Shown piece after piece: positions 1-64,000 of a stretch of 64,000 nucleotides of DNA. Each line of letters begins with the position of its first letter. Positions within the stretch are counted from its first letter, which is position 1. The notes under the pieces were generated by a model. That model saw only the letters and a list, made by a program, of their open reading frames with translations, had not been told where the DNA came from and did no database searches. Both the position numbers and the translations under genes were made by a program. This stretch comes from Octopus vulgaris (taxonomy: Eukaryota). The stretch lies in NCBI GenBank assembly GCA_951406725.2, contig OX597818.1, positions 57,970,001-58,034,000 of the forward strand, in the 5' to 3' direction.

Positions 1-55
1 CTGTCCTTGTTTGTCCCCTCTATGTTTAGCCCCCATTGTGTGTAGTAAAGAAATA
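1..55 (+). mobile_element. 3' tail of tRNA-derived SINE family A (cut by window start)
   Basis: ctgtccttgtttgtcccctctatgtttagcccc...gtaaagaaata matches the 3' end of full copies at 9449-9682 and 43940-44172. Confidence 0.85.
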
Positions 56-929
56 ATATTATATACTATTTAATTCAAATCGTTTAAACCGAACCGTGAC
101 TAACAAAACACATTTGAAACAATTGCTGCTTCGTAAAAGGAATGATATAAAAATATATATCGCTTAATTTCCACAGCAAACCATCAAGAATACACAATTA
201 TAAACATGATTCCTTTCGAACAATTCTACGATATTACAGTGAAAGATATCATGATGACATGTCATAGCAGTGGCAATATATTCGTGCTGTACAGATATCC
301 AGCTACTGTTTGGCAAATTCCCTTTATACACTTCGGTTTATCAATTTTACATTATACTTTCGCATTTCTTTTTTATTCATTAACATATCTGATAGAACTG
401 CGAAGAGATTTTGTTTACTTTAATTGTGTTTCACGTTTTTTCAAGTCACCTTGTATAGTGTTTACTGAAGAAACCAAAATAGCATCCATGTTTGAGATAA
501 GACGATGTACAATTAAGTTTTAGATAAAGCGAGGCTTTAGCATGATTACAATAGGCTGGAAGCGTTACTGCCAACAGGGATTAATAGTTAAATATACAAT
601 AATAACAATTTATCGCCTGAAAATATTGCTAATCTCAACGAATTTCTTTTCAATAAGACTGAAATGTGATCCTATAATCTACACATGTTTTCTAAAAGAA
701 TTCTAGAACAATTTCAACATAAGTGCAATTTATTCATAGATGAACATGTATATGCTACAAAAACTCATCGTATACACATCGAAATGCAGACTGACTAAAA
801 TATTTAGTATGGGCATGGCATACACAGACACAGAAATAATATATGTATGTATGACTGCTTGTATGTATGTCTGTATGTATATATGTACGTTTGTATGAAT
901 GCATGTGTGTGTGCATGTAAATATGTACG

Positions 930-955
<26 letters not shown>

Positions 956-960
<5 letters not shown>

Positions 961-1256
961 GAAAGAATTAACAAAATTCCTTTATTTTATTTTCGACATA
1001 TGTTTCGAAGGGTGCATATTCCTAATTTCGAAGGAATAAGGGGTGCGTTATGCTGCCTTCTCATCAGGAACTGTAGGGAACTTGTGTCAGCATCAAGATG
1101 CACAAAAATTCAAAAGAAACACATAAATTTCCACACGATAGCACGTGATCTCTGCCCTAGGCATGTAGCTTCAACCGTGTTTTTCTGACGTGACGTGAAT
1201 TTGCTACCCAGGTATCGGTTAACCGAATTATCCATAATAAGATAATTCAATCAATT
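956..1256. mobile_element. Penelope-type pLTR remnant, family P1, between (TA)n tracts
   Basis: Shares gcatgtagcttcaaccgtg...ttgctacccaggtatcg with 15666-16012 and 58870-59098; left part is inverted and carries a hammerhead. Confidence 0.7.
992..1070 (-). ncRNA. Type I hammerhead ribozyme motif
   Basis: Minus strand: uuc-CUGAUGA-GAAGG...CCUUC-GAAA-CAUAUG-UC-gaa; full core, palindromic stem III, GUC triplet, short stem I. Confidence 0.75.
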
Positions 1257-1554
1257 ATATATATATATTTATATATAATAAAATACGAAATGGGACAAGA
1301 ACGCAAAGCATCAGGACAACTAGATGACACAAAAAGGGACAACAAAACATCCAGATAGACAAGATACAAAAAAAAGGACGGGTCATTCGAAGCCTTATAT
1401 CTTCAGTAAAGAACCGGATCAACCTCATAATTTCGGTTGATTAATCTTGAGATTGTTCCAATCGGACCAGCCCCAAGGAAAAACTAATCTAAGAACATAA
1501 GATTCCTTGGAAAAAAGCATCGAATGTATACGAAAACAAGGACGGAAAAACAGA

Positions 1555-1603
<49 letters not shown>

Positions 1604-1917
1604 AAAGTAAGATAGGGGTTATGGGTGTAACCCACTATGGGATATCAATTATACAATATACTGTTGGTAAAGTACCCACATTCTTAATACATAATGTTTT
1701 TAATTGTAATGCAATTAACTTATTTATTGTATTAAACGGGTGAAGGTAAAGAAATATTTTTACCGTAAATTTATAATACAAATAAGAAAATGGAGAAAGA
1801 AATTTGGTTTGTTCATCAACTTACACATAAATTTGTAAAATGAATAAATAATCGAACATTATAATATCTGTAAGTTGATGAACAAACCAAATACCAAATT
1901 TGTTTCTTATTTGAATG

Positions 1918-1948
<31 letters not shown>

Positions 1949-2521
1949 TCAATATAGGGTAGCAAAAAAAATTTTGTAGAATTCTTTTGCCACCAGCGGC
2001 CTAGTGGGAAAAAATTTAAATAGTCATAAACCATTTTTAAGTTCAACATCACAATCAAGGAACGGCCATAATAGGCCATTCACCCACTAGAAATAACAGC
2101 CAAAAGATTCAACCGCAAAATAACATCAATTCCGTATTACAGGGTAAATGTTTTTTAATTTTCTCCTGGTTTACGGAATTGATGTTATTTTGCGGTTGAA
2201 GCTTTTGGCTGTTATTTCTAGTGGGTGAATGGCCTATTATGGCCGTTCCTTGATTGTGATGTTGAACTTAAAAATGTTTTATGACTATTTAAATTTTTTC
2301 CCACTAGGCCGCTGGTGGCAAAAGAATTCTACAAAATTTTTTTGCCACCCTATATTGATTAATTATGAATTTTCTGGTTAATTCCGTAATGGAATCGGCG
2401 GCTTATATTTATTTGCTGCCGATAAATTTGGCGCGAGTGCGACGATTTGAACATTTTAGGTCAGATATTGACGAGGCTTGAACGGGAATGCCTCGTGAAA
2501 AATATCTGTTCCGACTTGGCT

Positions 2522-2628
2522 ATTTCTTACTGATGAATCTAAGGGCCTATGGTAGATTGGCTTGATTTAATTTAATCAGGTTAGTTTACCATTAAACAGT
2601 AGATGAAACGGTGCATCGTATAAGAAAT
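2522..2628 (+). ncRNA. Type I hammerhead ribozyme, copy 1
   Basis: Stem I auuucuua/uaagaaau; CUGAUGA; stem II AUCUA/UAGAU; GAAA; stem III CGG-UGCA-UCG; GUA triplet, predicted cut after 2620. Confidence 0.9.
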
Positions 2629-3011
2629 TACAGGGTAAATGTTTTTTAATTTTCTCCTGGTTTACGGAATTGATGTTATTTTGCGGTTGAAGCTTTTGGC
2701 TGTTATTTCTAGTGGGTGAATGGCCTATTATGGCCGTTCCTTGATTGTGATGTTGAACTTAAAATGGTTTATGACTATTTAAATTTTTTCCCACTAGGCC
2801 GCTGGTGGCAAAAGAATTCTACAAAATTTTTTTGCCACCCTATATTGATTAATTATGAATTTTCTGGTTAATTCCGTAATGGAATCGGCGGCTTATATTT
2901 ATTTGCTGCCGATAAATTTGGCGCGAGTGCGACGATTTGAAAATTTTAGGTCAGATTTTGACGAGGCTTGAACGGGAATGCCTCGTGAAAAATATCTGTT
3001 CCGACTTGGCT

Positions 3012-3118
3012 ATTTCTTACTGATGAATCTAAGGGCCTATGGTAGATTGGCTTGATTTAATTTAATCAGGTTAGTTTACCATTAAACAGTAGATGAAACG
3101 GTGCATCGTATAAGAAAT
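3012..3118 (+). ncRNA. Type I hammerhead ribozyme, copy 2
   Basis: Identical to copy 1, 490 nt downstream; predicted cut after 3110. Confidence 0.9.
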
Positions 3119-3236
3119 TACAGGGTAAATGTTTTTTAATTTTCTCCTGGTTTACGGAATTGATGTTATTTTGCGGTTGAAGCTTTTGGCTGTTATTTCT
3201 AGTGGGTGAATGGCCTATTATGGCCGTTCCTTGATT

Positions 3237-3288
<52 letters not shown>

Positions 3289-3305
3289 TTTATATATATA
3301 TATAT

Positions 3306-3379
3306 TTTTCCTAGTTTCAGCTCAGAGCTGCGGCCATGCTGTTGCACCGCCGTTTATATATATATATATACATGTATAT

Positions 3380-3426
<47 letters not shown>

Positions 3427-3475
3427 GGCGGTACATAAGCATGGCCGCAGCTCTGAGCTGAAACTAGGAAAAGAA
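3306..3475. repeat. Inverted pair of short SINE/LINE-type 3' tails around a (TA)n spacer
   Basis: 3306-3356 is the near reverse complement of 3420-3475; related to the family C tail ggcggtgctccagcatggccgcag. Confidence 0.75.
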
Positions 3476-3721
3476 AAAGAAATATATATATATACATATA
3501 TACATACGCTTAGAGTTGATTGAACTGATCATGATAGAAGCAACTGTAATCTAATAATGACGATTAGGTAACTCCTATGTTTTGGTTGTTCATGAGTTGA
3601 AATCATGTGTTTATTCCTCACTCTTTAATCAATATACTGTGCTGTAACAAATGGATACAAATATCGCTGTGGCTAAGCGAAGTCATGAGATATGTGTTCG
3701 GGTATATATATATATATATAT

Positions 3722-4247
3722 ATAACATAAGGGACTAAAGCCATCTGAATATGGCTAGGGACAGGGCAGAGTGGTGGGGGTGTTACTGTTGCATTTAGCC
3801 CCAGGCGAACATCGACGTCACCAGAAAGGCCGACACCGTCACGGTGTCCTTAACCTGCAAAGGGAGGTAATTCCCCGATGAAGCGGAAACCACACACGGA
3901 CCATGGTTTCAAGGTGTATTGCCTATCGTCGGCGTGTGGTAGGCTTCCGCTTCCTCGACGAATTCTCACTCTGCAGGATATTCATATATAGATTTTCAAG
4001 CAAAATACATTTGCTGATTTCGAAACTCTGTTCGAAAGCAATAATAATTCTCTAAAAGAGATATAGACAGTAACTGCTCGATAACATAAGGGACTAAAGC
4101 CATCTGAATATGGCTAGGGACAGGGCAGGGTGGTGGGGGTGTTACTGTTGCATTTAGCCCCAGGCGAACATCGACGTCACCAGAAAGGCCCGACACCGTC
4201 ACGGTGTCCTTAACCTGCAAAGGGAGGTAATTCCCCGATGACGCGGA
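3722..4247. repeat. Two near-identical ~165-bp direct copies (3722-3885, 4081-4247) of an unclassified interspersed repeat
   Basis: ataacataagggactaaagccatctgaatatggc...ggtaattccccgatga occurs twice. Confidence 0.8.
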
Positions 4248-4524
4248 AATATATATATATATATATGCGAACAACCTGGGTTTTAAGGAAGGAGCAATAA
4301 AATCCATTCACTTCGTTTGGAGAACAGTAGAATTTATAGGCCTCACATACCGACTGGATTGGTGGAAGGTGTCACTTGTTGCAAATACATCAAGTGATGC
4401 TATTCAGATACGGCTTGATGCATTTTGACCTTGTCGGTTTTGATACGTATCGAGTACACCCAGTGGGACATACGAGAAATGAGTTCTATTGCCTCCTTTA
4501 TATAAGAAAACAGTAAATATATAT

Positions 4525-4770
4525 ATACGACGGCCTTTTTTACGTATATGTGTGTGTATACGTTTGTGTACCTGTCTTTGTCCACCAACATCGCTTGACA
4601 GCAGATGCTGGTGTGTTTACGTCCCAGTAACTTAGCGATTCAGCAAAAGAGAAAGATAGAAGAAGTACTAGGCTTACTAAGAATAAGTCCTGGGCTCAAG
4701 TTGCGTGACTAATGGCGGTGCTACAGCATGGCCACAGTCAAATGACTGAAACAAGTAAAAGAGTAAAGGA
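4525..4770 (+). mobile_element. SINE family C, 3' half
   Basis: gatgctggtgtgtttacgtccc...gcatggccacagtcaaatgactgaaacaagtaaaagag as in 12963-13390. Confidence 0.8.
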
Positions 4771-6413
4771 GTATATCTACAAATGCTTCGCGGTACAGAC
4801 AATAGAGGTTGAAAAATGCAAGGCAGCTCACTCACTCTAGACGTAGCATGGATTTACGCTGTGTCAGCATTAAAGAATTTGCTTCAAATGATTGGCTTGT
4901 CTTAAAAAGACTTTGGCATCAACGAAATTGTTTATTTTGAAATAAATACTTCCATGAAAGGAATCGAATCTTTCTAAAGGAGAAAGAAAATTTCATTGTG
5001 AGAGAGAAAGATAGAAAAGGAGAGAGGATGAGAAAGAGAGAGAGATGGCGTACAATTTTTGTGATTCGCAGTTAAATTAATGTAAGTCAGATGCCAAACT
5101 GATTGAACGGGGCATTAAAAGAAATGGTACTCACAACTGGAAGTACTTGAATCCGTTGCATTATAAATCCGGTGATTTTTAAATTGTCCTGCTTTACGAG
5201 CAATAATGAAATGTGAATCTTTGACTTAACGGTCCTTGAAGTAGTAACAAAGATTTCCACGTATCTTTTATAAGGAGGTAAGTTATAATAGGTTATAGCA
5301 CCCACAAATCAACTTGATCTCGTTAGTTAAAACATTACAGTTACATACGACGATGCTGCTACAAGTTTCCTTACGAAATGGGATTAATCCAAGGCTTGGC
5401 GGAATGGTCTAATTGATACAAACATTTGCTGTAGGGGGATACAGCCGCGTACTCAGAACAAAAACGAAAGGCTGTCGTTTAGGCTGGCTGTCAGATACGT
5501 TTTCGATAGGAATGTCAGCGCCTGTACGTAGGGTAATTACCAGAATTTATATAATTATTCATTTGATGAAATGTATTGGATAAATGTCATATACACACAT
5601 TGATTTGATCCAAATTCACACTATGTATAAAGATGCAATGGCCTTTGAAATTATAACGAAAATCATTTTGTTTTTAAATACTCACAGCAAGTAATCGGTT
5701 CATGACGTACACTAACCCGTGAGAGGTGTTTAGCTGGAGCAAGTTGTATCGAATTCTAATTAAAACTTAGGGAATTATAAACAGCAACATTGTCAGTCAC
5801 GTTAATTAATCTCAGAGAGAAAAATCGTAACAATGCAGTCCATTTTACGTTGCATGTACTTACCCTTATTCTACGCCATCTAGTGTAGGAAATATGTTTA
5901 ACACAGGTCGTAGGTGATCTCATTAAAATTTGTTTGAAGCCTGCCGCATGTAACACTTGAAATTTCCAATTAATATGCTTTGTTCAATACACCTGCATAA
6001 ATATAATCAAGGATGATCATATTGTTTGGATTAATATATTAAGTTAATCACTGGTTACATCGTCGGCGGCGGCGCACGTACTTACGCATGATATAACTAT
6101 TATATGAAAAACTGAATTTTATAGTTGTTTGTTAATACTTTTCACCTTGGCATATGTAACTGTAGTCAAATGCTTCAATTACATATTTGGTTAATTATCT
6201 AACGTTAATTAATTGATTAAACGGAAAGAAACGAATAATTAAGGCATTTATTATTCACATAAAAAATTACTTTACATTATATGTTGTACATGGTAAACGC
6301 AACTGATTTTCTATAAGAACCTGCCAAATTATTCTCCACAATAACATACAATATGTTATTATTAAGAGCATATATTTCAAATTACTCACGAAATACATTA
6401 ATTTGTTCAATAC

Positions 6414-6646
6414 ATATTTCTTTACTACCCACAAGGGGCTAAAAACAGAGAGGACGAACAAGGACAGACAAACGGATTAAGTCGATTATATTGACCCCAG
6501 TGCGTAACTGGTACTTATTTAATCGACCCCGAAAGGATATAAGGCAAAGTCGACCTCGGCGGAATTTGAACTCAGAACGTAAAGACAGACGAAATACCGC
6601 TAAGCATATCGCCCGGCGTGCTAACGATTCTGCCACCTCACCGCCT
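6414..6646 (-). mobile_element. Full-length SINE family A
   Basis: tRNA-like head with B box gagttcaaattcc; 16-bp TSD ttaatttgttcaatac at 6398-6413 and 6647-6662. Confidence 0.9.
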
Positions 6647-6947
6647 TTAATTTGTTCAATACCATTGATCTCATCATCTTTAAGCTACTTCAAATTTAAA
6701 ACCGAAAATTCGCTCAGCAACGACCATTTACAAATTTTTTGTTGCCTCTTTCTTAACATGTTCCCTCCATCCACAGTTAACGTTAGAAATTAGGCACAGT
6801 ATCTCTTCTCTCCATCATCTTTCGGTTCCAATCAATACCTGTGGCTACCTATCATCCCTAGCTTTGTTTAAAAATCTGTATGTTATTTAAAACAAAGAAC
6901 AAAAGAACAAAACAAAACAGAAATGTAGTGTGTGTAAGCATCAATAT

Positions 6948-7452
6948 ATCCGCCGAGGTCGACTTTGCCTTTCATCGTTTCGGGGGTCGATTAAATAAGT
7001 ACTAGTTACGCACTAGGGTCGATATAATCGACTTAATCCGTTTGTCTGTCATTGTTTGTCCTCTCTGTGTTTGGCCCCTTGTGGGTGATAAAGAAATAGG
7101 TATTTCTTCTGCCGCTACGTTCTGAGTTCAAACTTCGCCGAGGTCGACTTTGCCTTTCATCCTTTCGGGGTCGATTAAATAAGTACCAGTTACACACTGG
7201 GGTCGATATAATCGACTTAATCCGTTTGTCTGTCCTAGTTTGTCCCTTCTGTGTTCAGCCCCTTGTGAGTAGTAAAGAGTTAGGTGTTTCGCTCGTCGCT
7301 GCGTTCTGAGTTCAAATTCCGCCAAGGTCGACTTTGCCTTTCATCATTTCGTGGAGGACAAATTAAATACCAGTGAAACACTGGGGGTCGATGTAATCCA
7401 CTTGCACCCTCCCCACCAAATGTGAGGTCGTGTGCCTCCAGTGGAAAGGATT
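6948..7452 (+). mobile_element. SINE family A tandem trimer, 5'-truncated
   Basis: Three consecutive gtcgactttgcctttcatc units; last unit has an alternative tail. Confidence 0.85.
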
Positions 7453-8573
7453 ATATGAACATATTTAATTTTCGGACAAATCGCCCTGAAAGCCAGGAAT
7501 CTTATATTGTACAACGTGCATCCTGATATTCTATAAAATGATGAGATGGAAATTCTTCGACTAACGTTACTCATTGCCCTCCTACTTGAGAGTACAACAG
7601 AGCTTATCTGTCAACAATTTATATTATACATAAAGTAGATTATATAAATGGAACATAAAGCCAAATTGAGAACCAATATTTCAAAAGCATTACGACATGA
7701 ATTTTCCTTCACCAACAGAATTTTATTCACTAACAGAGCAATAAAAAGAAATAACTTACTTAATTCAAAATTCCTGATAATGCATATTATAAAACTTGGA
7801 AATATATAGAAAAATTATGCACCGAATAAAATGAAGGAAAGAGTAATATCTGTAGAAAATAATCCAATAATACAAAATATATTTCCTTTCAAAAGGTTAT
7901 TTTACTTTATGACCTGGTAATGCCATGCTAATAGAACATTCGATTACCATAGAAGAGCTGCGAGCAAAGTAAGGTTTATTTGCTTGGAAAGATATTTGCG
8001 TTATGAATTATATAGGTCAAATCTGTAAGTCATTGAGAAATATGTTTCTTCGATGAGGTCGTAACAAAATCGCTCTGAAAAATTGCAGATAATAGAGAAG
8101 CACGTCGTTGGAGATAAAAGTGTATTCTACCACAAGTATGAGATAATAATTGCATAAAATATGAACTTATCATTATGACAAAAAAGAAATATGAAATTCC
8201 ATAAGTTTGTAAGTGAATCTATTTTATATATATATACATAAAATCATACAGATAAATCATAGAATGCGTCTAGCAAATAATTTCACAATTTCTTTCTCTT
8301 AATAATGAAACCAATGTATGTATATACAAATAGGTAACCGAAATAATCGCAGGTCTTCTCCAAAACACTTATCAGACGGTTTCTAAATGCATTATATCTT
8401 AAGAATAGATATGAGGGAATGAAAGGCAAGTGTAAGAAACATATAAATGAGCAAACAGGAAACGAAACAAAGATATTGTGTTCTGTTGGACGTGAATATA
8501 TTCTGATTTGCACAGTGTAGCATTATAAAACAATATTGTTTTGAATTTAATCTAATATCAGTTTACGTAGAAT

Positions 8574-8957
8574 GGGAAGCACTCCGTCGGTTACGACGAT
8601 GAGGGTTCCGGTTGATCCGAATCAACGGAACAGCCTGCTCGTGAAATTAACGTGTAAGTGGCTGAGCACTCCACAGACACGTGCACCCTTTACGTAGTTC
8701 TCGGGGATATTCAGCGTGACACAGAGAGTGACAAGGCCGGCCCCTTGAAATACAGGTACAACAGAAACAGGAAGTAAGAGTGAAAGAAAGTTGTGGTGAA
8801 AGAGTACAGCAGGGATCACCACCATCCCCTGCCGGAGCCTCGTGGAGCTTTTAGGTGTTTTCGCTCAATAAACACTCACAACGCCCGGTCTGGGAATCGA
8901 AACCGCGATCCTATGACCGCGAGTCCGCAGCCCTAACCACTGGGCCATTGCGCCTCC
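8574..8957 (-). mobile_element. SINE family B (tRNA-Arg-like head), tail type 1
   Basis: Head ggaggcgcaatggcccagtggttagg...ggtttcgattccc; 11-bp TSD ttacgtagaat at 8563-8573 and 8958-8968. Confidence 0.9.
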
Positions 8958-9448
8958 TTACGTAGAATACTCTTAGTGTTAATAAAGACACATTGTCTTG
9001 AAAGGCAACTCTTTGGAGTAAACAGTGACATGTTTCATCATAATGCATTCAGTTCAATGCTAATATGATGCTCGATAACCGCGGAAAATAATTCCAGAAA
9101 TAAGTTAAGGTGTTTGTATAGAGATTTTCCCCCTCCAATTAGAAAACTAGCGTCTTATACGTCTGTATGTACGTGTGTATGTGATGCAAGGAGAAAACAT
9201 ACAGAAGCTCGAAAAGTTCTACTTTTCACTACAATAATGCCTCGATTATCGCGTATGTTACCTTCCAAAAACCACTGCGATATGTGCAAGTCCGCGAAGT
9301 GGAAAGAGTACTCTATTGTATTTTCTTATTATCATTTTTATAATTTGTAAATGTTTAATTTATTATAAATTGAAAACAACATCACAGTGGAATCGACGTA
9401 AGTTTAAATAATTACCTACGATAGGCGAACCGCGATATGGCGAGGGAT

Positions 9449-9682
9449 AAGGCGACAGGCTGGCAGAAACGTTAGCACGCCGGGCGAAATGCGTAGCCGT
9501 ATTTCGTCTGTCGTTACGTTCTGAGTTCAAATTCCGCCGAGGTCGACTTAGCCTTTCATCCGTTCGGAGTCGATTAAATAAGCACCAATTAAGCACTGGG
9601 GTCGGTTTAATCGACTTAATCCGTTTGTCTGTCCTTGTTTGTCCCCTCTATGTTTAGCCCCTTGTGGGTAGTAAAGAAATAA
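9449..9682 (+). mobile_element. Full-length SINE family A
   Basis: 14-bp TSD atatggcgagggat at 9435-9448 and 9683-9696. Confidence 0.9.
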
Positions 9683-9769
9683 ATATGGCGAGGGATTACT
9701 GCATATCCAATAGGAAATCATTCACATCATGAAAATTATCTCCTTTAACCACATGGGAGACATAGATAT

Positions 9770-10084
9770 ATCACCATGATCACCGTGACCGACCAGACTA
9801 TCAGATGTTGCTACACATCGCTGGTCACAATGCGCTTTGGATTGTTTTTTTAGCCTTCAAATGACGCCACCCCACTGGCTAAGCGAGCAGGCCAACAGAA
9901 GAAAGATTGAGATAAAGTTGTGGCAAAAGAGTACAGCAGGGACTGTCACCACCCTCTGCCGGAGCCTCGGCAAGCTTTAAGTGTTTTCGCTCAATAAACA
10001 CTCACAACGCCCGGTCTGGGAATCGAAACCGCGATCCTACGACCGCGAGTCCGCTGCCCTAACCACTGGGCTATTGCGCTTCCA
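9770..10084 (-). mobile_element. SINE family B, tail type 2
   Basis: Same head as 8574-8957; different 3' half shared with 33241-33538. Confidence 0.85.
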
Positions 10085-10107
10085 CACATAGATATATATA
10101 TAAGATA

Positions 10108-10499
10108 CTAGCAGTATCGCCCGGCGTCGCTCGGTTTTGTAAGGGAAATAACTATATAAGCGTTTTTAGAGAGTTATAGCCAAAAAAATAGCAAAAAAAT
10201 GCATTAAAAATGGAAAAAAAATGATGGTAAATTTTTTTTTAAATCATTGACTCATCGTGGACATTTACTTCCCTTATATAATAGCGAAACAAATGCATTA
10301 AAACGGAAAAAAAATTATGGTAATTTTTTTTTATCGTAGACTCATCGTGGACGCGCGCTAATACCCAGAAGGGCTCGATATGAATCGCGACTATAAGATA
10401 CCCGGTTTTGGTTAAACTGCACCGTAAAATATGGGAGTAGTTAGGAATCTAAATCGTAGGAGACAGACAGACACACAACCTCTCTTTTATATATAAAGA
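10108..10499 (-). mobile_element. Non-autonomous Helitron
   Basis: Minus strand 5' TC..., subterminal GC-rich hairpin, CTAG 3' end, inserted between A and T; second copy at 17889-18297. Confidence 0.85.
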
Positions 10500-11099
10500 T
10501 ATTTTGTTTGTTATGTTAAAGACAATTTTTTGGAATGATGGCTTAATTACAATGCAATAGACATGCATTTCATAGAAACTAAATTATACTTCCGATTACG
10601 AATAATAAAACAATAATTGCAGTTTTATATTTTGATTAACTACGAGATGTATTCGGGAAATATATTGTGGTCTGTTTAGGTATATATCTTGCCTCTTATA
10701 ATTATGTGAGATATGGATTTCCAGCGTATACATTAATATAATAATGCACTAAAAAATGTGTTAATACGATAACGACGGCCATTAATCATATGAAATGAAA
10801 ATTCTAGATGCCTCTTTCCTGCATTCATTGGCAAAGCATATGTAAGGAAGCAATAAAATATGTATTTTAAGTTGAAATAACCATAATTCATGTCTTCTGC
10901 TGCATTAGTTTTACTATACCGAAGCAATAAAATTATAACATTTATTCCTTTCGAATCAATCTTGTAAAAATGATACGTTAATAAAGCGAATGATAATAAC
11001 ACGGTTTCTATGGTAAATTCCTCGAAATATTCACACGACTCGCGGTTTTTGAGAAACAGAAGTACCAAAGGTAGTCATGAGTTTATGAAACGCGCTTCA

Positions 11100-11307
11100 C
11101 ACACACACATACATACATACATACATAAATACATACATACACACACACACATACATACATACATACATACATACATACATAAATACATACATACATGCAT
11201 GCACACATACATACATACATACATACATACATACATACATACATACATACATACATACATACATACATACATACATACATACACACATACATACATACAT
11301 ACATACA
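11100..11307. repeat. (ACAT)n microsatellite
   Basis: Direct reading. Confidence 0.95.
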
Positions 11308-11428
11308 TGAGACCCACTTCGGTCCTGACTGACCATGGGATTGCTCCTAGAAAGTTACCCTCCCAGGCACAAATCCGGGCGAGGTTGTTTATGGAAGACC
11401 AGCAATCGCCCATGCATAACGGCCTCTC
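11308..11428 (-). mobile_element. SINE family D, 3' fragment
   Basis: Reverse complement similar to 24025-24137. Confidence 0.75.
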
Positions 11429-11962
11429 ACACATACATACATAGAGATACATACATATATAATGCATGCATACATACTACATACATATGTGTGTATGTAT
11501 GTAAAGGCAGTATAAACATCATCAGCATTTGCATTCAGATCGTAAACAACCAGAAAAATGTGAATGCTTACATCTGACGCACTCATAACTCTGGCATTTT
11601 GTCGTGATTTGATAATAATTAAGTTACTTTCATAATCACTAATGATGTACTTAATGTTGATTGACATGACAGATTAAGGAACACTACAAGTGGTGAACAT
11701 GACAACATGATGTCCTGTAGTACTCACAATAAAACTTAGAGACAAAATTTAGAGGTTTAGTTTGTAGAGAGTCAGAAAATGTAACAAGTTAAAGAAAGAC
11801 ATCTTAATAGTATGTGTGATATTTTCCTTAAATGTGTTAAATATGGGTGTAACGTTAAGTGGACATGTTTTCTAACCAATTCATTATGATAAAATTAAAT
11901 GTTTTGAGGTGGCCAAAGCGATAATGGACAATACTAGGTAAAATATAGATTTTAAATCCTGA

Positions 11963-12376
11963 CTAGTTATTTTGAGCCGTGCTTCGCTCGGGTTTTGCTT
12001 GTTGTGTTGTTTTGTGCAAATCTAAAAATAGGACAAAAATGTACTCTTTTTAAAAGTTGAAAGATTTTAACCCCCTTTCCAAAATCCCCCAAATTTTTAC
12101 ACCCACAATTAAAGAAAACCTCTAGCCCCTGTAGCAACATGTAAAGCCACCATTATTCAAACAGCGCAACCTGTCTGTCGCATAAAACTCAATTTTTCCT
12201 ATATTCCTCACCATGGCAACCAAACGGAAGCCCCGAGCGACTTGCAACCCCCTCTCACACCATTTCCCACCCCATTTTACTCCCCAGTGTAAATTTTGTC
12301 GCCAATCCGACCCCATCCCAAAATGAGACAAATAACCAAGAAATCAAACAACTTTTTCGCATTTTAGCATTATAGA
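11963..12376 (-). mobile_element. Non-autonomous Helitron, second family
   Basis: Minus strand A|TCTATAATG...ccgagcgaagcacgg hairpin...AACTAG|T. Confidence 0.7.
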
Positions 12377-12962
12377 TATTGAATTAAAAATAGAAGAATA
12401 GCACAATTATATATGCTTTGTATACAAGTTTCAGGTGGAAGTCCACTTACCGAAAATTTCCCATCGCACCAAGAACACTAGGAAAGATACGATAAGTATA
12501 ATAACAACTTCGTGCAGTCCTTAATACATTTGATAGCATTGTCAGTTTTAATAAAACTACTCTGGGTAAAATAAAACGAGGCGGAAGTAACACTCTATCC
12601 AGTGAGGAATTTATAATTACCAATAGTTACTAAGGAGCGAACAGTACACTTGTGGAACCCTAAATACGGTAAGGAGGATCAAGCATAGAGAATAATTAAT
12701 TATAGCATTTCTCTGTCTGACTGTCTCCCTTTGTCTCTCAAGTACCCATGCAAAGTACTCCTTCAGAAATATGTTTTGCGGAGACGTAAACTTCCAGTAC
12801 ATTAAAAGACCAGATATGAATAATGATTTATTGAATAATGATTTATTAAACCAGTTACGATTAAACGTAAAACGTGTAGCTATGTTGTCTTCTGCAATAT
12901 TTATTGTATATAAATATAAAGTATATTGTATATAAATATGAAGTATATTGTATATAAAATAT

Positions 12963-13390
12963 AGGCGCAGGAGTGGCTGTGTGGTAAGTAGCTTGATAAC
13001 CAACCACATGGTTCCAGGTTCAGTCCCACTGCGTGGCATCTTGGGCAAGTGTCTTCTGCTATAGCCCCGGGCCGACCAATGCCTTGTGAGTGGATTTGGT
13101 AGGCGGAAACTGAAAGAAGCCTGTCGTATATATGTATATATATATATGTGTGTGTGTGTGTATTTGTGTGTCTGTGTTTGTCCCGCTAGCATTGCTTGAC
13201 AACCGATGCTGGTGTGTTTACGTCCCCGTCACTTAGCGGTTTGTCAAGATAGACAGATAGAATAAGTACTGGGCTTACAAAGAATAAGTCCCGGGGTCGA
13301 TTTGCTCGACTAAAGGCGGTGCTCCAGCATGGCCGCAGTCAAATGACTGAAACAAGTAAAGGAGTAAAAGAGTAAAAGAGTAAAGAGTAA
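12963..13390 (+). mobile_element. Full-length SINE family C with internal (TA)n(TG)n and (GAGTAAAA)n tail
   Basis: tRNA-like head tggctgtgtggtaag...ggttcagtcc, CORE-like ttgggcaagtgtctt, 3' stem-loop cagtc-aaat-gactg. Confidence 0.9.
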
Positions 13391-14028
13391 TTAAATGGGG
13401 TCTGAGGAATGCATTGTCGCTACAATTAAAGCTTCTTCTTTGAATTTCTCAATGGTTTGTGTTTTTGTTGCAAAAATACAAGGTCGAGTTGCTTAATTGT
13501 TAGATAATCCCGTGTAATAACGAGAAAATTGTTATAATGAAACCCATGTTGATATAATCGCTGTAAGATTCGCATAAAAACATACGTGAGAAGTGAGAAC
13601 ATGCTAATTATACAGCCAATAGGCAAGGGAAATTTTATTTTCTATTACATCATTGCTCAGGAAATATAATGAGGATATAATTAATTGCAGTTACACAAAC
13701 CTCAGGCAATTTGAAGTTCTAAGGAAGTAGGAGAGTTTATATAATCATCTCTATTCCAGTTGAGATGTCAGGTTCATATTTAATAATTGGGTCTTAGAAA
13801 TTGTATATTATTGCGTAATATTTCTACCCATTTGAAAATCTCGGTTAAGTATATGCATAACGCCATATATGGTTGCATTTCTCTATATTATATTCTGAAA
13901 CTGGGCGTATGTGTATGAATATATAGTATTTAAAATTTATACGTGTACAACTCCTTATGCTGAAGTGAATGCGTTAATGTGTATGTGTTTATATGAGTAT
14001 GTATCCATAGATACAGCTATACATCTTT

Positions 14029-14071
<43 letters not shown>

Positions 14072-14087
14072 TACACATACATACATA

Positions 14088-15395
14088 CAGGGTGTGTAAG
14101 ATATTTGAGGACATTTTTTTATATTTATAAAACACAGATATGTAATAAAAGATAATAACGTTATTGTTATATTTCGGAATGGTCATATTGCCAGTTTAGC
14201 CAATAAAAACACACGCACTATATATTTGGTGTTATTTTGCTTCAGTGTTATTTATTTTTTATATTAATCTTAATCTTATTTCGGCTGACGGTTATTAAGG
14301 AGAGACACAGATAAGAAAGAAGAAAACAAAGGACCACTGATGCGGTCACAGGAGTGTGACGAAAGAACTGTGGCCGAAATAAGATTAAGATTAATGTAAA
14401 AAATAAATAACACTGAAGCAAAATAACACCAAATATATAGTGCGTGTGTTTTTATTGGCTAAACTGGCAATATGACCATTCCGAAATATAACAATATCTG
14501 TTTCAACAGACGACTTCACATAAAAAAATCTTGCACAACAAATATTTAAAGATAATAACGTTATTTATCAAAAAATGCTACGAGGATAAAAAATAAACAT
14601 TCTTTTCTATAATGTTATGCAATAAAGTCACCTTCAGTTTCAACAACTGCTTCTAAATTATCTATATACTCGAATCAAGTGATTTCGGTTCATTTTGTAC
14701 ATTAATCAGAATGTTTGCGGCTTCCAAAGAATCTTTGGTGTTACGGGAGTGTTCATTGATCTCCCTCTCAAAAGTGCTCCACATGTAATAATCCAATGGA
14801 TTGAGATCTGGGGAAATAGGATGCCAAATGTTAGGGGTTGTGTGATCATAAAAATTTTCAGCTATCCATTCCTGTGTTACTAGAGCCATATGTGATAGTG
14901 TGGAGCCTTATTGAACCACATATGATTTTCCATTGCGTGCACTGTCTATCCAAGGATTTATAAGTATTTCCAGAATCTCATTGTAGGCGTCAGAGTTAAC
15001 TCTAAGATCCTTTGAAAAGACGTAAAGAGGCATCACATGTCCTTCATTGCTGACAAAACCTAAAACAACGACGGTTTCAGGAAATTTTGTATGCATAACA
15101 CTTGGAACTTCAGAAGGTTCTGTAGATAACCACCTGTCATTTCTTCTGTTAAGTTTTTGATCTTGGTCGAAATTTCTCTCGTTTGAGAGAAACCAAATCA
15201 AACGTACTGCTGAGTTGTTCAGTTCGTTTAAGAGCCTTTTTCGATCTGATGTAGTGATTTTCTTTTGCTTTTTCTGACAAATTGACCTTTCCTCATCACA
15301 TAAGACTTATCTCTGATGTGTACGTGGGGAACATTTCTGATTGTTCCCCCTGACGCATGGACATCTTTCGCAATTGACTTTATGGACTCTCTAGG
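14088..15395 (-). mobile_element. Decayed Tc1/mariner-superfamily transposon (maT/DD37D-like), interrupted by a PLE-type insert and truncated by a SINE
   Basis: ORF pieces 14908-15201 and 14662-14889 (NRRNDRW, VMHTKFP, WHPISPDLNPLDY); terminus TA-cagggtg at 14086-14094. Confidence 0.8.
14163..14550. mobile_element. Fold-back pLTR-only insert of Penelope family P2
   Basis: Arms 14163-14285 and 14374-14497 are inverted; near-identical to the ends of 21873-23245; flanking duplication aaagataataacgttatt at 14148-14165 and 14548-14565. Confidence 0.85.
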
Positions 15396-15399
15396 ATTG

Positions 15400-15624
15400 G
15401 TGGAGGGGGAGAGCAAACAGACAGACAAAATTATATACAGACACACATATATTGTATATATACGATGGGCTTCTTTCAGTTTCCGTCTACAAATCCACTC
15501 ACAAGGCATTGGTCGGACCGACACTATAGTAGTAGTCACTTGCCTGTATGCCACGCGGTGGGACTGAACCTGGAACCATGTGGTTTGTAAGCAAGCTACT
15601 TACCATACAGACACTGCTGCGCCT

Positions 15625-15625
<1 letters not shown>
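15400..15625 (-). mobile_element. SINE family C, 5' half
   Basis: Reverse complement of the head of 12963-13390. Confidence 0.8.
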
Positions 15626-15665
<40 letters not shown>

Positions 15666-15667
<2 letters not shown>

Positions 15668-16010
15668 AATGAAAGAATGGAGTCGAACGAAGATTTTAAC
15701 AAAATTCCTTTACTCTCACCACATTTTTTCGAAGACTGTATACTCTTAATTCCGAAGGAATAAAGGGTGCATTCGGAATTAAGAGTATGCAGTCTTCGAA
15801 ACATGTGTTGAGAGTAAAGGAATTTTGTTAAAATCTTCGTTCGACTCCATTCTTTCATTTATTCATATACAAAAACCACACAAATTACCACACAAGAACA
15901 CGAGGTTTCTACCCTTGGCATGTAGCTTCAACCGTGTTTTCTGACGTGAATTTGCAACCCAGGTATCGATTAACCGAATTATTAATACTAGGATAATTAA
16001 TTCACCTACT

Positions 16011-16012
<2 letters not shown>
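15666..16012. mobile_element. Family P1 fold-back remnant
   Basis: ~90-bp inverted arms (15666-15755 / 15774-15862) plus unique tail; contains a hammerhead 3' half cttcGAAAcatgtGTT. Confidence 0.75.
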
Positions 16013-16074
<62 letters not shown>

Positions 16075-16969
16075 CATAAATATGTAAACATAAGTAAATA
16101 TAGGGAGAGAAAGAAAGAGCACATTTTATGCATCGTTTGTGTGGCGGTCTGTTTGTGTGGCGGTCTTTGTTTGGTTGTGCGTGTAAAATGAGTTAAATGA
16201 AAATATGGCACAAAAGTTTCTTAATGTGATATGCTGGAAAACTTTCTGAACTTCTTTAATTGTCCAATATTACACGCACACAATATAACGAACCGTGAAT
16301 AATATATCACGACATGACGTAAATAACAAGAAACATTGAGTAAAATATTTCGCTTGCAATTTATATAAATATTAATGCTAAATCTAGATAAAACACACCA
16401 ACTTTAAATGAGTGGTTAAGAACATATACTGACATTCTGTTATGCATGAACGGAGACGGCTGGGATGAAGTCATAGAATGTCATTTGAAATATAACCGTG
16501 CAAATTTTAATGGCAGATCCTTGAGCAAGAGAAGAAGCAGGAATATCATGGTACTACTTTTAATTACATGCAGCTTGTAGCGAACAAATACGTTTTGGCA
16601 TTTACTACGAAACGAAAGTACAAAAGAAACTCCCAGAAAAATGCATTGTTCTTAAATAGGACGCTAGATAATAGTTAGAGAAAATGGCGCCGTAAGAACG
16701 TGTTGTAGGAGAACTTATGATAAGGAGTAAACTTATTTCTAGACATGATATAAAATTGTTTTTTCATAAATGATAATTACACGTTTCTCTATCGTTTGTC
16801 TGCGGACATGCGTGGGCAGCTCCTTGGAAAATTTACTCAAACGAATCGATAGACACACTTTTCAAAGTATGGTGTCCTTCCTTTTGCCGAACCAGTAAAT
16901 TACAGGTCCATATATATATATTCGTATTTAGTCCTCTCTCTCTCTCTATATATATATATTTTTTTTTTA

Positions 16970-17232
16970 AATAGGATAAAATCTTCATAAGAAATTATCA
17001 AGTAGTTAGCGTGAAAAACCTCATAAGAGAAAAAAACCTGTAATTTTTTCCACTTGAATATATTCATTTATATTGTATAGAGGGCATTTTTACACATAAA
17101 TGCCACACGCTAGGAGGGACTCTTAAAGTCAAAACTACCAAAACTACAAACATTTATTTTGGTAGTTTTGACTTTAAGAGTCTCTCCTAGCGTGCGGCAT
17201 TTATGTGTAATAATGCCTTCTATATAATATAT
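16970..17232. mobile_element. Fold-back insert beside (TA)n (probable PLE terminus)
   Basis: Inverted arms ~17069-17145 / 17157-17232; end aggataaaat mirrors attttatcct near 59395. Confidence 0.6.
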
Positions 17233-17888
17233 ATATATATATCGGACAATATACCAACGGCTGAAAAATACGTAAACACATAACGAGAGGCAATCACCGG
17301 ACAAAATAACAAAAGAAGTCTGACTCCTCCTCAGTTGTCAACTGTTTATTAATCCCCATTTCGAGCTTTGAAGTACAAAATCAGAAAACGTGGTAAGACA
17401 GTAGCATCTAGGATTAAAAAAAAAGATATAAGATTTGTGGAGAGTTAGGGCTTTCAAACGAACGAGCAGCAACAGAGTGGCCGTACAGAGGAAAATTTGA
17501 CGAAGTCGAATATTAAGTGCAATGTAATGTGTTACGCCTAGGAGAAATTTTGAAATGATATAGATTAAACAGAAGAGAAGAAAATAGTAGAAGAGAAACA
17601 TGGCGGGAGGCGAGAAAAATGACGTCCAGTGAGGTGAAAGTCGCGTCAAAAGAAGACCGAGGTGACAGAAATGACCTGTGTCACGTGTGAGCAAACAGGC
17701 AGATGGGGAGGAAGACAAGAGAGAAGATGGGGGAAAGAAACAGAGGAAGTGAAGAGAAGGGAGAAGGATGTAAATATAGTAGGGAGTGGAAGAATGTCAG
17801 GGGAGAGCAAAGAACGAGAGGGACAAACGGAAAATAAAGAGGATTATAGAGGGATAAAGAGAAAAAAGAAAGATTGAAGTCGTAGATA

Positions 17889-18297
17889 TCTTTATATCTT
17901 TATATATAAAAGAGAGGTTGTGTGCTGTCTGTCTCCTACGATTTAGATTCCTAACTTCTCCCACATTTTGCTGTGCAGTTTAACCAAAACCGGGTATCTT
18001 ATAGTCGTGATTCATATCGAGCCCTTCTGGGTATTAGCGCGCGTCTACGATGAGTCTACGATTTAAAAAAAAATTACCATCATTTTTTTTCCATTTTAAT
18101 GCATTTTTTCGCTATTATATAAGGGAAGTAACTCTCTAAAAATGTCTAAGATGAGTCAACGATTTAAAAAAAAAATTACCATAATTTTCTTTCCATTTTT
18201 AATGCATTTTTTTGCTATTTTTTGGCTATAACTCTCTAAAAATGCTTATATAGTTATTTCCCTTACAAACCCGAGCAACGCCGGGCGATACTGCTAG
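17889..18297 (+). mobile_element. Non-autonomous Helitron
   Basis: A|TCTTTATA...cccgagcaacgccggg-cgatactgCTAG|T; near-identical to 10108-10499. Confidence 0.85.
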
Positions 18298-18883
18298 TGA
18301 TAAATAAATGGAATAACCGACTGAGCACAACGCTGCGTGGCGTTCTATTATAAATAAATTTAAAAAATACGTATGAAGAACAGGACATTACCAAGAAGCG
18401 TAAATCACGTAAACACACGAGAATTAAATACAGAATAAAATACCCCAAAAGTCTAACTTTCTCAGCTAGAAGCTCCAAGTTAGAATCGCCAAGTGAACTT
18501 AGAAGCGTCAAGTGAACTGATATTTCAAAGAAAAGAAAAGAAATCTCAAACGCCGAATGGCTGCTTTCCCTACTAATCTGCGTTCATATTTTCTTTTATC
18601 TCTGGAGAGCCATCGTACCAATAAGGAGCACAAGCACTAGTTCTGATACATTTCCTTTATCTCTGTTACTTTACATCTACTGACTTATCACCCGATCAAA
18701 CATTTGCGTGCATCAAAGTAATTTCCTCGCCATTAACAATCCCATCAACGACATGACCCCTCTACTCCATCATCGTGGTTCCTAGTTGTAGGTTCTCTGT
18801 GTTTGTGTTTGTATATACATACATACATACATATTCTTTATAAGTCTAGTGTTAATTGTTAACAAGGGAGAACATACACACAT

Positions 18884-18933
18884 CTATATATATATATATA
18901 TATATATATAGATATATATATATATATAGATAG

Positions 18934-18978
<45 letters not shown>

Positions 18979-19074
18979 TTTGTATATATATATAGATATG
19001 TATACATATATGTGTATATGTATATTTATGTATATATATATGTACATATATATGCATATATATATATATATATA

Positions 19075-19113
<39 letters not shown>

Positions 19114-19195
19114 GCATATATATGTGTGTGTATATACATATATATATATATATATATATGCATATAAATGTACATATATATATACATAAATATAC

Positions 19196-19234
<39 letters not shown>

Positions 19235-19265
19235 CATCTATAGCATTCTATATACACATATATAG
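18884..19265. repeat. Compound (TA)n/(CA)n/(TG)n microsatellite
   Basis: Direct reading. Confidence 0.95.
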
Positions 19266-20908
19266 ATTTGCTTGTGTGCGGACGTGTGTAAATGTACATT
19301 CGTGTAAGTGTTCAAGGGGGCATCTATGTGTGTGCGTCTACGAGTGTGTGACTACATGTCCGTATCTACGAGTGTGTGTCTACGTATGATGCCCATACGT
19401 TTGTGCAGGCGAGCATTCCTAACTCTGCAGATTCTATTGCACTAATTCAAGCAAATAAGAGCACAGGTAATTTCCTCCATGTTTCTATTATAGCATGTAA
19501 CTACGCATTCATGCAATACGTGTGTCTATAAATCTATCAAAGAAGCTTCACTCAAATTCCAATGTATGTTAATCAACCTAAAACCCACGCTCCTGCATTT
19601 AAGTTGGTGCTCTAGCATGGCCACAGTCAAATCACTGAAATAGGTAAAAGAATAAAAGAATAAATATCTATTTATTTATATATCTATAATATTATATTTC
19701 GTTCAGTCACCGTTTTCTGGAAGGTGGTTGTGACAGTCTAACGAGCAGACGACAGTACCAGGTTGACGTTGTGTTTTTTGATACAGATAAGCATATTCCT
19801 GGTCTTGTGTATTTATATGTAATCTTATATAACTTGTATTTTCATACCTTCTAGTAGCTGCCGGTGATGGTATTGTCGGTATATCTTAAGGATGTTTCTT
19901 TTTCTTTCATTATCTGATTGCTCATATTTGTTTGATAGTGCCATCTCCCATATATGTCGTAAAGAAGCAAAGAAGCTTCTTATAGATTTATCAACATTTT
20001 CTTTACAACTCTGTTTTTAAACAAGCTGCCATGTTTATCTTTAGTATGCTGATAGCAGAGCTTCTTTGGTTTCCTTCCAAAGTCCCTCCATTTTTTCCGC
20101 TAAACTCTAATATATGCTGTTGTCCAAATCCAAAATCCCCCCACCATAATTGATAATTGAAACATTACGTGTCTCGTTTGTCAAAACATTCACACACACA
20201 CACACACACCCACACACCCACACACACACACATGCACGGTCACACATGCAGGTTCACACATTCTCTCCTTCACTCTCTCTTCCTACTTCTCACTCACATT
20301 CCTATGAGATATAAATATATAACCTGTAAAGAAGGAAACAAACAAACCTGAAGGAGAAATAGATCAGCGAGTGTGTGTCATTGACGAAACTGTCAATAAA
20401 GACTTAAAGGACATTGGGAAATCTAGCTTTCTGATTGACTGCCCGCAAAATAAATCAAACATCGATAATTTCATTGGTTAAATATAAAACCAACTCACAA
20501 ATAAAATAGTCAAATAGATTAAGTGCATATATCTGTTGTACGAATAACCCACCCCTACTTGTTACAACAGAATATATACACACACATAACACACTAATTT
20601 TCCCCGATTCCTCATTATGTATACAGACACACACTCGTATTAATATACATAAACACACACATACACAATATATATTTATCGATATATAAACATACCTATA
20701 TAAACATGAATTCCCACACAATAAAACTTACACAAACATGTTCATGTGTGTGATTATTTACTGACAGTCATTCGATCCCAAAAAGCCGCTTTTATAGTTT
20801 CTTAAGTTCTTAACGATCAATCTACAGATATTAGGTATTTTCGATGCACGTCAGCTCCCTTTCTCTAAGAATGGGTCAAGGTATACATACATATATACAT
20901 ACATACAT

Positions 20909-20989
<81 letters not shown>

Positions 20990-20990
<1 letters not shown>

Positions 20991-21310
20991 AGTTAAAATG
21001 TCCTATTGACGAGTTTCATTTCATCACTTCCACGAAGAGAAGATTACATTGTTTTACACCATTTTATTCCTTTGGAATTAAACCAGTCATATCTTTGAAA
21101 CATGAGTCGGAAGTAAAAGAATTCCAATAACACCTACGTTTAACTTCATTTATTTATTTACATATACTATACAAAATATTTCACGTAAACCCGAATTTTC
21201 TACCTTTGAAGACAAGGAGTTATAGCCTTTTTACTTGTGTGATTTTTTTGCTACCCAGGTAACTCTTTATCTATTTTTTCCGTGTTAATTGTTAACAAGG
21301 GAGAAAATAC
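20990..21310 (+). mobile_element. Diverged family P1 remnant with degenerate hammerhead (21026-21114)
   Basis: acuucc-ACGAAGA-gaagau...aucuuu-GAAA-caugaGUC-ggaagu; downstream ttgctacccagg as in other P1 copies. Confidence 0.6.
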
Positions 21311-21316
21311 ACATCA

Positions 21317-21371
<55 letters not shown>

Positions 21372-21828
21372 CATATATATTCTTTTATTTGTTCCACTCA
21401 TGTGACTGCGGCCATGCTGGAACACCGCATTTCGTCGAACAAATCGCCCCCAGGAACCCAGGACTTATCTATATATATATATATACTAGCTCTGATCAGT
21501 AAGTATCCGGACTTTTTCCATAGTAATGAAGCTAACGAAATAGATTTTTTATAATTTTAACGAGGGAGAATCGAAACATTTGTAAATAATTTGTATTTAA
21601 TATTTATTATTTATTATATCATATTATATTATTATTATAAAAAATATAATACAGTATATGAATAAATTAAAATTTTTTTATACATTACATATATACCGAT
21701 CTGATTTTAAGGCGTTTTTATACAAAATTGGGTGGAGTCAATGAAAGATTCGATATTTTCATAACTATTTTCCTTGTATGGGATTTAATTTATATATTAT
21801 ATTTACACACACACATACTTACACGCTC

Positions 21829-21878
<50 letters not shown>

Positions 21879-22514
21879 ATATTTCGGAATGGTCATATTG
21901 CCAGTTTAGCCAATAAAAACACACGCACTATATATTTGGTGTTATTTTGCTTAAGTGATATTTATTTTTTACATTAATCTTAATCTTATTTCGGCCAAAG
22001 TTCTTTCGTCACACTCCTGTGACCGCATCAGTGGTCCTTTGTTTTCTTCTCACTTACTTGTGTCTCTCCTTACTAACCGTCAGCCATTTTGTATTTCTAT
22101 TGTATGTCTTCATTTGCGCATGCTTATATCTCTATGTGCGTCTATGTTTATTTAGTGTGTGTGTGGGGGGGATGCCTGTAATATTTGTATCTTCTGGTTA
22201 TATACATTCTTGTAATTTGTATTTTGTTTTTGTTGTTGTTGCTTTTGTTCTAATTTTGTTCATGTGTTTACATCCACCCATTATTATCATTACATATGCT
22301 TGTATGTATGTATAACAACAATATTAGTAATAATAATAATAAATCTAATCGAAAAAAAAAAAAAAGAATATACATATACATATATATATATACATACATA
22401 TACATATACATATACATATATATGCATATATACACACATATATACACATATAGATATTCATTTCTATTTCTTTAATTACCTGTGTATTTATTATGTTTGC
22501 AGGATCCACTATTG

Positions 22515-22910
22515 TCATATGTTGTGGTGTGCGCTATTGCTCCATTCTAGTTTTCTATTCAGGCTAGGTTTATTTTCTATTATATGTGTAGCTTCTGTAA
22601 TTTGTCTAATTGTTGCATCTGTTCTATGTGTGGACAATATCTTAATCTCTATGTTATTGATTGATCCCCCGTGTTCTTGTTCGGCGTGTTGGTACAGAAT
22701 CGATGAGCTTTTACCTTCTTTGAGTTGTCTCCAATGTTCATTCACCCGCTCACCAATGCTTCTTGCAGTTTCCCCTACGTATGTTACTGTCTTGTTACTG
22801 CATCGTCCCTCTATACATCTTATACTATAGACCACATTTCTGGCTTTACAGTTCGTTTGTGGGCTAAATCTACATACAGTGCAATAGTTATCCGTACAGA
22901 GAGTTCTACT
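22515..22910 (-). pseudogene. C-terminal GIY-YIG endonuclease domain of a PLE ORF (truncated)
   Basis: CTVC...NCKARNVVYSIRC...TYVGETARSIGERVNEH...LYQHAEQEH...EATHIIENKPSLN; frame open to the stop codon. Confidence 0.9.
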
Positions 22911-23026
22911 AAATAAACATAGACGCACATAGAGATATAAGCATGCGCAAATGAAGACATACAATAGAAATACAAAATGGCTGACGGTTAGTAAGGAGAG
23001 ACACAAGTAAGTGAGAAGAAAACAAA

Positions 23027-23071
23027 GGACCACTGATGCGGTCACAGGAGTGTGACGAAAGAACTTTGTCC
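23027..23071 (+). ncRNA. Hammerhead-like motif with variant core (also at 21993-22037 minus and 14331-14375 plus)
   Basis: ggacca-CUGAUGCG-GUCACA-ggag-UGUGAC-GAAA-gaacuu-uguc. Confidence 0.55.
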
Positions 23072-23246
23072 GAAATAAGATTAAGATTAATGTAAAAAAT
23101 AAATATCACTGAAGCAAAATAACACCAAATATATAGTGCGTGTGTTTTTATTGGCTAAACTGGCAATATGACCATTCCGAAATATAACAATATCTGTTTC
23201 AACACACGACTTCACATAAAAAATCTTGCACAACAAATATTTAAAC

Positions 23247-23312
<66 letters not shown>

Positions 23313-23316
<4 letters not shown>

Positions 23317-23515
23317 TTTATTTAAAGCAGCAGAAAATTCAACAAAACCTGTTACTCTGAGTTTCCCGTTGCCGTTTGTCCAACGAACGGCAACGGGAAA
23401 CTCAGAGTAACAGGTTTTGTTGAATTTTCTGCTGCTTAAAATAAAGCATATTACTCTACCAGTGGTATTTGAGTACTCTTTTTTCCACCTTGTTTCACAT
23501 TTATATGTTTACTCC

Positions 23516-23518
<3 letters not shown>
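23313..23518. mobile_element. Fold-back insert between (TA)n tracts
   Basis: ~60-bp inverted arms 23315-23376 / 23385-23447 plus tail; contains GAAACUCAGAGUA, a hammerhead 3' half. Confidence 0.65.
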
Positions 23519-23570
<52 letters not shown>

Positions 23571-23802
23571 TCAAAATAAGAAACACGGATATCCAAAGGT
23601 AATGTAGTACGATCGTTTCATGGATAATACCATACCAAATTCTGGTGCCTTTAACTTAAGTACCATATTCAACTGAACCTAAATTTTTACTGAACTTATA
23701 TATATATATATGTACGTATGTATGTATATGTCATAAAAATCTATAAACACACTTTGTTAAAAGAACTAAGAATACGTTATATAATTTAATACTAATCTCT
23801 GA

Positions 23803-24137
23803 AGGCGCGTGGCTCAGTGGTTAGAGCGTCGAGCTTACGATCGTGAGGTTGTGAGCTCGAATCCCGGACCGGGCTGCGTGTTGTGTTCTTGAGCAAGACA
23901 CTTTATTTCACGTTGCTTCAGTTCACTCAGCTGTAGAAGTGAGTTGCGACGTCACAGGTGCCAAGCCGTATCGGCCCCTTTGCCTTTCCCTTGGACAACA
24001 TCGGTGACGTGGAGAGGGGAGACCGGTATGCATGGGCGACTGCTGGTCTTCCATAAAACAACCTTGCCCAGCCTTGTGCCTCAGAGGGTAACTCTCTAGG
24101 TGCAAACCCATGGTCAGTGTCTCACCAAAGGGGGTCA
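23803..24137 (+). mobile_element. SINE family D (tRNA head plus CORE-like domain)
   Basis: tggctcagtggttagagc...ctcgaatccc; ttgagcaagacacttt; short TSD aatctctg. Confidence 0.85.
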
Positions 24138-24546
24138 AAAAAAATCTCTGCATGACTTCTTTGAAAATAGTATGATGAAAGCCATATACAGAGAATGTTT
24201 TCTCGTAATTTCACTGATATATGTTCTCACTGATCTTCCATATTTTGCTATATTTTAAAATAGCATTAGTTGTTGAGTTCACAATTGTCTTTAGCTTATT
24301 AGCATTACACTTTCTCTTTTATCATTTTTAAGTAATTGTATTAAATACGTGGCTGTTCTGAAAGCAATTACACATTCTTAAAGAAGGGGAAAATGCCATT
24401 TAATTTAAGTAAAAATTATTGCACATTAATATAATCACCATAATTATCAGATATTGTGAAAGCTGGCGTGGTGGCAAAATGGATACAATCTTGGCAAATG
24501 TCTTTACCTAATTAGCACTTATTGTTCTGAGTTCAAGCACCGTGGG

Positions 24547-24594
<48 letters not shown>

Positions 24595-24879
24595 GCAAGA
24601 CAAAGCTAAGGTTTAGCACATCTTTAATGCCCCCTTACTATCATTTCGGTGTTAATCACTTTTAACGCGGTTGCGCGCAAATATTCGTGTGAGAAGTTAC
24701 GTAATAGTTTGGAAGAAATGAAGAAAAGCTGGTTTGGAAAAGGTAAATGAGGAAGTGATGTGATATAATAGTGCACAAAATCGTGTTAAATAGAACGGTT
24801 CATGTACCGAGAAGAGCATTATCGCTGTGAAAACAACATCCATTCATGAATTTATTTATTCATTAATTTCTAAAATACA

Positions 24880-24992
24880 TATTTTACCTGTGAATTTGTG
24901 TGTGTAATCTGGGAATGCATACAATGAGCTTCTCTGCCCCAGGTGTACGGAAAACGCGCGGCGAGAAACGGAAGAAAATTTGAAGAAAGAAG

Positions 24993-25058
<66 letters not shown>

Positions 25059-25063
25059 TAATG

Positions 25064-25140
<77 letters not shown>

Positions 25141-25160
25141 AAGAAGAAAAAGAAGAAGAA
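24880..25160 (+). mobile_element. Retroposon 3' end followed by (AAT)n(AAG)n
   Basis: 24910-24993 resembles the reverse complement of 51470-51560; ends in an (AAT)n tract. Confidence 0.5.
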
Positions 25161-25553
25161 GGAAAGTATATGTGTATATCTTCTTAATTTTAACAGATAT
25201 TTAATAACATGTATTGCCGAAAGGACGACAGGTATTGAATAGAATCTTTGATCAATGATTTTGCTGTCGTATAGTTACTTTTATTTGTTTCATTTTATTG
25301 AGTTTTACTTAGTACTGGAACGTAATCCTACTTAATGTGTAATCAATAGGATATCTTCTGGAGCGACTTCTATATTACCTAATAACGTTACTTAGCCTGT
25401 CTCCCTCTCTTTGCGAAATATCTATACTGAACAATAACAGTGATCAAATTACAATTCTATCTCGACTTGCAAAAACACTACTGATAAAAAAAGGATGAAC
25501 ACCATACTACATATCTGAAGGAACTGGTAAATAAGATGTTGTAAGAAACCTTC

Positions 25554-25554
<1 letters not shown>

Positions 25555-25587
<33 letters not shown>

Positions 25588-26270
25588 ATTTGGCTCAAAA
25601 GCAAATAGCAAGGCCATGTAGGGGGACATGGAGTTAAGTACAGGGTGGTGTTCATGTAAAGAGTTCAGGCCACTTGAGGTCAAGGGAGGCTTTGAACAAG
25701 GCGGTGGTCGGCATCTTCACCATCTCGTCTGGCAGCTTGTTCCACGGATCCGCAACCGGGACGGAGAAAGCTCCTCTCCTTCGATTGAGATGAAATCGTC
25801 GCAGGTAGAGCTTTTCTGATTGACCCCGCAGCCGAAGCTCTGGAGCAGGAGTGAAGAACAGCTCTTTCGAGAGGTTACACTTTCCGCTTATGATGCTGTG
25901 GGCGAGAATGAGATCACCACGGCGGCGGCGTTTTTCTAGAGAATAAAGGTCGAGCGTCCTCAGCCTTTCTTCATAGGACAAATTTTTGAGACCATGAACC
26001 ATGCGGGTACTCAGCTTCTGGACTCTTTCAAGATGCTGTATGTCTTTGAGGAGATAAGGAGAAGATGCTTGAATCCCGTACTCCAATATGGGTCTCACCA
26101 GCGTGACATAGAGTGGTAGGAATATGGCTGCTGTGAGCATTCCGAATGACCGTCGAATCAAGAACAAAATTCCGCGTGCTTTGTTGGCAGCATGGACGCA
26201 CTGGCCGAAGGCGAAAAGGAGGAATCCACCAAGATACCCAGGTCCTTTACCTGATCGGTCCTCTTCAGGG
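25555..26270 (-). mobile_element. CR1-clade LINE 3' fragment with (CTAA)n tail
   Basis: ORF 25652-26167: LYVTLVRPILEYG...LERVQK...LSYEERL...RRRGDLI...WNKLP. Confidence 0.9.
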
Positions 26271-26332
26271 TTATCCGTCTTCCTTTAGTTGATGGGTGTA
26301 CTTGGAGACTTCACAGTTAAATTACAATTCTA

Positions 26333-26898
26333 TTGGGTTATCCGGAAAGTGCGTGCTGATTTTTAAAGGAAAGAAAAAGGTCAATAAATACTTGCCGTTA
26401 TATTTTTAATCTACCAAATATGAACCATGTTGTTGCACAATGTGTCTCCATCTTTCCTTTAGCTTGAAAATACCCTCTTTCCAGAATTGAGGTGGTTTCA
26501 TGGCAAAGAATTCATCAAGGTATTTTTTTACGTCATCCAAGGAATTGAAATTTTTACCATTAAGACTATTCTGCAGAGACCTGAATAAGTGGAAATCCGA
26601 AGGAGCAATATCTGGTGAATATGGATGGTGGGGTAACACATCCCAGCCGAGCTGCAGCAATATTTGTCTGGTTCCCAAAGCATCAAGTGTCGAAAAGGAA
26701 CTTTCTTATCTTCCATTTTAAAGGGTTACAGAATTAACACAGGTTATAAGAACATAAAACTTCTTCCACGAAACGATAGCTTAAACTGTGCTCTAAATGG
26801 AGGTGTAGACAAATCCTATTTTATGGATTCAACCATGTTCTAAAATAAGTCGAAAGGTTAGCTACTATAAATCGACACGAACTTTCCGGACTACCCAA
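26333..26898 (-). mobile_element. Internally deleted mariner element
   Basis: Imperfect ~30-bp TIRs (ttgggttatccggaaagt...), TA on both sides, transposase C-terminus HHPYSPDIAPSDFHLF. Confidence 0.92.
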
Positions 26899-27234
26899 TA
26901 TTTCCACCCGATATATAAATCCTAAATAGTTCAGTTAAGCATACATCCCTATTAAAGGAAACTGGTAAGTGAAAAGAATGTGGTAGGATCCCTAGGAATA
27001 CTAAAGCCTCACTTTCCTGCAGCGTTTACTAATTTCTAACTTGCCACTGTAGCTTATATAACAATAAAATGGAAAGGCAATTATTTTAGTCGTTCAAATA
27101 TGGGATCATAAGAAATTAACTCTGCGTATATGCAGAAGTTATTTTACCTAATTGTATTTGAAACGCTGATTACATCACTGCTGACAATTCAATGTTTGTG
27201 TGATATACATACGCCCCTCTCATATATATTATTT

Positions 27235-27425
27235 TATTCATTTATTTCTTTCAGTCATTTGACTGTGGCCGTGCTGGAGCACCGCCTTTAGTCGTACAAA
27301 TGGACCCCAGAACTTATTCTTTATAAGCCTAGTACTTATTATATCGGTCACATACGGTGACGTGAAAGAACACCAACATCTGTTGTCAAGCGATGGTGGG
27401 GAACAAAAACAGACACACAAACACA
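27235..27425 (-). mobile_element. SINE family C, 3' half, followed by a long compound microsatellite
   Basis: ttcagtcatttgactgtggccgtgctggagcaccgcc. Confidence 0.8.
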
Positions 27426-27530
27426 TACATACATACATACATACATACGTACATATATATATATATACATATATATATATACGTATATATATACATATAT
27501 ATATACATATATATACACATATATATATAT

Positions 27531-27661
<131 letters not shown>

Positions 27662-27715
27662 GCAAGAAATAAGATTAAGATTAATGTAAAAAATAAATAT
27701 CACTGAAGCAAAATT

Positions 27716-27798
<83 letters not shown>

Positions 27799-27802
<4 letters not shown>

Positions 27803-30256
27803 ACGAAAATGTTTTACTTGGAAAGAAAATAGTGGATTTTCATTTAGGCATATTGATTCGAACTTGAATCTACAAATTCCCTTTTGAAGTACCACAGCGA
27901 ACATTATAAATACTAAAACCCCATAAGCCAAAGGTCGGTCATGAAAGGAATTCGTTGAATGAGTTTGCGAAAATATGACCAGACAGGTGACCGCGAGCGA
28001 TATACAACAACTCTTTACCCTTTCACTAGATTACATTTCCACCCTATAGCATCATTCTGTCTTTCTCGACGGCTACTGATATGACAGGCAGAATAACGTT
28101 TCATTCTGTGTTCCCCCCCTCTTTCATCTCTGCCACTCTATAACCCTTTCGGCTATATTACTCTGCAAAAGATATAAACAGTAAACACCAACACTAGAAG
28201 AAAATGGTAAGAGTGGCTTCCCTTGTGCGTTGATTGCTGGCTTCTGTAGCGACTGGTGGACTTTCAACTTCCGACAAGGAAATCCACCTGTCTTTACGAA
28301 CTGACATAAATTTAACTATTTGTAACAGCTCTCCAGTTCAACTCTGATATTTTGTGACGGCTTGGGATTTGGACTAAAGTGATTATAACAGCTTTGACTT
28401 GCTTTCGATCTGTGTGTTTAATGCCATTCATTTAAATCAAAACACATCTAAAACCCTACGTGCTGTTGTTGCTTTATTCGCTGGTGCCTTTGTCTAACCC
28501 GTAAAACAATTGGGAGCTCGACCGGGATCAAATCTGCGAGTCGGCTAGAGATCAGATCTGCGACTCGTCCAAGATATGAACGGATCGAAATCTGCGAGTC
28601 TTCTTGGATGTGAACTGATGAATTCTGCGAGACGTTTTGCGATATGGATATTGAATGATCGAATTCAGTAGGGACATTTTTTACAAAAGAAAAAAGAAAT
28701 AAGGAAAATAAAAATAGAGTGATTCATTTCATTTTTCTGCATAAACTTTTTTCCCTTTTGCAAAGAAGTTAACTGAAGCCAGCGAAAATGTCATTTAAAT
28801 TAGAGGAGTCGGCCCTTTGCGCAAATCACTTCTATTTAAAATGTAAAATGTCAACACATTTTAAACTCGAGGCTAAATTTGCTATAAGAAAATTTCAAAT
28901 TCTGAAAATTATTTTGAATCACTTCATCAAAGAAGAAATCTTCAATCATAATGTTTTGGAAATGGTGAAAGAGGAACGTCAGACAAATTGGAGATAAAAA
29001 AACCTCGAGATTCAATTAGTGTTGAAAAAAAACAGAAAAAGAAATTGAACTTAAAAAATTAGAATTAGCATCAGTAAAAGAAATTAAGTTTAAAATGCTG
29101 GAATTACAAAAGGAAATTGAACTTCATAAGTTAGAAAATTGTCTTCCTCTCTCACACACTTCCTCTTTCGATGTTACACGGCATGCTAGTCTGGTCTCTG
29201 CTTTCAAAGAAAAGAAGGTGGACAAATATTTCCTGCATTTAAAAAAAATGTTTCTGAAAACCTCAAGTGGCCCAAGGAGTCATGGACTATGCTGCTACAA
29301 ACGGTGTTAAAAGTTAAGGCATATTTTTGACTTTATGTGTGGAGCAAAGTGCGGATTACAAAGTGGTTAAGAGGACCCTTCTGAAAGCTTAAGTGTTAGC
29401 GCTCGAAGCTTATCCACAAAAATTTAGGAATGCTCAAAACAAAGGAACAATGAGACTTTTCTAGAGTTTGCTAGGGAGAAGGAAAGTTTATTTGATTGGT
29501 GGTGTAACTAAGAAGGTCACAGATTTTGATAGTTGGAAGCAGTTAATTTAATGGAAGATTTTAAACAAAGTATTCATTCCGACCTCAAGGTTTATTTCAT
29601 GAACAAAAAGTTAATATTCTGCATAATGCTGCTATTTTGGAACATGGCTATCATTTGACTCATAGGAGTTCTTTTCGGTCGTCGAGATCGTCTTCTTCTG
29701 GTCATAAGTGTTTTTTCCCCGTGTGGTAGCTCATATTATGCGCATTCCAATGGTAATGGGACGAGTTTAAATTTTTCAGATAGGTGGTCACATCCGTCTC
29801 GGTCTCATTCTGGAACTTCCATTGGTTTTATTCCTATTTGTGATTATTGTATGAAGCCGGATCATTTAATTTCGACATGTCCCAAAATTTAGTATAAAAA
29901 TTAGCCCTCTGGTTCCTCAAGTGCTTCTGTGACTGTCGTATCTATCCCTTCATGGATTTTTGATTCTGAGTCTATAGTTCCGAAAGAGTTTTTGCCTTGT
30001 TTGCACAAAGGTTTTATGTCACTTATGGGTGATGAGTCTACCATTTCTATTTTGAGGGATCTGGGATCCCTTCAGTTTCTAATTTTAAAGAATGTTTACT
30101 TTTTTGTGCTGATTCTTCGGCTGACTCAAAAGTTTCAATTCGGGGTATAAGTGGCAAATTTTCTACTCCTCTCCATTTGGTAAGTTTAAATTCAGATTTA
30201 ATTTCTGGTGTCGATATGTTTTTCGGGAATGATATTATGAGATCCAAAGTATGCAA

Positions 30257-30257
<1 letters not shown>
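27799..30257 (+). mobile_element. Truncated Ty3/Gypsy LTR retrotransposon, Gmr1-like (5' LTR, PBS, decayed gag and protease)
   Basis: TG...CA segment 27799-28508; PBS tgggagctcgaccgggat at 28511-28528 (tRNA-Pro-like); FKEKKVDKYFLH, KWPKESW, QLILMEDF, knuckle CDYCMKPDHLISTC, protease ILRDLGS. Confidence 0.85.
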
Positions 30258-30310
<53 letters not shown>

Positions 30311-30322
30311 GTACATACATGG

Positions 30323-30397
<75 letters not shown>

Positions 30398-30429
30398 TAT
30401 GTATGTATATGTCTGTATATACTTTGATA

Positions 30430-33190
30430 CCTTAATAGCTTTCGGCCAGTATTGACCCAGGTCATGTTTAACTTAATAGCACCACCTGGGAAAAGCATTT
30501 AAATCAAGAATCGGACAATATGGCCCACTCGACGTGGCCTATTGTTTATGGAGACATATCCGGGCGTTGGTAGTTTATCCGGGATTTTTTGAAGTAATTT
30601 GTCCAAAGACTTCGTGAACTTTATAGGTTCTGTCTCTGCTTTCACGAGTTTTGATGTTTATGGTAAAGAGAACGGCGGCGCGATAAGGTGAAATAATTGT
30701 GTCGTATTGTAGTTATGTGAGATGTATATGATTTTTGTGGTGGGCGGCTAGCACGGGGCCCAAGACAGTTGTATATTGAAGGCGATGCCAACATCATTTG
30801 GGCAATGCTTATGCAATATTTTCCACATCATGAGTTTGATCTAACGCCCACGGCAGCGTTGAAGAGAATAAAACTTGAGCTTTTCTAGGAGACCCCGATA
30901 ATCATGGCCTGTCATGCCCTCTATCTGTTTTGTAATTGGTATTTGACGTACTTCAATATTCATGATACGTTCTTTCTTGTGAGGAGGCCACACAGGTCAA
31001 CGGTGTTCAACAGTGTGGGATCGGGCAGAAGTGGAGAAGAAAAGCATAACGGTGTGGATATCTCTCCAATGGAAAGTTCTGAGAATCCAGGAACGCATTC
31101 TGCAGGCCATATCAACTTTGTTGTTCATATGAGTGGCCCATATGATGTTGTCATCCCCCCACGTTTCTGATGTTGTTAGATGTCATGAGTGTTTCACCCG
31201 AAGGAATTTAGTATGGGAGTTTCAGGATATCCTCTTTTCCAGCATTTTAGTCTGTTAATTTTTTTGTTTGTTCTTTTTATATTTTTCTGATAATCGCGTT
31301 TCTGTTTTGGGGAATTCTGTACTTCGTTTTCTTCACAGGTCTTGGGGGAATGTGTTTAGCACATAAGTTTGTGTTAGTGTCAACAAAGATCTGCCAATAT
31401 ATTTTGACGTTGGAGGAGGTGTATGCATGTTTGAAAGAGCCGCCAACATGTGATAGATCGTTTATGATTGCGTCCCAGTCGGCATCATACAGATCCATAG
31501 TATCAAATGGGTCGGCTAGAGAGAGGTCACTGCGGCCAGCTTTCGGCTGGTGGAATCTCAGGTTACAGAGAACAACATCATGAACTAAAAGAAGGGTTTT
31601 ATTCATTGAAATATTGTGTATAGTGTTAGTGTGGTTACTAAACACAAGGTCTAAAATATCCTGATACCTCTTGGTGCAACAACTAGCTGAGACAAGAAAA
31701 AATCATTCATAAAATCGAGAAGTGAATCTCCTGCTTCTTTGTCAGCAGTTGAGGTGGGGGTGCCTGATTTCAACCTGTTGGATAATGTTGTCATTTCCAC
31801 TTTTCTTGTGGTTTTTTGTTGTTGTTGTTGTTACGGTTTTTGTCTTTGCGAACAGACTAGATCAGCATTACTGCGACAGGAACTGTTTTTACTGTGGTTT
31901 GTGTGTTTGCTTGGGACCCCATTTCTGTTAGTGCGGCGGGTCTCTGAAAGATGAGGGAAAGAACAGTCATCCAATAGACATAGTTTCTTGCATTGGGAAT
32001 ACCGGAAAAGTCTGGGATTCCGTGTTTTAACAGTCTGTCTACAATTTGGTTTTGTCGATGTTGATGTTAATATTAGATGGATGCTTTGGTCTTGGCTGGT
32101 AGTGTTTGCGTGGATTTTGCATCTAATGTCAGGTAGATGTGTAAAGATGTAGTCACTACGTGTGCAGAGCCTGTAACGTTAAGAATTACGGCGTAGTTTG
32201 GCGTTTCTTGTTAGTGTCCTGGGGGATACATTCTTTTTCATAGTTTTTTGTAGTTTTTTTATTACACTACGCTAGGATTGAGCTGGCGATGTGGGTGAAA
32301 AAAGCAGTGGTTTATTTTTAGTATTTGAGTTGGTAGAAGGCAATGATGGTAGAAATGCTTAGCGGTATTTCGTCTGCCGTTACGTTCTGAGTTCAAATTC
32401 CGCCGAGGTCGACTTTGACTTTCATCGTTTCGGAGTCGATTAAATAAGTGCCAGTTACGCACTGGGGTCGATGTAATCGACTTAATCCCTTCGTCTGTCC
32501 TTGTTTGTCCCTTCTGTGTTTAGCCCCTTGTGGGCAATAAAGAAATAAGAAGGCGTTGATGGCAGCGGTGGTGATGCCGATGAAGACAACAATGATAACT
32601 GATGGCTGCTGTGAGAACGGTAAGTGAAGAGACACTATCGTTCAGTAAATCAGCCATTATGCTGGAGTTTAGGAGCTGTTCTTCCTGTTGTTGTTGCTGT
32701 TCACGATTGTCTGGCTGTTGTTGTCGCTAAGATTGTGGCTGTTGTTGATTTCGTTTCTTTATGGTTTTCTGGCGGTTGCTGTGGTTGTGATTGACTAATA
32801 TGTAAAGGGAAAATGTATCGAAGTTTTTCAAAACGACTCTGAATTAGCTTGAAGAAAACATTGACGTGTTTTAGTTTGCGCAAATCTGCTTAACAGATCG
32901 CGCTGTTGTTTTTCGGCAATTTCATTTAGACACGAATTGTGTATGGTTTCTGTTTGGGAGAGAGAAAACTTTGTGCTTATTAGGATGTCAATTTCATTAT
33001 CAGACCAATTTCGTTTGTTGTATGTCTGCTGGTTTGCGCCATGGTAGTTTTTCTCTTAGTTTTGTTTTGTTTCAGATATACGTATATATGTGTGTGAGGT
33101 TTTGGTTGTTTCTTTGTTTGTTTAGGTATAATTTGTAGTTAAGTAAACAATTGTACATACGTGTTTGTACATACGTGTTTACTCACTCTC
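30430..33190 (-). mobile_element. Heavily decayed LINE (CR1/L2-group-like) with endonuclease end and C-terminal remnants
   Basis: DILDLVFSNH...ADWDAI...LCAKHIP in the 31277-31660 frame; QKIPDKLPTPGY near 30560-30600; interrupted by a SINE. Confidence 0.65.
32352..32548 (+). mobile_element. SINE family A, 5'-truncated
   Basis: Family A body; flanked by degenerate duplication gaaggc..tgatgg.ag. Confidence 0.85.
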
Positions 33191-33200
33191 ACATAAACAC

Positions 33201-33240
<40 letters not shown>

Positions 33241-33245
<5 letters not shown>

Positions 33246-33538
33246 CGTGACCGACCAGGCTATCAAATGTTGCCACACATCGCTGGTCACAATGCGCCTC
33301 GCATTGTTTTAGCCTTCAAATGACGCCACCTCGTTGGCTAAGCGGGCGGGCCAACAGAAGAAAGAGTGAGGGAAAGTTGTGGCGTAAGAGTACAGTAAGG
33401 ATCGCCTCCACCCTCTGCCAGAGCCTCGTGGAAGTTTTGGCGTTTTCGCTCAATAAAAACTCACAACACCCGGTCTGGGAATCGAAACCGCTATCCTACG
33501 ACCGCGAGTCCGCTGTCCACTGGGCCATTGCGCCTCCA
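33241..33538 (-). mobile_element. SINE family B, tail type 2
   Basis: Matches 9770-10084; between (TA)n tracts. Confidence 0.85.
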
Positions 33539-33540
33539 TA

Positions 33541-33669
<129 letters not shown>

Positions 33670-33914
33670 GTATATATAATATATACACACGGGCAGTTTG
33701 GCTTTAGCGTCGGATTTGTAGCTCTGTAGCTAGCAGAGAGAAGCAAAACACATCTGTACACTCAAGAGTCGCATCAGTATGTCATACATTACGTAATCTA
33801 TTCTCAAAATATAAATAACAAAACACACCCCACCCCTCACCGTTCCCTGGCTCACCCTGCCTCCATAGACATCCCCCCTTTAGTTACCCTTATGATCACC
33901 GATATTCCATATAA

Positions 33915-34380
<466 letters not shown>

Positions 34381-34559
34381 TATGTCTCTCAAAGATGCAC
34401 ATTCAGTGGCAGTTCTTTAATGTAAAGGCTATTTGCCGATATAATATGGCTGTCCTGAAAGGGACGATGTTACCGTTGTTTTAGCCCCAAGAAACAACGT
34501 TTCTAACTGGCTATACTTCACTCTGACTCCTTATATTTCGGAACAGCCACAGTATATTT

Positions 34560-35500
34560 CCAACGTGCACTCTCGCTGATACACAAGACGAGCAAAGCCG
34601 GCAGCTGGGACACCACCTCGATGATGTATAGATGGCTGGTAGAGGCTAAAAATGATATCTTCCTGGGAGGGGCTCTGGGGTATGACGAGAACCAACTTGC
34701 CAACCTGTTTAAAAAGACTTTCAGGTCAGGGTACTTGGCCAATTACCAAAAATACCTGACTTGTCAGTGCTACATGAACGCTTTACCTGTTCGCGATATG
34801 TTATCTAGGCACGGAGTGTCAGTGCCACCGACATGTCCAAGATGTGGGGTGGACGATGAAACCGCTCAGCACGCTTTTGTACAATTTCGGGGATCTGACA
34901 AGCTTGATAATTTACGTAGAACACGTCTTGTCGCACCCGAGGCGAATCCAGCTGTCGGCTGGATGTATAATAAAGATGATACCTATTTCTTTACTACCCA
35001 CAAGGGGCTAAACACAGAGAGGACAGACAAGGACAGACAAACGGATTAAGTGGATTATATCGATCGCAGTGCATAACTGGTACTTAATTTATCGACCCCG
35101 AAAGGATGAAAGGCAAAGTCCACCTCGGCGGAATTTGAACTCAGAACGTAGCGGCAGACGAAATACTGCTAAGCATTTCGCCCGGCGTGCTAACGATTTA
35201 GCCAGCTCGCCGCCTCAAATAATAAAGATGATACCGCCAACTGGACTCACGAAGGAAGGTGAGGCATGTTTTCACTGTACGGTGGCAGTATTGAAAGAGT
35301 GTGTATGGCGAACCAGAATGGAAGGTTTCGCGACGGGTCCGTCTCTGGCCTGTGTTTGATAAGCTACTTCAGATACCATCTGAAGAGTAAAAGAGGTTAG
35401 AGAGCAAGACCCTGCCACAGTGAGAGTATGAGAAACGTTGGAGAGATGTGATGGGAAAGGTGAGTGTCTGTAACCCAGCTTAACCATCAATAAAAGGGAA
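34560..35500 (+). mobile_element. L1/Tx1-like LINE ORF2 C-terminal fragment (zf-RVT), interrupted by a SINE
   Basis: ALPVRDMLSRHG...TCPRCGVDDETAQHAF; continues ...VLKECVWRTR after the SINE. Confidence 0.75.
34984..35216 (-). mobile_element. Full-length SINE family A
   Basis: 17-bp TSD ataataaagatgatacc at 34967-34983 and 35219-35235. Confidence 0.9.
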
Positions 35501-35894
35501 AAAGATAGTTGCTGGGCCTTATAGGCTATCGGGTATGAAGTTTGAACTTGTTTCCTTTACTTTATCTTAAAAAAAGGATACCAGGAAAGTCAAGTAAAGC
35601 ATATTAAATATATTCAAATTCATAATGTTCATTCGATATATATATATATATATATCTTATACATACACACATATAATTATATTTATATGTGTTTATTTAA
35701 TTTAGTGATTTTTTTAATAATATTTATTATAGTATCTTTTAAAAAAATTCTATATTGTGTAGATAATGTCTTTCATTATTAAATTACTTAAGAGAAGTTA
35801 TTTCTCTTAATTATATATATAAATTATATATTGTGAAATATATATTTAGAATTGCTAAATTGAATATTTTCTGTATGTTTGGAATTATGTTTCC

Positions 35895-35959
<65 letters not shown>

Positions 35960-36021
35960 TTGTTAAATTTATCTCTACATACATTATACAAATCATAGCC
36001 GAGACATTATTGGATAAAATC

Positions 36022-36427
36022 ATTTACTCTTTTACTTGTTTCAGTTATTTGACTGCAGCCATGCTGGAGCACCGCCTTTAGTCGAATCAAATCGACCCCA
36101 GGACTTATTCTTTTTAAATCTAGTACTTATTCTATCGGTCTCTTTTGCAGAACCGCTAAGTTACGGGACGTAAACACACCAGCAACGGTTGTCAAACGAT
36201 GTTGGGGGTACAGACACAGGCACACAAACATGTACACACACATACATATACATGTATATATACGACAGGCTTCTTTCAGTTTCTGTCTACCAAATCCACT
36301 CACACGGCTTTGGTCGGCCCGAGGCTATAGTAGAAGACATTTGCCCAAGTTGCCACGCAGTAGAACTGAACCCGAAACCATGTGGTTCGTAAGCAAGTAC
36401 TTACCACACAGCCACTCCTGCGCCTAT
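36022..36427 (-). mobile_element. SINE family C
   Basis: Reverse complement of 12963-13390. Confidence 0.88.
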
Positions 36428-37763
36428 ACCACATTTACATGTTAAACACATTGCTAGTAGTTGGTACCTAGCCAAAATCGCTGCTGGCTATAATTTCTAT
36501 AGAATAACTGTAGAGATAACCTTCTCAAGTGATTTAATAGCACTGCTTACACAGTAGAACAAGGTATTGACATAGGAAGACGTCTAATGTACTTTGTAGT
36601 ATGGCCTGCTTGCATAACGCAATGCCATGTTACTACAAATAATTAATATTTATGTGCCAGTTATCCAATAACATATGAAACCAGAACAGCGGAAACTGTA
36701 TGTGGTAACGTAGCTTGTGAAAAATAGCAAGCAAAACATTCTTCTAAATGTATTCTATACACCTATATATATATAAAAAAACAATGTTACGCTGTGCTAG
36801 GTAATCCAAGAAGAAATACACTAAACGTGCAGGCATCATGGGTACGATATAAATATATTTGATCATGTCTGGTCTTTCAGTGCTGACCTGGATTTTACCA
36901 ACATAAACTACCATACGTTGAACATAAATTCACTGTCTCTAGAATTCTTTAAAGAATATTTCAGGTGCCACACTCCGTCATTATCATAACGGAACATATA
37001 GCAGTTCAGAATGTAAATTATATTTAAGGCTTCAGACATTTTTATTCTATTAATCTATTCAAAACACTTGTGGATTGATTACGTAAGACAAGTTAGATTC
37101 CAAGAGAAAACCATTCGATTCTCTTACACTCCTGAGCCATGGATTCCACTGCCCAATTTTCTCTCTCTATCGGCAAGAAGAATCCAGTGCTGGTAGAATT
37201 TAGCAGTCTAGTGTATGGGGAAAACAATCGATCATTCTTATTCAACTATTTATGCCCTACAAATACAACTACTTAACTGATGTAACCTGTAAATATCTTC
37301 AGAGATACAGACACCACTGTTAAACACACATGCACTCGGAAAATCTGTCCTTTATGATGTTTTACATCTGGAGTTATTAGAAAGAAAATTGAAATCAATT
37401 ATATTTGGACGATACTCACCATAATTAGATTGCGATTACTGTCGCTTTACATATATATTATGTGATATATGATGCGATCCTAATTTGATTATTAACAAAT
37501 TGTGATATCTGTAGTTCTCGAGTGTTGACTTACTGCTAATGATTTCAAAATTAAATCTACGTTTGTAACATCATTGTTTCACACAAGGATACATGTATAA
37601 GCGTTTGCGCTGTCCTAATTACATTCCCTAATATATTACCATAAAGTATTCTTAACACATACCTATCACTCATTACTAATATGGAACTTAGAAACATATC
37701 TTGTACAACATATTTTATCGAAGATAAATGTGAGTTAAAATCAATGTCATTATTTCTACATAG

Positions 37764-37960
37764 GCGTTAGCGCGCCGGACGAAATGCTTAGTCGTATTTC
37801 TGTCGTCGCTATATCCTGAGTTCAAATTCCACCCAGGTCGACTTTACTTTTCATCCTTTCGGGGCGGATAAAATAAATACCAGTTCAATACTGGAGTCCA
37901 TATAAATGACTCAACCCCTCCCCTAAAATTGCTACCCTTGTTGCAACATTTGAAACCATT
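37764..37960 (+). mobile_element. SINE family A variant (alternative tail)
   Basis: gagttcaaattcc...tttcatcctttcgggg...ccctaaaattgct. Confidence 0.7.
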
Positions 37961-37967
37961 ATTATTG

Positions 37968-38482
37968 TAGCTTACCTTTCGACTTATTTTAGAACATGTT
38001 TGTGCCCATAAAATAGGATTTAAAGCACAGTTTAAGCTATCTTTTCGTGGAAGAAGGTTATTGTTCCTATAACCCATGTTAATTCTATAACCCTTGAAAA
38101 TGGAAGATTAGAAAGTTCATTTTCGGCACTTCATGATTTGGGAACCAGAGAAAATTGCTGCAGCTCGGCTGGGATGTGTTACCCCACCCTCCATATTCAC
38201 CAGATATTGCTCCTTCGGATTTTCACTTATTCAGGTCTCTGCAGAATAGTCTTAATGTTAAAAATTTCAATTCCTTGGATGGCGTAAAAAGATACCTTGA
38301 TGACTTCTTTGCCATGAAACCACCTCAAATCTGGGAAGAGGGTATTTTTAAGTTAAAGGAAAGGTGGAGACGCATTGTGCAACAAAATGGTTCATATTTG
38401 GTTGATTAAAAATGTAATGGGAAGTATTTATTGAGGTTTTTCTTTCCTTTAAAAATCGGCAGGAACTTTCCGTACAACCCAA
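37968..38482 (+). mobile_element. Internally deleted mariner element lacking the left TIR
   Basis: ORF 38155-38409 HPPYSPDIAPSDFHLF; right TIR ...actttccgtacaacccaa-TA; same deletion as 26333-26898. Confidence 0.9.
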
Positions 38483-41400
38483 TATATAAGCGAGCAGTAA
38501 AGGAAAAGAAATCTATCAACTGTTGAAACCGGTTAGGTCAGCATCGATATGCGCTTTACATGAAGGGATTTTACTTGAGATTTTACATGACGTTTTGATT
38601 ACACGTGATAGAGGTGAAGATATATCAAACCTTGACATGATATGTCTTCTAGTATAGTCTGTTTATCTCAAACCTCCAAGTGTAACTAACTGCTTTATCT
38701 TAATGCTCGTATTACACAAAATTTGTTGAGGGAAATTGAAGATTGACCTGTAGCTTTAAAGTGTTAGCTTTAATACTGTTAGTAGCTTTAAAAGTGTTTG
38801 TTGATGATCATAAGATGCAATCGCGTAGTCTGAAGTAAGTATGAGTAGAAACGCGAGAGTTCAATTTTATCAAATATATTCATAGGCACAGTGGAAATAA
38901 TCAATCAAGCCCAACATATTTGATTACATATTGTAACGATGTATAGATATTTTTCTGTGTAAATTAGGTGTGTTCTATATCATATTTTCGTAGACCGTAT
39001 GTTATATGTTATCGTCTACCACTGACCGAAAATAGACACATACATAAATGATAACTATTTCCTTGTTCTCGAGTGTAGACATTGCGTGAAACATTTCTGA
39101 ACCGTTTTCATTTTTTAGTAGCAGGGTTTTGGCTTTTCAGGACAGCAAGTGACCTACACTTTTTGGCACAGATGTTACATACGCTATTGCCTCCAACATA
39201 TTGAGCCATGCGATGGTCATCATGGTCTCTCATGCAACTGATACGCAGAACTTGCCGTATTCATGGCATGTGATTACGCAGTATGTAACATAACCCAAGT
39301 CTCGCTCTGCTGGAGCAGACTCTCGAACATTCATTGCCTCTGGTCACCCACATTTCCTGGTAATATCACATCAATGACTTTCTAGGAAATGTCTTCAAAT
39401 TTTCGTGATTTCTTCGAGCTATTTCAAAGTTGTCACTTCGGTTTTACACTGCCGGCCAATTGCAGTTCATTTATATATTTTCAACGATAGTTTTACACAA
39501 TCCATGAATCTCGGGATTCTGCCCATCATACAAGGTTAGCTTCGGAATACTGCAGTCCCCTATTTTCTCTAAGTAACTATCCTCCACTGGAGTCAGCACT
39601 GCAAAATGATTGACTCAATCATTCAACTCAACTTGTTTCAAAAACCTCAAAATCACTCATGTATTTTCCGACGCAGGCCCAAGATACGGTTAGACACTTG
39701 TGGTGAAAGAGCTCCAGCTGTTTCAGATGTTTCCCACTTCTCAGAAGCATACATCGGGGACAATAACACACATGTTATATTAATCTTCACTTGAATATCA
39801 TTAAAGACACCAAAGGTGAGACCTCAAGTGCTTTCTGAAATCATTACTGGCTTTGCTGGTTCTTAGAAACATTTCATCGAGAAGGCTTCTTAGTATATTG
39901 ACGCTAATTCAAAACCCTGTTCACAACTTGTACCTTATAACGATCGACTCGGATATCTAGTTCAAAGTATGGCACTCCCGTGCAAACTGATGTAAGAAAA
40001 GGGATTTTTTAAAGAACTACCGTGAGGCCTTGCGCAGAACGAGCTTTGGAAAAGGAGTCCATGATGCGTTGCCTGCTTTGTTGACTTCAAATGGGTCCCA
40101 GTCATCTACATAGAGAAATACTTTTAACAATGAAGACATGACTTATCAATCTGCGCTGAGACGTTTTATGGTGACAACTTTCCTGCGACTTTCCTGAAAT
40201 TCATGAAGGATTGCCACAAACATATTTGGACATCCACTTTCCTCAATATTTCCCATTGCATGGAAAATATTCTCTATTTTCTAGGTGAAGCGCTTCTGAA
40301 AAATATTCATACTATGTTCCATTGAAATGGATATATAAACAACCAGCTCGAGACCAATTTTGAAAAGTTATTATTCTGAAAATTAGAAAGGAGGAAGCTA
40401 TTTGGGAGGCGACAGCCTCTCTTTTGTGTGCCTTTACATTCGTAAGGTCTTGTGCCTGTATAAAATAACGGTGGGATTCGTCAAACTTACGCAATGCGTA
40501 TACTCAAAGTATCGATTATGAAATGAGAACTCTAGACCATTGATTTGAAAATCACAACAAATTTTGCACGGTGCTCTTGTACGATGCCTTGTGGTTAATA
40601 ATTATTTCGAGGGAAGCACTATGAGGATCGGCCCAGTGTTGTAATTATTAGGGACTAAAGGCATGGGTTTTCTGCTTATAAATTTGCTTATATAATTCTG
40701 CTTATAAATTTGCTCGTATTTTTTCCAAGACAATCCTATAAAATGTACGTCAGATATAATAAAAGAATGAAGAACATTTGTTTTTTTATTTCATTTTCCT
40801 TTTTTTGAATAACCAAAATTCGATTTAGTTTGCTTTCCCATCATAGTGATTTATACGTCGCGCCTGTGTCAATATTATGCCAACCATTAAATATTCATAT
40901 TTACAAAATCGTATTACAATGGCCCCTTTTCAAATAAATCATATTGAAAAAAAAATGTATAGGTCAGTGAACATTTGAAACAATACCGAAAACTATCAAT
41001 ATATATTATATTTGTTTAACTTACTAAACATACTGTAAAAACACAGCGAAATTAAGTATGTATAAATGCCATTTATATTGACCACATTAATAGTGAAAAA
41101 TATAAAGATATAAATCTGTAATTTATATGAGCATTAAGAATTAAGAAAACAACATATAACATATATATATAATGTTTTGAACAGAGCTGAATTGCTTATT
41201 GTTGTCCAATAAAATTAATAGCAGTGGAAAAGTTACAATATTTAAAATTCAAGACGCATATAATTTCTTATTTGACTGGTAGAAATAGCTACGAATTTCC
41301 CTCAGATTATTCCCTACAGTCAATATAATAATTGTTAGCTACGAAAGTTCACAATATTTATATGCAAAGTGACATTGGATAAAAGGCGTATACGGCCAGA

Positions 41401-41984
41401 TTTGATAAATGTCAAAAAACGACTAAATTGTTATAAATACTGTTTGTCTGCGATAGATAAATACCCTTACCACGAACCATTATGTGTATAAATGGATGTT
41501 ATTTATATCACAACAATCGAAGATGGAAGAAACCTATAAAATTACCTTGTGAAGAGAAAATTATTTAATAGAAATTTTCCTTACAATTCTGAGAAACATT
41601 CTACGTATGGATAATGCCATTCAAGAAAGAGGGATGTATTATCTGCGAAATTAAATTAAAATGAATCAAATAAAGAATGGAATGCAGTAGGAAACGAATT
41701 TAATAGTTATTATACGCATGGTTTCTAAAACAGGAAAATCCCAGGCATTATATACAAGTTATTTCAGTGAAATCTGAATGTCGAGACATCATAAATTAAT
41801 CAGATCAGATATGTATGGAGTCTAATCCTAATTGAAACAAATGGAAATCAGTGATTGCTAATTAGTTAATATTATTGTGATAATAGTTCAAATTCCACGG
41901 CGGTCGACTTTTCCTTTCATCATACTGGGAACGATAAATAGGATTTCAGCATTGGGGTCGATCTAATCGTCTTATCCTCTCTCG

Positions 41985-42345
41985 TGGAGGCGCAATGGCC
42001 CAGTGGTTAGGGCAGCGGACTCGCGGTCATAGGATCGCAGTTTCGATTCCCAGACCGGGCGTTGTGAGTGTTTATTGAGCGAAAACACCTAAAGCTCCAC
42101 GAGGCCCGGCAGGGGATGGTGGTGATCCCTGCTGTACTCTTTCACCACAACTTTCTCCTGGTTCTGTTGTACCTGTATTTCAAAGGGCTGGCCTTGTCAC
42201 TCTCTGTGTCACGCTGAATATCCCCGAGAAGGGTGCACGTGTCTGTGGAGTGCTCAGCCACTTACACGTTGATTTCACGAGCAGGCTGTTCCGTTGATTC
42301 GGATCAACCGGAAACCTCATCGTCGTAACCGACGGAGTGCTTCCA
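41985..42345 (+). mobile_element. SINE family B, tail type 1, nested among older family A pieces
   Basis: Matches 8574-8957. Confidence 0.88.
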
Positions 42346-42685
42346 CCCCTTACTAGTCCTCTCCCACGAATCATGAGCATGCCGAACAAACTGCTTTTCG
42401 GTATTTTGCCCGTCATTAGGTTCTCAAATCGATTTTCGCTGAGGTGAACTTTGTTTTTCGTGGCTTTGGGGTCGATTAAATAAGTACCGGCTGAGCACTG
42501 ACGCTGTTGTAATCGATTCACTCCCATTCCGAAATTACTAACCACGGGCCAAAATCTGAATCTGATTTTATAGTGAAGGCGAGGGATATCTTTTGACTAA
42601 TTCTGATTAGGCAGATGAGAAAACAACCATTCTTTCTGTTATACAACGAAAGATTTCCTTTAGCTAATTGCTAGTATTACAAATG

Positions 42686-43072
42686 TGGAGGCACAATGGC
42701 CCTGTGGTTAGGGCAAGCGGACTCGCGGTCTTAGGATCACGGTTTCGAATTTCCAGACGAGATGTTGGGAGTGTTTATTGAGCGAAAACACCTAAAGCTC
42801 CACGATGTTCCGACAGGGGGTGGTGGAGAACCCTGCTGTACTTTTTCACCATAACTTTCTCACACTCTTTCTTCCTATTTCTTTTGTACCTATATTTGAA
42901 AGGGGCCAGCCTTGTCACACACTGTAGTCACGCTACATCTCCCTGAAAACTACGTTAAAGGTACACTTGTCTGTGGAGTACTCAGCCACTTGTACGTTAA
43001 TTTTCACGAGCAGCCTGTTCCGTTGATCGGATCAACTGGAACCCTCATCGTCATAACCGACGGAATGCCGCG
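42686..43072 (+). mobile_element. SINE family B, tail type 1 (more diverged)
   Basis: 12-bp TSD agtattacaaat at 42673-42684 and 43074-43085. Confidence 0.88.
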
Positions 43073-43116
43073 AAGTATTACAAATTCAGACCATTATTCT
43101 TTGCATTTGAATCATA

Positions 43117-43327
43117 TACTCTTTTACTCTATTACTTGTCAGTCATTTGACTGCGGCCATGCTGGAGCACCGCCTTTAGTCGAGCAAATCGAACCCGGGA
43201 ATTATTCTTTGTAAGCCCAGTACTTATTCTATCGGTCTCTTTTGCCGAACCGCAAAGTGACGGGGACGTAAACACACCAGCATCGGTTGTCAAGCAATGC
43301 TAGGGGGACAAACACAAATACACAAAC

Positions 43328-43402
<75 letters not shown>

Positions 43403-43571
43403 TATACGACAGGCTTCTTTCGGTTTCCGTCTACCAAATCAACTCACAAGGCATTGATCGGACCGGGGCTATAGCAGAAGACACTTGCCCAAGATGCCAC
43501 GCAGTGGGACTGAACCTGGAACCATGTGGTTGGTTAGCAAGCTACTTACCACACAGCCACTCCTGCGCCTA
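43117..43571 (-). mobile_element. SINE family C
   Basis: Reverse complement of 12963-13390. Confidence 0.9.
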
Positions 43572-43939
43572 TATATGTTTCTCAGAATATTAACAGCGAC
43601 ACGCAGTTGTTGACCAAATTTCGCATAAGCGTTACATTACCGTGGTTTGCTAGTGTGGCAATACTCACCGATTGCATTTAGAATAGAATACATTTACGAC
43701 GTGTTCGAGCTAAATATGATGATTATCATGCTCACTGTTTTGAGGAACATCGGGATGTATTGGGGGAAATGTCAACGGGCTTAGAATGTATAAAGGTTAA
43801 ATTTATATTTGAGAAAGGTTATCCAACTTGGATGATAGGATATTGGTAAAGTGTTACTTCTACCATTATGGTTCGCTCTGGATATCAAAATGCCGATGTC
43901 TTCATCGCTGTGCAATGTTCTGTTATTACTGTGAAAGAT

Positions 43940-44172
43940 AAGGCGGCGAGCTGGCAGAAACGTTAGCGCGCCGGGCGAAATACTTAGCGGTATTTCGTCT
44001 GTCGTTACTTTCTGAGTTCAAATTCCGCCGAGGTCGACTTTGCCTTTCACCCTTTCGGGGTCGATAAATTAAGCACCAGTTACGCACTGGGGTCAATGTA
44101 ATCGACTTAATCCCTTTGTTTGTTCTTGTTTGTCCCCTCTATGTTTAGCCCCTTGTGGGTAGTAAAGAAATA
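43940..44172 (+). mobile_element. Full-length SINE family A
   Basis: 16-bp TSD tattactgtgaaagat at 43924-43939 and 44173-44188. Confidence 0.92.
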
Positions 44173-46060
44173 TATTACTGTGAAAGATGTAAGGCTTGTC
44201 GTGGACAGCTGCAACAGAGACTACGAGGCCGTAACCAAAGGGAAGGGACACAGAAGTCGTTCTTCCTGCATCTTCCTGGCTGAATTAATCCAGCATCTGA
44301 TGGACAAGTCGGTAGGCTCAATTCATACGGCCATTCGAAGCTGCTAGCGTCTTTGATGAAACTCTGACTATAAAGGGTGGCTGCTGGATGGTTATATGTG
44401 CGGCAATATGATTCAGTTTCTTGCCATACCTCTTGAGACGCTACAAGTAACCGCTGCAAAATTACTACAATTTCACGAGACTTTCTAGGCTCATAAATTC
44501 TCTTGATTGTAATCTCATGGATTACTATGTGTAAGACGCGGGTGAGAATTACTCCAACCTCTCTGTCTGCAAATCCAAGTCCGAACCGGTGGGAAAGATC
44601 ACGGATGTGTTCGCAGTTTTTCTCAGAAACACAGAGAGAGAGAGAAGCATGCACCATATACTGGGCGGTCCCATTTGCGGTCGTGGTGGAAGCTGAGGGT
44701 GAGTACTTTGAATAGGCTGTTACCCTCCAGCCATAAGCTGACAAACTTACATAAAAACATATTTAATTACTTTTGTATGTATTCTCTGCTGCCCATGCTT
44801 TTCTCCCTTACATATTTATCAAAGATGTAAAATATAAAGTTTAAAATATGATGCAGCTTGCCAAGAAGAATATTGAGTATGTAACATTTGTCCCAATCGA
44901 GACGAATCTTGTGTTGTGTAGTGGGATGTCTAGCATTATGTTTTTTTTTTAAGGCAGGAAGTTTTCTATCCAACATTAACATTGCTGAACGTAGACTTCA
45001 GAAGATTTTATTTGATCCGAGTGTAAAATCTCACTCAGAATAATTTTTTTCCACATTCGACTAATGATTCAAATGAAAACTAACGTATGAATTCATCTTT
45101 GTAGATGTGTTACACGTTTAAAATTTGGATCTAAGTAGTGTCTGAAGCGTTTTAGTATTACTGTAAATGAAAAGTGGGTGAGCTAGAGTAATCGTTCGTA
45201 CACCTTGCAAAGAGCATAGCGGCATTTCGTCCGCTGTAACGTTCTGAGTTCAAATTATTTTGTCGAGGTGGACTTTACCTTTCATCCTTGCAGGGTCGGT
45301 GATTTAATTGCCAGTTGAGCAATGGGGGTGATCGACCTAGCCCCCTCCCTGAAATTACTGGTGATATACCATGACTTGAATCCAATATTTCTGTAAGGAA
45401 TCCACTACTCATTTATCTTCCCCGATATTGCTTTTAAAAATAGTCCATCGGCTGCAGCGTATGGAAAAAATGACAACAGTCATGCATTCGTTGAAAATCT
45501 TTTATTGGAAGTGTATGAAGAAACAGTTTATCCGTTTCGAAAGCATTCCTCAACTTTCCCAAGCGATTATGAATTATCATAACGCTAACATCTCATTCAG
45601 TGGGAAGATATAGCAAGATTCCTTACAAGTATTGCTTGTAGCATTTCTTTATCAAATTCGACAGGACGCCGAAAATTAGATTCATCAAGTGAATGGAAAT
45701 TGACTTTTCTAAATTTTTGAAACAGCATTCTGCAATATTAACAATAAAACAGTTCAACATTTCTCGTTGCTACTCATACGTTAAAAACTAGATTAAATTC
45801 GTAAAGTATAGTGCGACGAATAATCTCTGTACCTGGTTACATGAAGTGTTCTACATATAGAAAATTAAAGAATATTGAGATAAGATTGTTTCTCTGTGGG
45901 AACCAATCAGAAAATGATTATGTATCAGTAAACGCCAGTATAATATCTTTAAAAAACAGTTATACGTTATCGTTACCGGAGAGAACTGTCTAGACAATTT
46001 GAAATATGGTGTGGTAGGTTTCCTTTCACCATTTAACTGTGGATATTATTAATTTCCAAT

Positions 46061-46680
46061 AAGGCGGCGAACTGGCTTAATACTTAGCACGGCGGGGAGA
46101 AAAGCTTAATGGCATTTGGACCATCTTCACGTTCTGATTTCAATTTCACTGATGTCGACTTTGTCTTTTATCATTTTAGGGTTGATAAAATAAGGACCAG
46201 TTGAGCATTGGTGGCGATGTAATCGACTTAGCCCCGCTTCTGTATTTGCTGCTCTTGTACCAAAATTTGAAACCAATATAAATTTGTACTATGTTGGTGG
46301 GCTGACAGAATCGTTAGCACGTCGCGCAAAATGCTAAGCGGTATTTTGTCCATCTTTCAAATTCAACCGAATTCCGTTTTGCCCTTTATCCATTCGGGGT
46401 CAATAATACAAGTACCATGTAAGCAATGAAGTGCATGTAATCGACTAGCCACGTCCCCGACATCGATGACTTTGCCTCAATGTTAAAAAGGAATATTAAT
46501 TTGCACAAAGGCGGTTAACTTGCAGAACCATTAGCACGTTCTTTCGCACGTGGTTACGTTCTGATTTCAAATTTCGCTGAGAACGATTTGCTTTTTATTC
46601 TGTCATGGTCGATAAAATAAGAACCAGTCATGTACCAGATGTGATGTAATCGACTCCTCCTCTCCAAAATAATTACTGGC
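46061..46680 (+). mobile_element. Three old head-to-tail family A-related SINE copies
   Basis: Degenerate heads at ~46061, 46295 and 46509, each with a gatgtaatcgact-like motif. Confidence 0.65.
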
Positions 46681-47059
46681 GTTAATGTAAAGAAATAAAA
46701 ACTTGAACGTTACCACATGCAATTGATAAAAAGTTCATATAAAAACCTAAATCACTAAAGCTACAACTACTACAACACCATTACGTTTTATCTTTAACAT
46801 AGTTTAATGAATGATATTATAAAATATCAACGACATATTAATGAGAAACTTGATTAATTAAATCTATAGAAACGACATATTATACGGCCACCTGTACAGA
46901 AAAACTAATATACATGTTTACTATTTAATTAATATTTTTTATGTCAATATTATATCTACTAAGCATCACTTAATCCTTATATTTACAGATGCTAATGTAA
47001 TAAAGCATGAAGTATCAACAGATTTAAAGTTTTAGTATTTTTAATATATTTTAATTATT

Positions 47060-48226
<1,167 letters not shown>

Positions 48227-48900
48227 ACATGAAAAACGAGTCTCTTTCTTCGTTTCCTTGTATTTAAGAGGAAATATTTATATTTAAATATCAATATCTT
48301 AAGTTCATATCTAATATTTATTTACTAAGAAATCTTTATTCTTATAGTTACAGATGTTAGCGTATGAAACATGAAATACTGACCTATTCAAAGTACTAGT
48401 AGCTCTAACATATAATTTATTTATTTATGATAGCAATATATTTAATGGTAGTTTTTTTGAGCCCATTTACATGCGTGAACACATGACAAAATTTTAGCTT
48501 TAGTAATATAAGTTTTCATGTAAATTTATTAGTAATTTATATAAGTAGTTTATTAATTTAGGTCTTAATATAAAATCTTTATCAATTGGATGTGGTAACG
48601 TTTGGGTTTTCTTTTGTTTACATACTACTCTATATGATCATAAATATTGCGCACAAATATAGGTGACTATAATATGGAAATTAATATACTATATACTATA
48701 ATATGGAAATTAATAAGCAGTTTTTAATGCGTCATATTTTTTGTTGCCTAATATTTTAACAAGTGCACGTACAATTTCATGATGAATCTTATCGCTCTCA
48801 CTACCCCTGTAACACCTAGTTAACCCTAACCGCAACACCACTACCAGTAACAATTATTATCTATTACAAAGGCATGTGCACATCTATATCAATCATATTT

Positions 48901-48944
<44 letters not shown>

Positions 48945-49237
48945 GATAAACATCGCCCTTTTCAAGCCTAGCCAGACTCATGCACCCGGTTTCCTGGTTT
49001 CTGTGGCGTATGTGTTCCCTTCAGCTGGGCGGGACGCCAGTCCATCGCAGCGTTACTCAAGAAACAGGAAGAGAGAGTGAAGGAAAGTTGTGGTGAAAGA
49101 GTACAACAGGAGTCGCCACCACACCCTGCCGGAGCCTTGTGGAGCTTTTAGGTGTTTTCGCACAATAAACACACACAACTCCCAGTCTGGGAATCGAAAC
49201 CGCGTTCTTCCGACCGCGACGCCGCTGCCCTAACCCC
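48945..49237 (-). mobile_element. SINE family B, tail type 3 (V-domain-like)
   Basis: Family B head followed by ctgcgatggactggcgtcccgcccag. Confidence 0.75.
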
Positions 49238-49294
49238 TAAATACACATACATAGTTACACACACACATGTATATATATATATATATATATACAG

Positions 49295-49326
<32 letters not shown>

Positions 49327-49492
49327 CTAAGCAATAAAGGGTTTAGCAACGAATTGCCTTACCACAGACCGAATTTAGAAATAGCAGTCAAAGAGTTATA
49401 GCTATTTCTTCTACTAAAAAGGGAGATCTCAGTAAAAAACACAGCAATTGGAAGGCAGACACAAACAGGTAAGAGAGAATTTCACCCTTCAT

Positions 49493-49727
<235 letters not shown>

Positions 49728-50997
49728 TTATATCAGCTTATATATTTGTCGGACAGTATGGACAGACATACACACACAGAAACGGTCTCTCATTCACGTG
49801 CACACACTTCAACCCTCTTTGCCTGCCACAGATGTACATATTAGTTTAATTTGTGTTTGATTGTTACAACACTCTTGTAATCCTCAACACACACTCACAC
49901 ACACGCAGGCCCACACACACACACACACGCACAAACAAACACAGACACACACAATGAAACAGACACACACACTCAGCAACTCACACACACAAACACCGAC
50001 GCAAACAAACACTTTTTCACCTGTTACATCGTTGTCCTTGTTATCTCCTATTTTCTGAAACACGACAAATTCACTCCTCGCTGCTAATTCCTTTTGACGC
50101 AGCGTGTGTTTTGGCTAGATTTGCACACATACATCACAGTTACTTCTTCTCCGCTGATGTTATCAGCCTGTTCAAAATTGTTATCTTTTCGTGGATAAAC
50201 TTCTTTTCTTTTAACAAGGCTCTGTATATTCCACAAACTCTTCGGGCATTTTCTCTCAAGTAATTGGTATCGTTGTTAGGCTTGTCTATTTTTAACTCAT
50301 TTACTTTTGTTTATCAGTGTTTAGTTCCAGTCGTCTTCCTTTGTTACCAAACTTCCTACACTAACGTACTTTTTATATATATATACTTGCACACATATCA
50401 GTGTAACGTTTCAAATTGTTCTTGCTCTTGCATTTGATTTAACGGTATCTTTATTCCTTCAAACATGTACCCTCGCACCTTACCAATAGTAATTTTCTCC
50501 ACATACGTATCGATTTCCCATTTATAACACTTATAAACCACACTTATAACTTCCCACACTTATAAACCTATGCCACAAGGCTTTTAAATTTTCACACTTC
50601 TGCAAATACAACACATGAACATATACACGTATACATACACAGATAGCCAAACACACACACAAATACAGCACCCTTCACGTCTTCCTAGTTTTCTCTTTGT
50701 GTTTACACACCCGAGCCTTCTGTCCCTTCCGAAATACAACACTCCCTTCCGTTTTTAGCATTTAACCCATTATTTTTATCCATCCACTCTGACTGTTATT
50801 CTTTCTCAGTCAATGGATTTACGGTTCTTTCTTCTTATGAGGAAGAAACGCTAAGATACATTGCCTTTCCACTAGAGCTCTCAGGTTACGTCTTCTCAAA
50901 TGTCGTTCCTTCTGTGTTGCTTTGCTGTTGTATTCATACACAAACACACGCAGTCGGATACACACACACATACGCATTCGGATACACACACACACGC

Positions 50998-51470
50998 AGA
51001 TACGCACAACGCCTTACTTCTCTGGGCAGGGATACATTGAAACTCCGACGTCTGGCAGCTGACTTGGCAGACACCCATAAAATTATTAACCATCTTACAA
51101 ACAATAACTCTGAGCACCTTTTCAAACTCTATCTGTCTAACACCCGTGGACATATTTATTTACTAAGTCAGAAAACAGCGCAGCTCCCATGACTTTCGGA
51201 AACATTTTTTTCCTAAGAGTTGCTGAAGCATGGAACAAACTGCCGGCATCAGTTGTTAGTTGTCGGAGCACTGCATCCTTCAGAACTTCCATGCTTCCTG
51301 AGATTCGCCAACACTACACCTGATTTTCTCCCCTCCATACACACGCAAGCATGTATCTGACTCATACACTGTTCGCTTTCCAGATATTTGTACATTACTG
51401 CATATGCCTTATACACACTTTTGTCAAGTGGTGGTGCACCTGAGGACTGTATACACTAATTTCATCATTA
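50998..51470 (+). mobile_element. CR1-clade LINE 3' fragment
   Basis: YAQRLTSLGRDTLKLRRLAADL...NTRGH...RVAEAWNKLP. Confidence 0.85.
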
Positions 51471-51654
51471 TTTTTTTTTCTTCTTTCAAATTTGCTTCCA
51501 TTTCTTGCCGAGTGTCTTCCCGACTCCTAGGGCAAAGAAACTCATAGTATACATTGGTAGGCCATTAAACCAAACTCAGTAGTTCGTTCATTTTTTTTTT
51601 TTAAAGTTAAATTAAAATACATGAGCAGCAACAGTTCTCACATCGACAATGCTC

Positions 51655-51724
<70 letters not shown>

Positions 51725-52140
51725 CAGACGCACACGGATGCACACACATGTGGTAGTGCGTGCAGGTATTTGTTCTAGTCACTAGTCCTTGTTCCTATAG
51801 TCACTTACAGAATATGTCGCTTTTAAGTAATTGTTTCAATCAGGGACGGTTGAATAGATATCACGTTCAGGTTGACTTTTCAAATATTGAAATTTTCACT
51901 GATATATATCAAAAATATTCAGTGACATTTATTGACTGGCATCCTGATTCTTCTTTCGTAGTTCACTGCAATAATGTTGGATCCCGAAAAATTCATAACA
52001 TACTCTTTGATACTTTGAAAATTGTCTGAATATACATCTTACGAACGGGCATGTTTGTCTACCCTATTTGTTCTTTAAAATAATACAAAACCCATGTTAT
52101 ATTTGAAATATTATAAATCGAGTATATTTACTATAAACGA

Positions 52141-52558
52141 AGGCGGCGAGCTGGCAGAAACGTTAGCGCGCCGGGCGAAATGCTTAGCGGTATGTCGTCT
52201 GCCGTTACGTTCTGAGTTCAAATTCCGCCGAGGTCAACTTTGCCTTTCATCCTTTCGGGGTCGATTAAATAAATACCAGTTACGCACTGGGGTCGATATA
52301 ATGGACTTAATCCGTTTGTCTGTCCTTGTTTGTCCTCTCTGTGTTTAGCCTCTTGTGGGTAGTAAAGAAATAGGCATTTCGTCTGCCATTACGTTGTGAG
52401 TTCAAATTCCGCCGAGGTCGATTTGCCTTTCATCCTTTCGGGATCGATAAATTAAGTACCATTTGCGCACTAGGGTCGATGTAATCGAGTTTATCCTTTT
52501 GTCTATCCTTGCTTGTCCCCTCTATGTTTAGCCCCTTGTGGGCAGTAAAGAAACAGGT
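52141..52558 (+). mobile_element. SINE family A dimer
   Basis: Full monomer followed by a headless unit restarting at ggcatttcgtctg. Confidence 0.88.
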
Positions 52559-53649
52559 ATCCAATTAATCGGAAGGAAAATGAAATATCTAGAAACACAT
52601 ATATTCAGGAGAATATGAATAGAATTGTGAATATTCCGTTTCAAAACATTAATTTAAAAATCGAATGAGAATGTGAAATTCCTATTTGCCAATAACACAC
52701 ACACACACACACACACATGTGCATACACATTCGCATGCACACACCCACTTTAATAACATTTCTTAATTTGAAATGTAAATCAAAAGCTTTGTAGCATTGT
52801 ATATGACTTCAGAATATCTATGTATAATGATCAATTGTCTGAATATACATCTGCCTGTATATCTTTGTCTTAAATTGTAAGCATTTAATTATCTGGAGCA
52901 TTGTTATTTTAAAGAAGAAAAAAATAACGATTGCTTTAAATGCTTTCAAACTCAGAAGAAAATAATTTCTGTATCACACATATATAGAATGTTTAAGACA
53001 ATTTTTCAAAACAATCATATTTCATATGTTAAACAATATAAACCTTTAAATATGATATAAAATTCCCATTATTTAAGAATATAATAAACAATAAAGATAA
53101 TGAAATTTTCAAAACCTTTATTCTTTCCAAACGTATGAAATCAGGTTATCACGACAAATATTTTGATTCTATATTTCAAGACTTTTATTTTTAGATTTTG
53201 ATTACGAATAAATTAACTATAAATTCTGGTATTTTCCCTTATTGTTAAGACTGTATATTTAGCAGAAAACATTTATTTTTGTTTCATTTTACGAACACGT
53301 GCAACTTATTTCACATTTATTGAACATTTATAATACCGAAATATTGTTACACGCATAGAAAATAATCTTTTTGTTGGACTGCGCATTATTATAGAATGTT
53401 TAAAATAATAATAGAGCCTTCATTTATTAATGGTTGCATAGATGTGCATTTTCTGTATTGCAAACATATTAAATATTGATTTGAATATGTTAAATACTTT
53501 TAGTTCCGTCACTGATATGAAAACGTAATCAGTGAAATTTTAATTCTGCACTCGTTAATTATTTAACGGATATTTTTGTATGGTTTTATATAGTATATGG
53601 ATATTTATATCAAATGGAACCATTTCCATTGCCGATTGTGTTGCAATCG

Positions 53650-54251
53650 AAGGCGGTGAGCTGGCAGAATCGTTAGCATGCCAGGCAAAATGCTTTGTGG
53701 TATTTGGTCTGCCGCTACGTTCTGAGTTCGAATTCCGCCGAGGTCGACTTTGCCTTTCATCCTTTCGGGGTCGATAAATTAACTACCAGTTACGCACTGG
53801 GGTCGATATAATCGATTTAATCCCTTTGTCCGTCCTTCTTTGTCCTCTCTGTATTTGGCCCCTTGTGGGCAATATACAAATAGGTATTTCGTCTGCCGTT
53901 ACGTTCTGAGTTCAAATTCCGCCGAGGTCGACGTTGCCTTTCATCCTTTCGGGGTCGGTTAAACAAGTACCAGTTACGCACTGGGATCGATATAATCGAT
54001 TTAATCCCTTTGTCCGTCCTTCTTTGTCCTCTCTGTGTTTAGCCCCTTGTGGGCAATAAAGAAATAGGTATTTCGTCTGTCTTCACGTTCCGAGTTCAAA
54101 TTTCGCCGAAGTCGATTTTGCTTTTCATCCTTTCGGGGTCGATAAATTAAGTACCAGTTACGCACTGTTGTCGATGTAATCGACTTAGTCCGTTTGTCTG
54201 TCCTTGTTTTTCCTCTCTGTGTTTAGCTCCTTGTGGGTAGTAAAGAAATAG
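53650..54251 (+). mobile_element. SINE family A trimer within a single TSD
   Basis: TSD tgtgttgcaatc at 53637-53648 and 54254-54265. Confidence 0.9.
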
Positions 54252-56819
54252 AATGTGTTGCAATCTCTACCGATCATAAATATGTAGGAATATTCCCCGA
54301 TTCCTTAAGTTTGCTAATGCCTCTCTCCATACTATTACTTTACCTCAATATACGCTATATATTTTGAATCCTTTGTGTGTTCCGTATATTTTATCAAATA
54401 AAATTACCTTCTACCCCACCCGTTTATTCTGCTTGTGCTTGTTCTAGGGTAGAATTATTTTCAAACCACATATCTGAGCTGAATGCTTGCAGCGGAGTGG
54501 ACTTCACTAAACGCACCAAAGCACCTCTTGGTGATATTAATCCCGCATAGTGATAACATCTACTCTCCAAAGCAAAGACCAAAAATATCAATACAAAGCC
54601 ACTTGCCTATTAAACTAACGAGTGACTGGTCTGCTCCTTATTTATGATTCTTTGGTTCTTGGCATGTGTCAAGCAGCAATGTTTTACAGATTATAATCTG
54701 TTGTGTCTGGGGAGAGTCATTTTCTGTTTGTGCCTTATAATGTAACACTCTCAGCGGTAAAATTTCCACTTATTTTTTTATTTTATTTTCCTAAAATCCT
54801 CGTTGTGTCTTGCAAACTTTTCAATAGTCTTGACTCAACACACAAACACATATAATGAATCTTGCGAACCAAATTCAAAAACGAAATATCGATTATAACA
54901 TTTCCGATTTAATCGGCATATAAACATAGGTTTCAAAAAACTGTTTTAAGTATGTTTTATCAAATTTTGTTGTACATGTCTATCTGCAACTATTTACATT
55001 TATGTTTAAAATGTTATATCTATCAAATATAGGAAACGATCATGAAAATATATACATATTTTATAATGTATTTTGTTATATTTATGTTATATTCTATAAG
55101 TTATATTATCCTAATTATAAATACAGTTATTGATACGTTGTCCGATAACGCTAATCTAGAATTATTGTGATCAACCATAACTTGTAAACAGAACTGTGCA
55201 AACACATCGGACGTTTAGATTGAAATGTGAAGATAGTTTTGTCTAAACTAACATTTAGATAAGCAGTTACTGCTTATCTGAGAAAACGAAATATCGTTCC
55301 TGCTGGTAAGCATTAGATCACAGATTTGCTCGAATAGTTTTTGCGTAAGCCTAAGCAGAATTAAAGCCATTTTCTTAGTCGATTATCATCTAATTCTTGA
55401 GAAACTGTCTTTCGTTGATCAGCCAATTATGAAGTATTGCTGAAAATCCTCTACATTGAAAAAAAAACACGTCATATCCCCATGAAGCTAAATGCTGCTT
55501 ACTGAAGATACAGGTTGCCTGCCGCATTGCAATGGACACTAAATTTTCGGATAATCATGAATGGTTGAATTGTATCTATTTGTGGAGTGTTGAGTGTCTT
55601 TTACAACTATAATTAGATCTCATAAGTGTGGAGTTTCATAAACATCATGAGTTGTCATTTTACTTAGAAATGTTACAATTTTTTTCAACCTGTAGAAAAG
55701 ATTTCGGGTTGTATTGTACAGCATTTACGGTTTCCGATCTTAAAGGTGATTGCCACATTACCGGCTTTTATCACTCTACATATTATCCTGCTATATTAAA
55801 TGCATTCATTTTCCCGATTAGGTTGGGGCTATTACAAATCTGATAAGTATAATCTGTATTTAACAATCTCCGTATTGTTAAATGCTAAACAGTCTTGCTT
55901 TACACAACTAATAATGGGCATTAAGTCTCTGTTGTAGCATAAATGCTTATCACACTTCACTAATCCAGGAGCATTAGTATATTTAATCCATAACAGTGTT
56001 GTCATGCATCTTCCCATCTATACACGTAATATTCAAAGAATCGCCCATTCTCACGTTATACAAGGTATTTCCCGTTCTCCAATTACATTTAAGATTGTAA
56101 CAAAGGAAAGACGAGCAGGATTTTATATGACTCACAGTAAAAGATCGCGAAAATAATTTAAGGAATGTCCATATTATGTCAAATACGTCATAGTCAAACA
56201 AAACATTGAAAAATGAATTCAATATATTACTTACGAAATTGAAGCTACGGTGATATTCAGGACAATATGAGCAGGAATTATTAGAAGATTTTGTGATGCT
56301 GAAAAATATAAGATAAATTTGTTTTATTTTTATTAAAAAGAAAATCAATGAAATATCAGTAAACTTTAACATATAAAAAGCATAAATGTCTGGTTACAAT
56401 TTAAAAAGAATATCTTGTGAATACCAATGAAGCAGTGTTATTTTTGAAGTTTAATGCAATCAATATCTAAGCGAATTGTAGGTGTTTAAAATAGAATGAT
56501 GGCTGGTTACACTTCATACTGGAGATGAGGGCGTGAATGTTTGGGAAAAATAAACTACGACCTGAAATATATAAATTATAGTGTTCCCAAATACAAATGT
56601 GATTCACAAGAGGTACTCTATATGTAAGGTAATTAATGTCTAAGTCTATATCCAGGCATCGACACCTACTTAGATGTTTAATTTCAAAGAATATATTGCT
56701 GTGTTTGCAGCGCGAACTTTTGCAACATGTTTTTACCGTATCCGCAAATTGACGAAATATTTCAGTTTAAAATCTATAAGAATTTGTGGAATCTTTATAT
56801 TATAAATATGCCAGATTTA

Positions 56820-56940
56820 AAGGCGGTAAGCTGGCAGAAACGTTAGCACACCGGGCGAAATGTTTAGCGGTATTTCAGCTGCTGCTACGTTCTGAGTTCA
56901 AATTCCGCTGAGGTCGATTTTGCCTTTCATCCTTTCGGGA
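56820..56940 (+). mobile_element. SINE family A, 5' half
   Basis: Head through gcctttcatcctttcggg. Confidence 0.8.
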
Positions 56941-57373
56941 TGTTGTAAATGTGAGTTCTTTAGATTTCTTGCATTCATAATCGGAGTGCAAAGTCACGTG
57001 TCTGTTGGAAATCTTTATCCTATGATGCTATTGTGAATGCAAATGTAAAACTTAGAAACACATTGACGTCAATTCGTTTGTTAGTCTTATTTATTATTTG
57101 GATATTTTTGATTTTCTGGAGAGTGCTTCAAATTCTCCACATAGTCTCTTACGCTGTTTAGCATGCGGAACAAACGTTCTTAATGATAATTAATATGTCT
57201 AATTGTCATTAGTCAACTCTTTGTAAAAGACAAGTTTCTGTTTTTTTTTGTTTTGCTTTTTTGCCACTTCAGACATTAAGATATATCAATTAGTGTTACG
57301 TGCTGATTTTGTCAATATGTATCTCAGAACACATATATAAAGACATGCACGCACGCACACGCACACAAATATA

Positions 57374-57900
57374 TATTTCTTTACTGCCCACAAGGGGCTA
57401 AACATAGAGGGGACAAACAAGGACAGACAGAGGGATTAGGTCGATTTCATCCACCACAGTGCTAAACTGGTACTTTCGGGGTCGATTAAATAAGTACCAG
57501 TTACACACTGGGGTCGATATAATCGACTTAATCCGTTTGTCTGTCCTTGTTTTTCCACTCTGTTTTTCCCCTTGTGGGTAGTAAAGAAATAGGTACTTTG
57601 TCGATAAATTAAGTACCAGTTACGCACTGGTGTGGATGTAATCGATTTAATCCCTTTGTTCTTGTTTATCCCCTCTGTGTTTTGCCCTGTGTGGGCAATA
57701 AATAAATAAGAAACGTTAACACGCTAGGTGAAATGCTTAGCGGTGTTTCATCTGTCTCTACTTCTGCCGAGGTTGACTTTGCCTTTCATCATCTCGTGCC
57801 CGATAAATTTAGTACCATTTGCATACCGGGGTCGATCTAATCGAACTATCCCCACCCCCCGCCAAAAATCGGGCCTTTTTCCTGGAGTAGAAAAGAATAC
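57374..57900. mobile_element. Rearranged family A cluster (inverted tail followed by direct partial units)
   Basis: 57374-57473 minus-strand tail joined to plus-strand units from ~57475. Confidence 0.75.
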
Positions 57901-58807
57901 TTTTGCCGACTTGGTACTTTTTATTTTAACAATTATTACATAAAAAAAAAAAACACGAGCGGCAAAATGTGTTTTTGCGCTAATGTAAGGAAATCGTGTT
58001 CAACATATTTTTAGAAAACAACTGAATAAACACTGAACTTTAAAAAGATTTATAATGTTTTGTTTAGACTCCTTCAGAAAATATTAAAAAAAAAGAACAG
58101 AAATGTATATCTCATTAATAACTTATTTGAAACATTTTAATCACATACGCGAAGAGACGTTATAGATATAAAATACTCCATTATGTTGCGTATTGAAAAC
58201 ACTTACCATGGAGATTTGAAATTGATTTCTAGCTTAAATTTTGCTATCAAATATTTACTTTATTTATAGCGTTTTATTAAATACAAATATTCCGATTTTA
58301 TATACTTTATAATTTCTTAAAGATAAATGAATCGAAATACGAATCTTATATAAATTTGACGTTTATTCGTTTAAAAACATTTCCAAACTATCTAATATAA
58401 TGAGTGGCCTTGGCGCCCTGATAACAATACGCCTCTTCAAAAGCTGAAATAAGTTACATAAAAGATAGAGACACATTGTGCGGTGTATATGAGGAATTAA
58501 GATACAATGTTTGTCTGAAGTGATGAGAATATGAATGAAAACCAGAAGGGAGTCGATGTTCATAGAAAAAAAATTGTTTTTGTAGCGACAAAAATGAGAA
58601 TTCCAAGAGTGAATCTCTGAACTTTGTTTTGTTTAAAATTGAATATCATCATGAATAATAAATTCGAAGGGGAATATGTTAAATCCCTGGATGAACAGAG
58701 ATACCTTAGACAGAATGTGGGCACCTATGTAGAGAAAATATAACCGCAGTCTTTTGTTTTCATTTGAGAGTCATACAGAGCAGAGGACTTCGCAAAACAC
58801 AATACAC

Positions 58808-58869
<62 letters not shown>

Positions 58870-58871
<2 letters not shown>

Positions 58872-59090
58872 CGATAGGAGAATGAATTATCCTATGTTTA
58901 TCGTCAACATGGAAAATTCAATGAACCGATACCAGGGTAGCAAATTCGCGTCAGAAACACGGTTGAAGCGACGTGTCCAATGGTAGAAACTCCGGGTTCA
59001 CGTGCAGAAATTTGTGTGTTATATATGAATAAATAAATGAATGGAGTTCAACGAGTTGAACGAAGATGTTCAACTCCATTCATTTATTTA

Positions 59091-59098
<8 letters not shown>
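58870..59098 (-). mobile_element. Family P1 remnant with terminal hairpin
   Basis: gggtagcaaattcgcgtcagaaacacggttgaagc is the reverse complement of the P1 tail; hairpin 59021-59098. Confidence 0.7.
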
Positions 59099-59129
<31 letters not shown>

Positions 59130-59139
<10 letters not shown>

Positions 59140-59409
59140 CATAAATGAGGGCAAAGGAAAATTTCTAATACGAAATATGCCGAAAAATTGGACATATTGT
59201 CCATTAACCATATAGTTTTTTCACTATATGGTTAATGGACAATATGTTCAATTTTTCGGCATATTTGGCATTAGAAAATTTTTTCCCTTCCCTTCATTTA
59301 TGAATTATATATAAATTTAACCGTTAAAGGTATTTTTTAATATGCTGGCCATTGATAAAATTGTTTTCGAGAATATATTTTTTTTCGAAAAGAATTTTAT
59401 CCTCACATT

Positions 59410-59412
<3 letters not shown>
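59130..59412. mobile_element. Fold-back insert between (TA)n tracts
   Basis: ~85-bp inverted arms 59130-59216 / 59223-59312 plus tail. Confidence 0.65.
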
Positions 59413-59462
<50 letters not shown>

Positions 59463-60249
59463 TATTTTAATTGTCTTCATCCCATTGCACTTTGTGCCGA
59501 GAAGTTTCTCTCTATTTAATCCATAGCAGCATGAAATTTGCTATTCTGCTCTGTCTCATAAGTAGTAAAACCTGTTCGTTTGTAATGAATACAAAATTTT
59601 TTACTATTCCTGTCAATAAATCATCCGCATCAAACGACTCTTTCATCTTTATCGAACAGAACCATCTTTTTCTATCTCATGTGTTGTTATTGACGGTTTA
59701 ATCTCAAAGGACAACATGTTCAACACAAATATATAATAATATTATATATTATAATATTCTAATATATAATAAAGTGACTTACTCGCGTGGGGAAACATGC
59801 TAATTCTTCTCGGACGATTCACACGTACACATTTATTTCCAGACAGCAATTTCTTTAATGTTGCCGGAAAAGCTCACAAAACATTAACACCGTGTTTAAT
59901 AGGACGAATATATACACTTACATGTGACCATCATTTGTCTTTCATTCGCAAACACAGAAGCATTCACTAGCATATGTACTCTATAAGAATTAAACTCACC
60001 TCCCTTACGCACACATAGGTATATGCAAAACATACGTGACACGCAAACATATTATCCACCCAAATTACATTAATAAGTATACAACCCAAGATTGTCTAAC
60101 CAATGAATTCCTGCATAACGTGAGCATGTATATATATCGTATACAGAAGCACTCGCCTTCTACAACAAACTAATGAAATTGTGTATGATAAATTTTATAC
60201 ACCGTAGTATGATAAAACGTTTAAAGAAATGTCCGTATGGTAATTGAAA

Positions 60250-60407
60250 CGGCCTCGATGGATTCCCAGCAATCCTTCTAAAAGTATGTAAGAGAGTGCT
60301 AGCAAGCCCACTGCAGTTCCTCTTTCAGAGTTTCCTTGCAACTGGCAAACTTCCAAGAAAACTGAAGGAAGGTAAAATATGCCCTATTCATAAGGGAGGT
60401 AGCAGAA
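60250..60407 (+). mobile_element. LINE reverse transcriptase N-terminal fragment
   Basis: GLDGFPAILLKVCKRVLASPLQFLFQSFLATGKLPRKLKEGKICPIHKGGSR. Confidence 0.8.
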
Positions 60408-61004
60408 TTTCTCCTTATACTCAACACAAACAACAGGAGACCAAAGCTGTTATCTCAATATAAGACCTATGTTTCTGTGTCGTTACGCTTCATGGGCTAT
60501 AGACACGGAAGCTGTTGTTTACTTGCCGTTCATATACGCAAAAGGGAAACGTAGTGAAGCTCGAAATAAGCTCCGATAATTGGAAATAAAAATTTTTACA
60601 TATATATTAAAATGAGTTCGTGGACAAACTAACTCTCTTAGAAGTGAAATTATCCCGAGGCAAACGTGTGCGATAACCCATGTCGTTAGCATATGAAGGG
60701 CCCCATCGGACTGTTAGATATTTGTTTCTGCTTCGTTACACTTCATGAGCTACAGGCACAAAATACGTCCTTCAAAGCCTGCTAAGAATTGTGGTTCTTA
60801 CATGTACACATGACTACAAACGCCCACATATCACGGACATGCATTTCTAAGAAAGCAGCTGGCACACACGCGTATATACACATAAGGCTTCCTTCTAACA
60901 TGCGAACACTGCCCAGAAACAGAGAACTACAACAAACATTAACAGTTACACTCGCATGTATGCACAATCTGCTCCCTCAAATGTATAGACACATACAAAC
61001 GCGC

Positions 61005-61300
61005 ATCCGTCGGTTAGAACGACGAAGGTCCCAGCTGATAGGATAACGGAACAGCTTGCTCGAGAAACTAATGTGCAGGTGTTGGGGCATATACCCTTAG
61101 ACAAATATACCCTTAACGTAGTTCTCAGGGAGATTCAGCGCGAGACAGCGTGTGACAAGGCTGGCCCTTTGAAATACAGTCCACTCAGTTTTGGCAGATG
61201 AGTGGACTGGACCAATATGAAATAAAGTATCTTGACCAAAGACAAAACGCGTCGCCGGGAATTGAACTCACGCCTAAACGATCGTGAGTCGAACGCCATA
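61005..61300 (-). mobile_element. Old SINE with family D-like head and family B tail type 1
   Basis: Minus strand gagttcaattcccgg...ggtcaagatactttatttca, then tatttcaaagggccagccttgtcac. Confidence 0.65.
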
Positions 61301-61449
61301 GCATTCACGATATAGACAAATATGCTGGATAAATATGAACCGCATAGAAAATTTTGAAACGAATGCATTTCCGTAAAAGAATACACGTATATATAATACG
61401 GTTTGGAATAGAATACTATGCAATCGCATACGGGCAGTCATACGCATAC

Positions 61450-61850
61450 CTATTTCTTTACTACCCACACAGAGGACAATCAAGGACAGACAAACAGATT
61501 AAGTCGATTATATCGACCCCAGTGCGTTACTGGTCCTTAGTTTATCGACCTCGAAAGGATGAAATGAAAAGTTGACCTCGGCGGAATTTGAACTCAGACG
61601 TAGCAGAAGACGAAATACCTATTTCTTTATTATCCACAAGGGGCTAAACATAGAGGGGACAAACAAGGACAGACATAGGTATTAAGTCGGTTACATCGAC
61701 CCCAGTGCGTAACTGGTACTTAATTTATCGACTCTGAAAGAATGAAAGGCAAAGTCGACCTCGGCGGAATTTGAACTCAGAACGTAGCCACAGACGAAAT
61801 ACCGCTAAGCATTTCGCCCGACGTGCTAACGATTCTGCCAGTTCGCCGCC
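61450..61850 (-). mobile_element. SINE family A dimer
   Basis: Two units joined at aaata-ggtatttcgtc. Confidence 0.85.
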
Positions 61851-62102
61851 TAGTAATACGCGTATCATCCTCATAATGCTGTTCGTCAGGTTCATTCACT
61901 GACGAACAGCTGCTAATTACAGCTACTAAACGAAATGGGCTAGATTTAAATATGTGTTATTCACGACTTTTAAACAAATAACCTTAATGCAAATATATAA
62001 CAAAACGTGAGCGTGCAGACACACACACTAACACACTCACTCACACAAAAACGCGCACATACACACATAAGACAGAATATTCACTGCTCAGAGAGAGAGA
62101 GA

Positions 62103-62221
62103 TGTTTACAGCACCTAGGTTTCCCAAGCGGGCACCTATCCAAGTGCCGAGTAGGCTGGACGCTGCTTAATTTCGTTGATCGGACGAGAACCGGTGCTTT
62201 CAAAGTGACATACGGTGCTCG
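62103..62221 (-). pseudogene. Diverged 5S rRNA copy
   Basis: Minus strand ttgaaagcaccggttctcgtccgatcaacgaaattaagcagcgtc...cacttggataggtgcccgcttgggaa...ggtgctgta follows the metazoan 5S sequence with many substitutions. Confidence 0.8.
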
Positions 62222-62529
62222 GTTATATTTTTAGCGTTGCTGACACATACATGTCACAGAATATATCCTGTTTCGTATTTTTCCAAAGGATTCAGTACAA
62301 AGAGGTATCACTCCGATCAAATAGTATGTGGTACTTTCGCTAGGTTTTATGTCCCATTTTCTTTCATACGCAAAACTCCAATACCTAATGGTTAAGCGAT
62401 ACGCGTTGAAAGGTTAGAAGACGAAAATATTTCTTCTCACGTTAGTGATTGTAATACACTTGTACACATGTATTATATATATATATATATATATGCATGG
62501 ATACATACATACATACATACATACATACA

Positions 62530-62561
<32 letters not shown>

Positions 62562-63879
62562 GCGTTCGATGGTTTTAGTTGGAGAACTGGACCCAAGTAT
62601 TCTGTACTTTAGAACACGGTATATATTTTGACGAACCGCTAATTTATCGAAATTCTTGTATTTGTGCCAGTATTTCGAAGAAGAAATATATCGAAACCAG
62701 TCGCAAATAACTGCGCTTTAGAAACTCCAAAGAGCTGAAGAAACCTGCTAACAAGAAATGGTCCTACTCGCTCTTCCACTCAGCATGACCGCAGTTTGAC
62801 AAACTGCATTCAGCATACAATCACAGATGCATAACCTGGACACAATACTGTAAACTTAGGTGTCTATATGATTTGGACTTCACAAAATACACCCTACTCC
62901 AGGCGACCATCTCAAACTTAGCGCTATGAAAGGGGCTTTCCAATGTGGATCCCGATAACCTCCTTTTCGCCTTAGCGATCTGGATGCTTTCTTTGCTGCT
63001 TGTAGATTACTTTGGATTCTGTTTTTCTACACATTCCTGTGATTCTTAGGTTTCAGTGTACATAATACGTGTTCTAGTTCCCTTTGAAATATCGGTGCAT
63101 TTGTAATTATTTAATAAGATAATATTAAATTAATCATTATTGGAATGCAATTAATTTCGCTTATATTTTTCTCTATAGGTATACAAAATTCCCAGCTTAT
63201 TCTCACACGAAAAACTTATACTAATTTCAAACCAAAACAATTAAATTATAAATATTCTTGCTTTATTTCTATATAAAGAATTCAACAGTATATTCACAAC
63301 CATATAGTCTGTCCTTAAAACAACGCTCTCTGTTCTTTCATGAGGGGTTCGTGTGATATAGTTCCTACAAAACTGCATCTGAAAACAATTAATCAATTTT
63401 TTTTATAAACGTTCATGCTAATGCAGCGAGGACTATTAGCAATATTAGTGAAACATTTCCGATGTTAAACCCTAGCTTCTATTTATTAGTTGAAATGGAA
63501 TCATAAATCTAAAATTCTACTGGTAATTACTTTGCTCTCGATGTTTATGTTTTAACTAATGTACATTAATCCGCGATACATTAACGCAATTCTAAATGAA
63601 AATTGAAAATATTTTGACACGTCCGTCCTTTTGAGAGATGAAATCTACAAATAAAGAATATTTTATAGCGGACATTAAGGTGTTTATCATCAATTCCCCA
63701 TTGGTGCATCTAAATGATAATATGCCTTTTAAAAAATAGAATAAAAATTAGGGGAAACGACTTGAAATTTCCCTTGCAACACAATACATTTAGCCAATGA
63801 GAATCGGAAGTCAAATCATGGTGAACCAAATATAAAATTATCTTTCATTCGTGGAAAACACGTAATAATCCTTTCCACT

Positions 63880-64000
63880 ATGGACACAAGGCTTGGAATG
63901 TTAGGGGAGAAGGCTAGTCGATTTCATCAACCCCCCCCAGAAGTCAACTGATTCTTAATTTCTCGACCCCAAAAGGATGAAAGGCAAAGTCGATCTCGGC
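63880..64000 (-). mobile_element. SINE family A variant, cut by window end
   Basis: cgaccccaaaaggatgaaaggcaaagtcga. Confidence 0.7.

Follow-up and report, generated by a model that had tools for sequence, protein, structure and literature searches.

The stretch of Octopus vulgaris DNA analysed here (the window, 64,000 nucleotides) contains near its left end a non-coding repeat with hammerhead motifs, embedded in a (TA)n microsatellite. The question raised by this locus is whether the repeat is a retrozyme in its own right, the terminal repeat of an autonomous element, or a satellite in which the motifs are incidental, and by which machinery it was inserted. The reading that we consider probable, and against which the alternatives are weighed below, is that of an ORF-free, hammerhead-bearing retrozyme, likely copied into (TA)n by a resident PLE enzyme priming both strands at two fixed sites.

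Organization of the 490-nt element

The 490-nt unit is present in 2.26 copies at 2136-3241 (TRF: period 490, 2.3 copies, 99% matches), which bears out the claim of a preliminary description of this DNA that a unit of about 490 bp is repeated in tandem at near identity inside (TA)n. The tandem extent given there, 1944..3240, has to be corrected, because 1944-2136 lies outside the tandem and repeats unit 43-233 in inverted orientation. The inverted and the short-start arm meet head-to-head with a 1-nt overlap at 2136, and the short-start arm (2136-3241) spans two predicted cut junctions. The GC content of the unit, 0.36, is below the 45% that delimits retrozymes. The features are as follows.

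1918..1945, no strand: left (TA)n target microsatellite (TRF)
1944..2136, minus strand: inverted 'long-start' arm covering unit 43-233; the long start site is at its outer (3') end (sequence comparison)
2136..3241, plus strand: 'short-start' arm, unit 7-490, 1-490 and 1-131, 2.26 units (TRF and arm parse)
2522..2628, plus strand: type I hammerhead 1, predicted cut after 2620 (descriptor scan and fold)
2621..3110, plus strand: predicted non-coding monomer RNA of 490 nt, in which no stop-free frame exceeds 60 aa
2752..2856, plus strand: 105-nt 'tail' (unit 132-236) between the fixed outer ends, the putative short and long RT start sites
3012..3118, plus strand: type I hammerhead 2, predicted cut after 3110 (descriptor scan)
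3240..3305, no strand: right (TA)n target microsatellite (TRF)
21875..23247, minus strand: two-armed, 5'-truncated copy of PLE1, with a GIY-YIG piece at 22515-22904; outside the 490-nt element

Other repeats are also present in the window. A 75-nt inverted repeat at 3306-3472, arranged around (TA)n beside the element, is possibly a short two-armed insertion of another repeat. A 184-nt SINE-like repeat forms tandem arrays of 2-3 copies at 6949-7403, 52195-52557 and 53699-54251, and 62103-62220 (minus strand) is a degenerate match to 5S rRNA (42.7 bits), either a pseudogene or the head of a 5S-derived SINE.

The hammerhead motifs

A type I hammerhead had been claimed for every full unit, and the descriptor scan agrees, with cuts predicted after 2620 and 3110: both motifs have CUGAUGA (starting at 2530 and 3020), GAAA (starting at 2605 and 3095) and GUA. 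In hammerhead 1 the 8-bp stem I (2522-2529/2621-2628) encloses CUGAUGA at 2530-2536, an extended stem II at 2537-2604, GAAA at 2605-2608 and a palindromic stem III at 2608-2619. Motifs as strong as these two were found in 0 of 30 shuffles of the window, and comparison of the predicted fold with shuffled controls gives z = −5.8 for the hammerhead region and z = −7.7 for the monomer. Tandem units with one type I hammerhead each, at least two of them consecutive, as is expected of a retrozyme, are therefore present.

The motif is nevertheless atypical. The stem II region measures 68 nt, being extended by a 19-bp hairpin; the pair 10.1-11.1 is A-U in the window copy; and stem III is a 12-nt self-complementary palindrome, able to pair between two copies. 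In the dimer-acting hammerheads of PLEs and amphibian retrozymes, helix III is short and palindromic and allows cleavage as a dimer; the predicted self-duplex of stem III in the octopus unit has 12 bp and −17.5 kcal/mol, a 3-bp monomeric stem III being also conceivable. An Infernal-type search with hammerhead models, which the preliminary description had proposed as a check, was negative: no Rfam hammerhead model matched at its gathering score in the whole window, or with E≤10 in 1900-3300. Rfam matches to miRNA models at 1991-2317 are below their own gathering scores, reflect the inverted arms, and were rejected.

Among the core positions of 333 hammerhead copies, N7 may be any of the four bases (U 244, G 34, A 28, C 27), H17 is solely A or C (C 173, A 160), and the remaining positions are 98-100% fixed, a pattern of variation such as would be expected of a ribozyme under selection. 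Compensatory changes on both sides are seen in 4 of the 8 stem I pairs and in 1 of the 5 basal stem II pairs; the covariation in stem I comes from a diverged subfamily, mainly from two copies, and relatedness inflates the shuffle test. The pair 10.1-11.1 is never G-C among the copies (10.1 is A, G or U; 11.1 is U or C); G-C is the conserved pair of canonical hammerheads (PMC4209133; this and the other reports cited are referred to for the parts of their text that were available).

The loci L208, L213, L227 and L162 represent a diverged 490-nt subfamily, in which the short end differs in sequence and stem I carries compensatory changes.

Size and age of the family

The unit has 1417 candidate places genome-wide, the best 40 loci being mostly 95-99% identical, and its copies are dispersed over many chromosomes. 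Exact matches numbered 2960 for a 22-nt motif of the unit and 418 for the junction between the short end and TA, with 0 in the reversed-pattern control of each; as the first 100 matches of the 22-nt motif correspond to 46 loci, the family extrapolates to approximately 1,400 loci. We have studied four sets of these: set 1 consists of the 40 best-scoring loci, window copy included, and is biased to long arms; set 2, of 46 motif-bearing loci in position order on contig C1; set 3, of another 21 loci on C1 that have the short-end junction, one of which duplicates a locus of set 1; and set 4, a replication obtained afterwards, of 60 loci with the short-end junction on C2-C4, parsed by script. Together these amount to 166 distinct loci (126 in position order), about an eighth of the family. 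Substitutions per site are 0.005 among the units of one arm versus 0.021 between loci.

Anatomy of the insertions

The outer ends of the arms fall at unit 124-136 (short, ~131) or at about 226-245 (long, ~236), and abut TA with 2-5 nt shared. A short end is paired with a long end 129 times in the four sets, with 1 exception: at 29 of 40 loci in set 1, at 34 of 46 in set 2, in 13 insertions at 12 of 21 loci in set 3, and at 53 of 60 in set 4, where 47 pairs were mapped by BLAST and 6, with tiny long arms, were read by eye. The exception is a short+short pair (L300); long+long was never found, although the sets anchored on the short end could not reveal it. There are 28 single-armed loci (9, 10, 3 and 6 across the four sets), and the others comprise 2 chimeric loci, the atypical L069 with its outer end at unit 103, 2 loci with one end lost, and 5 running off the fetched DNA. 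Haplotypes agree between the arms at 20 of 26 loci, as against 69 of 646 cross-locus pairs. The two arms are joined head-to-head, mostly with 0-4 nt of overlap, and extend up to 11 units containing the unit only. Fixed 3' ends with a tail, 5' truncation, an inverted copy and a microsatellite target, which together make up the anatomy of PLE-type insertions, are all found here and support the earlier proposal of copying by a PLE reverse transcriptase.

Some arrays have a more complex composition. In one arm of L059 (2762-6195, minus strand) G12U is present in the hammerheads of 5 of 8 units, the intact ones recurring every third unit; L061 has a repeated 4-unit pattern, and mixed units occur also in L062. 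The variant patterns of L059 and L061 imply that some long arrays were rearranged later or were copied from multimers. A trimer circle, as the period of three in L059 might suggest, is not claimed, because other variants break the period.

The insertions could alternatively be a minisatellite, spread or expanded by DNA recombination, in which the hammerhead motif is incidental. The periodic variants in L059 and L061 do suggest some later unequal exchange, but the fixed outer ends in (TA)n, the variable 5' ends, the head-to-head arms, the dispersal over many chromosomes and the conserved ribozyme core make this scarcely credible: such an origin of the insertions is contradicted, and recombination can only add units later.

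Relationship to PLE open reading frames

A genome-wide search with the unit, suggested in the preliminary description as a way to find out whether the copies stand alone, gave the 1417 candidate places mentioned above, and the 166 loci examined are stand-alone arrays. By tblastn with 5 resident PLE proteins, the unit is joined to a PLE ORF at 0 of the 166 loci; PLE pieces do occur in some flanks, apart from the unit, and none continues an arm. By blastn, the unit has no similarity to the sampled PLE families (PLE1, PLE2 at 3 loci, and 20 GIY-YIG loci), neither to a partner PLE 3' end nor to a pLTR, the sole match in those loci being a separate 53-nt insertion of the 490-nt family in L140. We have also compared the 5' flanks of 29 arms, from single-armed or chimeric loci, with five PLE and three small families. 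Only 2 of the 29 arms are directly joined to another element: in L041 a piece of the unit is head-to-head with the short end of PLE1, and in L232 the unit adjoins a non-coding 360-nt family, not a PLE, at the short end of the latter. Autonomous PLEs do co-exist with the unit: three PLE families have open frames of 1312, 1025 and 781 aa, and at least four TA-flanked PLE families are present in the genome, none of which resembles it.

The occurrence of the unit only as the terminal repeat of an autonomous PLE had been named beforehand as the finding that would turn the retrozyme into a pLTR array. With no ORF-joined copy at 166 loci, the element is classed as a non-LTR retrozyme and not as a pLTR array. 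It is very improbable indeed that the unit is the pseudo-LTR (pLTR) of an autonomous PLE outside those found, with arrays produced by truncation or local expansion of pLTRs. In its favour are the wholly PLE-like anatomy and the resemblance of Xenopus retrozymes to pLTRs (10.64898/2026.07.22.740005), and the 5 PLE proteins and ~20 GIY-YIG loci compared here have to be set against 31 recently active PLE families in O. vulgaris (PMC13282606); yet at none of the 166 loci (126 position-ordered) does an arm run 5' into an ORF, the PLE matches lie apart in the flanks, and arms of up to 11 units hold the unit alone. As judged from its sequence, the 490-nt repeat is a real, young, dispersed non-LTR retrozyme with a predicted ribozyme.

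Arm stops near the predicted cut

The positions at which the arms end were analysed by counting stops per base at risk, walking each arm back from its outer end. The C1 sets provided 110 hand-curated arms, excluding those running off the DNA or without an outer end, the complex loci L223 and L207, and the duplicate L191. Of these arms 26 stop at unit 1-30, versus 7.5 expected (p = 2e-8); in the replication by script, from which six tiny arms were unmapped, 24 of 108 do so, versus 7.4 expected (p = 3e-7). The excess belongs to the first pass, with 42 stops in 162 (21/82 and 21/80), as opposed to 8 in 103 (5/62 and 3/41) for later passes (p = 2e-4). Where both arms reach this zone, their stops are coupled: the counts for both, short only, long only and neither are 7, 2, 2 and 18 in C1 (p = 7e-4), and 8, 1, 1 and 21 in the replication (p = 1e-5). 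The cut junction is crossed by 61 of 110 and 61 of 108 arms, and at least twice by 27 and 24, respectively. Arms of one pair end at unit positions no more than 3 nt apart 9 times in 46 and 14 times in 47, where permutation gives means of 1.2 and 1.5. Among the 18 replication pairs whose ends lie within 10 nt, 13 differ in arm length by 95-111 nt, corresponding to the same physical point on one RNA, and four of the other five sit at palindromes.

The 40 best-scoring loci, a set selected for long arms, show no excess at 1-30 (5 of 71, p = 0.44). Stops are scattered over unit 1-30 and seldom fall at 1 (the lowest is 5 in C1, and two are at 1 in the replication); since this region also holds a hairpin and U tracts, trimming must be assumed. 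A cluster of stops at 466-490 (9 versus 5.5 expected, p = 0.10) was not replicated (2 versus 6.6 for 461-490) and was discarded.

The simplest reading of these statistics is that both arms copy one molecule, with about a quarter of the templates starting at the hammerhead cut and the others spanning the junction, many of them more than once; in vivo cleavage would then be supported indirectly, by where the cDNA arms stop. Two other explanations bear on this point. According to the first, a single cDNA folds back or primes itself to give the inverted arm, and the stops at 1-30 are pauses at structure rather than the result of cleavage. Self-priming has been proposed for the rotifer Penelope (PMC3846280), and the 9 of 46 and 14 of 47 pairs with arms ending within 3 nt of the same coordinate, as well as joints that in some cases lie in palindromes (at unit 184, with 35-39 nt of overlap), would suit it. 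This explanation is challenged by the lengths of the arms, since the short-start arm exceeds its partner in 19 of 46 pairs and in the window: as it is often longer, and lacks the long-start tail, neither arm can generally be derived from the other. A structure pause should also recur on every pass, while the excess is seen on the first pass only, and we regard fold-back as very unlikely.

The second explanation retains the element and PLE twin priming but dispenses with the circle: the arms that span the junction would have as templates uncleaved linear multimers, transcribed from arrays already present, and the hammerhead would cut no more than a minority of the RNAs. We deem this unlikely, though several observations agree with it, namely that unprocessed RNA dominated as substrate of the anole PLE (PMC11167929), that the 10.1-11.1 pair looks weak, that units are mixed inside L059, L061 and L062, and that arrays of up to 11 units are available as sources. 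However, the upstream hammerheads of a multimer should be cut too, and later passes are without excess (8/103). The values of 0.005 and 0.021 substitutions per site fit one monomer copied repeatedly, but a homogeneous source array fits as well.

Possible traces of transcription

Of 23 listed sequencing runs, which come from 7 studies and carry 4 organism labels, 20 contain the stretch, and none of these is recorded as RNA. Contigs assembled from runs that may be of RNA (their RNA status is not on record) cover the unit. Relative to the PLE1 pLTR, its summed depth is lower in these runs than in a probable DNA run, depth being a poor measure of expression. In two of the possible RNA runs A>G changes are found at three hammerhead positions, and are absent from the probable DNA run, which is of another sample; one A>G-rich contig end runs across the predicted cut. 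These changes hint weakly at plus-strand transcription and editing. Words resembling Pol III A and B boxes on the minus strand of the unit occupy sites that are variable among subfamilies, and were dismissed.

PLE1 and neighbouring repeat families

Among the resident PLEs, PLE1 (9514 candidates, 1312-aa open frames, truncated copy at 21875-23247 of the window) is very young, as 150 of 150 scored endonuclease pieces are identical. It pairs short and long ends in 20 of 21 loci, selected for length or for having two arms (L089 yielded no ends); its tail is ~56 nt, and its short end is 127 nt from the putative cut, versus 131 in the 490-nt unit. The PLE1 pLTR has a variant minimal hammerhead. A 1309-aa protein is encoded at L082:1475-5413 (minus strand), with an asparagine-rich insert of ~250 aa that recalls the N-rich inserts of rotifer Penelope (PMC3846280); Pfam found no family on this protein taken whole, and the endonuclease piece matches GIY-YIG slightly below the Pfam cut-off. 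PLE1 also carries the CX2-5CxxC linker ascribed to Neptune and Nematis (PMC8557442). It is one of several candidate mobilisers of the unit.

A second young tandem family, with a 360-nt unit and 899 candidates that are 98-99% identical, has a copy at 3722-4245 of the window, two-armed in (TA)n with its two ends ~44 nt apart on the minus strand. At 6 of 8 distinct loci this family has two different ends 40-50 nt apart, and at the other two, one end only. It has no canonical hammerhead core and no Rfam match, and may carry another or novel type of ribozyme, or none. An older family of ~175 nt (2178 candidates, 78-96% identical, partly tandem) is present at 958-1255, minus strand, with a short, canonical-looking type I hammerhead at 992-1070 whose stem III is palindromic. 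At 1270-1556 there is a TA-flanked dispersed element, pieces of which are found in L145 and L296, with a hammerhead-like word on the minus strand (by eye). Another PLE family has, in L133 at 5810-5850, a minimal hammerhead-like motif with C for U4 (by eye), ~140 nt before the TA-flanked end of that family.

A model of retrozyme insertion

In the mechanism that we propose, plus-strand multimers would be transcribed and, as we expect with good confidence, cut by the hammerhead at unit 490|1 to give linear monomers; we lean towards part of these being ligated into circles. A dimer of a PLE enzyme with RT and GIY-YIG activities would then nick both strands of (TA)n, and the involvement of one dimer and a single RNA is quite likely. 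One subunit would start at unit ~236 and the other at ~131, aided by 2-5 nt of AU/TA complementarity, and the two would proceed towards the 5' end of the RNA. They would run off a cut monomer near position 1, and on a junction-spanning template copying would continue for up to 11 units. The two cDNAs would finally be joined head-to-head, an anatomy that is observed, and filled in by a chemistry that is presumed.

A more far-reaching reading, which we put forward tentatively and with more doubt than conviction, is that PLEs are asymmetric dimers in which each subunit owns one fixed start site on one RNA, and that the insertions are a germline record of cut linear and circular forms of the retrozyme. 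The PLE 'tail' and the inverted pLTR would in that case be an obligatory product of twin priming, the joint arm stops would represent the ribozyme-cut linear form, and the rolling-circle arms the circular form.

Comparison with known systems

In L1 twin priming both target strands prime on one RNA, with an inversion as the result; the position of the second site varies there, and the pieces are without overlap. The octopus element differs in having two fixed sites and two arms copied from the same sequence.

A close anatomical parallel is provided by EN+ PLEs, which share the inverted, 5'-truncated copy joined head-to-head, the tail at one end only, the (TA)n target and the hammerhead upstream of the 3' end (PMC8557442, PMC3846280). 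Unlike them, the octopus unit has no RT/GIY-YIG ORF, its tail is 105 nt rather than 30-40 bp, and, whereas the tail is described in these reports as optional or at either end, here a tailed arm is almost always paired with a tail-less one. In vitro, the Poseidon PLE of anole starts reverse transcription at two internal sites, between which the tail lies, is predicted to be a dimer, and nicks and extends both strands of an AT-rich target (PMC11167929); the AT-rich target and, as we infer, the two internal starts on either side of a tail are shared by the octopus unit. For the anole PLE cleavage was dispensable for insertion, no RNA ends were reported at the cut, and no difference in start site between the strands was seen in vitro (PMC11167929), while the copies in the octopus genome suggest that each strand has its own site and that some templates end near the cut. 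The non-autonomous PLEs of Chlamys, such as MRC1, are likewise non-coding, multicopy head-to-tail insertions moved by PLEs, as we infer for octopus; they differ in that their 3' ends resemble those of the autonomous partner, and canonical hammerheads are described as lacking from most Chlamys elements (PMC8557442).

With the metazoan non-LTR retrozymes (PMC7229834; 10.64898/2026.07.22.740005) the octopus element shares the tandem arrangement of ORF-free, low-GC units, each with one type I hammerhead, the occurrence as dimers to multimers, and the co-occurrence with PLEs. Mobilisation of animal retrozymes by PLEs has already been proposed, and a mollusc example, in mussel, has demonstrated circles (same sources). 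The later report, a preprint of 2026, treats animal retrozymes as non-autonomous PLE derivatives, with molluscs outside its sample; of nine predicted Xenopus retrozymes 8 were inactive in vitro and 1 active (10.64898/2026.07.22.740005). The octopus unit of 490 nt is longer than the 170-400 nt of one report (PMC7229834) and inside the 51-972 bp of the other (10.64898/2026.07.22.740005), and is unlike the described retrozymes in its cephalopod host, its long stem II and the A-U pair at 10.1-11.1. It has no link in sequence to a pLTR among the sampled PLEs, versus 24 of 57 Xenopus families linked (10.64898/2026.07.22.740005), and no retrozyme is described as having two arms with fixed start sites in the available parts of the two reports (PMC7229834; 10.64898/2026.07.22.740005).

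In a literature search whose scope was outside most subscription journals and Repbase, we found neither a cephalopod retrozyme nor an obligate pairing of short and long ends, in keeping with the earlier remark that no description of this family in cephalopods was known, but not establishing priority. By term count, the main text of PMC13282606 contains neither 'ribozyme' nor 'retrozyme'; the family may already be listed in the O. vulgaris repeat library of that paper, in the supplement of PMC7229834, or in a paper on dimeric PLE hammerheads. As far as literature searches reach, cephalopods are added to the hosts of retrozymes. The origin of inverted, tailed PLE insertions, the purpose of their hammerheads and the mobilisation of retrozymes are open questions in the field (10.64898/2026.07.22.740005, PMC8557442, PMC7229834, PMC11167929). 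With approximately 1,400 young insertions of a short, non-coding template, the octopus family provides countable answers, one short and one long start each, and yields also a class of templates ending at the predicted ribozyme cut, and the intact, near-identical PLE frames of this genome put an in vitro test within practical reach. The replicated statistics of end pairing and of stops at the cut site bear on the open mechanism of PLEs.

Follow-up and report, generated by a model that had tools for sequence, protein, structure and literature searches.

The 64-kb window (the whole stretch of DNA that was analysed) contains a 1.3-kb element between two (TA)n tracts, in which an inverted arm (1945-2136) is followed by a direct tandem (2136-3241) that begins just past the position equivalent to the predicted cut of its own hammerhead ribozymes. 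Our preferred reading, to which we give an even chance, is that this is a non-autonomous hammerhead tandem moved into (TA)n by a PLE RT/endonuclease, and that it arose from two target-primed cDNAs, at least the long one made on a ribozyme-cut template, which were joined via a hairpin. The reading starts from features that can be observed directly, namely the layout, the ribozyme fold, the high copy number, the (TA)n outer ends and the register of the junction.

The features of the locus are listed in Table 1. The direct tandem has a period of 490 bp and comprises 2.26 units that are 99% alike; its full units of 491 and 490 bp differ at 4 sites (4 in 1106 nt). The original prediction placed the start of the array at 2136, 6 nt after the GUA cut, and directly downstream of an inverted copy of 2172-2363, and all of this was borne out. 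Identity to the following unit begins exactly at 2136, which is equivalent to 2627, the six bases 2621-2626 lie between the predicted cut and the equivalent of 2136, and the stretch 1945-2136 reads as 2172-2363 in reverse complement (97.9% identity to unit 2 over 193 nt), with 1 nt common to both arms at the 2136 junction. In sense orientation, the 3' end of the inverted arm meets (TA)n at cut+233, where 2-3 nt belong to both, and partial unit 3 ends 12 nt past a predicted hairpin, with 2 nt shared with (TA)n. At both outer ends, a stable hairpin is found 12-14 nt upstream and TTGATT 3-4 nt upstream. A target-site duplication is indistinguishable within (TA)n. The longest ATG ORF of the element encodes 50 aa (5 ORFs listed), and the window as a whole is AT-rich animal-type DNA with many (TA)n tracts and dispersed repeats.

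Table 1. Features of the (TA)n-flanked element, in window coordinates
Feature	Position	Strand	Remark
Left (TA)n target microsatellite	1918..1945	no strand	
Inverted arm, copy of 2172-2363	1945..2136	-	sense 5' end at cut+43
Non-mirrored 37-nt centre of head-to-head palindrome	2136..2172	+	imperfect hairpin
Tandem unit 1, 491 bp	2136..2626	+	begins at cut+7
Type I hammerhead 1	2522..2628	+	GUA, predicted cut after 2620
Tandem unit 2, 490 bp	2627..3116	+	
Type I hammerhead 2, identical to hammerhead 1	3012..3118	+	predicted cut after 3110
Partial unit 3	3117..3241	+	sense 3' end at cut+131
Right (TA)n target microsatellite	3240..3305	no strand	

The inverted arm carries 3 private differences in 191 nt relative to the direct units, and it has the unit 2 allele at 8 of the 8 family-variable sites checked. 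All arms therefore share one haplotype, which is compatible with a circle or with a single source array. It is very improbable that the palindrome is secondary, whether through a second insertion from this family, through DNA rearrangement at a later time or as a chimera of the assembly or library. The higher density of private differences in the inverted arm (3 in 191 nt versus 4 in 1106 nt) would fit such an origin, as would the finding that the exact junction is not listed in the four aligned runs described below. However, the identical alleles at the eight variable sites argue against it, as do the outer ends, which both join (TA)n cleanly. The window also contains several similar structures, of which one has a target duplication, and a chimera at the read level would yield identical arms.

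The hammerhead prediction is based on the elements that define type I: CUGANGA, GAAA, NUH and a three-way junction with stem I open were all present in the sequence. In hammerhead 1, the core consists of CUGAUGA (2530-2536) and GAAA (2605-2608), stem I has 8 bp (2522-2529/2621-2628), stem II has 5 bp and is extended by 19 bp, and stem III (2608-2619) has 4 bp and a palindromic loop, so that pairing between two copies is possible. A short palindromic stem III is described as a hallmark of animal hammerheads that act as dimers (PMC4209133). Pair 10.1-11.1 is A-U, and the usual G-C is absent. With a strict descriptor, three type I hammerheads were found on both strands of the 64 kb, the two in the array and one at 995 (-), and the score of the array hammerhead was reached in none of 200 block shuffles. 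The Rfam model Hammerhead_3 gave 12.4 bits (E 9.2), below its gathering score of 48.5; since the 68-nt stem II is mostly unaligned, this low score informs on membership of the Rfam family only and does not count against a hammerhead fold. An Rfam search over the window at E up to 0.1 listed no hammerhead and matched miRNA models only, and these matches, which fall on hairpins and microsatellites, were taken as chance. A very relaxed hammerhead descriptor was dropped, as it gave 5 matches versus 2-6 in shuffles. In DNA runs of the family, no core position varies at 1% or more, unphased variants hit both partners of the pairs 2525/2625 and 2541/2600, four further variants keep the stem pairing, and those at 2553 and 2604 break a pair. 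From the modelled fold, we infer that the array hammerhead would be capable of self-cleavage.

The 490-bp unit was found in 20 of the 24 public runs listed, chiefly from organisms A, B and C, and exact-pattern scans of metagenome contigs and viral contigs gave no copy of it. Four runs (X1, X2, X5 and X13), all consisting of contigs, were aligned to one unit (2411-2900), with X20 (share 0.09) left outside this set, and 1565-14609 contigs with many variants aligned in each of three large runs. The family is dispersed and high-copy in three organisms, and it is young and very abundant. Apart from the seam between units, five joints were listed: 2454 to 2621 (X1), 2572 to 2621 (X2), 2441 to 2632 (X13), and 2649 to 2741 and 2727 to 2815 (X2). 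Two of the five restart at 2621, which is cut+1, one in X1 (organism A) and one in X2 (organism B); they leave from different upstream points, with 1 and 3 shared bases, and both are direct joins and not inversions. A third joint, the one from X13, restarts at +12. Under a uniform null, which ignores structure and base bias, p is 1.1e-4 for at least two of the five joints falling on the cut and 1.2e-4 for at least three of the five in +1 to +12; the chance that two of five share one position anywhere, without any ribozyme, is 3%. In contig joints of this kind letters may intervene between the two sides. None of the 24 loose ends listed, out of 221, lies at +1 to +12. Strand-changing joints were not listed for the four runs either, the window's own junction included, and contigs cannot prove their absence. 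The joints at cut+1 fit an RT that reaches the cut 5' end of its template and then switches to another RNA, or alternatively the copying of a cut RNA that had been ligated to a fragment.

A fall in depth after 2750 in the four runs was rejected as a common 3' end, because the allele at 2761-2782 breaks the alignments, the allele of the window differing here from the common one. In X13, a run guessed as RNA, contigs, which reveal neither RNA ends nor circles, cover all bins of the unit. One X13 contig of RNA type enters (AT)n at 2752, the equivalent of the right outer end, and this may be the orthologous locus. Another X13 contig, on 2548-2690 (depth 10.6), has 13 differences in 144 nt, many of them A>G on the plus strand, and its A>G sites 2594, 2606, 2608 and 2637 are nearly invariant in the DNA runs. 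This single contig looks like A-to-I editing of a sense transcript, two core bases included.

The original prediction further held that the template had a ribozyme-generated 5' end, so that the array start would be a footprint of past cleavage in vivo, and this claim fared less uniformly than the layout. It is strengthened by the family joints, with two of five at cut+1 and one at +12, data that played no part in raising the idea. For the focal start alone, a position within 0-10 nt past the cut has a probability of about 2% by chance (11/490), in a range that was chosen post hoc. Against a cut template, the long cDNA passed two intact predicted ribozymes, and other 5' ends in the window mostly lie elsewhere. 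Nine further sense 5' ends could be placed against a predicted cut in the window. Six are upstream of it, at about -87, -158, -909 and -260 and two near -40 to -50, and were thus copied from RNA that was uncut at that site; two lie within 12 nt of the predicted cut, both with non-canonical cores (p 0.03-0.05, assuming 3-4% per end), and the remaining one is the inverted arm of the focal element at +43. A cut template is thus one outcome among others and not the rule. For the focal copy itself, we consider a ribozyme-cut 5' end of the template likely.

Alternatively, the template could have been uncut or circular and the focal start an ordinary 5' truncation, with a chance stop of the RT, a hairpin-guided join and a merely coincidental proximity to the cut. 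PLE insertions are heavily 5'-truncated and often have an inverted 5'-truncated copy, also in clades that lack hammerheads (PMC8557442), and the six upstream ends, the two crossed ribozymes and the single haplotype in all arms, as would be expected from a circle, are in line with such an origin. So is the work on an anole PLE, for which cleavage was dispensable in vitro and uncut RNA was the main substrate, and for which no RNA-seq reads started or ended at the cut (PMC11167929). However, chance stops do not explain why, among five joints, two fall exactly on cut+1 and one on +12 (p about 1e-4 under the uniform null), a covalently closed circle would lack an end at that site, and a hairpin-guided join could have occurred elsewhere, equally good hairpins being available at half of all positions. 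We regard this explanation as somewhat unlikely. Among other systems, only 1 of 9 Xenopus retrozyme dimers was cleaved in vitro, which speaks against a cut template (10.64898/2026.07.22.740005), and 5' junctions of R2 track the ribozyme cut site, which is a precedent for one (PMC3774820). A literature search, with most subscription papers outside its reach, returned no mapping of genomic 5' ends of PLEs or retrozymes to the hammerhead cut.

The junction itself stands in the register of an imperfect hairpin that falls in the 50 nt following the cut, with 8 of 13 bases paired. This level of match is reached by 2 of the 92 registers from this start and by 0.9% of all registers, and since half of all unit positions have some equally good register, the hairpin accounts for the offset of the junction and not for its place. 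Positions +2 to +6 are unpairable in the junction register and +7 is pairable, and a cDNA that ended at +1, paired in this register and was trimmed to +7 would give the observed 37-nt centre. Alternatively, the missing bases may reflect stalling of the RT within stem I, with the 5' cleavage product still paired there; this also fits the 9 nt that are missing at the 5' end at 4249 (see below). As DNA, the hairpin has little stability (-2.2 kcal/mol, z 0.2), and the letters at the focal junction fit both the annealing of two cDNAs and a fold-back.

According to the preferred two-cDNA reading, both target strands would be nicked, each priming a cDNA on the element RNA, one at cut+131, copying 2.26 units, and the other at cut+233. 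At least the long cDNA would have run off a template with a ribozyme-made 5' end, the two cDNA 3' ends would pair via the imperfect hairpin, and after trimming of the flap back to +7, extension would produce the palindrome with its 37-nt centre (+7 to +43). Crossing of the two internal ribozymes could be explained by a partly cut multimer, or by the RT leaving a cut monomer at its 5' end and continuing on the 3' end of an RNA. For the anole PLE, the purified protein nicked both strands of the target and extended them from two internal sites in the RNA (PMC11167929).

In the original prediction the cDNA, made on the cut template, folded back. Spelled out, a single cDNA would fold back at the hairpin and prime its own inverted arm, the far end of which would then be joined to the target. 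The register of the junction and the centre of only 37 nt agree with this scheme, the inverted arm is wholly contained in the direct array and has the same haplotype, and self-priming has been proposed for PLE palindromes, in that case on an antisense template (PMC3846280). It is the folding back that fits less well: the hairpin is weak as DNA, the outer ends look independently primed, the far end of the arm resembling a separate primed start, the joints listed for the four runs include none with a change of strand, where contigs cannot prove absence, and an element with the same layout at 21871-23247 cannot have arisen in this way. The scheme as a whole thus appears unlikely to us, and if a ribozyme-cut template is granted, a true fold-back becomes a possible but still minor outcome. 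Arm differences were dropped as a discriminator between fold-back and dual priming, as they look private and all arms have one haplotype.

The element at 21871-23247 is a 5'-truncated PLE in (TA)n with a head-to-head arrangement of a minus-strand long arm and a plus-strand inverted arm, both with a hammerhead-like motif of non-canonical core. Its long arm has 750 nt that are missing from the short arm and that include a remnant of GIY-YIG, the end of the ORF (22518-22919; Pfam E 3e-4, 21.5 bits, just below the Pfam threshold of 22.6), and the short arm extends about 54 nt past the end of the long arm. Each arm has sequence that the other lacks, so neither was copied from the other. This layout, together with the weak DNA hairpin and the fact that, in the focal element, each outer end is a sense 3' end at (TA)n, is why we favour two cDNAs, although the argument from 21871-23247 is by analogy and the focal copy itself is non-decisive. 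In L1 twin priming, two target-primed cDNAs likewise give a 5' inversion joined by microhomology, but there the direct part is not repeated in the inverted part. In the focal element it is, because the template was a tandem or two RNAs were used.

Several other structures in the window have hammerhead or head-to-head features. A short head-to-head copy of the same PLE family as 21871-23247 is present at 14162-14550, with an 18-nt target duplication (14148-14165 and 14548-14565); it reuses both end sites of the longer element with the arm roles swapped, and the start of its inverted arm falls 2-5 nt beyond a guessed cut, with a non-canonical core. Between (TA)n tracts at 3722-4249 (-) lies a retrozyme-like tandem of 360 bp and 1.47 units, unrelated to the focal unit, whose hammerhead has one core change and a predicted cut at 3899. 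Its 5' end is found 9 nt past the equivalent predicted cut, at the end of the stem I arm, and joins the target without an inverted arm. A third hammerhead family occurs at 958-1255, 15668-16004 and 58909-59100, with the predicted cut at 995 (-). At two of these loci the upstream part stops at nearly one position, and next to it comes a small head-to-head palindrome made of the family's 3' end; the junction of 15668-15860 falls within stem II, upstream of the predicted cut. Short palindromes adjoin (TA)n at 1766-1926, 17058-17242, 23316-23446 and 59123-59319, and these four are probably older head-to-head insertions of other families. Directly to the right of the array (3306-3472), facing 50-bp inverted arms surround a (TA)n core, and the arm resembles dispersed-repeat ends at 4711-4760 and 13312-13360. 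A 184-bp dispersed repeat, which we take to be reminiscent of an octopus SINE, forms tandems at 6949-7403, 52195-52557 and 53699-54251 besides many single copies, and the strict hammerhead scan of this repeat found none. Finally, 62103-62220 (-) is 5S rRNA-like (42.7 bits versus a gathering score of 38).

When compared with known systems, the focal element with its inverted arm is a non-LTR retrozyme with a standard PLE architecture. It has a complete predicted type I hammerhead in two consecutive units, no coding capacity and dispersed multiple copies, as expected of a non-LTR retrozyme, and a head-to-head inverted 5'-truncated arm, a partial tandem and a microsatellite target, as expected when a PLE is the mobiliser. 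An autonomous PLE would have an ORF for RT and GIY-YIG between pLTRs, and the focal element is without ORF. A sequence link to an autonomous partner was not found, and the GIY-YIG remnant at 22518-22919 belongs to an unrelated family without similarity to the focal unit. Retrozymes have been described as type I hammerhead repeats in tandem that use circular RNA as template, with PLEs as their likely mobiliser (PMC7229834). Like the animal non-LTR retrozymes, the focal family consists of non-coding low-GC tandems with a type I hammerhead per full unit, a dimerisable palindromic stem III and dispersed copies, with PLEs as the proposed mobiliser (PMC7229834; 10.64898/2026.07.22.740005). It differs from these in its unit of 490 bp, versus the 150-450 bp quoted, in its very long stem II, and in the PLE-type head-to-head arm of the focal copy.

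The endonuclease-positive PLEs share with the focal element a partial tandem with a 5' inverted 5'-truncated copy, a microsatellite target, a hammerhead and two internal 3' ends (PMC8557442; PMC3846280; PMC4209133; PMC11167929), but they differ from it in that the focal element has no ORF and that its 3' ends are about 102 nt apart, versus a tail of 30-40 nt. Inverted 5'-truncated copies at the 5' end and a bias for microsatellites are reported for PLEs, with an unclear role of the hammerhead (PMC8557442), and head-to-head palindromes were described together with the self-priming proposal (PMC3846280). The inverted 5'-truncated arm is therefore a published general trait of PLEs, and nothing special to the focal copy. 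R2, which carries an HDV-like ribozyme, is more distant: both the ribozyme and the RT class are different, and it is site-specific in rDNA and without inverted arm (PMC3774820).

The published model for retrozymes assumes circular RNA and a rolling circle (PMC7229834), whereas the 5' end of the focal element and the family joints point to a linear cut template. Tentatively, and with more doubt than confidence, we suggest that retrozyme and PLE arrays are built from linear ribozyme-cut RNAs and not from circles, the RT jumping from the cut 5' end to an RNA 3' end. A jump onto an intact cut monomer, the ends of which are held together by stem I, would add a perfect tandem unit, and a jump onto a broken RNA would leave partial joints that restart at cut+1. 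Without a jump, the array would end a few bases past the cut and be joined to a second target-primed cDNA. Both cut and circular RNAs of retrozymes are known, and we found no demonstration in the texts consulted of which form is reverse-transcribed.

The arms of 21871-23247, each with unique sequence, provide a simple argument for deriving the head-to-head inversions of PLEs from two target-primed cDNAs. An abundant young family with junctions at the cut makes the question of the template form testable with one genome assembly, and if arrays are indeed built from linear cut RNAs, genomic 5' ends would record, at population scale, how hammerheads have been cleaved in the germ line.
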